A stretch of DNA of 63,069 nt, filler included, from Reticulomyxa filosa (lineage: Eukaryota > Protista > Foraminifera): assembly GCA_000512085.1 (NCBI GenBank). It is 21 parts of 21 records of this genome, joined end to end, with 100 filler letters (N's around TTAATTAATTAA, not from the genome) between each part and the next. Parts side by side here need not be neighbours in the genome. Positions count along the whole stretch, not along the records: positions 1 to 7,062 come from ASPP01014012.1; 20 more parts are not named here. One strand, 5' to 3'. Under the pieces are notes generated by a model that did not search any database, was not told where the DNA came from, and saw only the letters and a program-made list of their open reading frames with translations. The first letter of the stretch is position 1, and the number at the start of each line of letters is the position of its first letter. This document shows, in pieces, positions 1 to 63,069 of this stretch. The position numbers were made by a program, and so were the translations under genes.

Positions 1-1
1 C

Positions 2-3000
2 TTATGGTACGCGTGCACATTTGCGGAAGAAAACAAAGAACACAATTTCATTGATATGTTAGAGAGGTTTCGAGGGAAATATATAATTGATTGGGAATTT
101 CAATACAAAGACAGAACGGTATTGATTTATTTTTTATTTTTATTTTTATTTTTTTTTGGAAAAACAAAAAAAAGTTGTTTTTATAAGGTATACGTATATA
201 AATCAAGGCCTACGTAGTGCGTATAATAACACATATTACACGTACGTATATATGATATAAATAAAATGGGGGGGGGGGGAAAAAAAAAAGTATGACTTGT
301 TAAGTCATTTGGTCTGTCCATTGAGTGCGAACAACGTGAAGTGCGTACGGTATTTGCTGCAATCCGAGGTGCGCAATGACGTTAGTGAGGCGTCATTAGA
401 CAGGGCGTTGAATGTGGCGGTAGTGTTCCAAAACGAAAAGTGCATAAAGATATTGATGAGCGACAAGTACTTGGAAGAGAACAAGAAGTTGATGCGAGAT
501 TATTCGTTGCGACATTGGAAAGAGAAAAGCAAAGCAGAGCTGTTTTTGTATTATCTGCAGAGAGAGCTGTCAGAAGAAAAGTGCGTGGAGACAATGAACA
601 ACTTGTGTCACGTGATGAAAACGATGGTGAACGATCGCAAGATGATTAGCTGCGACTTTTATAATGTGTGTTACATTTACGACAAGCCGCAAATGTGGCA
701 AGTGATGTATGAAAAATGTCGTGACTTGTTGAACGTGTCCACGTTGTATAAGAAGCCCAATGACTGGCAATGGCTCAAAGAATACCTCGTGCACAACCGA
801 GACTTGCTATTGTGGCTGGACCCATTGGAAGACAGAGACATGCGGCACAAGTCTACGACAACGATCAAAGGACAGAGTACCGACGATCATACGTCCACGG
901 AAGACACGATTGCCGGCGAGCAGGACGTATCCTCGCCACAATTGGCGCCGTTGGTACTGCTCAAGTCAGACACGATCCACGACGAAGGCAAAGTGGAGGA
1001 TACGCGTCCCGCCGTAGAGGTGCAAATAGAAGAAAAGAAAGTGCAGCTTTCCAAAACCAAAACGCTGCCCAATATCTTTGCCGAAGAAAAAGTCGTGGAA
1101 AAGAAAAACATTTGGCTGCAATGGCATGCCATCAAAGAACTCTGCGAAGAGGAGGCCGCCAAAGAAAGCAAAGTGCTGCAAGAAACGCTGCTCAAAGATA
1201 TCAACGCCAATGAGCTAACATACAAACAAATCTGCGAGTTTGAATGCAACGACATTATCAACTCGAAATACATTGGCGACCAAAACAAACGCAAACTGCG
1301 CCAAGACAAAACCAAGTTTGGCTTGAAGTCTACCGTCAAAGAAAAGGAATTAGCTCAAATGAGCATTCGTAGCAGTGACCATACTGCGAATGCAAAGCAT
1401 ACCTATGATTTTGTTTTATATGTATGTATATATATGTTGTTTTGTTTTGTTTTTTTTTTTTAAAAAAATTAAATAAATAACAATATATAATATATGTATA
1501 TTGTTCTCATTCATTTCGAATACGTATACTTATCAATGACAATCCTCTTCCCCCTTTTTCAAAGCTGAACCAATTGCTAACACGTGCCCGTAACATGGAC
1601 GAAGGGTTCCAATCCAAAATGCGGGAGATCTTTCGCGAATGCAAGGGCTGCAAGTTTACAAGTGGGCATGTGAAGTCGTACGAACGTTCGAAAGTGAAGG
1701 CGCAAATTGAGTATGCAAACGAGGCGTTTCCAAAGTCAGCGCATATTGTAGATGTGGTTCGTTGCTCTGCTACGTTTGACGGAATTGAAGATTTGAAAAA
1801 CGGCTTGAATCACTTTAAGCGCATTATCGTGAAGAGCAATGGGATATTTGAAGTAATGCGTATGAAGAACGGATTTGCTCAAAAACCAAAATCCTCTGGG
1901 GTCACTTTAGGTGGTCAAAAGAAGGACGAGCATAGTGACTCAAAAAAAAAAAAAAAAGAGTCGGTGCTACTGAGCGACACATTCCATTTGGAAATTCCAA
2001 GTGGCTATCAAGATGTCAAATTTAACGTGATTTACACGGAAATCACAGAAGGAGAGGGAAACAAAGAATCGATTGTCGGCGAAGTCCAGTTTCTATTGCG
2101 ATCGATTGCGCGATGGAAAATGAAGGGACACAAAATGTATGAAATAAGTCGACAAGCGCCATTTATAAACGGCTGCTATGACCAACTTTGTGTGAACGAC
2201 TTTGATTTCCAACTCAAACTTAGTGGCTTCAACCACAACTCATTGTCGAAGCTCATGCTCTACTTCCCATTAAAGTTCCGCGAAAGCAAATACATTTTGA
2301 ATGAAAAAGACGCCGACGGCGACAACTTTGTCTCCAAAATTGCATTCAACAGCAAGGTTAAATATAATTGCTTGAAAGAGTTATTGGGTGATGGCGATCT
2401 CATTCCCACCGATGTCGTTCAAGAACAGCTTCTCGAAAAAAATCAAAATGGGGATTACCCCCTCATGTTCGCTCTTTGGAAGCAATCCTCCATTGAAGCC
2501 ATTCACTTGTTCATCCCTTCTTTCCTCGCTAATCCTACCGAATTTTGGCATTGTGTCAATAAAGTTTATTTATTTATTTATTTTTTTTTATGATTGAGGG
2601 AAAATGGAAAATGTTTAATAACATATATGCATATATAATATATATTATTATATATGTATATATGTTATTAAAGTTCGATATGCCATTGCTAGATTACGCA
2701 TTGAGGAACACTTTAATTGATGTTTCATCCTCATTGAAATTGTTGAAAGAAAATATTGATGAGAGCAAATGGAATGAATTCATCGTCACTCAAGAAACTT
2801 GGGTTTGTGATTTTAATATACATATACACTCATACAAAAAAAAAAAGCTTTTGCTAACCATGTCTGTCGTGTTTATTGCTAAACGGATGTATGTGCGTAT
2901 GTGGCGTTGTGCAGAAAGGCTTGATTCCTTTGATGAGGGCCGTAATGGAGCAATCCAATTTGACTGCAGAAATTGTGGAGACACTCATTCCTAAGAATTA

Positions 3001-3882
3001 TCAAGAATATGCCATTCTTTGGGAAGTCACTGAATCATGGGTAAAACAATAAAGTCATTTTTTTTTTTTCACAACGTCTTCGTTTGACTACGTTGCAATT
3101 GACTTAAAAAAAAAAAAAAAAAAAGGAAGAGTCTACATTGCTGCACTTGGTATTTACAAACTCAAAACCGAAAGTGGAAGAGCGCCTTAAAGTCCTTCAG
3201 GCATTTGTTCCTTTAGAGATATGGCAGCGATTACTTCTCTGCAGAAACAAAGTTTTTTAATATAATTTTGTGCACAGGGTACATTTGCGTATGTGTGCGT
3301 ATACGTTGTTGTAAACTTGCAATTAAAATGTTTGTGCGTATATGTCTCTTGCTCTATTTCCCTTCCTTTACAACTTTTTATTCATCTAGCATGGAATGAC
3401 TCCATTGATGGCGGCAGTGTTCTTGTCCCCTGAAATAAACGAAACGATTATGTCGATGCTAATTCCCGAACATATCAAATATGGAAAGGATAACAACTTT
3501 TGGAAAAACACTGTAGTTTCGTATGCGTTGTGTTGTTTGTTTTGACTTACGATCACAATACCCTTTACTAAAAAAAAAAAACAACAGATCAAAAACATCG
3601 ACAATGGAAGCAATATAATCCATTTGTGTATTATCAATAAAACTGGAAATGATGTCAGCCGGCTGCAATGCTTGCGTGAACATGTACCTCCGAATATCTG
3701 GAATGAATTGATAATGCGCGCTAATACCACACAGGTAATTCTCCTTTTTTTTTGCTTTGTCACTTCTGATTTGTTGAAGCTTTGGTTGTTCTTGCGTAAA
3801 GTTAAAAGAAACTCCGATCGTCACTGCCCAACGGCTGAAAAAACCTGAAGCTCTTCTCTCACTCTTGTCAAAAAGGAAATAA
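2..3882 (+). CDS. Ankyrin-repeat protein with central RelA/SpoT-like (alarmone synthetase-type) nucleotidyltransferase domain; 5' partial, 9 exons
   Basis: Exons 2-118, 291-1421, 1565-2563, 2674-2802, 2915-3040, 3126-3251, 3390-3512, 3588-3734 and 3802-3882 join in frame via GT-AG introns. Motifs HVKSYERSKVK, DVVRC, RMKNGF, GYQDVKFN, GEVQF and GHKMYE lie at ~1660-2160. Ankyrin-like units include GDYPLMFAL, GLIPLMRAV, STLLHLVF, GMTPLMAAV and GSNIIHLCI. Confidence 0.8.
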
Positions 3883-4987
3883 AATGAAATGTAGGCATCT
3901 TTGGCTTACACCACAAAAAAAAGCAACAAACCATACATTGTATGTTTTTTTCCCCTTTGCAATGAGTTTCAAGCGTTCAGTCTGTTTTTGTTTGACGTTG
4001 TAAAATTGCTTTTTCTTGGGGTTTTGTGTATTCCTCCTTGGTTTTGGACATAAAATTTTTTCATTGGTATGTTGACATTTAAATGGTTCTTGTCTTAGTT
4101 GTTATAATATTGAAAGCATTTGAAATTCTTTTCTTATCATCTTTTTTCTCGTCTTATTAGATTCGCTATTAAAAAAATTATTTTTTGCTGTCTGTTGGAA
4201 ATTAGATCAAAGCTGTGGCCATTAATGTTTATTTAGGCATGCAATGAAACCAAAACGAAAATTATAGATTTTTTTATCAAACACCTTGTCGCCTTCACAA
4301 TCTTTAAGATTCAAGAATCTTTAGTCAAGAAGATTAGCTTTAAATTCTGTCTAAACTCTACGAAATTTAGTTTAAGTACATTGGCAGTCTTGCGAAGGAC
4401 TGTTGAAAATTTGTAGGATTTTTAACACTAGCAAAAGACGCCGAGAACACAATCAGAAAGACAAACACAAAATTCTTTCTTTATTTTGTCTGTCTCTGTT
4501 TGCAAATGTTGAGGTCGTTATTTTTTCATCCTCTATCAAAAAGTAGCATATCAACTAAATTATCAGTACTTCTGAAGATAAAATATTGAAGAATTTGACA
4601 GAAGTGGAGATTATGACAACAAAGATCACAAGGATACAATATAGCAAACGTTTTTGGGCCTGCGATCTACTATTTTCACACAGTTTAAGATAGCACTCCA
4701 TTGCCAATAAAATCTTCGGCAAAAAAAGCGCTTAAAATAGGAGAGACGTACAAAACAACAAAGAACAAAATGTTGATCGATTTTAGAGATTGTGATTGTG
4801 CATATTCAAGAAGTAGAGATTGTAGAATCTCATTTGCATACGTATACGTTATAAATTTGAACTGTCCTCTGTGCACAAAACCAACTTTATTTCCCCTTGG
4901 TCTTGAAATTGAGCTTTTCAAAACAAAACAAACCAAAAGAAGAACACCACAAAGAAAGTAATTTAAATCAACACCAAAATTGAATGA

Positions 4988-6636
4988 TCAAGAAGGTGAC
5001 AGGCAAAGAGATTTTTTCTTTTTGGCTTGTAGTACAATCAATCGGGCATTCCGTGTTTGTCCATCTCTAAAATCCCGCAAATCAGTGGTAATTTTTTCAT
5101 CCAATATTTTCGTAAAAATACAGCGCTTTGTATACAACTTCAATTCACTAACAAATTCTAATCGTTTACTGCTGCTTCGGCTCGTCACAATCACAAAAAT
5201 TCCTGTATCAAACAAACATTTTTTTTTAAAATTCCAAATTCGAAGGAGAAAAAAAAATCTGTCTCGTACCGTTATCGTGTAAAACTCGGTGAATTTGTCT
5301 ACAAATCAAACAAACATCTTCAAAATTGTCAAATATAGGACTTTTGTGATGTGGATTTTTGGAAGTACTTTCATTTCCACAATCGACTGCATCCAGCACA
5401 CCTTTGTCTATGACAACCTAATTTCATAAAAAACTTTATGTATTGACTACAATTGCTTTTACAAAAAAAACAAACAAACAAACATCGAAAGAATTGTCTT
5501 GAAAATCCAAATTTCGAACATCTTGGCAATGATACTTGATACAGGTCTGCAAGCGGTGAATATTGTCTTGGAAGGTGTTAGGGAAAAGAGCGCTATCTCC
5601 AAATTTCTTTTTGTTCAGATTTTTGACCAGATCGATTCCACGATCACAAAAATCCACACAAGTAATATCATTATATTTGGAATGAATGACCAAATTGGAC
5701 GCTAGGTCACTAATGCCACAGCCAATTTCCAAAATGCGAATATCTTTATTGAGCCCAAACAATTCTCCCAATTTCGCTTCCAACATTGTGCGCATATCCT
5801 CATAGCGACAAAACCACTCAAAGTGTTGGCCATTTTCCTCATTGGAATTCGTATTACCGCCCACGGGCGAAGATGATCGAAGTGGATAATTTTGGTATAA
5901 GTGATCCCAATAGGCTTTGTCACAATAGCGCGCTTTGATTTCCCATTGCTGAGAGCTGGAGGATCCAGGAGCTGATGTTTCCGGTTTTGATGTTTTTCGT
6001 TTGTCATGAGAATTATTCTTGTTTTGCTTTTCATTGTCTTTTTCTGTTGTCATCACAGCCATAGAATCACTCTTATTCCCTGTGGACGCACCGCTCGGCC
6101 ATCCCAATAATGGTGTTGTTGCAATTGCTGCTGCTATGCCAGTGTTGGCTACTATGAACGAAGATAGCCCTTCCACATTACCATTGCCATTACCATTGCC
6201 ATTGCTATTTCCAGATTCGCTGTTATGATTGTTGCCATTCACACTAACATTGAGATTGACATTGACGTTGACATCAGGCTTATCGTCCATTGGACCAGTT
6301 GAGTCTTTCTTCAACTCCGTCAACTCTTTCTGGACTGCGTTGAGCAAATCTTCTAACTTGCTGAACTGCCGTTTTACTGGGTGTAGTGTTGGCCCTACCG
6401 ATTTTGATACCTTTTTATTTATTTATTTTTCCCCTTGTACAACATCGCATATACTTTTGTCACAATGTGAACATGGTTTCTTTGTTATATATGTATATTA
6501 TATATATATATATATATATGCGTATAAGTGTACATGTGTGTAAAGTACCTGTGAAGTGTCATAAATATTGGCTTGATTGGAACGGAAATCAAGTGTATTG
6601 TTTTCATTCATATGTGGTGATATCACTATCATGTAA

Positions 6637-6668
<32 letters not shown>

Positions 6669-7018
6669 TTATATATTTGTAATGAACAAAAAACAGGAAG
6701 TAAAAACTGTAAGAATTGGAATGAATGGGCGGGAAGAAAGTCGACGGCTCAAATTGCTTTGTCCAAAATTTGGAAACTGTCCCAATGGATTTGCGATGGA
6801 AATCGATGGAATTTAATTGCTGGAAATCGGCAACGCTGTCCCATTTGTTGAAACTCGCCTTGATCTGCTTCCATTGCTTTTTTATTTCTCTCAACTGTCT
6901 GCGTATCGATTTCAATTGTGCTGTTGTTGTTGTTGTTGTTGTTGACCACTGTGAAGCTGCTAGTCCATTATTGTCAGAATGGTCTGACGGGCTTGAAAAA
7001 GTATTTCTTTTATCCTAA
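4988..7018 (-). CDS. Class I SAM-dependent methyltransferase, EEF1AKMT4/METTL13-N-like; 5' partial, multi-exon
   Basis: YCDKAYWDHLY...FEWF, motif I ILEIGCG, ITCVDF and DVRNLDFQDNSFD. Splices to VVIDKGVLDAV...IHRVLHDNG and then IFVIVT, with the stop at 4988. Confidence 0.8.
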
Positions 7019-7062
7019 TTTTTTTTTTTTTTTTTTTTTTGATTTTTTTTTTTTTTTTTTTT

Positions 7063-7162
7063 NNNNNNNNNNNNNNNNNNNNNNNNNNNNNNNNNNNNNN
7101 NNNNNNTTAATTAATTAANNNNNNNNNNNNNNNNNNNNNNNNNNNNNNNNNNNNNNNNNNNN
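7063..7162. other. Artificial contig-joining spacer N44-TTAATTAATTAA-N44 (first of 20)
   Basis: Identical 100-nt spacers with a palindromic core giving stops in all six frames start at 7063, 11478, 13664, 15935, 17455, 23940, 25685, 27441, 34811, 37816, 39719, 41071, 45343, 46493, 50122, 51820, 53060, 54600, 57495 and 58648. Confidence 0.98.
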
Positions 7163-9815
7163 TCCGCATCGCCAAGGTAGCGCATGACACATGTTTTGTT
7201 TCCCAATATTCGAACTCGATCGCTGATAGTCATATCACCAAATGCACCATCTTTTTTGCGAGTCCATATGTCCAGCTTCGTTGTCTTCGTCTTCATTTTC
7301 GTCCTCATCTTCATTCGCTCGCTTCTTTGATTCATCCAAAGACATTTCGTTATCTCTTCTGTTCACTGGTCGATTATCTTCCTTTGTATTGTTTTTCACG
7401 AGTCAAGTTTTTGCGAGTTGAAGGAGGTAATGTTTCCAAATGGTGCAACTATTCTTTGAATTTGGTCTTTTCGCTCGATTTGATTTCTACGTAATGCCTC
7501 TTTGTTGACCAAGCAATTTTTATACTTTTCAATGCCTTGTAAATGTTTGCAAAGTCTTGATATTCATTTCTTTCCTTGGTTTATCTCTTTGCTCACAGGG
7601 TCCTACTTCACGTTTCACTATTCTGTTTGCTACGTAACGTCGAAGAGGAGCAAAGTATCTACGATTTTCCGCACCACGAGTGATCAATCCATGCGTTTCG
7701 ATTGCTGTCCATCGTCATAAACTTGGAGCCATTTTTCTAATGCTTCGGGTTGCCACTTACTCCGCGCTCAGCAACTATTATTGAGTTCAATCATGCCTTT
7801 ATAATATCGGATGAAAATTCGCCCCAGACTTCTTGGAATTGCTCAAACATGACTGTGTGGAGGGGGGATGCAGTTCTCTGTCGAATTAGTGCTTTGACAC
7901 GGACCACATTTCTTGAGTGTCGACATGTTTCAATATTTCACTCTCGTCTTGGGCCAAAGAAATCCAATCACGTCCTTGAGCTGTGACTCAAAGTTGGAGT
8001 TTGTTTTTTCATTTGCATTTGTTTTTGCCTTTGTGCCTTTTTTTTTTTTGAGAGAGTGAGGAAATTGAAATGAACGATGCAATATCCGAAAACATCCATT
8101 GTTCGTCCACCTGACGATATCGAGCTCGAGATTGGATATATTCTCTTTGCGATTATCATTGACAGATTGTAGTTTCAATGTTCAATCCAAACACATGTCG
8201 GCATGATCACATTTTGAGCATTGGAAAAACCAATTTCCTTTTGATGAATTTGCTCTCCATATCGATAGCAGCGGTCACACACTATGATGATAGCTTTGTA
8301 AGCTCCAGTAGAGTTTGCAACTTCAAAAACTCGTATTCACGTTCTGGATATCGTCGTTTCATATATTGGCGACTCGGGTCATCGTTGCGGCGACTCTTTC
8401 TTTCACAAATAATGGACATGCAAAGTAAAGTATTGCTTTGTACGCGCCATCGTGCCACTCCACACCTATCTGCTCGTTTGTTGCGAAGTACGTGGTTCCA
8501 ATGAAACGGATCGTGGCCACGTTCTCACCCAACTCAAAAGACTAATCGTCGTTTTCTTCGGTCCATTTTGATGCCTGTTTGAGTTGCGTTGTTGTCTTGG
8601 CCGAAACTTGGGCAGCAAATTGGCAGTAATGTTGAAGATTGAGCGAGTTATGACATGTTAATTTTTCACACTGAAGCACCTTGTTCGTCCCACCTCGCCG
8701 TTTGCCGACTCTCCGATCCATATTTCAAACTCGATGCCATAGATTTCTCATTCTTTCATTTCTTCGATTTATGTTATGTGTCCATGACGTTCATTGCGCA
8801 ATTTCGCTCGGTCTCCCTCTTGATTACGTGATTCTGTACAAACATGCCGCCGTCCAGATCTTTTTTTTTTAAAAAAAAAGCGTAATTATTGCATTTTGTT
8901 TTGTTCATTTGTCCCCTATACCTTCTATCTCAATGGAAATTGACAAATAATAACAAACCTGCACTTGAAGTATCTCATTTGCCCACCAGTATCTTCAGTT
9001 ATTCTTTTCTAACTCCAATGCCGTATACGTCGTCTACTTTCGCATCTTTTCCAAATGTACGGTATTGTCTATTTTTCAAAATTTCAAAGTTCAACATTGT
9101 ACATTGTTTGAAAAAAAAAAATGGTCAGATTAACTTTTTTTTCCAGCACTCGCTGTTCGATACTATATTTTTTTTCTTCCATTTTGTCGTCGCTATCGTT
9201 TGTTGCTATCGTTTCCGGAGCATATTGAACCTTGACAATTAATCTTCTTTTGGCGAACGTACCTATTCGAAACAAGTCATTCTCAATTAATATGTCTTTT
9301 GACTTCAAACAAATATCGCAGAACAAAAAAACAAACTTAATTCAATGTCAATGATCTATCGATCAGTGAGGTGGTCCGAACAAATAGATTTGACCACTAT
9401 GGAACGATTTTTGGCTAAATTGACACTTTCTCCAGCCTTTCCAGCTTCTTTTTCTCTGGTTATCTTCTTTTGCCGAGAGCGAAGTTGTTGGGACGCAGAC
9501 CTTTGCGAGTCAAGACGAAAGTAGAAAGTTTGACCCAATGTATTCGATCCCATATGTCGCCCCTCCATTGACAAAAACTATACGGTTGTTGGGCTTGGAT
9601 TGTTTCAATTGGAAGTCGCATTGTAGATTTTCGGATCTACTTGAGAAATGAAGCCTTTTGTGTGAATTGAGCACGACATATGTTGGCTTCAAAATACACT
9701 TTACTCGCAATTTGCCATCGTGACGCAGAGTTCCATTTGCACAAATACAAACCAACGATCTATCTTTTCGTGAAATCAGTTTCTCCTTCAAGTCTTCATC
9801 TGCTGTGTTTGCCAT
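7163..9815 (-). pseudogene. Degenerate multi-exon gene ending in the start of a CAP-Gly-like domain
   Basis: Coding-like pieces (MANTADEDLKEK..., ILIENDLFRIG..., NISNLELDIVRW...) are broken by many stops and frameshifts. The last segment, ISDRVRILGNKTCVMRYLG, resembles a CAP-Gly N-terminus. Confidence 0.45.
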
Positions 9816-10374
9816 GGAGCAAATTATTCAATGTTTTTCGCACACTATATTGAATCAAAAACTATGATAATACAAAGTAAATAGATCTTTTTTTTCTTTG
9901 AACTTGAGCCATTTATTCATCGTGAAAATCTTCCACCAATCATCCATTAGCAAATCTCTTGACGTCCACTGATCGAACGAAACGAACGACTCCACTCGCT
10001 CTTTATTGGGCATTTTTCACTTCCTCCGCCCATCTATCTCCTTGAAATTTGCGCTAATGCGCATATCCAATGTTTCTGGGATAAAATCCCATTTTTTCCT
10101 TTTCAATTCCCATCACTTTTGCACTTTTTTCTTCTTTTTTTCTCTTTTAATCTTTTCATTTTTTTTTTCTTTTTCACATTGTTTTTTTTAATTTTTTATT
10201 TTCATTTGAAACTTTTTTTTCTTTTTTTTTTCTTTTCTATTTCTCATTTTCCATTCTTTTTTTTTTTTCATTTTTCTTAAACAAAATTTTTCCCCCTTTT
10301 TTTTCCATCTCCTTTTTTTCCCCCAAAATTCCCCATCCATTTTCTTTTTCCCAAATTTTCCCTACACAAACACA

Positions 10375-10810
10375 TTTTTTTTTGACGATGGCATGCCTAT
10401 AGATAAACAAACAATAATTTGACTAAAAAAAAACATAAAAAAAAAAAACAAACTATTTTCTTTTTTTTTTCAAATGCGGAGCGACTTCAACTCCCGAAGT
10501 TTTTCTTTATATGAGATTGGGATGGGGACGTACATTTTTTTTTTTGATAGATGGGGCTGCGGCTGTTATGAAAAAAACATAAAGTTAATTTATCAAAAAA
10601 AAATTTATATAAATATACAACAGACCTTTACTTCTCCTTGCGGAGACGGGGGGCCTTACCCCAAATTCAATTTTTTTTTTTTGACAGGTTGGCTGAGGCT
10701 GTTATTGACAAAAACACAAAGTTAATTTGTCAAAAAAAAAATTATATATATAACAAACCTTTTGTTCTCCTTGCGGAGACGGGGGGCCTTGCCCCAAATT
10801 CAATTTTTTT
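10375..10810. repeat. ~135-150 bp tandem repeat (two close copies plus one degenerate copy)
   Basis: TCTCCTTGCGGAGACGGGGGGCCTT(A/G)CCCCAAATTCAATTTTTT occurs at ~10633 and ~10765, each preceded by GGCTG(C/A)GGCTGTTAT...AAAGTTAATTT. A weaker copy starts at ~10375. Confidence 0.8.
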
Positions 10811-11930
10811 TCTTTCTTTTGCTGAGTGATGCAAAGCATCCAAATAAAAAATTATTATTTTTTTTCAAAGTGGGCAGCTGTTCAAAAAAACAAAACCACT
10901 TTTTTAAGTTGAAAAGTTAGAACAAAGCATAGAAAAGACGTACAAGTGTGAGAGGGCGTATATCACCCCTAATTTGGAGCTGGTACGAGAAACAACCAAA
11001 AAAAAAAGAAAAAACCCCCTTTTTTTCAGTAAGACGTAAACGCACAACTAATAAAAGTTTATTCAAAAATATTCAAAAATTGCAATTTTTTGAAATGTTT
11101 TGACATTTTTGACAAAATAACTTGAAAAACAAAATGCCTAAAATTTTTGCATATTATTTCATTTGTGGTTCTACAATTGTGATTCCAAAAACAGATTAAC
11201 CACAGATATTTGAAATGAATAATTACTTTTTCTTGAGTAATGATTTTTCTCTGGAATAGAAAAATCTTCCCTTTTTAGAAAAAGTTCTCTTGAACATTAC
11301 AAATGTGGTCTTTTGGCTCTTCTCTCTTCAAACAACCTAACAAGCCAAGCGTATACAACATGGAGCTCGCTCTCGAGGATTCTTTCTCTAATGCACTCTT
11401 CTGCAAAACTGCAACAGCTGCCGAAAAAGAAAGAAGTTCCTCTTTTTCGGAATTATCATCAATGGGAGAAATGTCTANNNNNNNNNNNNNNNNNNNNNNN
11501 NNNNNNNNNNNNNNNNNNNNNTTAATTAATTAANNNNNNNNNNNNNNNNNNNNNNNNNNNNNNNNNNNNNNNNNNNNTGAACTTTGTTCTTCCCTTTTAA
11601 TTAAAACCTAGTTTTTACTTTATCTTCTTCTTTTCTCTCTTCTATAAACATGATTGAATTTTAGGATTACAGTGATGCAGAAAGAAAAACTCGGCTCCAG
11701 TGGATCAATTTAAAGATTTTTTTAAAGTGTTTCTGTGATCATCTAGAGGATCTAAAGCAACATTTTAAGTTTCTTGTTTGCACAAATACAATACACAGTT
11801 TTACCATTATAACGAAAGTCTTTTTTAAAAGCAATTGCGATAATATCATGACATTACCGATTACAACAACAAAACACGCTTTTTTCCGAATGCAACAGTA
11901 AGGTTTTCCCAAAAGAGGCAACCTTTTTTT

Positions 11931-12257
11931 ATGTCATACCTTTTTTATAAAAGCCTAAACCACGTAATACTTACTACACTTTCCCACTCTCAATGTGTGC
12001 TACACAAGCGTGAAATCATCATTTGTGGTTGCTCTAAACAAAGTGATTGTTATTCTTATCATTTATTTAAAAACAAATACGAGTTTATCTGTTTGTATCC
12101 AAGTGGCGTTGAATTATTAGGATACTGTATAGTGAAACTTGTGAATAACAACAATAAAGACAACAATGAAATCACTTTATTGTCTTTTGATAGAAAAAAG
12201 AAACATACATTGGTGATGAAATATGTAAGCGTTTGGGGTGATCAGGTTAGATTGTAA
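11931..12257 (+). pseudogene. Kelch-like beta-propeller family, truncated N-terminal fragment
   Basis: LSHSQCVLHKREIIICG...CYSYH...EFICLYPSGVELLGYCIVKLV...EITLLSF...HTLVMKYVSVW. Ends early, with no further blades. Confidence 0.6.
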
Positions 12258-12921
12258 GTTTATTTTTTTTGAAATGAAATTCATTGATCGAAGCAAATTG
12301 TGTAAACAGTATACAAAAAGATGGAACAAAATATGCATGTATACATTTCGAATAGGAATTTAAAGTGTTGTGTTGGTTGCGTGCCCTACGATTTACACAT
12401 TTGCGCCTCAGGCGGTGATATATTTATTTATTTCATAAGCATTACATGATCGAATTGCACTCTTTCAATCCAAGGTTCGGCTATTTGTGTGTGTAACTTA
12501 TAGTTTATTCATTTGAATTTCTATTGTGTATGTGCGTATGGATGTATTTGTCTTGTGACTATTTGCAGAGGAGACATAAACAAAGTGAACGCAGAGCAAG
12601 ACAAGAACTTGGTAAATTGTTCGATGTCTTGTGTCTTGGTATTCGATTCCAAATGGACGACAAGGCTATTGGACAGATACACAGACAAGAGTCCTTAAAG
12701 CTATCTCCCGATAAGCATTCTGTGTTGCACTTGAAGAAATTGGAAGAGTTTTACGAAAAATGGACGACGTGGTTGATAATATTATTCGTCAAGATCAACA
12801 TGAATTTTTGAACAGTCTTGTGGAATTGACGGCAATTGCGGAGTTGTTCCGAACACAACCACCGCTATCGTTTGCAAAGCCGCACAGTCCTCCAGAAAAG
12901 GAAAAGGTTTAAACGTTTAAA

Positions 12922-13329
12922 TTAAATTAATATCAAAAATTGTAATAAAGTCGATACAATTGGGTCCCAGTCCACTATCTTTATAGCTTCGATTACTTTT
13001 TTCCATTGAATCCAATTAAAGTATCTTTTTATATTTGCCAATGTGTCTCTTTCCAACAGCTTTGGTGTAAAGTATACTACAGTGCTTTCACTTCCTGTGC
13101 AAATCCTCTTCTTGTTGTTGGGAATTCTAAGTTCCACATATGACAAGACATGTATCTTCTTTGCGTCATCTTTTTTGTGCAATATGGACATAAAGTTTTG
13201 TCCGTCTGGTATTAAGAACAGTTTCTGCTGTGGATATATGTTTCCATTTTTATCTAATTGTGGTCTTGTTGCCTCCGTCATTTGTATCTTTCTTGCGATT
13301 TGACGTAAAGGTGCAGTAAGTGAATTCAT
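12922..13329 (-). CDS. Hypothetical 135-aa protein
   Basis: Uninterrupted ATG-started ORF with protein-like composition in AT-rich DNA. No recognised motif. Confidence 0.35.
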   Translation of the reverse strand: MNSLTAPLRQIARKIQMTEATRPQLDKNGNIYPQQKLFLIPDGQNFMSILHKKDDAKKIHVLSYVELRIPNNKKRICTGSESTVVYFTPKLLERDTLANIKRYFNWIQWKKVIEAIKIVDWDPIVSTLLQFLILI

Positions 13330-15638
13330 CTTGCTTCAAAAACTTACTTAATACACTTCATGACTACTTAATAGTTTGAAATGCTTTGTAATGATACCGA
13401 AGGTTTTGATGGTTAGGTTTCTCTTCTGAAGTGATCGTGGTTTTTACTTTCCACTATTACCATTAAGGAAAAGAAAAAGGAAAAAGAAAAAGAAAGAGAA
13501 TGAGAAAAAGTTAACGAAAAGCATGCAAAGATCAGCGCGAATGCAAATGCAGTCACGTATGATCAAAATGAATTATATGTTTGGAAGATTTATATCATTC
13601 TGCAGTGGGGTGTCTTCTACGAGCAACGCATTCGGGACATTACTCACAAAAAAAAAAAAGAGANNNNNNNNNNNNNNNNNNNNNNNNNNNNNNNNNNNNN
13701 NNNNNNNTTAATTAATTAANNNNNNNNNNNNNNNNNNNNNNNNNNNNNNNNNNNNNNNNNNNNCTGTTTCTCAAAAAGTTGAACATACATAAACAACGAG
13801 TTTTTTGAATTTGAAAAAACTTGTTAATTTTTTGGAATGGTTGCAGTGTCAAAGCAAGCGCAATGAAATGAATGTCAAGAAGATGACAATGGAAACATGT
13901 TTTGTTATGCGGTGAAGAAAATAACACCTGCATTTTTGACACTTGATGATCTTGTCTTTGCTATTAGAAAACGCGCAATACATAAAATTTTGTCAAGTTT
14001 TCATTGCACAAGTGTGGAATTGATATTTTATTAATCAAATGAAGTATCCTTGAAGGTTTACTGATTATCACATGCGGCCTACAACTCATGCGGTACGTTA
14101 TAGTAATACTATCCACGTTCGTTTCTTAAAAAACTAATAGCTACATTTTTTCTTTGATAAGAAAAAACAAGCAAATAATGGGATGCATTTGATATTTGTA
14201 ACACACGTAATAAAAAACAAGCAAGCAAGGAAATTTACGAAGTGAAAGAAAACATAAAGTAGCAAATGAATTGGAACATGTCTCTTGCACACACGTATAT
14301 ACACACAATCCCTTTTTGATTTGTATTCCATTGTTTTATTAAAAAAGAAGATAAGAGACAAGGAAACAGAAACGAAAGCTGTAAATGGAACGACAGTAAT
14401 TCTTTTTCGTTTTAGTTAAAGCACTTTCAAAAGTGGTTGATTCCATATTTTTTTTGTGTGCATGTAATGCTTTGTCAATTATGCCTTTGTTAGCACATTA
14501 ATGTGACCTCTTTTGTCTATTAATCTATGACATTTCCAATGTCACACAACAATATTTTCATCAATGGCACAAAATATCATCAAATCTATTTTCTCAAATG
14601 TCAAAATACTTTTGCTATTGATTGGACAAAAAAAAATTACTGCTTCTGCAATCTTAGAATCAGTAAAGTCTTTGTAAAGCGCGTGGAATGTACTAATACA
14701 AAAGAAAATGTGTAATTCGTCGATTGTTGGACAAATACAAGAGGCGTATTCACTTAGACAAGATGGATTCACATCTTTTGAATACGAACTGATAAGTGTT
14801 GGGCGGCAATTACATAAATATAAGTGGTGTTTATAAATCTTATTCAATGGTTAATTTTCATTTGTCCCAAAAATTGTGAACTGAGAATATTCTATTGTTT
14901 GCATATGTTTTTCCAAAAAAAATAGGTTCAGATTGTATACTTTAAATGATCGAAAAATGTTTCTTTGCTTTCATTGCTTTTCAATAATGTAAGTATGTAA
15001 AATCAATGCTTCATCATAATTCTACTTGTAGAATCGATTGTGTTATCTCGCAGTACTTCAAATTGTAAATTGTAATTGACTGTCTTTGTGATGAGCAGAC
15101 AGCGAGCATTACACGATTTATTCTTAATCTATCAAATTATGGCCGCTTTATTACTTTATGTTCGTCAAGTTCACTTTTTTTTTCGTTCTCCGAGGCCTTT
15201 GCGCTTTGCTTATTTTATTTTCCTTTGGGGTAAAAACTTGATTACCTATAAAAACGAGCAAACAAAACGGATTAATTCTTAATTTTGGTAGTCCTTTTGT
15301 CTAAGAAAAATCCTTATGAGGGCAGTGGGTACTGCGTTTTTGAACTTCTAAAAAGTTGTGGCAAAGTTTCGTTTACATTTTTATACTTTAATAAGCATTT
15401 TATTAAACAATTTTTTTGAGATAACCAAATATAAAAGGGAGTTTTAATAAAATAGGAGCAAAAGAATTTAAGGTCTGTTAAAAATTATCTTTAAGACCTA
15501 AAAACTAGAATTTTTTTCTTGCGGAAGTGCGATCTTCTTTTTCTTTTTTTATTCGAAACTATACATTTTTTTTTAGAAAGATGGACAATGAGATATGTGT
15601 GACTTTGTTTAATAGATAAAGTAAAGTGTAAAGGAGGA

Positions 15639-15934
15639 ATGCAAGATAACAGCGGCGATAATATCAATATCAATGCCATACACGAAGGAGACAAGAAATA
15701 TGAAAAGGAAATAAAAACATTGACTCAATTACTTAGTGATTCAATTAATAAAGAAGAGCTGAAGAAGAAAATAATGAAAAACAATGGAAATATCGAATTG
15801 GTGATTAAAGATATTGTTCAACAATTTATTGAAAATGAGGTATATTATAATAATAAAAAATATCTTTTTTATCTTTATGTTTCTGTTTTGTGATGAATAG
15901 AAACAAGAACAAGAACAAAAACAAGAAAATACAA
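15639..15934 (+). CDS. Fragment with UBA/CUE-like helical motif; 3' truncated by spacer
   Basis: KYEKEIKTLTQLLSDSINKEELKKKIMKNNGNIELVIKDIVQ has the NGN-I-E-x-V-I pattern of UBA/CUE helix 3. A short GT-AG intron lies at ~15840-15900. Confidence 0.4.
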
Positions 15935-16162
15935 NNNNNNNNNNNNNNNNNNNNNNNNNNNNNNNNNNNNNNNNNNNNTTAATTAATTAANNNNNNNNNN
16001 NNNNNNNNNNNNNNNNNNNNNNNNNNNNNNNNNNCTATTAATTCTTAGTCCTTAGAGTCGTAAGTCTTTCGGCTGCGGTTGTTTGCAACAAAGATCATAG
16101 CATACACACTAAAATCCTTTTAAATGTCTATATGTGTTTATTCAAAAAAATTTTTTTTGTCT

Positions 16163-16913
16163 GGATCCTGGTTTTGACTTTACTCGGGCGAATCCTACAA
16201 CTATTTTTATATTATTTTTCGAATACTGGTTTTTACAATCATTATCAACATATTTTTGGTTATATATATATTCATTATAGCGGCTACTATTCAATATCAT
16301 ATCACAAGAAATAGTGAAAAAGGACTCTGGAGTTACGGAATATGGAATAATAATCGGTGAAAATGATTTCATCAAGGTGCAAAAAATCCGGTTCGAATAT
16401 GATTTTGTGTCAGAAAGTAAGAAATTTCATTGTGTAACTATATGTGAAAGAACCAAAAAAAGGTTGAGAAATTTTCGTCTTGCCCCAGCGTTGGCCTCAT
16501 TGGAAACCCTACTGGGGTAGGGTTAGTGTGAGGCTGGAAAAGAGATTGGGGTATGGCAGGGAGTATATGGAATACGATGTTGAATAGGGTTATGGCGTTA
16601 TTAATTTTGATCAACCTTTTTTTGGTTCTTTCATATAGTATGCATATGGAAATTTATGGCTTTATGACCCAAAATCATATTCGAACAGGATTTTTTGCAC
16701 CTAAATGACTTCCTCTTCCACGAGCACCACCCCATATTCCGCAACGCCAGAGTCCTTTTTGCCACAGTATATACTATAGGAAGCCGCTAGTATGAATAAT
16801 ATATACATATATAACCAAAAATAGGTTGAGAAAGTAAAGTAAAATCCAGGATTCAGAAAATAATAAAAAAATTGAGGGTTGATTCGCACGAGTAAAGTAA
16901 AAACCAGGATTCC
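16163..16913. mobile_element. Foldback/MITE-like element: ~305-bp imperfect inverted arms around a ~143-bp spacer
   Basis: 16163-16467 matches the reverse complement of 16611-16913, e.g. AAAAAGGACTCTGG-GTT-CGGAATATGG, AGGTGCAAAAAATCC-GTTCGAATATGATTTTG and GAAAGAACCAAAAAAAGGTTGA. Opposite-strand ORF translations are similar. Confidence 0.75.
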
Positions 16914-17692
16914 AACAAAGAGGAAAGATAGTGAGGACTGAGGATGAGATCTTGTTGTCAAGACAAGTATCGATGCCGAAAGACATACAAATGCTAAGGA
17001 CTTAAAAAATACTGATATTTTGATCTAAAAGCATTTATTTTAAAGAGTGAAGGCGCGATAAACTCGAGAATTCTGTTCATCGAGACATAGCTCCGAACAA
17101 CACGCAAAAAGACGCTTATTGGGCCCACCACACTTGTGAATGTGATGACTGTGGTGAGAGTGGACGAGTATTAAATGAAATCTATCAAGGAATAAGGGAG
17201 GCTGAGGATAGCCACGATGGGCTCATAAGAGCGATGGAGGACCTAGAAGTTATTTTGGACAGTCTTCATGGAAGACGAAGGACGTTGGAAGGCGAATTTC
17301 GTGATATGTATACGTTATTTGATGCTCAACCGAATAATCTTCTTGCTGGTGTTCGGAGACCCTCCCCTATCTGAAAACGAAATGGGCGACCAGTCTCCCC
17401 CTGTTTTACGACGACATGCGCTTTAGGGGCTCATGACTTTGATGAAATTTATCCNNNNNNNNNNNNNNNNNNNNNNNNNNNNNNNNNNNNNNNNNNNNTT
17501 AATTAATTAANNNNNNNNNNNNNNNNNNNNNNNNNNNNNNNNNNNNNNNNNNNNTATATATGTACTTCTTTGTTCATATTTGAATGTATATTACGTATAC
17601 GTATTCACCTATATCTCTCCACTACACACTCTCGTTCAACTGCAAAATATTGCAATATTGCAACATATTGCAACATATTGCCACATTTGTAG

Positions 17693-18695
17693 GTAGCGTT
17701 GCTGTTTTTGATTTATCTAGCGGCAATGTGTTAGGACATTTGCTTACCAGTGTCAGCGGCAATTTATCTGTGACTTATTGCTTTGATCACCTTTTTATAT
17801 CTAGTCTTGATAAACATGTTAATAATTTTTTTTTTTTTTTTAAAAAACATAATTTATTCTGAATTGTTTGGATGTTTACTTTGTGTGTACACATTGGCTC
17901 CAGATCGTATGCTTGCGTCAAACCTCAAAGCTTGGCACTCCAGTTCCTGACCGAGAATTGCTTGGACACACCAGCTCTGTATCATTCTTGATCGCAGACG
18001 ACAAGAACGAACGGCTGTTCAGCGGTGGACACGACGGGTGCATTTGCGTATGGTGGAAAAACAAAAAACTGAACGACTTCATGCAAATCCAAACGATAAC
18101 GTCCGTCCACAAATCGAGTCGTTTCACTTGCATGGCCTTGATGCCCAATCTCCAGTGCATTGCTGCTGGGACAGCCAGTGGACATGTTGGGATATGGCAC
18201 GAGGAAATTTATGAAGGGGTGTTGGAGTCCGATGCGACTAGCTACGAAAGCGGCTTTTTGCAGGCTTTGACAGTGACACAGCAAATGATCGAATCCAAAC
18301 ATCTGCTCCTTGGAAAAGAAAAACAAAAGGAGGCGCACAGTAAAGTAACCAAATGGCGCTGTGTGCATACTTGGAAAGCACATGCAAATGGCAAAGTCGC
18401 TCACATGTTTTATGATGAAAAAAATAACACTTTGACCACCTGTGGTGACGATGGCTGTGTACGAATTGTTTATGTATGCCATCCCGCTCTTTTCCCTAAC
18501 ACTCAAGTTGTTCCCAAAGATGCTGTTGCAGAAACACAAGACTTGTCTTTAGTTGCAATCAATTGCTCCAGACTGACTGCCGAAGATTATTCGCTTCCAG
18601 TTCGGAGTAGGTTACGTCCAGTGTTTGAGGAAATTGAACACCTACATAAAATTCATTTTAAAGATGCTAAGAAAACTCTAATTAGTCAACAGTAA
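17693..18695 (+). CDS. WD40-repeat protein, 5' partial
   Basis: GHTSSVSFL...LFSGGHDGCICVW, IAAGTASGHVGIW and AH...LTTCGDDGCVRIV. Upstream exon ~17693-17812 (GSVAVFDLSSG...ISSLDKH). Confidence 0.8.
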
Positions 18696-19525
18696 GACAG
18701 AACGGCTCCAAGAGAAAGAAAAAAACGGGAGGGGAGGGGAATGGTTTAATTAAGTATAATTTTGTTTTTTCCGAAAATATCAAATCATGTTGATTGCTTT
18801 AAAAAATTACTTTCGAAGAAATTGCGAATGTTTTAAGGAAATCTTACTTTGCAGTCCATTGTAGATATACTAGGATTGATAGTTCACTTGGAAAATTTTT
18901 CTATAAAATGTTGCATGTCTATATCAAAGAAACTCAATGTATGATATTCACGAAGATTTTAAAAAACTATTCCAATAGAGTGCCACAAAAAGATCCACTA
19001 AAATAAATCTATATAAACATTTGCATTCTATTCATGAAAAATCAACAAATACAATACTTATGCTCAATTAATATAGTATACTTAAATCTAAATATATCTT
19101 ATGTCATGACCTGTAAAAAGGTTAAACTGACAATACTTTGAAATTATTCCAAAATAAAAAATCTTATATAAAACTAAAAAGTGTTTTAAAAATATGATTC
19201 ATATTCTATTGAAATATATCTATGTTTAATTTATACTGTTCATTGAAAAAAAGAAGAAATATACATATTAAATTAATCACCTTAGCCCTGGCAACTGTTT
19301 TTTCCACAAACCGTCAATTTTGAAATGTAAATATATGGGTCATCAAAATAATCACATGGATCGAACTTTTTTAAAATTTTTGTTTTTGAGTAAAGCTAAT
19401 TGATTATATTTTTGAATAAGTTTTGTCAAAGGTTTTGAGTTTCATTTTGAAAAATAACAAAAATTTGTGACACCACAGTCAACGAAATCAATTTGTGTGT
19501 TTTTGTTGATAAAGCTGATATTTTG

Positions 19526-20152
19526 TCAAAAAGTCTCAAGTAACAAGCATTTGAGATCTATTGAAGCAATTGTCTTGGATGAAGACAAATTTTTGATGTC
19601 GAAAGAATGAATTAAATGCAAATCATCATCGGAAAAAGTACACATGCAACACTTTTTTGTAACACTTCGAGATACTCGAAGAAACGAATTCCACTGGTGT
19701 GGGTTTTGAATTATTGGGCAAGCCCTGTCATAGACTGCAATATACTGTGAATGAATTCTGTGTTTTTTAGTTTGTGTTTTTTCAGATCGTGCTGTATTGT
19801 TGTTCTCATCATCTTTCCCATCACAAGATACTTTTGACGACATATCAGGAGGATATAAACCAAAATGGAAACCATATTTTGAAGCATTTCCAATGTTCCA
19901 TTTCTTGTTACGCAAGAGGACATACACACAATATAATTCTCTAAGAATAGTTATCTTTCCATTGTTTGCATTAGTTTCTTGAATACAACTAGACCAAACA
20001 GTAAACCATTCTTCAGTGTCTTGTTTTTCATACAAAGAATCAAATAATGATAGAAGAGAAGACGTCATGGTAAGAAATTCAGAATCATTTACATTTATCG
20101 AATTGGTTTCCATTTTTTTTAAATTTTCTGCTTTATTCGAGGGAAGTGACAA
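19526..20152 (-). CDS. tRNA-splicing endonuclease catalytic subunit (Sen2/Sen34-like); 5' end uncertain
   Basis: YCVYVLLRNKKWNIGNASKYGFHFGLY...IHSQY...RVSRSVTKK matches the tRNA intron endonuclease C-domain with the Tyr/His/Lys triad. Confidence 0.75.
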   Translation of the reverse strand: MSLPSNKAENLKKMETNSINVNDSEFLTMTSSLLSLFDSLYEKQDTEEWFTVWSSCIQETNANNGKITILRELYCVYVLLRNKKWNIGNASKYGFHFGLYPPDMSSKVSCDGKDDENNNTARSEKTQTKKHRIHSQYIAVYDRACPIIQNPHQWNSFLRVSRSVTKKCCMCTFSDDDLHLIHSFDIKNLSSSKTIASIDLKCLLLETF

Positions 20153-21338
20153 AGTTTTTGTCTTAGCGAGCTCCGAGCTTGTTAAAAATGAATTACAGTA
20201 ATTTTTTTAAAAAATTAAAATGATCAATCCCATCATTAGGGATATTGAGAATATTTATAAAGTAGTATAATATGTTTATCCTTTTTTTTGCGAGCTACTG
20301 TATTATTGAATAAAAATATTGTTTTGTTGTGCTCACACTTAACTATGAAATCTATCAATTTAGCAACATGTTTGCCAACAGGCTGGTCCCCTATCTCTTC
20401 ATGAAGGTGATTAAATATTTACTATTAATGTGATATATTGTGATCTCTGAAGGCTCAACCTTCAAAAACAATATATTTTTCATCATGATACGACTATCCA
20501 AAATTAACGATTTGAATTACTAAAATTTCAAAACAAATCACATTGAATTTTAAAACGAGTGCGCAGCCAATACAAGTACTTTTTAAGCAATGCAACAAAA
20601 GTGTCAACGAAGACTTTTTTGTACAACGCGTCACCCAAAAATTCTGTTTTTTCCTTTTTTTTAGTGTTTTTCTTGTTGAAAAGAAAATTAATTATTTGTT
20701 GTATTAGCACTCTTGTGATGAGATACATTGAATGTTGCTTTGTTCACAAAAAAAAGATATTTGTTGCACTGCGCACAATCGCAAGTGTGTTGTTTTGCTT
20801 TGAAAGCTTACTTAGCAACTGGTTAGTTAGTTGAAAAATAAGTTTAATGGTAAACTGTGGACTAATCTTTTCCACTAAGAAATGCTCTTGAGTTACCAAC
20901 AGGACAAATGTATGTATAGCTAATTTGTGTTGTGTTTTTTTTTTATACGATGACACTTGAAAAGTTTATCCAGTTGAATTTGACTATTGTGAATGAGAAA
21001 AACCTTTTCCTTTCATTTGCTGAAAAATATCTTTTTTGTAAAAAAATAAATCGTGGGAATGTGACAAAGAATGTTTTTTTTTATGTGCTAACAGTAAATT
21101 GTGGTGAATGAGTCCTAGTGTACGAAAGTGTCGCCTGAATTGAGAGGAAAAAAAATATTAAAATTTGAGATGTAAAAATTGTAATCGAGGAATTTAACAA
21201 ATTTTTTCTTAAAAAAGAATCTACTTTTTTATTCTATAATTTTAACGAGTCCAGCAAAAGATAATTCTCATTGGGCCACACAAAAAAATGAGAAAATTAA
21301 AAATCGGATTAGGAGTGCAGAAAGTTGCAAACAACAAA

Positions 21339-23939
21339 TTACTTGAATAAATCTCGTAAATCGTTGAGCCATTCTTGTCTTCTATCGTGTTGAAGTGACT
21401 CCTTCGACTTAGCTAAAGCACTATTGATCAATTGACGTTTTCTTTCTTGAATTTGCATAATTTTCTTTTCAACAGAATCTTTCATTACAAAGCGTGTCAC
21501 AATGACATCTCTGTTTTGTCCAAGTCGATACACTCGATCAGTTGCTTGGTCTTCCGTGGCCGGGTTCCACCAAGGGTCCATAATATACACTCGATTAGCT
21601 GCGGTTAAGTTTAATCCCAAGTTACCTGCAGTCAAACTCATTAAAAAGATAGGAATTTCGGGATCTGTTTTGAACATTTCCATGGCTGCCTCTCGATGGG
21701 GTCTACTCATACTACCATCTAACCGCTCATATCTTATTTTTTGTTTTCTAAGCATCGTCCAATAATATCAAGCATATCTGTCCATTGACTAAATACGACT
21801 GCTTTGTTTGGAAGATATGGCAGAACTCCGTTGTTGCCTTGTTTGTCCCTTTCTTCTTGCATTGCCCATTGCTGAATTTCTTCTATTAATTGATTGATTT
21901 TGGATGATGGTGTGATTACGCGTAGTTTTTCTTCAAATCGCCGCCGTTTTTCATCTTTATGTCTTTTTTGTTGTTGTTTCTGCCGTTCTCTCTTGGCTTC
22001 TTCTGTTTCTACATCGTTTTCGTTTTCATTTTCATTTTCGTTTTCGTTTTCATTTTCATTGTCATCTGCACCCAATGCATCCTCAGAAGTGGCTTTTTCA
22101 ATAATAGATTGTTTATTTAAAATTGTTTGACATAATGGACACGAAAAAGAGCCATTGTGATTATCCAATTCATCATTGAAGCAGTCTTTACAGAATATGT
22201 GTTTGCAAGATACCAAAATGGCATTATTGGGACTGCTTCCACATGATACACATTCTTCATTCATATCGGTTAAATCTTGCAGATGTATTCCGCCCATATT
22301 ATCGCCGGAGTTTTGAGAACTATTGTTATTTGCATTATTAACAAGCGAGTCTGAGGGTCCATCGGCTGACATCAATTCTTCGTACGGGACCAAATCCTTG
22401 TGAGCACAACACTGACGTAGCCGCAAGAGCATCGACAGCACATTGCTGAAATTTTTCATGATGCTGCTGTCTCCATTCTTTTGCATCATCTTGAAACGAG
22501 TGCGGAAACGTTCACGAATATCATCGTAAATGCCTTGTTCCACACTAGTAAACACGAGTTCTTTGTTGCAAATTGTTTTGTTTCCAATGTCTATTATACG
22601 CTTGCCATTTATAATCATATCTTTTGACCTTCGCAAACACATCTAAAGAAAACAAACAAACAAACAAAAAAAGCATATACTATCAAAAGCAAATATATGT
22701 ACATATATAAATAATATATTTATTTCTTTTTTTTTTTTAAAAATGAACCTGTCGCATAATAGTTCGGAGCCGGTCCAAGCCTTCCATTTGATTGTGTTTC
22801 AAAGGTGAGATGATGAATTTACTCCAAAAGTTCATATCGCTGATCGGGTGTAATCGCAAAAAATTGAACAAAGAGTACAGATCATCAAGTCGATTTTGCA
22901 CTGGGGTACCCGAAATACACCAACGACTTCGAGCGACTAATGCGGAGCAAGCCTTAAATATGCGAGTTTTACGAGAGCGTATTTTGTGAGCTTCATCTAG
23001 TACAACTCGCAGCCAATCCACATATTGCAAACCTGCTCCACAATACTTGCGCATTTGTTCTCTGTTTTCGTCGGTCTCATCACTGTAATCTTTTAGCACC
23101 ACGTTGTACGTCGTCAGCACGACATGATGCTGTTTCAAAAACTCGACATCGCTGTTACGATGACTGCCGTAGTATTCATAAATACGAATAGTATCCGGTC
23201 GAATGTGCTCTCGGATTTGTTGTACCCAATTACTCATCACAGACAATGGAGTCACAATCAACGTGGGACCGTATCCACACATTGGGTTGCTATCAAATCC
23301 TTTATATACATTTATATATATATATGTATATGTATATAAATGTATATGTATATGTATATAAATGTATATGCATTTTTTATAAAAGTGATTCATATTAAAA
23401 AAAAAAACAAAACAAACCACTGTTATTACAAATTAATGCCAAGATTTGAAGTGTTTTGCCCAACCCCATATCATCGGCCAATATGCCACCCATTCCGAAA
23501 CTAGGCAATTCATCACATTTGTCTCCGTTCAGAATATTGACATAATACGTGTCTCCAGTGTCTTCGTCCTCTTCTTCTCGATAAAACGGAGGCAGACTTT
23601 CGTATTTGTCTTTCTCATTGTCATTGTCCATATCGGTGAGGTTTTCTTCTGCGTTGTCATACTGATCGTCCAAGAATGGGTCTGGATTGGCTTTTTTTTG
23701 TTTTTGGACTTGCGACGCAGCCCTCCAATGGAAGAGGACGAGCTGCTATGGAACAGCGTGTCCACATGTTTTTCTCGGATCGTCAGCCATTGCAGTCCCA
23801 CCCTTTGATGTTGTTTCAGTTCAGTGATGACCATATCTGTCAAAGGGTCAATTCCCTCCAAATCCTCTGCCGCATTGCCATCGCTCATCATCAACCGATC
23901 AAAGTTGGCTTCGATTTCGTTTAGTATTTCTGTGTTTTT
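21339..23939 (-). CDS. RAD5/RAD16/HLTF-type SNF2 helicase with inserted RING finger; 5' partial, two homopolymer frameshifts
   Basis: GGILADDMGLGKT, TLIVTP, VVLDEAH, SGTPVQN and LLRLRQCC. C3HC4 RING CVSC...CKHIFCKDC...CPLC. VVFSQW, RLDGSM, GLNLTAAN, DPWWNP and QATDRVYRLGQ. Confidence 0.92.
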
Positions 23940-24404
23940 NNNNNNNNNNNNNNNNNNNNNNNNNNNNNNNNNNNNNNNNNNNNTTAATTAATTAANNNNN
24001 NNNNNNNNNNNNNNNNNNNNNNNNNNNNNNNNNNNNNNNGCGTAAACATAAAGTATCTTCTTCCTCAAGTGGCTCCAAATTGCAATCCAGTGTCGGCAAC
24101 TTCAACAATTCCAGCAGCTCCAATCTCAGCAACTCCAATTCCATCTCGTGCGATTTGGTCTTTTGCAATTTGTGTGTAGTCTTGGCTCGAGAAAGAGTAA
24201 TATATTTAAAGATATTAGTCCAATCATCAAAGCCAATAGTGGCCGAGCCCATTTCTCATTTCACGCCAAGTCAGATCACCACTTTGTTGGACGTCCTATG
24301 ACTTCAAAGACTTGACGGTTCAATTCTTGAGCTGTTGCTTTCTTTGCTTGATATTCTTTTGAGTCAATTTCCCCATTTTCGCCAGCCACCAAAGGAGTCA
24401 TTAT

Positions 24405-24820
24405 ATTTGATCAAAATCATCGATCTAACCTAATTTTATCTTTGAAATTCAAACCCAATGATTAATAACAAATTTTATAACTGTTCATTATTTGTTAATC
24501 GTGTCATACAATCAAATTTATTTTTGTTTCATCACAAAAAAAAATATTTCAAACAAAAATTACCAAATGTGGAACATTAAATAGATACACTTTTGTGTTC
24601 ATTTGTATTGATACATCATCATTGTTCTCATTCCGTCCCCGACAATATGCGCACATGCGTTTTCTTCATTCAATATTGCAACACATCCACCTAATGGACT
24701 GGGCAAAAGTGCTTTGAAATGTCATCCATTTACTTTCTCGAATTGAATACTTGTGCACTGATTTTGAAATATTATTACCAATCCACCAAAGAACAATATG
24801 AAATCATTGATAAGATAGTA
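24405..24820 (-). pseudogene. Kelch-like family pseudogene, C-terminal part
   Basis: ILFFGG...SKSVHKYSIRESKWMTFQST/LPSPLGGCVAILNEE...; last exon IKFVINHWV*ISKIKLG*IDDFDQI. Contains stops and frameshifts. Confidence 0.65.
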
Positions 24821-27540
24821 TAAGAAAATGGATCAAACAGAATTTCGTTTCAATGAATTCTGAGTGTGATATTTTTTTTTCTCATTAATTCTTGTGTTCT
24901 TTAATAGATATTTCAAAACAGAATTAAGAGAATATAAGTTACTTATTAGTTTTCAATTTTTGTCAATGAAAAAGAAAAACAATTTCTAAACTTCAAATAC
25001 AGAAATTAAGTTTTATAAAAAGTGTGATAAATGTGCTAATATTTGATGGAGTATAATTACATTTTAAAGTTTAGTTTATAAGGTTGGATGTAGAAAAAAT
25101 AATTGCTTATGTTAAGGGGATACCATTTATAATTTATTTTTTTTTGTTTTACAAAGTCACAATAAGGAAATGAATTAATATATATTATTTTAAAATTTAT
25201 GTACCACACTTTTTTTTTGGAAGAATAATAATTCAATGAAGCCATTTATTGAAATTATTGTGCAAAAAGTGTTTGATAAGGCTAGGTTTTACTCGTTCAT
25301 TTTGAACTGCAGTGCAAGAGTTGCAAAAAAAAAGTGAAGACAACAAAGAAGAAAAAGAAAAAGCGATGCCGATGTAACAATGAGGCCGAAAGTATCTCTA
25401 CGAATAAAGAGGAAGAAGAGTTTCAAAGAAAAAAATTGGAACTGAAAGTACAAAATATCTTGAAATATATTGATATTCGTCTATCCAAAATGCAAGAAAA
25501 GCATCGAGTGCATTACAATTCAAGATTTGAAAATACGTTGGAAAGTTTGAGCACATTTTTCAATACTGTCTGTTTTGAGGTGTTTTTTATATTTTTTGCA
25601 ACTAATTCAGACAAAATTACGCAATAAAGACACAACGTAATTTTTGAGCATATCTGCATGAAGTGGAGATCTGAAAATACAACANNNNNNNNNNNNNNNN
25701 NNNNNNNNNNNNNNNNNNNNNNNNNNNNTTAATTAATTAANNNNNNNNNNNNNNNNNNNNNNNNNNNNNNNNNNNNNNNNNNNNAAGATTATTGCTGACA
25801 TACGTAGAACAATATGCAAATATGGGCACAGATGATGATGCAAAACATGTTCATTGCTATGACCATATTACCATACATTTCATCTTCAAGTCGGCTCTGA
25901 AACGGAATAACCAAATGACAAATAAAGAGCGTGAAAAGTTGATTAAACTTTAGGATATGAGGATTAAATTACATGAAATGATGACGAGAACATATCTCCA
26001 AAAGGATGGATCGATATTTTAGTATAGTAGAATATTGGCCGCACTTGTTTCAATATGTGAGCTGCAATTGCGAGAATATGAAGATTAATGAAGAAATAGA
26101 CTGCATGACGCTAAAAGAGACGAAACAATTTACAAATCAAAGAACAATAACACACAATAGAAGACAACATATATCAGATTGTGTATTGATTTGAAGATTT
26201 GGCATTTTCGTTTTTCAATAAAGAGAAATTGAGATAAAGACAGTAATTCATAATACAAAGCAATGAAAAAAAAGAACATCAAAAGTAAAAGGATAGATAC
26301 GTTGATAAAAAAGATGAATTGACGAAAATTGAAATAAGTGAATATATTCCAAACATTCAACATGCACGATAATCGCAAAAGGAGAGATGGAAAACAGCAA
26401 CAGAATACAAGTTTCCTCATCAAAAGATCATCACAACAAATTTGACAAAAAAATACGATTACCATTTTTTAACATTCCGAATATTTTGTTATTTGAAAAT
26501 ATATTGGATTAAAACAAGAAGAGGCAAGTCAGACGCGATTAACAAGAGTACAACATTCAAACAAGTATATGGACTCAAAAATTCCTCGAGAAAAAATGCT
26601 GACATTGCTTTGTCTCTTTTCTTATTATTCCCTTTGTCTATGTAAAGTAATATTTACTGATCAATGATTTTGACTCCTAGTTTTTTTCTTCTTTATATTC
26701 AATTGTAGGAGCTCAAAAATGACAGTTGTAATGTATGGATCGTGTGCAAATTGTGGTTGTGCGATTTTTCACACATTTTTATCAACACTCAATCTTTCGA
26801 AAATACAAAAATCGCTTTTTAACATGCTGCTGTCTTTACTTTCAGTAATGAAACTATTTTGATCAGTTATTTGGCTCTAATATGACTCACTACTGAGATT
26901 GTATAAATTATTCTATTGTGGTTTTTCATTTCTTAATTTTAAATTGATATTGGCAATTTTAACTTTTTAGATGTATAATTGAATTATATTCAAAACACTG
27001 ATTTATCAAAATTAAACAAATAAAAGTTATATCTTTCATATTAAATAAAGTAAATAAATATGTCCAATCTCTTTCGATGATAGAAATAGTTTGGAGTATT
27101 TATTTTGTTCCTTTTTCTTTGTATGTAGCCTAGTTTCAGTGCATGAGATTAACGGAGAAAAAAATGACATTATTCATTCTTGTTTACTTTGGTACGATTA
27201 TATATTGGTGTAAAGAAATTGTGATAAAATATGGAATTACCTTTTTATGGTTTGTATACTTGCGACTGCAAATTTCAAAGTGGAATTTGAACAAAATGAC
27301 CACAAAAAAAGTTGGTGTTTCAATAAAAAATAAACGTACAAAATTAAGAAAGAGAAGATGCTCGTTGATTGAATGAGATTTATTGAAAGGAACTGTTTTT
27401 ATCCATCGATTATCCACTCGCGCCAAAACAGAATCCAATANNNNNNNNNNNNNNNNNNNNNNNNNNNNNNNNNNNNNNNNNNNNTTAATTAATTAANNNN
27501 NNNNNNNNNNNNNNNNNNNNNNNNNNNNNNNNNNNNNNNN

Positions 27541-27880
27541 AAGATAATTGATTTTCTCCATGAAAAATAAATATTTATTTGTAGTGTGCTTGACTTAAAT
27601 ACATTTTAATTCATTAAATATGATAGTTTACCAACTAACAGTACATTGTATAATTGCTTTGTGTGTTAATGATATCATCTTGTTCTTTGATGGATGGAAT
27701 AACGATAAGAATATTGCTTCAAAATTAGTGCATAAATATTCAATTCAAGAAAACAAATAGATGACATTTGAAAACACTTTATCCAGTCAGTTGATTGATT
27801 GTTGCAGTACTGAGTAAGTAAAGATAAAATTAGGATGGATCGATGATTTTGATAAAATCATTTTCAAATATAGTATAATG
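27541..27880 (+). pseudogene. Kelch-like family pseudogene, C-terminal part
   Basis: LFFDGWNN...SKLVHKYSIQENK*MTFENTL...KIKLGWIDDFDKIIFKY. Paralogous to 24405-24820. Confidence 0.65.
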
Positions 27881-28054
27881 TTTACAAATCAAATATAGTT
27901 CGTTTCTTCTATCCAATGGGAATATTAAATTAATACAATTCTATTTTTATGCGTTTTGAAAAGTCCCTATATTGTTCTAAAAAAAAAAGTTCAAATATTT
28001 TCCATTTACGTCAGTAAAGACAACGTCAAGCGAAAAAACAAAAAGATCAAAAAA

Positions 28055-29424
28055 ATGACAACTTCTGACAATGAAAAACAAGTTTCAACACGACTGACAG
28101 TGGTAAGCTTTATTTCAAGTTCCAAAAAGTTAGTTGTTCTTAGGTTTTTTGTGTATGTTATTAAAGAGGTCAAAAGAAGAAGAAGTTCAAACAATTATTC
28201 AATATTGGATTCGAACATTAAATATTAAATTAGGATGGATCCATGACCTTGAAAAACTTGTTGCCAATTATGTTATGTTTCATTTATAATATATTTTCAT
28301 TATCATAATCATAATTTTAACATAGGCAACTACTGTTTTTATAATTGATACGTTTTGTTCATCATCCAAATTACTTAAAACACTCACTGGGCATACTAGC
28401 TATGTGTACAGTATTGATCACTCAACATTCGATGGTGGACAATTCATTTGTTCAGGATCAGGTGATAAAACAGCTCGTGTATGGGATGTTGATAACAACA
28501 AACAAATCCAATTATTCAATGGACATTCAAGTTATGTGTATTGTGTGAGATTTTCAAAATATCATTACCATAATTATCGTCAAAATATCATTTGTTCTTC
28601 ATCATATGATAATACCATTCGCTTTTGGAATATCAAATAATCAACAATTGCAAGTATTTAATGAACACACTTCATGGATTAATGTAATTGAATTTTCATC
28701 ATTTAATGGTGGTAGATATTTATGTTCTGGATCAGGTGACAAAACAATTCGTTTATGGGATGTTGAAACATCAAAATCATTACATGTTTTTAATGGACAT
28801 GAAAGTATTGTTCATTGTGTGGATACTTCACCATTACAAAGTAATAACAATAATAATGAAAGTAATAGTATTGGTGTGATTGGTGGAAATGGATATACAA
28901 TTTGTTCTGGATCATATGATACAACCATTCGAATATGGGATATTGAAACAACAAAACAATTTATTGTATTTAGAGGACATAAAGGAATAGTAAGTGGTGT
29001 AAAATATGGATCAAATGAAATAGGAATTAATTGTAGTCCATATACAATATTATCTGGATCAGATGATAAAAGTGTCCGTTTGTGGGATATTCGATCTGAG
29101 CAACAAATTCAAGTGTTTAATGGACACACAGGTAGTGTGCATGCTGTTGAATATTCACCATTTGTAATAAAGGATAGTAATGAAGGTATTGATGATATTT
29201 CAAATGTGATATGTTCAGGATCAGGAGATAATACAATTCGATTTTGGGATATTCGATCAAATAAGAAGGAATTATATTTGATCAAAGGGGATAATGGAAT
29301 AAGAAGTCTTACATTTATGCCATTAAAAAAGAAAATAAATAATAACGAACAAAAATTAAGTGATGCTCATGGTATTCATTTATGTTATGGCTCATATAAT
29401 GGTTTGATTCGTGTTTGGGGATGA
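28055..29424 (+). CDS. Expanded-family WD40-repeat protein; one frameshift at ~28635 (pseudogene or sequencing error)
   Basis: Exons ~28055-28102, 28167-28271 and 28326-29424. About 7 repeats of GH...CSGS.DKTIRLWD. Frame break at TGGAATATCAAATAATCAA. Confidence 0.85.
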
Positions 29425-30650
29425 GCATATGTAATTTTTGCAAAGTGAAAAGACGTATAAAATTTGTTGATTTCCTTATTTTGATTTATTTTTAAACTTG
29501 AGATGCTATTTGATTTATTTTTTGCTCAGGAATACCTTGACAATAAAGCAGATTTTTGTAACAAATCGACTGTTAAATTCTCAAATCAAATAACGTATAA
29601 TGATAAGCAAATTAACAAAAAAAATAAATCTCATAGTGAAAAAACAATGTATCGACATAAAAAAAGGGCGTTAAAAAAACGATGACATTACACCAAGAGT
29701 TTTTTGTATGATCATTTTTGTTCTAAAAATTTTACCCATTCATAAAAAAATTCGCAATAAAAAAAATCCTAATGTTGCTTAAAAAATCTACTCCAAAAAA
29801 TTTTTTAAAATTCTCGTGTATAAAAAAAACTCTTTATGTTTCTTAATTTGTCAATACGTTCTTTTGCACACAATATTACTCGAAATGAACTGTTGCAATA
29901 TTAATACATGTAATAGTCTATCGCATTTTTTTAATTTTGGAATTTTTTATTTTTTAAAGTAAAAAGTGTTTTGCATATACGATAATTGATGTATTTAATG
30001 TTTCTCTTTGAAAAAACTAAATAAAAAATTTTAAAAAAAACTCATCACAATTTTCAAAACTATTGCATATTTGCAATTCTATTTGATAAATCAAAATAGA
30101 AAATTTATTTCGATCAAATTTGTCAATAATCTTAAATTTGCACAAACAAACAAATGTAAAATATTTTGATGAACATTTTGTTTCATTGTGTTATTTATAT
30201 ATTACAATGACATTCTTTTTGTGCATAAATTTCATTTATATATTTATATACTTAGTGTGCCAGAAATAAGCATATGCATAACACATTTTATAATTTTTTT
30301 TTTTGAAATAGTAAATTTATTTATTAGCAAAATGCTGTGAATATCATTCCAAATTTTGGACATCAAATATTTGTTTTAAATTATTATTGTTCAATCCATT
30401 TAAAAATAAATTTTGTATTTATTTTTCTTGACTTTTCTTCAAAAACATTTTAATGATGTTCTCCTTGGCAAATATACAATATCTTTCACCAACCATGAAA
30501 GAGAAAAATGATATTAAAATACCGAAACACAAGATTTGAACAAAAAAAAATTTGACAGAAAAAGACTTTTGGTTCACGGACACATTGTGTTGTTCGCAAC
30601 ATCTAAAAGCAAAAAGAAGGAATCCAGTCAAGAACAGAGCCTGCTTACAA

Positions 30651-33600
30651 ATGGAGCAACTTATTCCGGTTAGTGAAATATATTTATACAATTCAAGACT
30701 GCCGAGGGACGGGATTGTGTGAGCAGCAGGAGAAGAAGGAAGGGGAGAGTAAGCGGAAGGAAAAAAGCCTCACAACAAACAATGATAAATGTAGATAATC
30801 AACAAGTTGCAGGATGTGTTTACCACGTTGGGACATCAGCCGATTGACCTACCACAGATTGCAGTGGTGGGCAGTCAAGTATGATCACATTAAAAAAAAA
30901 ACCAGAAAATTGCCAGGAATTTCGAACATCCAAAAAAAAAAATTGTATGTATGTGTATATAAAATTAGAGTGTGGGGAAGAGTTCAGTGTTGGAGAATAT
31001 AGTAGGACGTGACTTTTTGCCAAGAGGAACGGACATAGTGACGCGTCGGCCATTGATATTGCAATTGATAAATACATCCAAGCCTCGTCCAAGCACAAGT
31101 AGTAGCGACGACGAGAAAAGTGAGCAATTAATAACATCATCACAGTCATCATCATTACAATCACCATCACAACAATCATCATCAACACAATCATTATTGA
31201 GTGAATCAAGCGAAGCGAACTTGGAATGGGGCGAGTTTCTGCATATAAAAAACAAGCGTTTCTACGACTTTAATGACATCCGAAAAGAGATTGAAAAGGA
31301 GACGGACCGTGTGGCTCCGAGCAAAGCGGTGAGCGAAGAGCCGATAAGCCTGAAGATTTACTCGCCAAAGGTGTTGAATCTGACATTGGTGGACCTGCCG
31401 GGACTGACCAAAGTAGCAGTGGGGAATCAGCCGGAAAACATTGAACAGATCATTGGAGACCTGGTGTACTCATTCATCAAGCGTCCCAAGTGCTTGATCT
31501 TGGCGGTGAGTGCAGCCACGAGTGACTTGGCCACGAGTGATGGATTACAAATGGCATTGCGTATCGACCCAAAGGGTGTGCGTACTCTAGGCGTGATTAC
31601 CAAGCTGGATTTGATGGACCAAGGCACCGACGCAATGAAGGTGTTGAATGGTGAGGTCATCCCTTTGCAATTGGGATATGTCGGTGTCATCAATCGCAGT
31701 CAGCAGAATATCAATGACCAGTTGCACATCACCGACGCGCTGAAGAATGAAGAACGCTTCTTTAAGAATCATCCGGCATATCGCAATATTGCACACTTGT
31801 GTGGCATACCCTATCTTGCCAAGAGGCTCAATCAAATACTCATCAACCATATCAAAGCGTCGCTCCCGCTGCTCAAAGACGAAATCAACAAGAGCATCGC
31901 CGACATGCAGAACGAACTAGCGTCCTATGGGGAACCCTTTTCGGCAAAGGAAAAAAACAAGGGCGCTCTGCTGCTTCAACTCATTAGCAAGTTCAGTGAT
32001 AACTTCAACTCCGCAATTGACGGCAGTGGGGTTATGATGCTGTCCAGACATAACAATAACAATTTCTCTTCTTCGTCGTCGTCTGGGTTTTCAAATGACT
32101 TGTCCGTTGGGTCCAAACACTCGAGTAATGCCACTGGAGACTTGTTCGGGGGCGCTCGCATTCTATACATCTTCCGCACTGAGTTCCAAAAGAATCTTTC
32201 CTTTGTCAAACCCTTTGACGAACTCTCCGATGACTTCATTCTCAATTCCATGCGAAACGCCAGTGGCATTCGCTCCAGCCTTTTCATCCCTGAAATGTGC
32301 TTTGAAAATTTGGTCAAAATCCAAGTTCAGCTTTATCCTATCCTATCCTTACTTGCTCTATCTTTTTTTTTTCAAGTGTAGGATATGACACATGTGAGTG
32401 ACAGTATATAACAAATAAACAACTTCAACCAACAGATTGAAAAACTTCGTCGGCCATGTATCAATTGTGTAGAAATGGTGTTTGAGGAATTAAAGCGAAT
32501 CAATGGACAATGTCAAACCTCAAGTTTAAAAAAAAAAACAATATACATATATGTATATTTGTTAGATTGGAATAATACGTATACTACATTACATAATATA
32601 TATATGTTATGTGTATGTATACCACAACAGGACATTGGCCGCTTTCCAAAGTTCCGCTCGGCGCTGAGCGACTGTGTGATTGACATGCTGAAGAAGCACT
32701 TGGAGCCTTGTCGCGTGTTTGTGAACCAATTGATTGATATTGAATTGGCTTACATCAATACCAACCATCCCGACTTTATATCGATGGACGATGTGTTCAA
32801 TGAGTTCAAAAACAACTCCAAGTCCAATGCCTCCTCTGGTGGCCAGTCGCAGCAGCAACCCCAGTTGCAATCCAGCGAACAGTTGCAAATGCAATCGTCG
32901 TCTCGGACAACACAGCTTGCAGGCACCGCCAATTTCTCGTCGAATTACACGAACGGCTCCCTCCAAAGTCAAAATCAAAGCTCCAGTTCCAATCCAAGCG
33001 CAAGCCAGGGCAGTAAAACGCAGCCGCAGCCACCGTCGGCACAACCGCCAAAAGCAAAGAAGCAGGCGGAACCTGGGTTGTTTTCCTTTGGAATGCTGGG
33101 GATGGGAGGAGGCGGTCGCGCCAATGGGCCGACCGATGACAGAAATGAACGAGAAAAGGACAAACAGTCAATGACCAGTTCGTCGGCGGACGTGCAATCA
33201 GCAAACCCTTTTGAACAAGCTTCTGTTGATCGACAAAACCCTTATCAACTCACTACTAATTCCAGTCCCTATTTTCAACCCAACCCTTCCCGTTTCCAAA
33301 ATAAACCGACTCAAAGAGAATTGCTCGAGTTGTTGGTGATCAGTTGAGAGCTTTCTTCAAATGTATATACTTTTATTTTTCTTGCAAGCGATTTTATTGC
33401 CATGTGTTTTTTTCAATACATAGAACGCTTCATACAGTCGTACTTTGAAATAGTAAAGAAAAACATTACCGATATTGTGCCCAAGTCCATCATGCAAATG
33501 CTTATAAACTTGTCCAAAGAGAGATTGCAACAATATTTGGCTTTGACACTTTACAAAGAAGATAAATTTGAAGATTTGTTGTCTGAAAATCCGGAAATTG

Positions 33601-33701
33601 CGAAGAAAAGAAAACAAGCAAACCACTTGTTAATGGTCCTTAGAAAGGCCATGAACATCATTAATGAAGTCAATGACTACAGATCCAACCTCTCCGATTG
33701 A
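30651..33701 (+). CDS. Dynamin-related GTPase (DRP1/Dnm1-like), complete, ~6 exons
   Basis: MEQLIP|IINKLQDVF...LPQIAVVGSQ|SVGKSS (G1), LPRGTDIVTRRPL, DLPG and TKLD. Middle domain GGARI/YINTNHPDF, a low-complexity insert in place of PH, and GED SYFEIVKKNITDIVPKSIM. Confidence 0.95.
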
Positions 33702-34142
33702 GGCAATCCTAAAAAGTGCCAAAAATAGTATTAGAAAAACTGTTGGTTTAAGTATGAAAAAAAAAATCTACTAGTCGCATGCAAATCTTAATTTTTGAGA
33801 GTGTCCTTTTTTTTCCACTTGCTGGCATTTTTTTAAAATTTTTTTTTTGAAACAGCTCTTGCTCCTGTTAAAGTTTGAAGTCACTATCTTGGTACGCCGT
33901 TTTGAGATTGTAACTGCTTCAAAAATTTCTCTTTCTTTAAAGTGTGCCTCTTGCCAAACAGCCTCAAAAACACTTATATTTTTTTCCCGGTTAGGAAATG
34001 AGTAATCGAAATCACTTCCTTTCGAATATTCAATGAAAAATCTTTTTTTTTGTACAGTACCAGTGGTGAAAGCTGCACCTAATTAGCTTAAAATTTTCAA
34101 AAATGTTAATAATAATATAGCTTAAAAAGTTAAATAGACACT

Positions 34143-34810
34143 CAATAAAAGAAACAAATGGATAAAAAATTATCTATGTACTCGTAAGTGCCTCGCAAAA
34201 GCTTGCAAGCACAGAAAAACAAAAGCCAATAAAAAGAGAAATAGTTTGAAACTGAAAAAGCAGACTAAAATCAAAACAACCACCCACCCCAACAACCTCC
34301 TATCTGCAAATATCCTCACTTTGCCATACATCCAATGTTTTTTGTATTCACTATCCGGAATTCGTAACGCAGTGCAAGTGATTTTTTTAACAACAGTTTG
34401 GTCCAGTATTTCCATCTTCTGCACAACATATTTCAATTCAAACGGTACCAATGGCATCTTCCAAGGATCTTTCGCATCACTATCACCCAAAACGTTTTTC
34501 AAAAACCGAGGATGGACATTCCTTACTTTCACGCTCTGTCCAATATCTGCATTATTTTTTTTTGTATTGTTTCACTATTTTCCCCTTGAAACAAAGAAGG
34601 CAAGTATGTACCTGACTTAAATATGACCGAGTCATAACGTGAGCCGAGTGTATTTGACTCAGTAGTCTTTTGTGGCGTGACCATCGCACTACAATGTAAA
34701 GCACTTTCTTTGATCTGTTGCAAAAGACAATCCCATCAAAACAAGGTGGGTTTTTTTCCCTTCCACATATGTATACACACAGTGACAAGTATTTTCAATT
34801 TTTTTTTTTT
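34143..34810 (-). CDS. Hypothetical protein, 3' fragment, multi-exon
   Basis: Protein-like exons (PPCFDGIVFCNRSKK..., VRNVHPRFLKNVLG...HWMYGK|LLRGTYEY) are bounded by GT-AG sites. Confidence 0.45.
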
Positions 34811-34910
34811 NNNNNNNNNNNNNNNNNNNNNNNNNNNNNNNNNNNNNNNNNNNNTTAATTAATTAANNNNNNNNNNNNNNNNNNNNNNNNNNNNNNNNNN
34901 NNNNNNNNNN

Positions 34911-35630
34911 TTCTCACCATTTAATGGTGGTAGATATTTGTGTTCTGGATCATCTGACACAACTATTCGCTTATGGGATGTTGAAACATCCAAATCATTA
35001 CATGTTTTCAATGGACATGAAGATTCTGTCTGGTGTGTCGATATTTCGCCACTACAAAGCAATAGCAATGATAAAAGTAATAATATTGGTGTGATTGGTG
35101 GTAATGGATATTCCATTTGTTCGGGATCATGGGATAATTCCATTCGAATATGGGATATTGAAACAACCAAACAATCCATTATACTCGAAGGACATGAGTA
35201 TTGGATTATGAGCGTAAAATATGGATCAAATGAGTTAGGAAATATTGGTGGTGCAAATACAATATTATCTGGATCATATGATAACAGTATTCGTTTGTGG
35301 GATATTCGATCTGGTGAACAAATTCAAATGTTTAATGGACATATAAGTGGTGTGAATGCTGTTGAATACTCACCATTCATAGTAAATAATATTGAAATTG
35401 GTGGTAGTTCAAATGTGATATGTTCGGCATCAAGAGATAATACAATCTGTTTTTGGGATATTCGATCAAATAAGAAGGAATTATATGTGATGAATGGAAA
35501 TGATGGAGATTATGGAATATATTGTCTTAAATTCCAACAACCAAGAAAGAACAAAAAAAGAAATAATGATAGTGGATGGATTAATTTGTGTTATGGTTCA
35601 AAAAGGGGTTCAATTTATATGTGGGGATAA
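34911..35630 (+). CDS. Expanded-family WD40-repeat protein, 5' truncated
   Basis: FSPFNGGRYLCSGSSDTTIRLWDVETSKSLHVFNGH... is a close paralogue of 28606-29424. Confidence 0.9.
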   Translation, partial: FSPFNGGRYLCSGSSDTTIRLWDVETSKSLHVFNGHEDSVWCVDISPLQSNSNDKSNNIGVIGGNGYSICSGSWDNSIRIWDIETTKQSIILEGHEYWIMSVKYGSNELGNIGGANTILSGSYDNSIRLWDIRSGEQIQMFNGHISGVNAVEYSPFIVNNIEIGGSSNVICSASRDNTICFWDIRSNKKELYVMNGNDGDYGIYCLKFQQPRKNKKRNNDSGWINLCYGSKRGSIYMWG

Positions 35631-36214
35631 AATCATTTTTCTAAAAAATTTTTGAGTGGTTTGATTTAGTAAATGAAACAATTTTTTTTCACTAATTGAC
35701 ATAAAGAAAATTTGATTAAAACAAAATCAAATAATTAAATATAAAACAAACAAAAACAAAAGCAAAAACTTCAATAAAAAACTAATTAAAACCTTTTTAA
35801 AAATTAAATGTTATTTCTTCATGGAGAAAATCAGTCATCTCTATAATGTGCTGCTTTATCAACAAATTATAAAATGTACCATGTTAACTCTTTACAGAAT
35901 GCTGTTGTTAACTTTTTAAAATATTTTTTTAAACAGTTTTCTTTTGGCTCTAAAAAAATCATAAAACAGAAATTGATCTGCATATTATCAACGTAGTTTT
36001 ACTTTTTTTCTTTTAAAAAAAAGGATGATGTGATAATGTATAAATAATTTCTTATTTGAGACAATACAAAGGATTTAAATTAAAATTTTTTATGCAAAAA
36101 ATTTTTATTTTAGCACAACAAAAAATTTTGATGTTTAGTAAACTCTTTTATGGATAAAAGTTTCAAGTTTTAAATCTTGCATCATCATCAGAAAAACAAC
36201 AAAAGGTTGAAAAA

Positions 36215-37596
36215 ATGGGCCATTCTGTCAGTGGAGACATACAACTACCAGTGGTAAGCTTCCTTTCAACAAATCCTTCAGGAAATTGTTTGTCTTTAAC
36301 TTTTGATTATACGTAATTAATAGGCAAGTCTATCAGAAGAAGGAGAAATTAAAGTAATTCTTACCTATTGGATTCGAATATCAAACATCAAATTGGGATG
36401 AATCAGTGATTTTGACAGAATTGTTGCCAACTATGTTATGTTTTGTATTTCTCATTTCATGGCCAATCGAGTGTTTAAATATATATTTATTGTTATTGAA
36501 TATACATTTAGGCAATTAAAGTGTTCATGTTTGATAAATTTCGTTCATCATCTAAAATATTCAAGGTTTTAACTGGACATGAAGGTCGTGTGTGCAGTAT
36601 TGATTATTCAATGTTTGATAGTGACTATTTACTTTTTTCTGGATCAACTGATAAAACTGTTCGTGTATGGAATCCAAAGACCAACACACAAATCCGATTA
36701 TTTAAGGACACTCAAATTTTGTTAATTGTGTAAGATTTTCACCATATCATTGTTACAATAATCGTCTAAATGTCGTTTGCTCTTCATCAACTGATGGGAC
36801 TATTCGTTTTTGGGATATCAAAAACAATAAACAATTGCAAATATGCGATGAACACGCTCGTAGTGTTACGAGCATTGTGTTCTCACCATTTAATGGTGGT
36901 AGATATTTGTGTTCTGGATCTGATGATAAAACCATTGGTTTATGGGATGTCGAAACATCCAGCTCATTATGTGCTTTCAATGGACATACGTTGATTGTTC
37001 GGTGTGTGGATTTTTCACCATTGCAAAGTAATAACAATAATGATAATAAAACTACTGATATTGGTGTGATTGGCGGTAATGAATATACTATTTGTTCTAA
37101 ATCATCAGATACAACTATTCGTATATGGGATGTTAAAACGACTAAACAATTGATTTTATTTAATGGACATGAAGATTATGTGATAAGTGTAAAATATGGA
37201 TCAAATGGATTATGAAATGTCAGTTGTGTAAATACAATATTATCTGGATCAGATGATAAAAGTGTTCGTTTGTGGGATATTCGATCTGGTGAACAAGTTC
37301 AAAAGTTCAATGGACATTTGTATTGTGTTATTGCTGTTGAATATTCACCGTTTACAGTGGATAATTTCGAAATTAGCGGTAGTTCAAATGTAATATGTTC
37401 TGCATCAGTTGATAGTACAATTCGTTTTTGGGATATTCGATCAAATAAGAAGGAATTATATATACTCAATGAACAAGAAAATGGAGTATGTTGTTTTAAA
37501 TTTTTACAATTAAAAAACAACATAAAAAGCAAGAATGATAGTGTTGTTCATTTGTTTTATGGTTCAGCTAATGGTCTAATTTATGTCAGAAGATAA
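36215..37596 (+). pseudogene. Expanded-family WD40 pseudogene
   Basis: Same exon layout as the 28055 gene. In-frame TGA at ~36399 (KLG*ISDF) and 37213, plus a frameshift near 36705-36720. Confidence 0.85.
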
Positions 37597-38934
37597 TCTC
37601 ATTTTTTTCATAATAAAAAAATTTTTCTAGTGGTTTGATTCCTTTGAGTGAATTAAATAAAACAATTTTTCCCCATTTAGCGCACCTATTAAAAGCGTTA
37701 CAAAAAAATTTTAGTAGAGTTTTTTGCTTCAAAATCCTTTTTTTTTTTAGCAAAAAAACCCTTTGGAAATCTTAATTGATACTATTTTACAAAAATGTCT
37801 TTTTATAAGGCGTATNNNNNNNNNNNNNNNNNNNNNNNNNNNNNNNNNNNNNNNNNNNNTTAATTAATTAANNNNNNNNNNNNNNNNNNNNNNNNNNNNN
37901 NNNNNNNNNNNNNNNTTGTATGGAACTGAGGAGCTCCCTTTGGTTAAACTTCCTCAGTTAACTATTTCTTACTTCCTTGTCTTTTCTTACCTTCCTTTTG
38001 TCATTAATTCTCTTTAATTTACTTTCCTTTTATTGAAATTGTTCTTTTGGAACTAAGTTCCTTTCGTATTACATTTAGTACGATTCTCCACAGCAGACTC
38101 CCCACAATATTGAAATAATTAGTAAATATAAATTAAAAATGATATTTAAAAAGTACATGATTTGTAGATATTTTTTTTTAAATAAAAAAAAATTATGTTG
38201 TCCTTTCGTGTAGAAAATCAATAATCTCTATAAAGTGCCATTTTATGTGTCAACTTTACTTTGCATTCTACTGTAGTATCTTATAAAGATGATCATTTTT
38301 TAAGTCAAAAATAAAATTTTTTAAATTTTTTTTAAATCAAGCGTTTCAAAATTCATTCCATTTCTTTGTCAATTACCATTTTTTATCATTTTCTAAACTT
38401 ATAAATATTTAGTACATATAACCACAACTTTAAAAACAAAAATAACTACATATTTTTTACAGTTTCGATTATTTCTATTTGTGCGATTATATGCACATCA
38501 AAAATGTTCACTTTTTATAACAAGCTAAGTGTGATTATTGAAGTAAAAAGAGGAATAACAAAATCAATGCAAAATTACAACACGTGTAGAAAAGTCATTT
38601 TGCAATAGAGTTATTGCAGTTAAAAAAAAGGAATGTAATAGATTGTCAAAAAAGATTCAAGGCTTACCGTTTTTATTGTTTTCGTTTTTTTGTTTTATTT
38701 TTTGGCAAAAAACATATGAAAAGATGAACAATAACAATTTTGCAGCCAAGTGAAAAAGCATCTACAGGTGCATGCAACCATAACACTTTTTTATTTGTTT
38801 TGAGAGCACAGTCAAAAAAAGATAAATTTTTTGGATTCGGTTGAGACCCGTACGTGAATAGTTTGTTTTTCAATGTTTGGTGTGGGAAGGGGGTTGATAC
38901 GCTAGCAAAGAAGTATAGTAACGACTTCCGTATC

Positions 38935-39718
38935 CTACAAGTTTTCAGTGACAAGCGGATCATGTTGGTTATTGTCGTAATCGTTATCATAGTCGTTGTA
39001 CTTGTCATCCTCATTGTAGTTATCGTCCTGATAAAATTGGTCATAAGAATAGTTTTGGGGTGGCTCTCCTCCAAAAGGCAAGTTGTCAATGCTAATTAAA
39101 TGCAAATCAAAGATCAAGTCCGCATTGGGCGGGATCAAGTTCTCGGCTCCGTAAGGCCCATACGCCAATCGACTAGGAACATAGACGCGAGCTTTCTGTC
39201 CAGCACTCATTCGCATTACTGCATGTTCAATGCCCTGAATATTCTGGCCCACGCCTAATGGAGTCGCACTTACCTCTGTCGTCGAAGAGCTGTCCGTGAA
39301 GCGTCGCCAAGTATTGGGTACGGAGTGTCTATACAAGTATCATATACATATATATACATATATATATATATATATGTATATATCAATATTACTCAGTTGG
39401 GGGAGCAGTGTCAGGCTGCGTCGAAGGTTGATAGACGTATCCAGTATAAAGTAAATGGACTGTGGAATAGGCTTGGGGATAGGTTTTGTTATCTCCTTCT
39501 TTGAGCGTGATAAAATGGATGGCACGTTTATTGACATAAGGAAAGGGGTGCTCTTCGATATGTTTGGGACGGAATCTTGTGTTTTTTTTGGTTGGAGCCT
39601 TGGCATATGCATGGTTGTGGATGTGTTCATATTGTTCCTCGTCGTTGTCATTATCATTATAATTGTTGTGATCACGGTCATGACCATGGTCATCTTCATC
39701 GTCGTCGTCGTCGTCGTC
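38935..39718 (-). CDS. FKBP-type peptidyl-prolyl isomerase with acidic flanks; 5' partial
   Basis: TLKEGDNKTYPQAYSTVHLLYTG (exon ~39395-39718) and LGVGQNIQGIEHAVMRMSAGQKARVYVPSRLAYG...IPPNADLIFDLHLI. Confidence 0.85.
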
Positions 39719-39818
39719 NNNNNNNNNNNNNNNNNNNNNNNNNNNNNNNNNNNNNNNNNNNNTTAATTAATTAANNNNNNNNNNNNNNNNNNNNNNNNNN
39801 NNNNNNNNNNNNNNNNNN

Positions 39819-41070
39819 TTGTCATTGTCATTGCCAGTGATATTGTTTAGGAGGATCGTGCTTATTGGTAGCATTAATACACTTTTTACTTGAAAGCCTT
39901 GTCTGGATACAAATATATAATCTAAACATCCATGAAAGCTATAATTTGTATCATATTAAAGTGAGACAGAAAGAAAGTTTAAAAGCTGTAAGTAGTAGGA
40001 AGAGAGGAAGGACAAAGATGCTTTTTTAAAATAGACAGCACAAAACTGAGGGGTATAATTAGTAAATATAGGTTCATTCCACTCATCTAATCCATTCCGG
40101 CCTGTTTAACTTTTTCTTTGTTTGCGCTGCAATATTGAGAATAGCTTGATATTAAATCCAAAGAATGCGTTAAAGTCTGATCATTCAACGAAGGAAAAAT
40201 GTTGGTGCCACTAAGTGATTGAATGGAGCAAGTGGTTTCTTTTTCATTTTTTAAGCAATTGAATAAATAAGATTTTTTCAAAACGACCAAAGTATACGTA
40301 CTGTCGGACGTATTTTCCGTTGGAAATCTATTTGCAGTACATATGATACACACACACACACATACACACATAATGATAGCGTTTTATCAAAAAGAGACTT
40401 GAAAAGTAACTTGCAGCTGCCATGAACAAAGAAAGTGATCTGACCAGTCATGTTGTTGCATATTTGAACGGATTGTTGATCAGTCCTTTTGGCATCCATT
40501 AACATTCCCAGTTTAAGACACTTTGTGTTGTCGTTAATATCCAGAGTGGATATTGGGACGGCGAGTAAATGGTCATATTGTTTAAAGCAGCCACGAACCA
40601 CGCACGCTTGCAAAAGGGTGGTTGATTTGCCGTCGATATCGTCGACATATTGGACACTCACAATTTTGGCGATCCCACTGGCTTGATCCAGCATAGTGAG
40701 GATGTTGGCCAACAGCGACTTATCCAACTCTTTTTTGTCAGCACATTGTAACGATTCGAGCAATGTTTGGCATTTCACTACATTTTTTTTGTTTTCGCGA
40801 GATATTTGGATGTTTTCATAGTCTTTCTGCTCGTTTACTTTTTTTTCTTCTTTTCCTTTTTTCCTTTCTTTTTTTTTCTCTTTTTTCGATGAGGAAGGAG
40901 GCATCTTTTTCGTCTTGTTTTGGTGTTCCATCTCGACCCCAGTTTCTTTCTCTTTCTCTTTCTCTTGTTCATTTTCATTTTCTTCAATATTTTCATTTTC
41001 TTCAATATTTTCATTTGAATCTTCGTCTCCACTTTTCCAGTCACTCAACTCTTTAGTCTTGCTTTCGTTG
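39819..41070 (-). CDS. EEP-family nuclease/phosphodiesterase (CCR4/PDE12/angel-like), internal fragment
   Basis: Exons read LTHSLDLISSYSQY, EWNEPIFTNYT and FHGCLDYIFVS, the characteristic C-terminal EEP motifs. One probable homopolymer shift at ~40105. Confidence 0.6.
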
Positions 41071-41170
41071 NNNNNNNNNNNNNNNNNNNNNNNNNNNNNN
41101 NNNNNNNNNNNNNNTTAATTAATTAANNNNNNNNNNNNNNNNNNNNNNNNNNNNNNNNNNNNNNNNNNNN

Positions 41171-41879
41171 TCGTTAGCGTTCAGTTTTCTTTGCAACCTA
41201 CTGTACTTATAAAAGGCATTGTTTAACTAAGCGCCATAAAAATTTACGCTTAGAATTCGCTAAAAAATACAAATCATTGACCAAAGTGAACGTAGAAAAG
41301 TGATTTTTTCGATAAAATGAAATAAATCGTTTCGGAAGTGACAGAAAAGAATACATTTGGCGAAGACATAATGAAATGATTTCCGATCGTACTACTAAGC
41401 TTACTTTGAAAGGTGGTGGATGAAGCATGGTGATTTGGGGATGCATGTGGACAAAAGGAGTCTGTTATGCTGCCAAAATCACAGGAACTGTTAACTCTTA
41501 GTTGTATAAAGATATTCTGAAATGTGGAACTATCGTCAATATGTCTCGAAGAATATTATCATGAAGACTTTATCTTTCAGCAAGACAATGCATCTTGTAA
41601 CAAGTCAAATTTAACTATGGAATTTTTGGAGAATTATAGAATAGCGCTCTTAGAACATCCTCCGCATAGCACAGACCTCAATCCAAGCTAGAATCTGTTG
41701 CAAATTATAAAGATGAAAACACACTAAAACTATGAGGTTAAATCTTTGGAGCAGCTTTGGGATGTGTTTGAGAAAAATTTGAAGATATTGACAAAGATAT
41801 TTGTAGAACGTTAGTGAAATCCATGACTTATGTGATAAAAATTTTGATCAAAGCAAGGGGTATGCATACGAAATATTAA
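41171..41879 (+). mobile_element. Degenerate Tc1/mariner (DD34E-type) transposase
   Basis: RLEFAKKY, INRFGSD..YIWRR, GGG*SMVIWGCM, FQQDNASC, HPPHSTDLNP and LIKARGMHTKY*. Multiple stops and frameshifts. Confidence 0.9.
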
Positions 41880-43570
41880 GAATTTTTATTGGTATCTAAT
41901 ATCAATAAATGTGTGATTAAAGACTTTCAATTTGCATTGTATTGGGTTAAGTGTTTTAATGTGTGTACTTTTGCATTCATTATGTCTTGCGATTTGAGTT
42001 AGTACGAATGGTCTACAAGAGACTGGACTTGTCAAAAAAATATTCAGACGCTTCAATCAACTCGTATATACCTTTTTTATACAAATAATGATTACATCAT
42101 TTGTGATTTGAATATCCAACTCGCTATCTTTAGATAATTTCTCTATTATCTTAATCTTCACATTATCTACTTAGCCTTTTTTAATAATGTAATATTGTAA
42201 ATATTATAAACAAATTTCGATAATCTTTTCAAAAAATCACATCAATTGTTTTTAAAAAACTTTGTGCTGATCGATTGATCAGATATCTAGCCAATACCAA
42301 TAATAACTTCATTTAACCAATGATTTGCTTGCTGACTTGGATCTTGGTCAGCGTGTCAGTTATGCAATTACCATAGTTTCGTTCAATATGTCTCATTAAT
42401 GTTGACTTTACTGTTCTTTCTATATTATTTTATTTTTTCACAATCATTCAGAACAACATATCGTTGCACCAGCAATTTTCTTTTTGTTGATTTGTCTGTT
42501 TTTAGCAAAACAGCATTTAGCAATATTTTACGATCTAATTCGTAACATTTTGCAATGTTATCTTTGTTTTTTCAATATCTTTTTTTCAAACAGTTGCCAA
42601 CAATTACGAACGTATTTATACATTTTTTTCTGACTATTATGAATAAATTCTCGTGATATATCGTTATCACCTTTTATTTCTGGATATGATGCACAACAAA
42701 TATTGTATTGTTTTCCATCCTTTTGAATAATATCTTTCTTTATAATGTGGATATCATTCGCCCAAAGTTTTAACTAAAATTTTACTGTCAAAGTACGGAC
42801 TATAAAGTTGCAGCAACGACTCCTCTTCTTCACTAAATTTTCTCATAATGTGGTAACATAGTTGCTTTATCTTAAAACGTAATCATTATCTTTCCATTTC
42901 AGTTTCTCTTTTATCCCCACTCGGGCCACAGTCTTAAAAAAATTTTTGATTGATGGAGGAACACATAAAAAAATTGGTAAAAATCAAGACATTGTGAACA
43001 CGAATTCAATTATGCGAATTTCCAAATGATGAAAATCATTCCAATGCATCCTTGATGCGTGGAAAAACTGAAAATCATTCTCATTTCAAATTTAAAGTCA
43101 AGTCATATCACGAGATTTTTGAATTTTATTATTTTTTTTTGTGGACTTGTGTTTTAATGCTATAGTAACTTAAATTTGTTTTTTAGCTTTGTGCATGAAA
43201 GAAAAAATTTTGATAGCCAATTGTTTTTCACTAAAAGTAGTTGCAATCAAAGCTTCGTTTTCATTATCCTGTATTTTCCGCTTATTTTCTTTAATTTCTG
43301 GTTGTTATTACTGCATTGTGAGTTTGAATTCTAGTTTGCTTAAATTTACTGTAACATTCAAAATAATAAGTGTAGAATTGGATGATGTGCAAAATTTTAC
43401 CATTGAAAGTTGGCTTATTAAATTGGATGGATTGATCGTGGCAAGCAAATTTGAAGTGAGTTATGATTTAATGTTGAAACTGTGGTTAGTGTAAGTTGTA
43501 GTAAGGAGGCAAGGGAAAAAAAACACCTTTCGCAATAAAACAAACGAATTTCCTTGCTTGTTGAATAGCA

Positions 43571-45342
43571 ATGTCTCAAAATGGACGTCAAGAACAGCGT
43601 TCCCAGTCGCATTCCAAAAAGAAAGAGCTGACAAATGTGGAGCAAATTTCGCATCCAGACATAATACCAATTAACACGGAAGCGAACGACGACGTAGCGA
43701 ATCCGCAGCAGGTGAGAAATGTACAAAAGAAAAAAGCGGCTTCGTCTTCTCGTCGCAAAGGCAAAAGACATTCAATAGATGATGTTCGACAGACATCAGG
43801 TCTGGTATCAGAACCAGAAATGGTGAGTCTGAGAAAGGCCAATCAAAATAGCGATCAGCCAATAAGCCCAAGTGACGAAATGCATCCATACAATGGTGAG
43901 TCTCTCCGGCACCAATCTCCTCCGCCATTCCATGGAGCAACGGGATCTCACAAAGAAAAGAAGATTCAAAAGCATCAAAGAAATTACCAAACCTCGAAAG
44001 AGGAGTTGAGTGAATCACACCATAGCCGACAAGAATCGAACAATGAGAGTAGAGATCTGTCCTTTAGTACGTCCATATACGGACGTTATGTGACCCCTTA
44101 CCGAGCAGAGATTAAAAAAAGACCCAACACGACCAAGTCTATCGAAGATTCTGAGGATGACCTTTCTCAAAATGAAGATGGTTCTCCTTTATTCTCCCCA
44201 CTTTCCTCTCCCATCGTGACTGCAAAACAATCGACAAGGCGAAAGTATATTTTTTAGCGTTTGAATATATACGTATAGTAGACATATGTGCATACAAATA
44301 AATACACAAAATAAATATATACATGTATATGTATATATGTGTATGTATATATGTGTATGTATACATATACATATACGTATACGTATATGTATACATAGTG
44401 ATTATATTGAAGAGTATGTATTGTGTGAACCCGAAAATGAATAACACAACAAATTAGACATGGCCGACAGGATAATGTGGGATCGAGTCGAAGCAAGCGC
44501 AGACCACCGCAAACAGTGCGAAGTGACGAGGAGCCGGACGACCCGAGTACTGCTGTGAATGTATCGACTCGGCCTGGATTGCAGCGCTTTGACGCTTCCG
44601 GTCGAAGTATGTCATTTTCGCATGACAAAAAAAGATACGACAATCGAACGAATGCAGTGAATGCACGACAGCCATATCAACTGCGACAACAACAACAACA
44701 ACAACAACAGCAACAACAACAGCAACAGCAACAGAAGAGAAGGACTAGTAACAAACAAAAGAAAGACGGCAAACAAAAAAACAGCAGTAAGAATGTCATG
44801 AAAGATAATAGCGATGGAAAACGCGACAGTGAAAATGAAGCTGATGATGAACATGAAGAAAAAAAAATTGAACCAAAAAAGGAAAAAAAGAAAGTTCCAA
44901 GCGTGCATGAAATCGAACAAATTGAGTCAGAATTTCGCAGTCTTGTGTCGAGCATAGAGAGGAAGGCGAGCAATGAAAATGAGTTGCCATCATTCCTGGG
45001 TTTGAAAACCCGATTCAGCGCGGACGATCATTCGATCGACTTCCGCACACACAAAACGACTAAGTTGTATGAACAGTCGGTCCACAACGTGGCCACTGCT
45101 AGGCAAAGCAGCAAACGTAATGTGGCTGAACGACGTAAAAAATCGATCAAAATGAAGATTAAGACCACAACGACGACAATGGCGACGGCAGCAATGAGAT
45201 CGCGGCAAAAAAGAAAGAGGGGAGATACTGCTCCTCATATTGGCTCCGTACAGATGGATCATGACGACAATATGGACGACAATGACAATAACAATAGTAA
45301 CAATAATAACAATAATAATAATAATAATAATAACAATAATAA
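43571..45342 (+). CDS. Low-complexity disordered hypothetical protein (polyQ, polyN); 3' partial
   Basis: Exons 43571-~44243 and ~44458-45342 join in frame across a (TA/TATG)n-rich GT-AG intron. Confidence 0.65.
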
Positions 45343-45442
45343 NNNNNNNNNNNNNNNNNNNNNNNNNNNNNNNNNNNNNNNNNNNNTTAATTAATTAANN
45401 NNNNNNNNNNNNNNNNNNNNNNNNNNNNNNNNNNNNNNNNNN

Positions 45443-46492
45443 ACCGAAGCTGAACATTCCAAATATGTATCGCAGACATATTGAGGAACAGACCGAGCCG
45501 GGTCAATTTGTAATTGATCGCTACGTTGCCTCGTGTGATGCCCAAAGTGCAAATCGGAATGCCGGCATTCCTGCTTATGAGTCGGTTGTCGAATTCGTGT
45601 TGGATCCGAACCATACCAACATCTTTGATCTGAAAAAAGCGTTTATTGTAACCAAGAAATTGGAGACATTGCAAATTTGGGTTAGTATTTTTTTTTTTTT
45701 TTTTTTGGAAATAATATTTTCTTATATCTTTAATGTACTTTCTTTTTTTGGAGATGCAATAAGAACAAAAAAAAAAAAAAAAAAATGATAGGCAATATCA
45801 CATGGATTGGCATTTGCAGATTGCTATGACTCATTACTGGTCGACAATGCGAACATCGAGGATAGCGGGTTAGCAATTTTGATGACAGTGTTTGAGACCA
45901 ATACACATTTGAAATCGCTGGCGATATCTCGGGTGAATATCGGAAAGAAGACCTTTCAGAGCCTGTCTTCGAGCGTGACTTTGCCGAGCAGTCCATGCGC
46001 GTTGACTGAGTTGAACATCGTCGACTGCCATTTGGACCGAAGCATGCTGCCGCTGTTAGTCCCCGCCTTTGCCGTTCTCAAGTTGTCGCAATTGCGAATC
46101 ATCAATTGTTCTTTGAACAACAAAGTTAATCAAAATAAAGCGAAGATGAGAAAGAGATCGAATATTTCATTAATAATATACATATATATATGAAATTATT
46201 ATTTGTTTGTTTTTTAAAAAAAGGGCTGCCAAACGTTGTGCAGCGCATTGGAAGAAAGCAAGCAATGCGAGTGGCTGGGCCACTTGAACATGAGCAAAAA
46301 TCACTTTGGCTCAATAGGCAGCAAAGCGCTGGGATCGTTGTTAGGAAAGTGCAGTCAGTTGATGCGATTGGTGATGACCGAGTGCGAATTGGAAGGGAAC
46401 GAGTTTGTGTGGGCGTTGAACGCAAGGCCTGGTCGTTGGAACGAAAAGGACCACGGCAATAGCAATAGCAATAGCAATAGCAATAGCAATGG
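45443..46492 (+). CDS. RNI-type leucine-rich repeat protein, CARMIL-like; internal fragment
   Basis: YVASCD...IFDL...AISHGLAFADCYDSLLVD, then LRRs LKSLAISRVNIG, LTELNIVDCHL, LSQLRIINCSL and LGHLNMSKNHFG. Two GT-AG introns. Confidence 0.6.
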
Positions 46493-46592
46493 NNNNNNNN
46501 NNNNNNNNNNNNNNNNNNNNNNNNNNNNNNNNNNNNTTAATTAATTAANNNNNNNNNNNNNNNNNNNNNNNNNNNNNNNNNNNNNNNNNNNN

Positions 46593-47992
46593 TTTTTTTT
46601 TTTTGCACTTTGGAAAATGCGGTATTCCGAAGGACTTTTTTAAAACGATTGAAAAAATTTGAACAACATATTTTTTGGTGTACATGTCATATTTGTATTT
46701 GATTGGGAACGTGTTTAAACTGCATAAAAAGGGTTGATTTTTTTTTTTTAAAGGTTGGAATGGCTCCCCTCCTGGCGAACATTTGGCCTGGGGAAAAGAA
46801 TTACGAAAATACTCGTTTACATTGAATTCGTTAGTAGATGCCGATTTGGGTACTGCAGCAATATTGATATCGATGGGGGCAGTTTTGGGACGAACCAACC
46901 CAAGCCAATTGCTTTTTATGGCATTGATTGAAGTGCCTTTATACTGTATCAATTTCTACATTGTCATCCATTACTTGAAAGTGACCGATGTAGGAGGAAG
47001 CATTGTCATTCACGTGTTTGGTTGCTATTTCGGTTTGGCAGTGAGCGCTATTTTAGGAAAACCATCGAACACTGACGACAACAAGTCCATGTATCATTCA
47101 GACGTGTTTTCAATGATCGGTACCCTGTTTTTGGTAAGTTATTTATTTAATGGTGTTTTTTTTTTTTGCAAATAAAACAATTGAATCGGTTGTGAAATTG
47201 ATAATGAAATATGAAATACAAAACCTTTGCATAGTGGATGTACTGGCCAAGTTTCAACGCTTATTATGCTTATATGCCAGATGTGTCAAAGAGCGGTCAT
47301 CAAGGACTGATGCGCGACGGGGACAGAACTCGTGCTTATGTTAACACGATATTATCACTGTGTGCGGCAACAATGGCCACATTTGCCTTCAGCAAATGGA
47401 TCAAAAAAGGAAAATTGGAAATGGTTCACATTCAAAACGCGACATTGGCCGGAGGTGTCGTCATGGGCGCTTGTGCAGATTTGTATACTCATCCTGCAGG
47501 AGCAGTCGGAATTGGTTTCACTGCAGGCACCTTGTCTACACTTGGATACTGCTATGTTCAAGACTGGTTGATGAAAATTGGATTATACGACACTTGGTAC
47601 GATTTTTAAAAAAAAGGGGAGGGAAGAAAAAGGTTTCAAAAATTGTGTTGTTTTTTTTGTACAGTGGTGTGAACAATTTGCACGGAATGCCTGGTATTTT
47701 GGGCTGCATTGCTTCAGCTATCACCGTTGGTAGCTTCAGTGATAAATCAAGATATTACCACCACCGCGATATGCATTACCAAGCTTCCTATCAAATCGCT
47801 GGTTTGTGTGTGACGCTTGGCATTGCTATTGCTGGCGGTATTGCCACTGGTATTGTAATGAAATTTGTATTTCCTTCCCCGAAATCACCATACACTGACG
47901 CAGACAACTTCATTGTGCCAGCTTCAAGAAAGGACTTCTTCCGTGGCACTGTCCGTGGCAAAAAAGGTGATCCAAAATTTGAAGATGCTTAA
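46593..47992 (+). CDS. Rh50-type (Rhesus) ammonium/CO2 transporter; 5' partial
   Basis: LISMGAVLG, DVGGSIVIHVFGCYFG, SDVFSMIGTLFL|WMYWPSFN, MVHIQNATLAGGV and DT|GVNNLHGMPG. Twin-His pore residues are present. Confidence 0.93.
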
Positions 47993-48674
47993 AACAACGC
48001 TAAAGGTTGTAATAATTTTTTTTTCTCTCGATTTATTTCTTACAATTTTTTTCTCGGATGATTACTTGAGACGCACAGTTTTGAAATTTCTAAAATTTTT
48101 GCGTTTTTGGATTTGGACTGGTCAAAATAAAAACACATTTATATTTTTTATGCTCTTTTAAATGAAAGTTTTATAACAGTGCGAATAAGTGTGTTTTTGC
48201 ATGGGTGTAGTTTTTTTTTATGGCGTAGATCCGTGTTTTGGTTTTATAATCGAAAGGTTGATTTTGGGTTTTCGTTATCAACTGGAAAGATATTCTATTT
48301 TTTGTTGGACTCTTGAAACGTACGCTGTTGTAAAACTGTCACATTAATCTTTTTTGAACAGTGTTGTTGGAAGACATAAAAACATGGTAAAATTAATGGA
48401 CAGATTTTCTATAATCTGTGTACATTTTAAGTGCAACAATAAAAATTTTTACGATGCTGCTTGGTTAATTGTCCATGCAGAACTTCGTAAATAAAGTTTC
48501 CAATGTAATTTTTCAAAAAAAAATGTTTTTTAATGAAGGTTTAAAATATTTGTTTATAAAAAACAATACAAAAAAAAATCTATTAACAAGTTTAATAGAA
48601 TAACAATTACAGATTTCTTGGCTTATCAAAATCTCCAGAAGTGAATCTTATTAAAAACAGAAAAATTAATCGGT

Positions 48675-50121
48675 ATGGCGTTAACTGCAAAGGACTTTGA
48701 AGTGGGTGACTACATTCAATTGGCCAAAGAAAATCGAAGAGGATATGTGAGATTTATTGGGCGAATTCAATCGATAGGTTTATCTAAGAAATTAATCCAT
48801 TGATTTTTTTTTTGCAAGCAAAAGGAATTTTGTTATAAAATATTGTTTGGCGGCGCCAATAAACTATGTAATATATGCATATAACAAATATGTGTGCGTG
48901 GACAGGAAAAGTGTGCATAGGAGTTGAATGTGACAAAGATATTCAAAATGGGAATGACGGTTCATTCAATGGGACAAAGTATTTTGACTGTGCACCGGGG
49001 AAGGGAGCTTTTGTGGTCCCTGCAAGAATTCGTGTCATTGTCAGAAAAGCTGTAAGTCAACTTTTTACATTAAAAAAACAGAGCAGAGGGACAGAAGGAG
49101 GTGTAAAAGACATTAAAGAAATTTTAAGATAAAAAAAAAGATATGAGGGGTAGGGATACGTATACAGTTAAGAAAAAAGGGGAGATGAAAATAGACCATT
49201 TAATTGTGAGTTCGATTTTGGTATGATTTTTTTTTTGGGGGGGGGGGGGGACGGATACCATGTTGAAGAAAGCAGCAGAGCGTTCACATGCTCGTGGCCG
49301 AGCCAAGTCTCCACTTCCAAGTAATCGTAGCCAATCCATACCAGTGAAGAATAAGGGCACTGGAGCAGCAAACGAGCAAAAGCCGATCAAGCCCGATGCG
49401 CGAAGTGTATCTGCAACAAAAAGGGACACCCCCAACAAACTAACGATAGGTTTAAGTACAGTGACGGGAAATGTCGATATGTCATTTGAGATTCCAAAAG
49501 ATGCAACCCCAAAACAAACAATCGACTTCATTACATCATGTCTAAACACTATAACCACACTGCCAAAGGCACGAGCCGATCTGCTTGACAAATATAAGCA
49601 CTTGATTGCAGAAGATGAAAAGATGTCTCCGGATGATGTCAAATATGCCATTGATCAATTCAAAATCTCCATGCAAGCACAAGTTTTGGGAGAAGGAAAG
49701 GGATACATATATATGATATGTATATTACTTTCAGAATTATAAAGTTCAATGAAAAAAAAAAATATATATATACATATATATAAATATATAATTTTAATAT
49801 TTAAATATACACACTGTATAGTTAAAGGATCGACACATCCCAATTCATGAGAAGATATTCGATGTAGTAGTTACCATGGCCAAGTCATATCCAGACCAAT
49901 TCAATATTCATGCTGTGTTTTACATCAAAAAAATGATGACCCATTTGACGAATATCAACAACAAATCTATCATTTCATGTCAAAAGGCTATTGAAGAGAT
50001 TTTGAAAGGGGCCATCGATCCAAGTTGAGCATGCCTCTTCAATTTCTCAATTGCGTGTGATGACCACATCGAACGAAAGAGAGAAGAAAACAATTCAGCT
50101 TTGAACAATTTCAAAAAAAAA
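48675..50121 (+). CDS. CAP-Gly domain protein with downstream helical, possibly TOG/CLASP-like region; 3' partial
   Basis: FEVGDYIQL...GYVRFIG|...IGVECD...GNDGSFNGTKYFDCAPGKGAFV is a CAP-Gly domain. A basic S/P-rich linker follows, then helical exons ...KISMQAQ|LKDRHIPIHEKIFDVVVTMAKSY.... Confidence 0.8.
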
Positions 50122-51919
50122 NNNNNNNNNNNNNNNNNNNNNNNNNNNNNNNNNNNNNNNNNNNNTTAATTAATTAANNNNNNNNNNNNNNNNNNNNNNN
50201 NNNNNNNNNNNNNNNNNNNNNAATGACAAATCAAAAGTATGAACATTTTTTTGATGGGCATACCAGTGTTGTCATTCAAAAATCCGAAAATAAATAAGTT
50301 AGTCTGTTATTTCTATCTTAAAATGGTTATGCTTTACGAACTTAACTTGCAATACAAATTAAACAAACGAAAAAAAGTTCAAATAATTTATTAATGATAT
50401 AATTACATTTATTATGCTGTGCAGAAATATCTCTGAATTATCCGTTAGTATTTTGCGAAAAACATAAAAAAAATTATCATTAAAAAGAAAAAGATGACAC
50501 AGGGTCGTAATCACTTCACATTTGTGTCAAATTAAAATGAATCAGTATCGGTAATCTTTCAAACAATTGACTGTAGCATGTTTTCTCACTTTTACGTATA
50601 CTTTCGGAGTTCTTTTTTGTTGGACAAGTTGATACTATCGCCCATGTTGGTATTGTTGTCGTTGCTGTTATTATCATTGCTATTGACATTGACGCACTTT
50701 TAGACGTTTCCGTCAGCTATTTTTGTTCTAATTTCATGTGGTTTTTCGTTTCATACTCCAAATACCACGTTTAAACCGCTTTTCAAAGTTGCTTTCTTTC
50801 TCTTTTTTTTATAAGTAGTAATATATTCATATTATTTTTGTTTGAACTTTGAATTTACCTTTTTTTAAAAATATACTTGATGAAAAGAGTATTTTTTCAA
50901 TATTTGCAATAGAAACACATGCGGCAACTTTTTTAACTCGTTAGACCTCCATTTTCTTTTTTAAAATATAATGCTATTGCAATACTTGTTTTTAAAGTTC
51001 AAGTATTGATTTTGAAAGTGAAGTTGTTTTTCTTTTTATTCTTTTTGAAGTTAATTGTGCTGTCTCGACTATTTTTCTTAGATAATCTTTCCTTTCTAAA
51101 GCGATGATGTGACAGCATAGAAAATGACGATAACACGGAAAATCAAAACTTTTTTAGAAAGAAAAATTGTGTAAAAAATCGTGTTTTGGAACTTTCTTTC
51201 GCATGAAAATTTAAATAAACAAAGATTCTAAACACGTTTGTAATTACTTTTGATGATTTAACTTTGTATGATTGTACAAAACAAAAATACTTGGGAGAAA
51301 GAAGAAAATCATTATTGCAAATTATTATGTTTAGCAAATTGACACACTTTTACTGTAGATATGTTTGAATTATGTTCAATACTTTGCATAGAATTTATCA
51401 AAATCTATTGAACAATTTACAATCCAATTACAAAAGAAAAAGAATACGTATTTGCCGATAAAGAGTTTGACATTGTCAAAACTGTAAGATTTGATATTCG
51501 AATAAGGCAAATGAAATCATTAATATAGCTAATTTCAAAATCTTTTTTAAACATTATTATTGCGTATAATTCTTTTAGAATTCGTCGAATTAAAAATATA
51601 TTCAACTATTAAAAAATGTGCATTGGACGTGCTTATTTCTGAGCATATGCTATATTTAAATAAATGGATTGATGAGTTGATAATATTTATATTTACATAC
51701 GAACAATTCAATCAAAGAAATGAAATAAAATAAGTTTAAGTTTATTTTGAATGGATTTTATATTCATTTGTAATTTGAAAAAATATTTTCATTAACAATG
51801 TTATAATTGGCAACATAAANNNNNNNNNNNNNNNNNNNNNNNNNNNNNNNNNNNNNNNNNNNNTTAATTAATTAANNNNNNNNNNNNNNNNNNNNNNNNN
51901 NNNNNNNNNNNNNNNNNNN

Positions 51920-52161
51920 AAAAGAATGTTTGAACAAAATGCTATCAAAGTATTGAATTTCACACCAAATTCTCCAGACATGAACCAAATCGAAAATCTG
52001 TGGTGGATATTGAAAACAAAAATATTCAAAAGAAGAACTTTGGAAATAATTTAAATTAGAATGGAAAAAAAATTGACAAAGAAACATGCACAAACTTAAC
52101 AATCAATTCCAGAGAAAATACAAGCAGTATAAAATGCAAAAAGTGATTTGACCAAATAGTA
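51920..52161 (+). mobile_element. Tc1/mariner transposase C-terminal remnant
   Basis: SPDMNQIENLWWILK (SPDLNPIENLW motif) and QAV*NAKSDLTK*. Confidence 0.7.
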
Positions 52162-54699
52162 ATTCTCATTAAAAACAATCTACCAAAAAATTTTAAAGAC
52201 AAAGCAAACAGTAGTCAAAAACAATAATACATTCACAATGTACAAACATTAAATTCTGCAAAAAAATTTTTTTGTTAACAAAAAATTGCGTTTTCTCAAA
52301 AACTACGCAACGTAGAATACTAATTTTTTTTTTCAAATATCTAACGCTGAACTTTCTGAAAATGCTTAAAAAAAAGTTGGCAAGTTTCATGGTTAGGCAC
52401 AATTGTCAACTTTTTCTTGAAAATTTTCAAAAATCAATAAAATATTCAGATTTTTAAAAGATATAATAAAAAACCAAAATGATATTTAAAAAATACACTA
52501 TTTATAGATGATGCACATCGACATCCGAAGAAATTTTTACGTGACATAGTCAATGCACATTTGAAAAGATTGTTCTGCACAGATTGGAAGTGCATGAAAG
52601 GAAAATCGTGTGTTGAATTATCACAGGCAAAGTGGGATTACATGGATACCTGTTCAATTTTGAAAGATCATACTGCAGGTGGTCAAAGTATTGCTGCCGC
52701 ATTTTAACTTCAAGACATCGAAGTTTAGTTTTTTTTTAGATGGGTTGCAGCGGGGGCGTGTCAAGTGTTGGACTGCTCTCGCTTCATCCTAAACTTGCAC
52801 TGCTTTTTGCACTCTCTACATGCACAAACTCAAGTCTTTCTAATTAAAAGAGCACTTCGTTCTAAGAAATAGAACACAGTACTCAAAAAAGAAACACAAA
52901 CATAAAAGAAAGACACATAAAATCTTACAACGACCAAAAGGTCCATGCAAAATAATCAAAAGAAAAACAATACAGTTATTTCAATTTAAATTTAAATTTA
53001 CTTGAGAAAACTTGCCAATTATTCAAATCCTTCTCTTGGTATTGACTACGAACTTGGCTNNNNNNNNNNNNNNNNNNNNNNNNNNNNNNNNNNNNNNNNN
53101 NNNTTAATTAATTAANNNNNNNNNNNNNNNNNNNNNNNNNNNNNNNNNNNNNNNNNNNNATATCATGTTTTTTTTGCAAACTAATGAAGGCGAAATTGCA
53201 AAATAAAGAAACGTGTTTTTCTCAAATTCTAAAAGAGATATGATCACAATTTTTTAAAAAATTATATCTATGTGATGTCAAGTTTCTGAAAAGCATAATA
53301 AAAAGATTAAAAATTTTCATAATAAGCCAGTATCATATTTAAAAAAATAAAAATTAGGATTAATTGTTTTTTTCATTGAGAAAGTTTATCATCTTCACAA
53401 AATAGTATTTTAGGTGTGTGAAAAAAACATTTAAATTTTGGAGCAATAACAATGAAGTGAATAAATCAAAGAGATTAAACAATTATAATTATCAAATTCT
53501 TTTCATGAAAAATTACAAACATCCAATTGTATTGAAAGGGATTATTCTGGGATGCATTTGTTATATAGGCGTATTTGATTAAAAATGATGATATTCAAAA
53601 ATGTTTTAAATAGTTCAAAGAGCATTACAACAATATAAATGAATGATAATTTAGATTGGACAATACAATCATATAAAACGGCCAAGAAACAATAAACTAA
53701 TCTTTCTATACTGTGTACATAATGAACTAATGAAATACTAACGGAATTTATTAACTGCATTTCCATGAAAAGCAAAATCATTACATACGTTTCAATAATT
53801 TTTTTTAATGCAAAAAAAAAAAGACGAATATCTCTACAGCATTGTTTGTTTGTGTTACGTTTAGCAATTATATTTTCTATATGTATACTCTTGAATGCGC
53901 TTGTTCAAGTTTGTTTTTCTTGTAATGGTTAAAAAATTGTACTTTTGACAACAGACAACATGAATAAAACCGAATTAGCAAACTACATTTCTTTAGTTTC
54001 GTAATTGTACATTAGATAGCTAAAAGAATATATTAAAAAATAATTATTTATATACTTCTTTTATATCCCTTTGCAAAGACCTATTTAGATAGAAATTTCT
54101 GTTTATAGTTAAATTTCAATGTTCCAGACGCTTCTTTCTACACTTTTTTCAAATGCAATTGTATGATACAATCAATATTGTAACCTTCTCATAAAAAATC
54201 ATAATTTTTATTTTCATAGCCAAATCATATACTTTTTTTTTAAAAGGATAATTCCCCAACATTAACAACATGAGCAACCGCTTTCAAACTTTGAAGGAGT
54301 TGTTCACTCCACTTAAGCAAGCTTAATGTGTGCTATACAAACACGAACTCCTCATTTGTGGGGTAAATTTAAAAGAGAATCGTGTAGTTTTTAAATATCA
54401 TTTTGATTTTTTTATTAAGTCTTTACAATTTTTTCAAAAATTTAATCTTTCATTTGTTTGGTAAAATTTCTTTAAAAAAGTTGACAATCGTATTTTTCTC
54501 GTAGTCATGAAATTTGACAATCTTTTTTAAACAATTTTTTAGATTTACCTTTTTTTTTTTAGGTGTTCGATATTGATTTTTGTCATTTTGATTATTTTGN
54601 NNNNNNNNNNNNNNNNNNNNNNNNNNNNNNNNNNNNNNNNNNNTTAATTAATTAANNNNNNNNNNNNNNNNNNNNNNNNNNNNNNNNNNNNNNNNNNNN

Positions 54700-54729
<30 letters not shown>

Positions 54730-54731
<2 letters not shown>

Positions 54732-55577
54732 AGTTGGGCTGACATGCATACAGGCAATAAAGTTCTCCAAATGGAATCACTAAACATGGCATTCATGATC
54801 TCTTTACCGGAGCGACAAATGGTCGCGAGCACGATGTGCGATCTCCTCATCCAGCGCACTCGTCCATAAGGGGCGCATTTCAAGAGCCAGCCATCATCCT
54901 CGTAGCACACATAGAAACCATAATCGAACATTTGGATCAGAGATGGGTGGGCTCGCTTGTGGTTCGCCAAGTCGTAAATAGTCTCTTCTAGTCTTGGCAG
55001 GTCGATCGTTTCGCTGTGTACGTCCTTGCGATAGCTGAACTGTGCTATCAGTTGGTTTTCTTCACGAATCGCCACGTGCAACTCCTTTTGGTGAGGAACG
55101 CCTACTATCGACCCTGCTTGTAATAATAGTATTGCTGGTCGATCCCACCTCCTTCACATCATTCATACACCACAAACCAAAAAAAAAAAAAATCGTACAA
55201 CTTCATATACATTACATTTATAAAGATTCCTCTCAAACTTAAAAAAAAAAAAAAAGGTTTCCACTTTTTTGAACCAATCCTTGCCCCCTTCCCTCCTCCC
55301 TCTTCCTGTCTTCCCAACCTGTTTGTACAGCTGACGGGCTCCTCCCAACAACCAATGTTTGGTATACAGCAAAACCCTCTTGATCACAGCGGATGCGAAT
55401 TTGTGTGTTCCTTACGTCCTTAAATTGTCCCCACGTCAGAGGGACGTCGTCATGATCATAACGTGCTACTTTTCCGGTGTAGTCTCCTTTCAATACTAGA
55501 TACTCTTGGCCTTTTTTCAAATCCTTTTTTGCCACAGGGGGGGTGTTTGGGTCTGTTTCAAATATATCCCTGTTCAT
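54730..55577 (-). CDS. Hypothetical protein, partial, multi-exon
   Basis: Two higher-GC protein-like exons (MNRDIFETDP...YQTLV and LQAGSIVGVPHQKELHV...WRTLLP) are separated by a T/A-tract intron. Confidence 0.55.
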
Positions 55578-57015
55578 TCCGCAAACAAGTCACCCAAAAC
55601 GTCCTTCTTAGTTTAAAACAAAGTTTGTGTTTCATTGCAAATGCAAAGATTTATTTACCACTCATAAGTCAGGATTTTGCCATATGTGTGGATAATAGTA
55701 TGCGATTGCCGTCTATTAGTCATTATGAATCCTGGATTTTCACTATTTTTACCTTTTCTACAAGGACCCGTTTCCGTCGCAAAATTATTTTTAAAGTATT
55801 ATTCACACAAAAGATATATATAAATCAAATATTATAAATCAAACATTAAATTTACCAACAATTGCTAAGCATTCACAAATAATAGCAAAATCGAAATGCA
55901 GCCTAAAAAAAAAGGAAACAACTTCAATTAAAATAATAATAAGCGAAAGCGTGAAATTTGTATAATTTGTATGCCTGCACGTATATGTACGTTAAAGATA
56001 TGAATTCGTCGGGTGCGTGAATATTATTTAAAAAAGAATTTTGAAAAAATAAGCATTTGTAAGTTTACATTAAAAATAAATATAAGTGTTTATTTTAGTG
56101 ATTTTTTGGCAAATTTTTTGATTGTTTAAATTTGGTCAAGTAGTTTGAAAAAGTAATCTAATTTTTTATGTATTTAGTTTGTTCAATACTTTTTTATCTT
56201 TGATACTGTTCGAAAATGACCAAACCAAGGTTTAGGATGTAGTGTCAATTAAAAGTCAATATTCGGGGATGCAGATAATGATTTGTTTGTTTCAATTCAA
56301 AGATGCATTGTATGCACTCAAGATAGATCATGAAATTAATTATGAAATTTATAAAAAAATAATTGCAATTTATTGTTTAAATGATAAATACAATTTGTTA
56401 TTCCAATAAGATAATGAAATACGCAATAATAATCAAAAATAATGAATTTGTTTGAAAAAAATAAAATAAAATTAATACAATTTCTACTAAATTCTAATAC
56501 AGAACTTTATCGAAAACTTTATAGGTAATAAAAATGAAATGATGTAAATGCAAAAAAATAAATATAAAACAAGACATATCGAAAAAATTTAAAAATTGAG
56601 ACTGAGTTATGTCATGCGCTAGCAGGGTTATGTTTTTCGTAGAAAAAAAAATATATCACTTCATAAGATCGCATTTTAGTATGTCAGTTTTTTCTACAAT
56701 CTACTGTGTTTTTAAATATGATTGCTTTTTTTTATTTATGTGTTCATTTGTGTAATTCAATAACTTTATCGATCAATACAAAAGCTATAGTGAAAACAAC
56801 AGTCGCTGTACGAGGGGTCTTTTATTAGTACTATAAAATATATAATAAGATTGGTCAGTGTATAAACCTCCCAAGAGATATTTACAATGCTCTTTCAACA
56901 ATTATTTATCTTGTTGTTATTAAGTTTCGACAAGCATATTTTATTTCGCTTTCTTTCTTGAAAAATACACAACAAAGCAAAAATTAAAAAAACTAAACAA
57001 AAAAAAAACGTTCCA

Positions 57016-57494
57016 TTGCAAACTGAAGTGAGGTCAACATGGGGAATTGGCTCAAATTTGATGGTGAAATCATGCGTATACATTCGGACAATAAAAAGCT
57101 TACAAAACAGCGGATATAGCAACGTGTTTGTGAAGCTGTGGAGAGACGACGACACAAGTACAGCGCAGACGACAATATCACGACCATATAGCTCCACGAG
57201 CATTGACTTTACATCCGGGAGTGCAGTTTGTTGGACGTTCCAAACGGGGAGTATTCAAACCCTAACATGGCGCCCACTTTATGCAATTCAAGTGACAATG
57301 GCAATAAACGGGGTGGAAAGCCAGGGATCATTAATCATTAAATTTCCATACAATGCGACGTCCGTCTTCCAGGCCTATCAAGACAAGCAGCTATCAAGAG
57401 TGACTGGCACTATCACTTTTGACATTTACCATATGTTCAGTTACGACATGCTTTTTTTTTTTTTTTTTTTTGAGGTGTTATTTTTTTTTTTTTT
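57016..57494 (+). CDS. Beta-rich hypothetical protein, possibly C2-like; partial
   Basis: CVYIRTIKSL...NVFVKLW...AQTTI...SIDF has the spacing of C2 strands 1-4. Weak resemblance only. Confidence 0.4.
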
Positions 57495-57702
57495 NNNNNN
57501 NNNNNNNNNNNNNNNNNNNNNNNNNNNNNNNNNNNNNNTTAATTAATTAANNNNNNNNNNNNNNNNNNNNNNNNNNNNNNNNNNNNNNNNNNNNAAAAAA
57601 AAATCAAATTGATAGCAGTTTTTTTAAGTTCGTGTTGCAGCGGTATGTATATGTATATTAATGATAAAATAAAAAAAATTATAAAAAAAAAAAAAAAAAA
57701 TT

Positions 57703-58647
57703 CTATATTAACATATTTCTTCCCCACACATTTTGAGGCAGATTTTTCAATTTGATTCCTTTCAAATGATTCAGACCGGTATCATTGTAAAATGTGACTC
57801 CGGCCATTCGTTGACGCTTTCCACTTTTGTCCGGAATGGGCTGCTTGCTCTTGCTCTCTTTTGTCGTCTTCGCTTTGCTTGTCTTTTGCGTCGGCTCGAT
57901 TGACATGTTGTCGTCTTGTGCTTTCTTGCCTTTGCTTGTGCTCTCCAATCCATCTCGTCTCACTACTTTTTCCTTTTCTTTTTCTTTTTTTGTTTCATGT
58001 TGGTTGTTGGCGGACACTTCATTGTCAGTGATTGAAATCACATTAAGCATGGCACCTTTGGAACTCGCATGCTTGCTTTCTTTCGCTATTATTCTCCATT
58101 GCCGCTTTTCTGCACTTTGCTTTGGTTCATTTGTTCCCTTCTTTTCTCTTTCGTCGTTGCCATCATCTTCATCATTGTCATTATTATCATTATTATCATT
58201 ATTATCATCACCGCCATCAACAGCGACGGCCTCTTCTGCTCCTGCATTCACATCCCCTTCCCTTTTGTCTTTGGACATCACATCAGTGGCTTGACTCGCC
58301 TGCTGTGGTCCATCTCCTCTTGTCATCGCCACAGAATTGTTATTTTCCATTGCTTTCTTTTCTTTGTTTTATTTTATTTTTTATTATTATTATTATTTTT
58401 TTTTATTTTATGTTTCAAAGTTCATTCATATGGACATATACGTATACATATATTTATGTATATAAATAATATGCCGCGAATGACCTTGATCAAGAGCTTG
58501 TTTCTTCTCAAGTTTCTTTTGTTGGTGCTTTTGCCGGTCTTTCTTTTTCTTTTCGTACCGTTGTTGTCGCAGCGCTTTCTTTTGTTCTTTGCGAACTATT
58601 ATCGGATGCTTTGACAACGCTTTTTTCAAATTGAATTTTTCCTCTTC
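57703..58647 (-). CDS. Charged low-complexity hypothetical protein, internal fragment
   Basis: A K/Q-rich exon at ~58470-58647 and a 215-aa D/E/K/N-rich ORF at 57703-58350. Confidence 0.55.
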
Positions 58648-58747
58648 NNNNNNNNNNNNNNNNNNNNNNNNNNNNNNNNNNNNNNNNNNNNTTAATTAAT
58701 TAANNNNNNNNNNNNNNNNNNNNNNNNNNNNNNNNNNNNNNNNNNNN

Positions 58748-60692
58748 GGAAAGTTACGACGTTATTGCGCTCGCTCCTCGAGCGAAGAGGACTTATCTTT
58801 TGACTGGACATTATTCATGAACCTGCAAGAAGTTATGTACAATTTGCGTATACGTATTTTTGAGTTGTTTTTTTTTTTTATATGTGCTGTTGTAATTATA
58901 TGTGTACGTGGTGAGATTTAAATAGAGCATTTAAAAAAAAAAAAAAAAACTAAAAGCTAAAATTGTAGATGGACACACAATCAGTGGGTGCAACATCCGA
59001 CGAACTAAACACATTGCCAACAGAAAAATATGACAAGAAGCACCGTCGCAGTGGGTATTGCTACAAGTACAAGTCATGTTGTATTTGTTTGGAAGATTAC
59101 ACCATTGGCGAGTCGATCCGTCAGTTGAAGTGCCACCACGTGTTTCACCAAAAATGCGTGGACCAATGGCTGAAAAAAAGGAAGTATTGTCCGCTGTGCA
59201 AGCAGAAGATCGACATTGCGCAAAATGTCCATCAGCTCAAACGAATACAAGGGACACTTGCATCTGCCAACGAAACGGAAAGCCATTGTTCGTCGACCTC
59301 AGATGGAGACAAGTCCTCGGCGACATCAGAACCTCGCAATTGTAACAACAACAACAATAATAATAATAATAATAATAACAGTGGCCAAAAAAAGCCTCAC
59401 GCTATTGCAATTGGAGGAATGTCGAATACGAATACAAACACAACAAATATGGAAGATGTAATGACCGAAATTCTTGAACATTGCACGATCACAACAATGA
59501 CCGCCACAAATGTAAATATAAATGCAAATGCAAATACAAATGCAAATGCAAATGCAAATGCAAATGATACAAGCAATACTGGTTTTTGCGTCGGCTCCAA
59601 AAGCAAAGAAAGCGAGTTTGGAACGCGGTATCGAAAGTCGTTGACTGACAACAACACTTGCAAACAGACGCCTGATCTGTCGCCCGACTCCAACGCATTG
59701 GCGGCAGATCAAAAAATTCATAGCAAGCCTAATCCATTGCGACAGTGGATGCAACAGCTACCATCTTTCAAAAAAAAGTGCAAGAAATATCATCACGACG
59801 CCGCACTAGACAGTGAACCCACTCTCTCCGAAAAGAAAAAACACCGCTTTGTCGGCTCTACTGCTGAAGATACACTCGAGGATGACGGTCATGACCGCAA
59901 CGATGATGCAAAGAAGAAACCAAGGGACAAAAATAAGATTCATCCTCATTCTGAAAATGAAAGTTTGCAACTGAGTAATTCCAATAACAATGTTACTAAT
60001 AATCCTTTTTATTCTGACCACCGGAAAACTTCATCTTCCTTTATGAGACGCAGACTCTCCAATCCCATTGCCAATTGCCATCGCAATCGTACTCCCGCTG
60101 CAACCACCACCTCTATCACACAACGACATAGCTTTTCGCCTCCTCCTCCTCGGCAACGCCAAGTCACCGCTCAAATGAATAATGCTACTCATCCACGCAC
60201 AAGCGAAGATGGCATTTCGCATAATGTTTAGCCATTTTAAAAAAAAAAAAAAAAAAATTTCGCTTCGGCTTGGATGTTGTTGCATTCTATAGCTTTTTGT
60301 GAGTTAAATGCAAAATATCATCCCCCCCCCTTCTCCCACACCCCCTCCCCCCCTCCTTTCCTTTTCACAAACAAATAAATAAATAAACATAGAAATCTGA
60401 TAAAAAGGCGACTGCAAAGTACACCAACTTCTATGACGCCACGAGGTCGTCTTGTCCAGATATGCGAGGCCTGTTTTCTTCTTTTTCCTCACAAGAGGAA
60501 TTTGACCCTTCTCCTTTTCGGCCGAGACACAATAGTTCCAATGCCGACTATTCCGTCGACATGTCCCCATCTCGTTCTCCATCTTCCTCTTTTGTTGCCA
60601 CAGAGAATGATGCTGTTGCAACTTTTAGGCAAAGTGCCACTATATATTCTTCTCCAATGTCCGAAAACGCCCTCCATGCACCAATTCAGTAA
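58748..60692 (+). CDS. RING-H2 E3 ubiquitin ligase with long disordered tail; 5' partial
   Basis: CCICLEDY...[16 protein letters not shown]...CPLC (C3H2C3). Exons ~58748-58831, 58969-60225 and ~60393-60692. Confidence 0.88.
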
Positions 60693-61508
60693 TTATTTTT
60701 TTATTGTATCATGAGCGGTAATTGTTATTTATTGTTGTGTGCTCCTGTGGTGTGTCTTATTTTTCTCTCTGTTTGTGGTGTATGAAAGGTGTGTCTGTTG
60801 GCTTGTGTGTTTTGTTTTCGTCTTTTCTTCTTCTCTCTCTCTCTCTCTCTTTTCTGTTCCCTCCTTCCCTTTTCTCGTTGGTGCGATTTAATTAGATTGC
60901 CATTGGCACGTTTTAGTTTAAAATTGTGGTGTTTTTTTTTTTTTTTTGTTTATTTTACACCCAAAACGAAGAACCAGTTTCTCAATTGTGAGTGTTGATT
61001 GCTTTCAACCTTTAAAGTTCGCTTCGGTGACAAGAATTTTTTATTCCCTCGACATACACACAAAAAACAGAGCTTATCTTGAATGTTTTGACTGATGGAA
61101 AACTTTAAAAAATGATGAACTACATTTTCGTTGTTTCTCTTTATTAAGTTTTTATAAATGGAACATGAAAAGCAAACAAACGAATACTGAAAAATAATGT
61201 GATTCTTTTCATTGGCAATCATAGTTTTAATTGGTTTGATAACACATCAACCATATGGTAAAAATATGTTGACTATGAAACGGACAATCATCTGGAAATA
61301 GAGGGGGAAAATATAAAGCAGGCTATTTTTTGCACGAAGGAGCGTGCTTTTCAAAAACAAAAAATGAGACAATTTTGCTAAATAAGAAATAAAAAAAATA
61401 GAAAAACTGACAAACAAAAACAAAAAAGTCAAGTCAAAACATTGCAATCAAACAAAATAAGATTGGAATATTAAAAAAAAATTAAAATAAATAAATAAAA
61501 AGACAAAA

Positions 61509-62500
61509 TTAAGCGTCTTTTTCGAGACTGAGTTGAAATTTTTTCAAAAGAACAGGAAGTAATGCAGCAAATGCTAATCCCAACAACACCAGCACCTGGT
61601 GAGTGGACAAGACAAAGGTTTTTTGGTGGAAAGAGTCTCGTGAAATTTGCTGAATCGTTTGCCCCATATTAACATAAATAAAATTGGCAGGAATCAAGCC
61701 AATAAATGTTGCATACAAAAAAGTGCGATAGTCAATTTGGAAAATTGGACAAATCAAATTAATAAACCAATTTGGAAGTAATGGGGTGAGCCTCAAAAAT
61801 AACAGATAATAAAAAATATCTTTGGAATTTTTTTTTTTTTTAGGTTTATATTTTGTTGGAATGTTTTTACGTGGGTTGGAAATAAATAATTGATCACATC
61901 ATGCCCACAAAAATATGACAAGCCATAACAAGCCGATGCGCCCAATGTACTGCAAAATGTTACCAATGTCAATCCCAACCAAGTGTCAAACAACGCGCCA
62001 CTCAAAATGCTTAGGAACAATGTCCCGGGAATTGCAAATGTTTGCAATACAATATATACACTACAGAATGCCATGCATAAGTGACCAAAATGAGACGATT
62101 GATATTTGTACAACAAGGTTGCTACTTCTTCCACATCGTTCAAATTTCGTGGGATTTTTATACTTCCTTTTTCTTCTCTTTTTTTTAAAAAAATGCAGAA
62201 GGAAAAGTTTGTCCCGGTTTTTTTTAGTCTCCCTCTTGGTAACACTTAACATTGGCAGAAAAGACCAAATGAACATTAATAGGCTAGAAAGAAAGGTAAA
62301 TACCACAAAAATGCAAAAACACGAGGCATTTATTTTGTTCATTAATAATTCTGGAGAATTTTTTAAATATTTCTTGTTGGACTTGTTTCACCTTTTCTTT
62401 TTAGCACAAAAAAATCAAAATGATAAATTAATTTCGAAATACTTTTTTGTCAAATTTTTTTAAATACGGTCGATAAATCTCTTTGTGTATCAACAATCAT
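61509..62500 (-). CDS. TMEM41/VTT (DedA, SNARE-associated) membrane protein
   Basis: IKIPRNLNDV...YIVLQTFAIPG..LSILSGALF and LRLTPLLPNWFINL...ATFIGLIP. Frameshift in the poly-A run at ~61830. The start at 62500 is tentative. Confidence 0.88.
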
Positions 62501-62716
62501 GATGACAAATAAATAAGCTCCAAAAGGTTTTGATTTTTGAAATACAAAAATGCCTCGTTTTTGAAGGCTTCAGTGCTTACAAAATGATGATTTATTAAGT
62601 ATAGAGCACTATCTTTCTTATCTTAGGAGCATCAAACATGAGTGTATTTTTTGTGGAACAATATGAAGTGAAAGGGAAAAAAGAAAGAGTGAAAAAAAAC
62701 CTCGAAGGGCTTGGGC

Positions 62717-63028
62717 ATGCGCACAACAAGCGACTCGAAATCTGAAAATAATCCGAGAAAAGGCTATTTGGAGGTAGAGCAAAACCATTTGCTCCACGAA
62801 GATGATGATGATAATGATGATTCAGAGTCAGAAATAAATCCTTTTGTAAAACAAGGGAACAAGCCAAAAGCTTGGAATGAGGACATTCCGCAGTATTTGT
62901 GCATTTACACGGTTTTGATTTTGGGTGGTTGCATCTTATTTGCGGTGGTTGTGGGAGTGTTGTTGGGTTTTTTGTTGGGCATGAGTTTTGTCAATAAAAA
63001 TAAGACAAGAAAAAACAAGAAATTTTAA
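62717..63028 (+). CDS. Acidic N-terminus plus single transmembrane helix; probably 3' partial
   Basis: EDDDDNDDSESE followed by hydrophobic YLCIYTVLILGGCILFAVVVGVLLGFLLG. Confidence 0.55.
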   Translation: MRTTSDSKSENNPRKGYLEVEQNHLLHEDDDDNDDSESEINPFVKQGNKPKAWNEDIPQYLCIYTVLILGGCILFAVVVGVLLGFLLGMSFVNKNKTRKNKKF

Positions 63029-63069
63029 AAAAATTTTACCCCTTCAAAAAAAAAAAAAAAAAAAAGGGG

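Follow-up and report, generated by a model that had tools for sequence, protein, structure and literature searches.

A spliced nuclear gene of the foraminiferan Reticulomyxa filosa probably encodes an ankyrin protein with an active pyrophosphokinase of the Apk1/EAS/RelV type, which is regulated by its repeats and belongs to a foraminiferan expansion. We put the probability of this whole reading at about 0.72. The gene lies at the start of the window, a 63,069-nucleotide stretch of DNA, on a contig of 7062 bases. Its synthetase domain (1565-2203) is 100% identical to the NCBI hypothetical protein RFI_18122. The gene runs on the + strand as nine stop-free exons, all in frame, which total 992 amino acids without a true start, and its 5' end is cut by the contig edge. 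The eight introns are GT-AG, phase 0 throughout, 67-172 nt long and 14-35% GC. The features are as follows.

2-118, 291-1421, 1565-2563, 2674-2802, 2915-3040, 3126-3251, 3390-3512, 3588-3734 and 3802-3882, + strand: exons 1 to 9, read from the sequence.
2-118, + strand: exon 1, 39 aa, truncated at the contig edge, stop-free, followed by a GT donor at 119; similar to the N-terminal portions of four paralogues (best E 7e-5).
291-473, + strand: first part of exon 2, about two ankyrin repeats (Pfam Ank_2 E 0.0011; model residues 1-61 against ankyrin proteins, Z 6-7, rmsd about 2).
474-1421, + strand: remainder of exon 2, a helical region particular to the family, which includes a disordered insert (about 855-1075) and a near-invariant RQD motif (1299-1307), judged by pLDDT.
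1565-2203, + strand: RelA/SpoT-homologue (RSH) synthetase (SYNTH) domain of the Apk1/EAS/RelV type, in exon 3, from alignment, AlphaFold model, profiles and trees.
2204-2563, + strand: remainder of exon 3, containing linker helices and the opening pair of divergent ankyrin-like repeats, from paralogue collinearity up to the exon end, repeat alignment and an Ank_2 match in paralogue RFI_35231.
2674-3734, + strand: exons 4-8, one ankyrin-like repeat of 41-49 aa each, two repeat types alternating, phase 0; each exon alone matches paralogue proteins.
3802-3882, + strand: exon 9, 26 aa and a TAA stop, read from the sequence; a similar RLKxP stretch lies in the last exon of paralogue L002.

We infer splicing at this locus from the exon layout and the paralogues. 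In four paralogues, exon 2 ends and exon 3 begins at neighbouring residues (370/371, 377/378, 465/466 and 331/332), and an exon-by-exon search matched exons 1 and 4-8 each to paralogues in the expected order. Downstream, paralogue locus L002 has the same layout of one repeat per exon. The first 15 residues of exon 9 had no phmmer match. All searches and folding used single exons or database proteins, never the joined spliced protein. The NCBI model RFI_18122 was rejected as the true protein; it starts inside exon 3, omits exons 1-2 and reads into the intron after exon 4. With one repeat per phase-0 exon, repeat number could shift through exon gain, loss or skipping. The next gene downstream encodes a methyltransferase, and the upstream side lies beyond the contig. 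No antitoxin or hydrolase gene was seen adjoining the domain gene at paralogue loci L001 and L152.

The first-pass annotation had read six synthetase motifs in this gene. All six are present in frame 2 and in the order it gave: HVKSYERSKVK (1667-1699), DVVRC (1751-1765), RMKNGF (1859-1876), GYQDVKFN (2003-2026), GEVQF (2078-2092) and GHKMYE (2126-2143). They are not a chance occurrence, because their residues are the invariant or near-invariant columns of a 98-sequence family alignment whose mean column identity is 27%. With SYNTH residues counted from 1565, K45, D63, R66, R99, K101, N102 and E173 are invariant in this alignment. Another nine (K37, R41, Y148, D150, K152, N154, Q175, H189 and Y192) are conserved at 96-99%; the Lys and Arg residues K37, R41 and K45 stand at 97-100%, Y148 at 97% and H189 at 96%. 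In RSH enzymes an Asp and a Glu hold Mg, basic residues bind the ATP phosphates, a Syn3 Tyr stacks on the acceptor base and AMP is released. The metal-binding Asp (Syn2) and Glu (Syn4), the basic Syn1 residues, the Syn3 Tyr and the Syn5 His are all present, aligned with those of RelV, Apk2, SAS and Rel. The predicted Mg ligands are D63 (1751) and E173 (2081), an acidic pair already suspected of forming the active site, which is intact and 100% conserved. Other putative active-site residues are the basic K37, R41, K45, R66, R99 and K101 and the acceptor-loop Y148. All nine core catalytic residues are kept in 135 of 149 domains, the RFI_18122 copy included, and three members (P0024, P0034 and P0038) are clearly degenerate. 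A low-complexity insert interrupts the domain at about 1890-1995.

Neither the domain sequence nor the alignment found a match in Pfam, NCBIfam, PHROGs or the PDB. A match to PF04607, which had been proposed as a check, did not materialize; neither the RFI_18122 domain nor 97 relatives exceeded its gathering cut-off, and no RelA/SpoT model of Pfam or NCBIfam rose above noise across the 98 domains. The RelV-like bridge proteins themselves reach only 23-28 bits to PF04607, with the cut-off at 27. The companion check by AlphaFold and Foldseek did support a RelA/SpoT-type domain (E 3e-6; Z about 13). An AlphaFold2 model built with the 98-sequence alignment has pLDDT 87.6 and pTM 0.81. Its best 41 Foldseek matches at E<=0.001 are all RSH synthetases (best E 3e-6, prob 1.0), among them RelP, RelQ, YwaC, SaEAS and Tas1 (E 3e-6 to 7e-4), and the viral structure matches are phage RelA/SpoT and Tas1-labelled proteins. 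An exhaustive VIA search ranked SaEAS (Z 13.4), RelQ (13.3), YwaC (12.9), RelP (12.5), Rel (11.6), Tas1 (10.6) and CapRel (10.2), all above every other nucleotidyltransferase; SaEAS and RelQ tie, and structure scores do not tell them apart. Polymerase-beta-type proteins reached Z <=9, and cGAS-like proteins (cGLR, CdnE) stayed at a background level of Z 6-7. On this model the domain is an RSH synthetase domain with the pol-beta-like SYNTH fold. The cGAS-like logic also proposed for it, and with it cGAS/CD-NTase chemistry, finds no support by the same measure (Z 6-7 against 13 for RSH). Given the fold and the residues, the SYNTH domain is most likely active, with its chemistry read across from relatives.

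The sequence relatives of the family were sought with its profile. Nothing was found in 401 Actinomycetota-side and 401 Bacillota-side genomes, nor did tblastn of the domain against phages or a pattern scan of bacterial genomes with one family member give a match. Of 401 Pseudomonadota genomes, 9 gave matches (E to 7e-12), ten loci in all, including RelV-like proteins and one PAAR-adjacent protein. Six of the ten are isolated genes of 257-260 aa with VKSxxRAxxK, DLAR, KNxF, SGYRDL, EVQLHL and K..H.LYE and a weak PF04607 match. These, L098 and L100-L104, are taken as RelV/VpEAS-type on their size, isolated genes and hydrophobic N-terminus, as described for that type (PMC12691689), and on the weak PF04607 match and RelV residue numbers. 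Locus L099 sits between a PAAR gene (before) and an ImpA gene (after), and is by this setting a candidate type VI effector. A RelV-like query picks up MuF-fused phage proteins whose genes precede a small gene and a hydrolase gene, which is the Apk2 arrangement.

Scores and trees point to the same side of the superfamily. Against the family profile, RelV-like proteins score 39-47 bits, L099 45 and three MuF-type proteins 8-25, whereas 44 SAS reach <=7.4 and 20 long RSH <=9. When profiles are compared with hhalign, RelV-like proteins match the family at E 5e-15 and long RSH at 0.29. A bridging profile ranks Tas1 first in the PDB (E 3.9e-5), aligned over Syn1-Syn2 with PIKxxER..K...DY..DxxR. In a 44-row tree the family forms one clade apart from the bacterial sequences (100/99) and a branch with support 100/98 sets it, together with RelV-like, Apk2 and L099/L105 sequences, apart from the rest. 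A larger quick tree gave the same picture. An AU test rejected joining the family to SAS (p 1.6e-5) or to long RSH (p 2.9e-4), whereas sisterhood with RelV withstood it (p 0.33). Both trees join long branches, the 44-row tree has neither Tas1 nor SaEAS among its rows, and we claim no donor or direction from them. With that long-branch caveat, these comparisons place the descent of the family in the bacterial Apk1/EAS/RelV branch, not in RelA/Rel, RelQ/RelP or plastid RSH.

Ahmad et al. (2025) unite Apk1, Apk2, SaEAS, VpEAS/RelV, AaEAS and XopAD-type proteins in one group, whose members make ppApp (Apk1, Apk2), ppGpp (VpEAS, AaEAS) or both (SaEAS), and give the SaEAS active site as D121, R124, K154, N169, E182 and Q184 (PMC12691689). 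The foraminiferan family carries the Apk1/EAS/RelV signature DxxR, K[N/D]x[F/W], E[VL]Q-x-[HLN] and K..H..Y, and in a motif table it has DxxR, KN and the loss of the SxH His and of IRT in common with RelV and Apk2. Its motifs had been called altered; they do depart from the canonical DxxGxR, GYxSxH and EQIRT, but most of the departure is the normal signature of this branch. Nor do they on their own argue for a product other than ppGpp, as had been proposed, for RelV/VpEAS-type enzymes without the same canonical residues make (p)ppGpp only (PMC12691689). SaEAS D121, R124, E182, Q184 and K154 correspond to D63, R66, E173, Q175 and either R99 or K101. At the position of SaEAS N169 and Apk1 N370 the family has Lys152 in ungapped register (97%), with the invariant Asn154 two residues further. 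A one-to-one placement of Lys101 and Asn154 on SaEAS K154 and N169 was dropped, the register being ambiguous. Lys at the N169-equivalent position also occurs in some RelV-like and uncharacterised Pseudomonadota matches. The acceptor site differs from that of characterised enzymes, because Lys152 replaces His (RelQ/Rel) or Asn (SaEAS/Apk/most RelV) and Asn154 is a new invariant.

The family is large. A profile from four R. filosa sequences recovered 867 representatives at E<=0.001 (416 at 1e-10) from a library clustered at 50% identity, and at least 14 clusters are from R. filosa, a lower bound for the paralogue count that had been called for. Taxonomic range was read from the best 150 of the 867 matches. 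We looked up the best 30; 15 of them carry a species name, in every case that of a foraminiferan (R. filosa, Nonionella stella or Bolivina argentea). Other members are metagenome proteins on contigs that also carry eukaryotic genes (Ras, PPR and a stretch of GSK3-like kinase). These data show that the family has expanded within foraminifera. More distant relatives probably exist in other protists; in an atlas, look-alikes by features and structure fall partly in clusters labelled as diatom or ciliate, of which one bears the automatic name RelA/SpoT domain-containing and another is 77% ankyrin. Among 103 longer members, 64 (62%) match Ank_2, with ankyrins N-terminal to the SYNTH domain, C-terminal to it or both, and one member has two synthetase domains. 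The label "Ras GEF" on paralogue P0005 was discarded, since only ankyrin matches were found there. P0040 is a complete transcript-derived ORF with both ankyrin and synthetase parts, and the fusion therefore exists as mRNA in a relative.

The flanks of the RFI_18122 domain had been described as ankyrin-like. Upstream the repeats are real, with a weak sequence match below the Ank_2 cut-off and an ankyrin fold in the model; downstream, the divergent repeats have only a marginal Pfam match at this locus (E 0.25), while the equivalent region of RFI_35231 exceeds the Ank_2 cut-off. Most of the helical part of exon 2 is modelled with pLDDT >90, falling to <50 for residues 189-261, and the 3' end of the exon forms the first helix of the synthetase unit. 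The RQD motif lies <=90 aa upstream of the SYNTH domain in 119 of 131 members. Searched against the PDB, the helical region gave nothing at E<=0.001 or Z>=8, and no HD domain was among the matches listed. As the region, folded together with the rest of exon 2, had no HD hit among its structure matches, a pseudo-hydrolase with a degenerate HD was set aside as improbable. As first noted, no HD hydrolase domain is visible in the sequenced part of the gene, and none of the 103 longer members matches the listed Pfam families for HD, PF04607, TGS, ACT or NACHT. Nor did any of the 103 match a secretion domain; a hydrophobicity scan flagged 2 of 106, but it missed the RelV-like controls and the N-terminus of RFI_18122 is missing. 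That test for signal peptides was set aside on the failure of its own control.

From these elements we propose how the protein may work. The gene would yield a protein of at least 990 aa, ordered as ankyrin repeats, a family-specific helical domain, the RSH synthetase domain and about seven divergent ankyrin-like repeats. The enzyme would transfer the beta-gamma pyrophosphate of ATP, in a Mg-dependent reaction, to the 3'-OH of a purine nucleotide, forming (p)ppGpp, (p)ppApp or both. Enzymes of the clade are fast, with very high rates typical of Apk1 and SaEAS, and are toxic in the cytoplasm (PMC12691689). Restraint by the repeats and helical domain is probable because of these properties and because no attached hydrolase or immunity gene was seen. 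The flanking regions would keep the enzyme inactive, and binding of a partner or ligand would release it, making a one-chain sensor-effector. Its output could serve as a signal, kill the cell itself or be turned on engulfed bacteria. The sequence supports catalysis and not the naming of a product, because Lys152 stands at the N169 position and products vary within the clade. If the enzyme is active, (p)ppGpp would be the leading candidate, at a little under even odds, (p)ppApp or a mixture a serious one, and an RNA 3' end or other acceptor a minor one.

The strongest competing explanation is a narrower version of the one we favour: a cell-death or anti-prey effector, whose repeats sense an invader and whose enzyme then drains ATP/ADP or GTP, killing a compartment, a region of the cell or an engulfed bacterium. 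The nearest characterised relatives are toxins or toxic in the cytoplasm (PMC12691689; PMC3482391), in keeping with the toxSAS-like kinship suggested at first reading. The close bacterial match L099 has its place between PAAR and ImpA genes, the large paralogue family with variable repeat arrays resembles immune-receptor families, and fungal NLRs use a RelA_SpoT effector. Against this, NACHT, TIR and death-fold partners are absent among the 103 members, and RelV-type relatives do no harm at their native site. We regard such an effector as possible, with the odds leaning the other way.

An RNA 3' end as acceptor (tRNA CCA, as for CapRel, FaRel2 and PhRel), or another non-standard substrate, would block translation and release no free alarmone. 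The family-specific conserved D150, K152, N154 and R196, together with the RQD motif and the helical domain, could widen a binding surface, and CapRel is itself a structural match (Z 10.2). In both fold searches, however, enzymes with nucleotide acceptors rank above CapRel, and the sequence neighbours, RelV-like proteins and Apk2, have free nucleotides as known products; we consider this alternative improbable. Still less likely is a catalytically dead nucleotide-binding or scaffold module in an ankyrin adaptor. The few degenerate members and the lack of a Pfam RelA_SpoT match would suit it, yet the full catalytic set persists in about 90% of domains (<50% mutual identity) despite the low mean column identity, and the RFI_18122 copy retains the whole set. 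Bacterial contamination or a mis-assembled chimera, which the bacterial affinity of the closest characterised relatives and the fragmented assembly might suggest, can be dismissed because the gene structure contradicts it (the eight AT-rich GT-AG introns, cited against it from the outset, and an exon layout conserved in a paralogue), as do the R. filosa paralogues, the members from further foraminiferan datasets, the eukaryotic genes beside metagenomic members and the clade apart from bacteria.

The active, repeat-regulated pyrophosphokinase that we favour bears on a gap in the distribution of alarmones. A 2022 review left as an open point that non-plastid eukaryotes carry the (p)ppGpp hydrolase Mesh1 and no obvious synthetase (PMC10107265). 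The initial framing, in which the well-known eukaryotic RSHs are plastid enzymes, was too narrow, as RelA_SpoT is an effector domain of fungal NLRs (PMC4986451) and divRel was noted in Dictyostelium, ascomycete fungi and diatoms (PMC3153485). RelA/SpoT-like toxin domains were reported in bacteria in 2012 (PMC3482391), and the 2025 survey of the Apk1/EAS clade leaves eukaryotes unmentioned (PMC12691689). Our search, with subscription journals mostly outside it, found no literature on foraminiferan RSH or ppGpp or on eukaryotic Apk1/EAS members. A repeat sensor joined to an alarmone synthetase in a eukaryote thus has precedent, and the lineage, clade of origin, architecture and scale seen here appear undescribed.

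A large family that escapes Pfam and NCBIfam, catalytically intact by its residues and expanded in a heterotrophic lineage, suggests that non-photosynthetic foraminifera may make their own (p)ppGpp- or (p)ppApp-type signals. Foraminifera do not lend themselves to genetic work. The family nonetheless offers concrete enzymes for testing whether non-plastid eukaryotes make alarmones, and why. More tentatively, foraminifera and perhaps other protists may run a cytosolic alarmone sensor-effector system, with dozens of ankyrin receptors per genome, each using a domesticated bacterial toxin-type synthetase to make (p)ppApp, (p)ppGpp or a new 3'-pyrophosphorylated product that signals or kills. If true, this would be a plastid-independent eukaryotic alarmone pathway, parallel to yet independent of the fungal NLR-RelA_SpoT one.

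Among known systems, RelQ/RelP, long RelA/SpoT/Rel and plastid RSH1-4 have the same fold and the same Asp/Glu pair (Z 11.6-13.3). The family differs from RelQ/RelP and long RSH in lacking DxxGxR, GYxSxH and EQIRT, in profile scores of <=9 bits and in the AU rejection of joining, and from long RSH also in having no HD, TGS or ACT match. Fungal NLRs with an N-terminal RelA_SpoT effector (PMC4986451) and divRel (PMC3153485) are likewise non-plastid eukaryotic synthetases without a hydrolase, and the fungal case is also one chain with a repeat sensor. Compared by description only, fungal NLRs match PF04607 and use NACHT, whereas the foraminiferan family does neither (no NACHT or NB-ARC among the 103 longer members) and holds its domain centrally between two repeat arrays.

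In structure the closest match is SaEAS (rmsd 3.0 across 148 residues, 19% structural identity), and SaEAS/Apk1 have the D, R, E and Q active-site residues in common with the family. Apk2 falls in the same tree clade. Apk1/Tas1, Apk2 and SaEAS have Asn where the family has Lys152, and in the family, as far as members and loci were inspected, neither a secretion-system domain nor an adjacent immunity or hydrolase gene was seen. RelV-like proteins are the best bacterial sequence relatives among the genomes searched. RelV/VpEAS likewise has DxxR instead of DxxGxR, with KNxF, YxD, EVQ and K..H..Y; GP[VI]K, DYxxxxFP, DxxRC, YxD[IV]KxN and EVQFLL are specific to the family. RelV is a stand-alone, Sec-exported protein of about 259 aa, and the foraminiferan domain sits inside a spliced protein of about 1000 aa with ankyrins and a helical domain. 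The toxin and exported synthetase clade now reaches into eukaryotic repeat proteins.

A helical domain lies before the synthetase across the foraminiferan ankyrin-fused family.

Window 474-1421 (exon 2): helical domain, family-wide

It carries a near-invariant RQD motif, about 25 aa N-terminal of the synthetase. The predicted structure of this domain is confident, and the model has no match in the PDB. The exon-2 domain is a candidate new regulatory domain.

Family member P0011 (1573 aa) has an ankyrin array flanked by two synthetase domains. Members P0024, P0034 and P0038 are missing several catalytic residues and, from their sequences, look like pseudoenzymes. A further member, of 1003 aa and without introns, is found on an ENA metagenome contig (L151) with a GC content of 50%, far from that of the foraminiferan loci. 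It sits amid tightly packed genes, none of which has a Pfam match.

The family profile, derived from the synthetase domain, also matched unannotated Pseudomonadota proteins.

L099 1447-2565: 373 aa protein, 45 bits
L105 1255-2439: weaker match
L106 1048-2469: weaker match
L107 1258-2370: weaker match

The 373 aa protein shares a YxD[IV]K motif with the family and has no Pfam match. Its gene directly follows DUF6931 and PAAR genes and is followed by ImpA. This protein is a candidate undescribed type VI alarmone-synthetase effector. The weaker matches (371-474 aa; 19-28 bits) contain no Pfam domain (0/3).

The synthetase gene of the window adjoins a convergently oriented methyltransferase gene.

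Window 5229-7014, minus strand: class I SAM-dependent methyltransferase gene (Methyltransf_11/25, E 8e-6)
About 6694-7014, 5478-6410 and 5229-5417, minus strand: its exons

The encoded protein has a long, N/G/S-rich N-terminal region, and its motifs resemble those of the EEF1AKMT4/METTL13 group. No sign of a connection between these window neighbors was found.

The NCBI models RFI_18122 (the window gene), RFI_01368 and RFI_35231 (paralogues) are split or truncated and extend into introns. Upstream exons of the L001 paralogue seem to be annotated as separate genes. Annotation-based paralogue counts will be unreliable.

Repeats also follow the synthetase domain.

Window 2674-3734: C-terminal repeats, 41-49 aa each
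L002 1280-2290: corresponding repeats of a paralogue

In both genes two repeat types alternate. Each repeat occupies one exon, every exon being phase-0, and this layout is kept in the L002 paralogue at an enzyme domain identity of about 45%. Canonical ankyrin repeats are shorter than these C-terminal repeats of the window gene.
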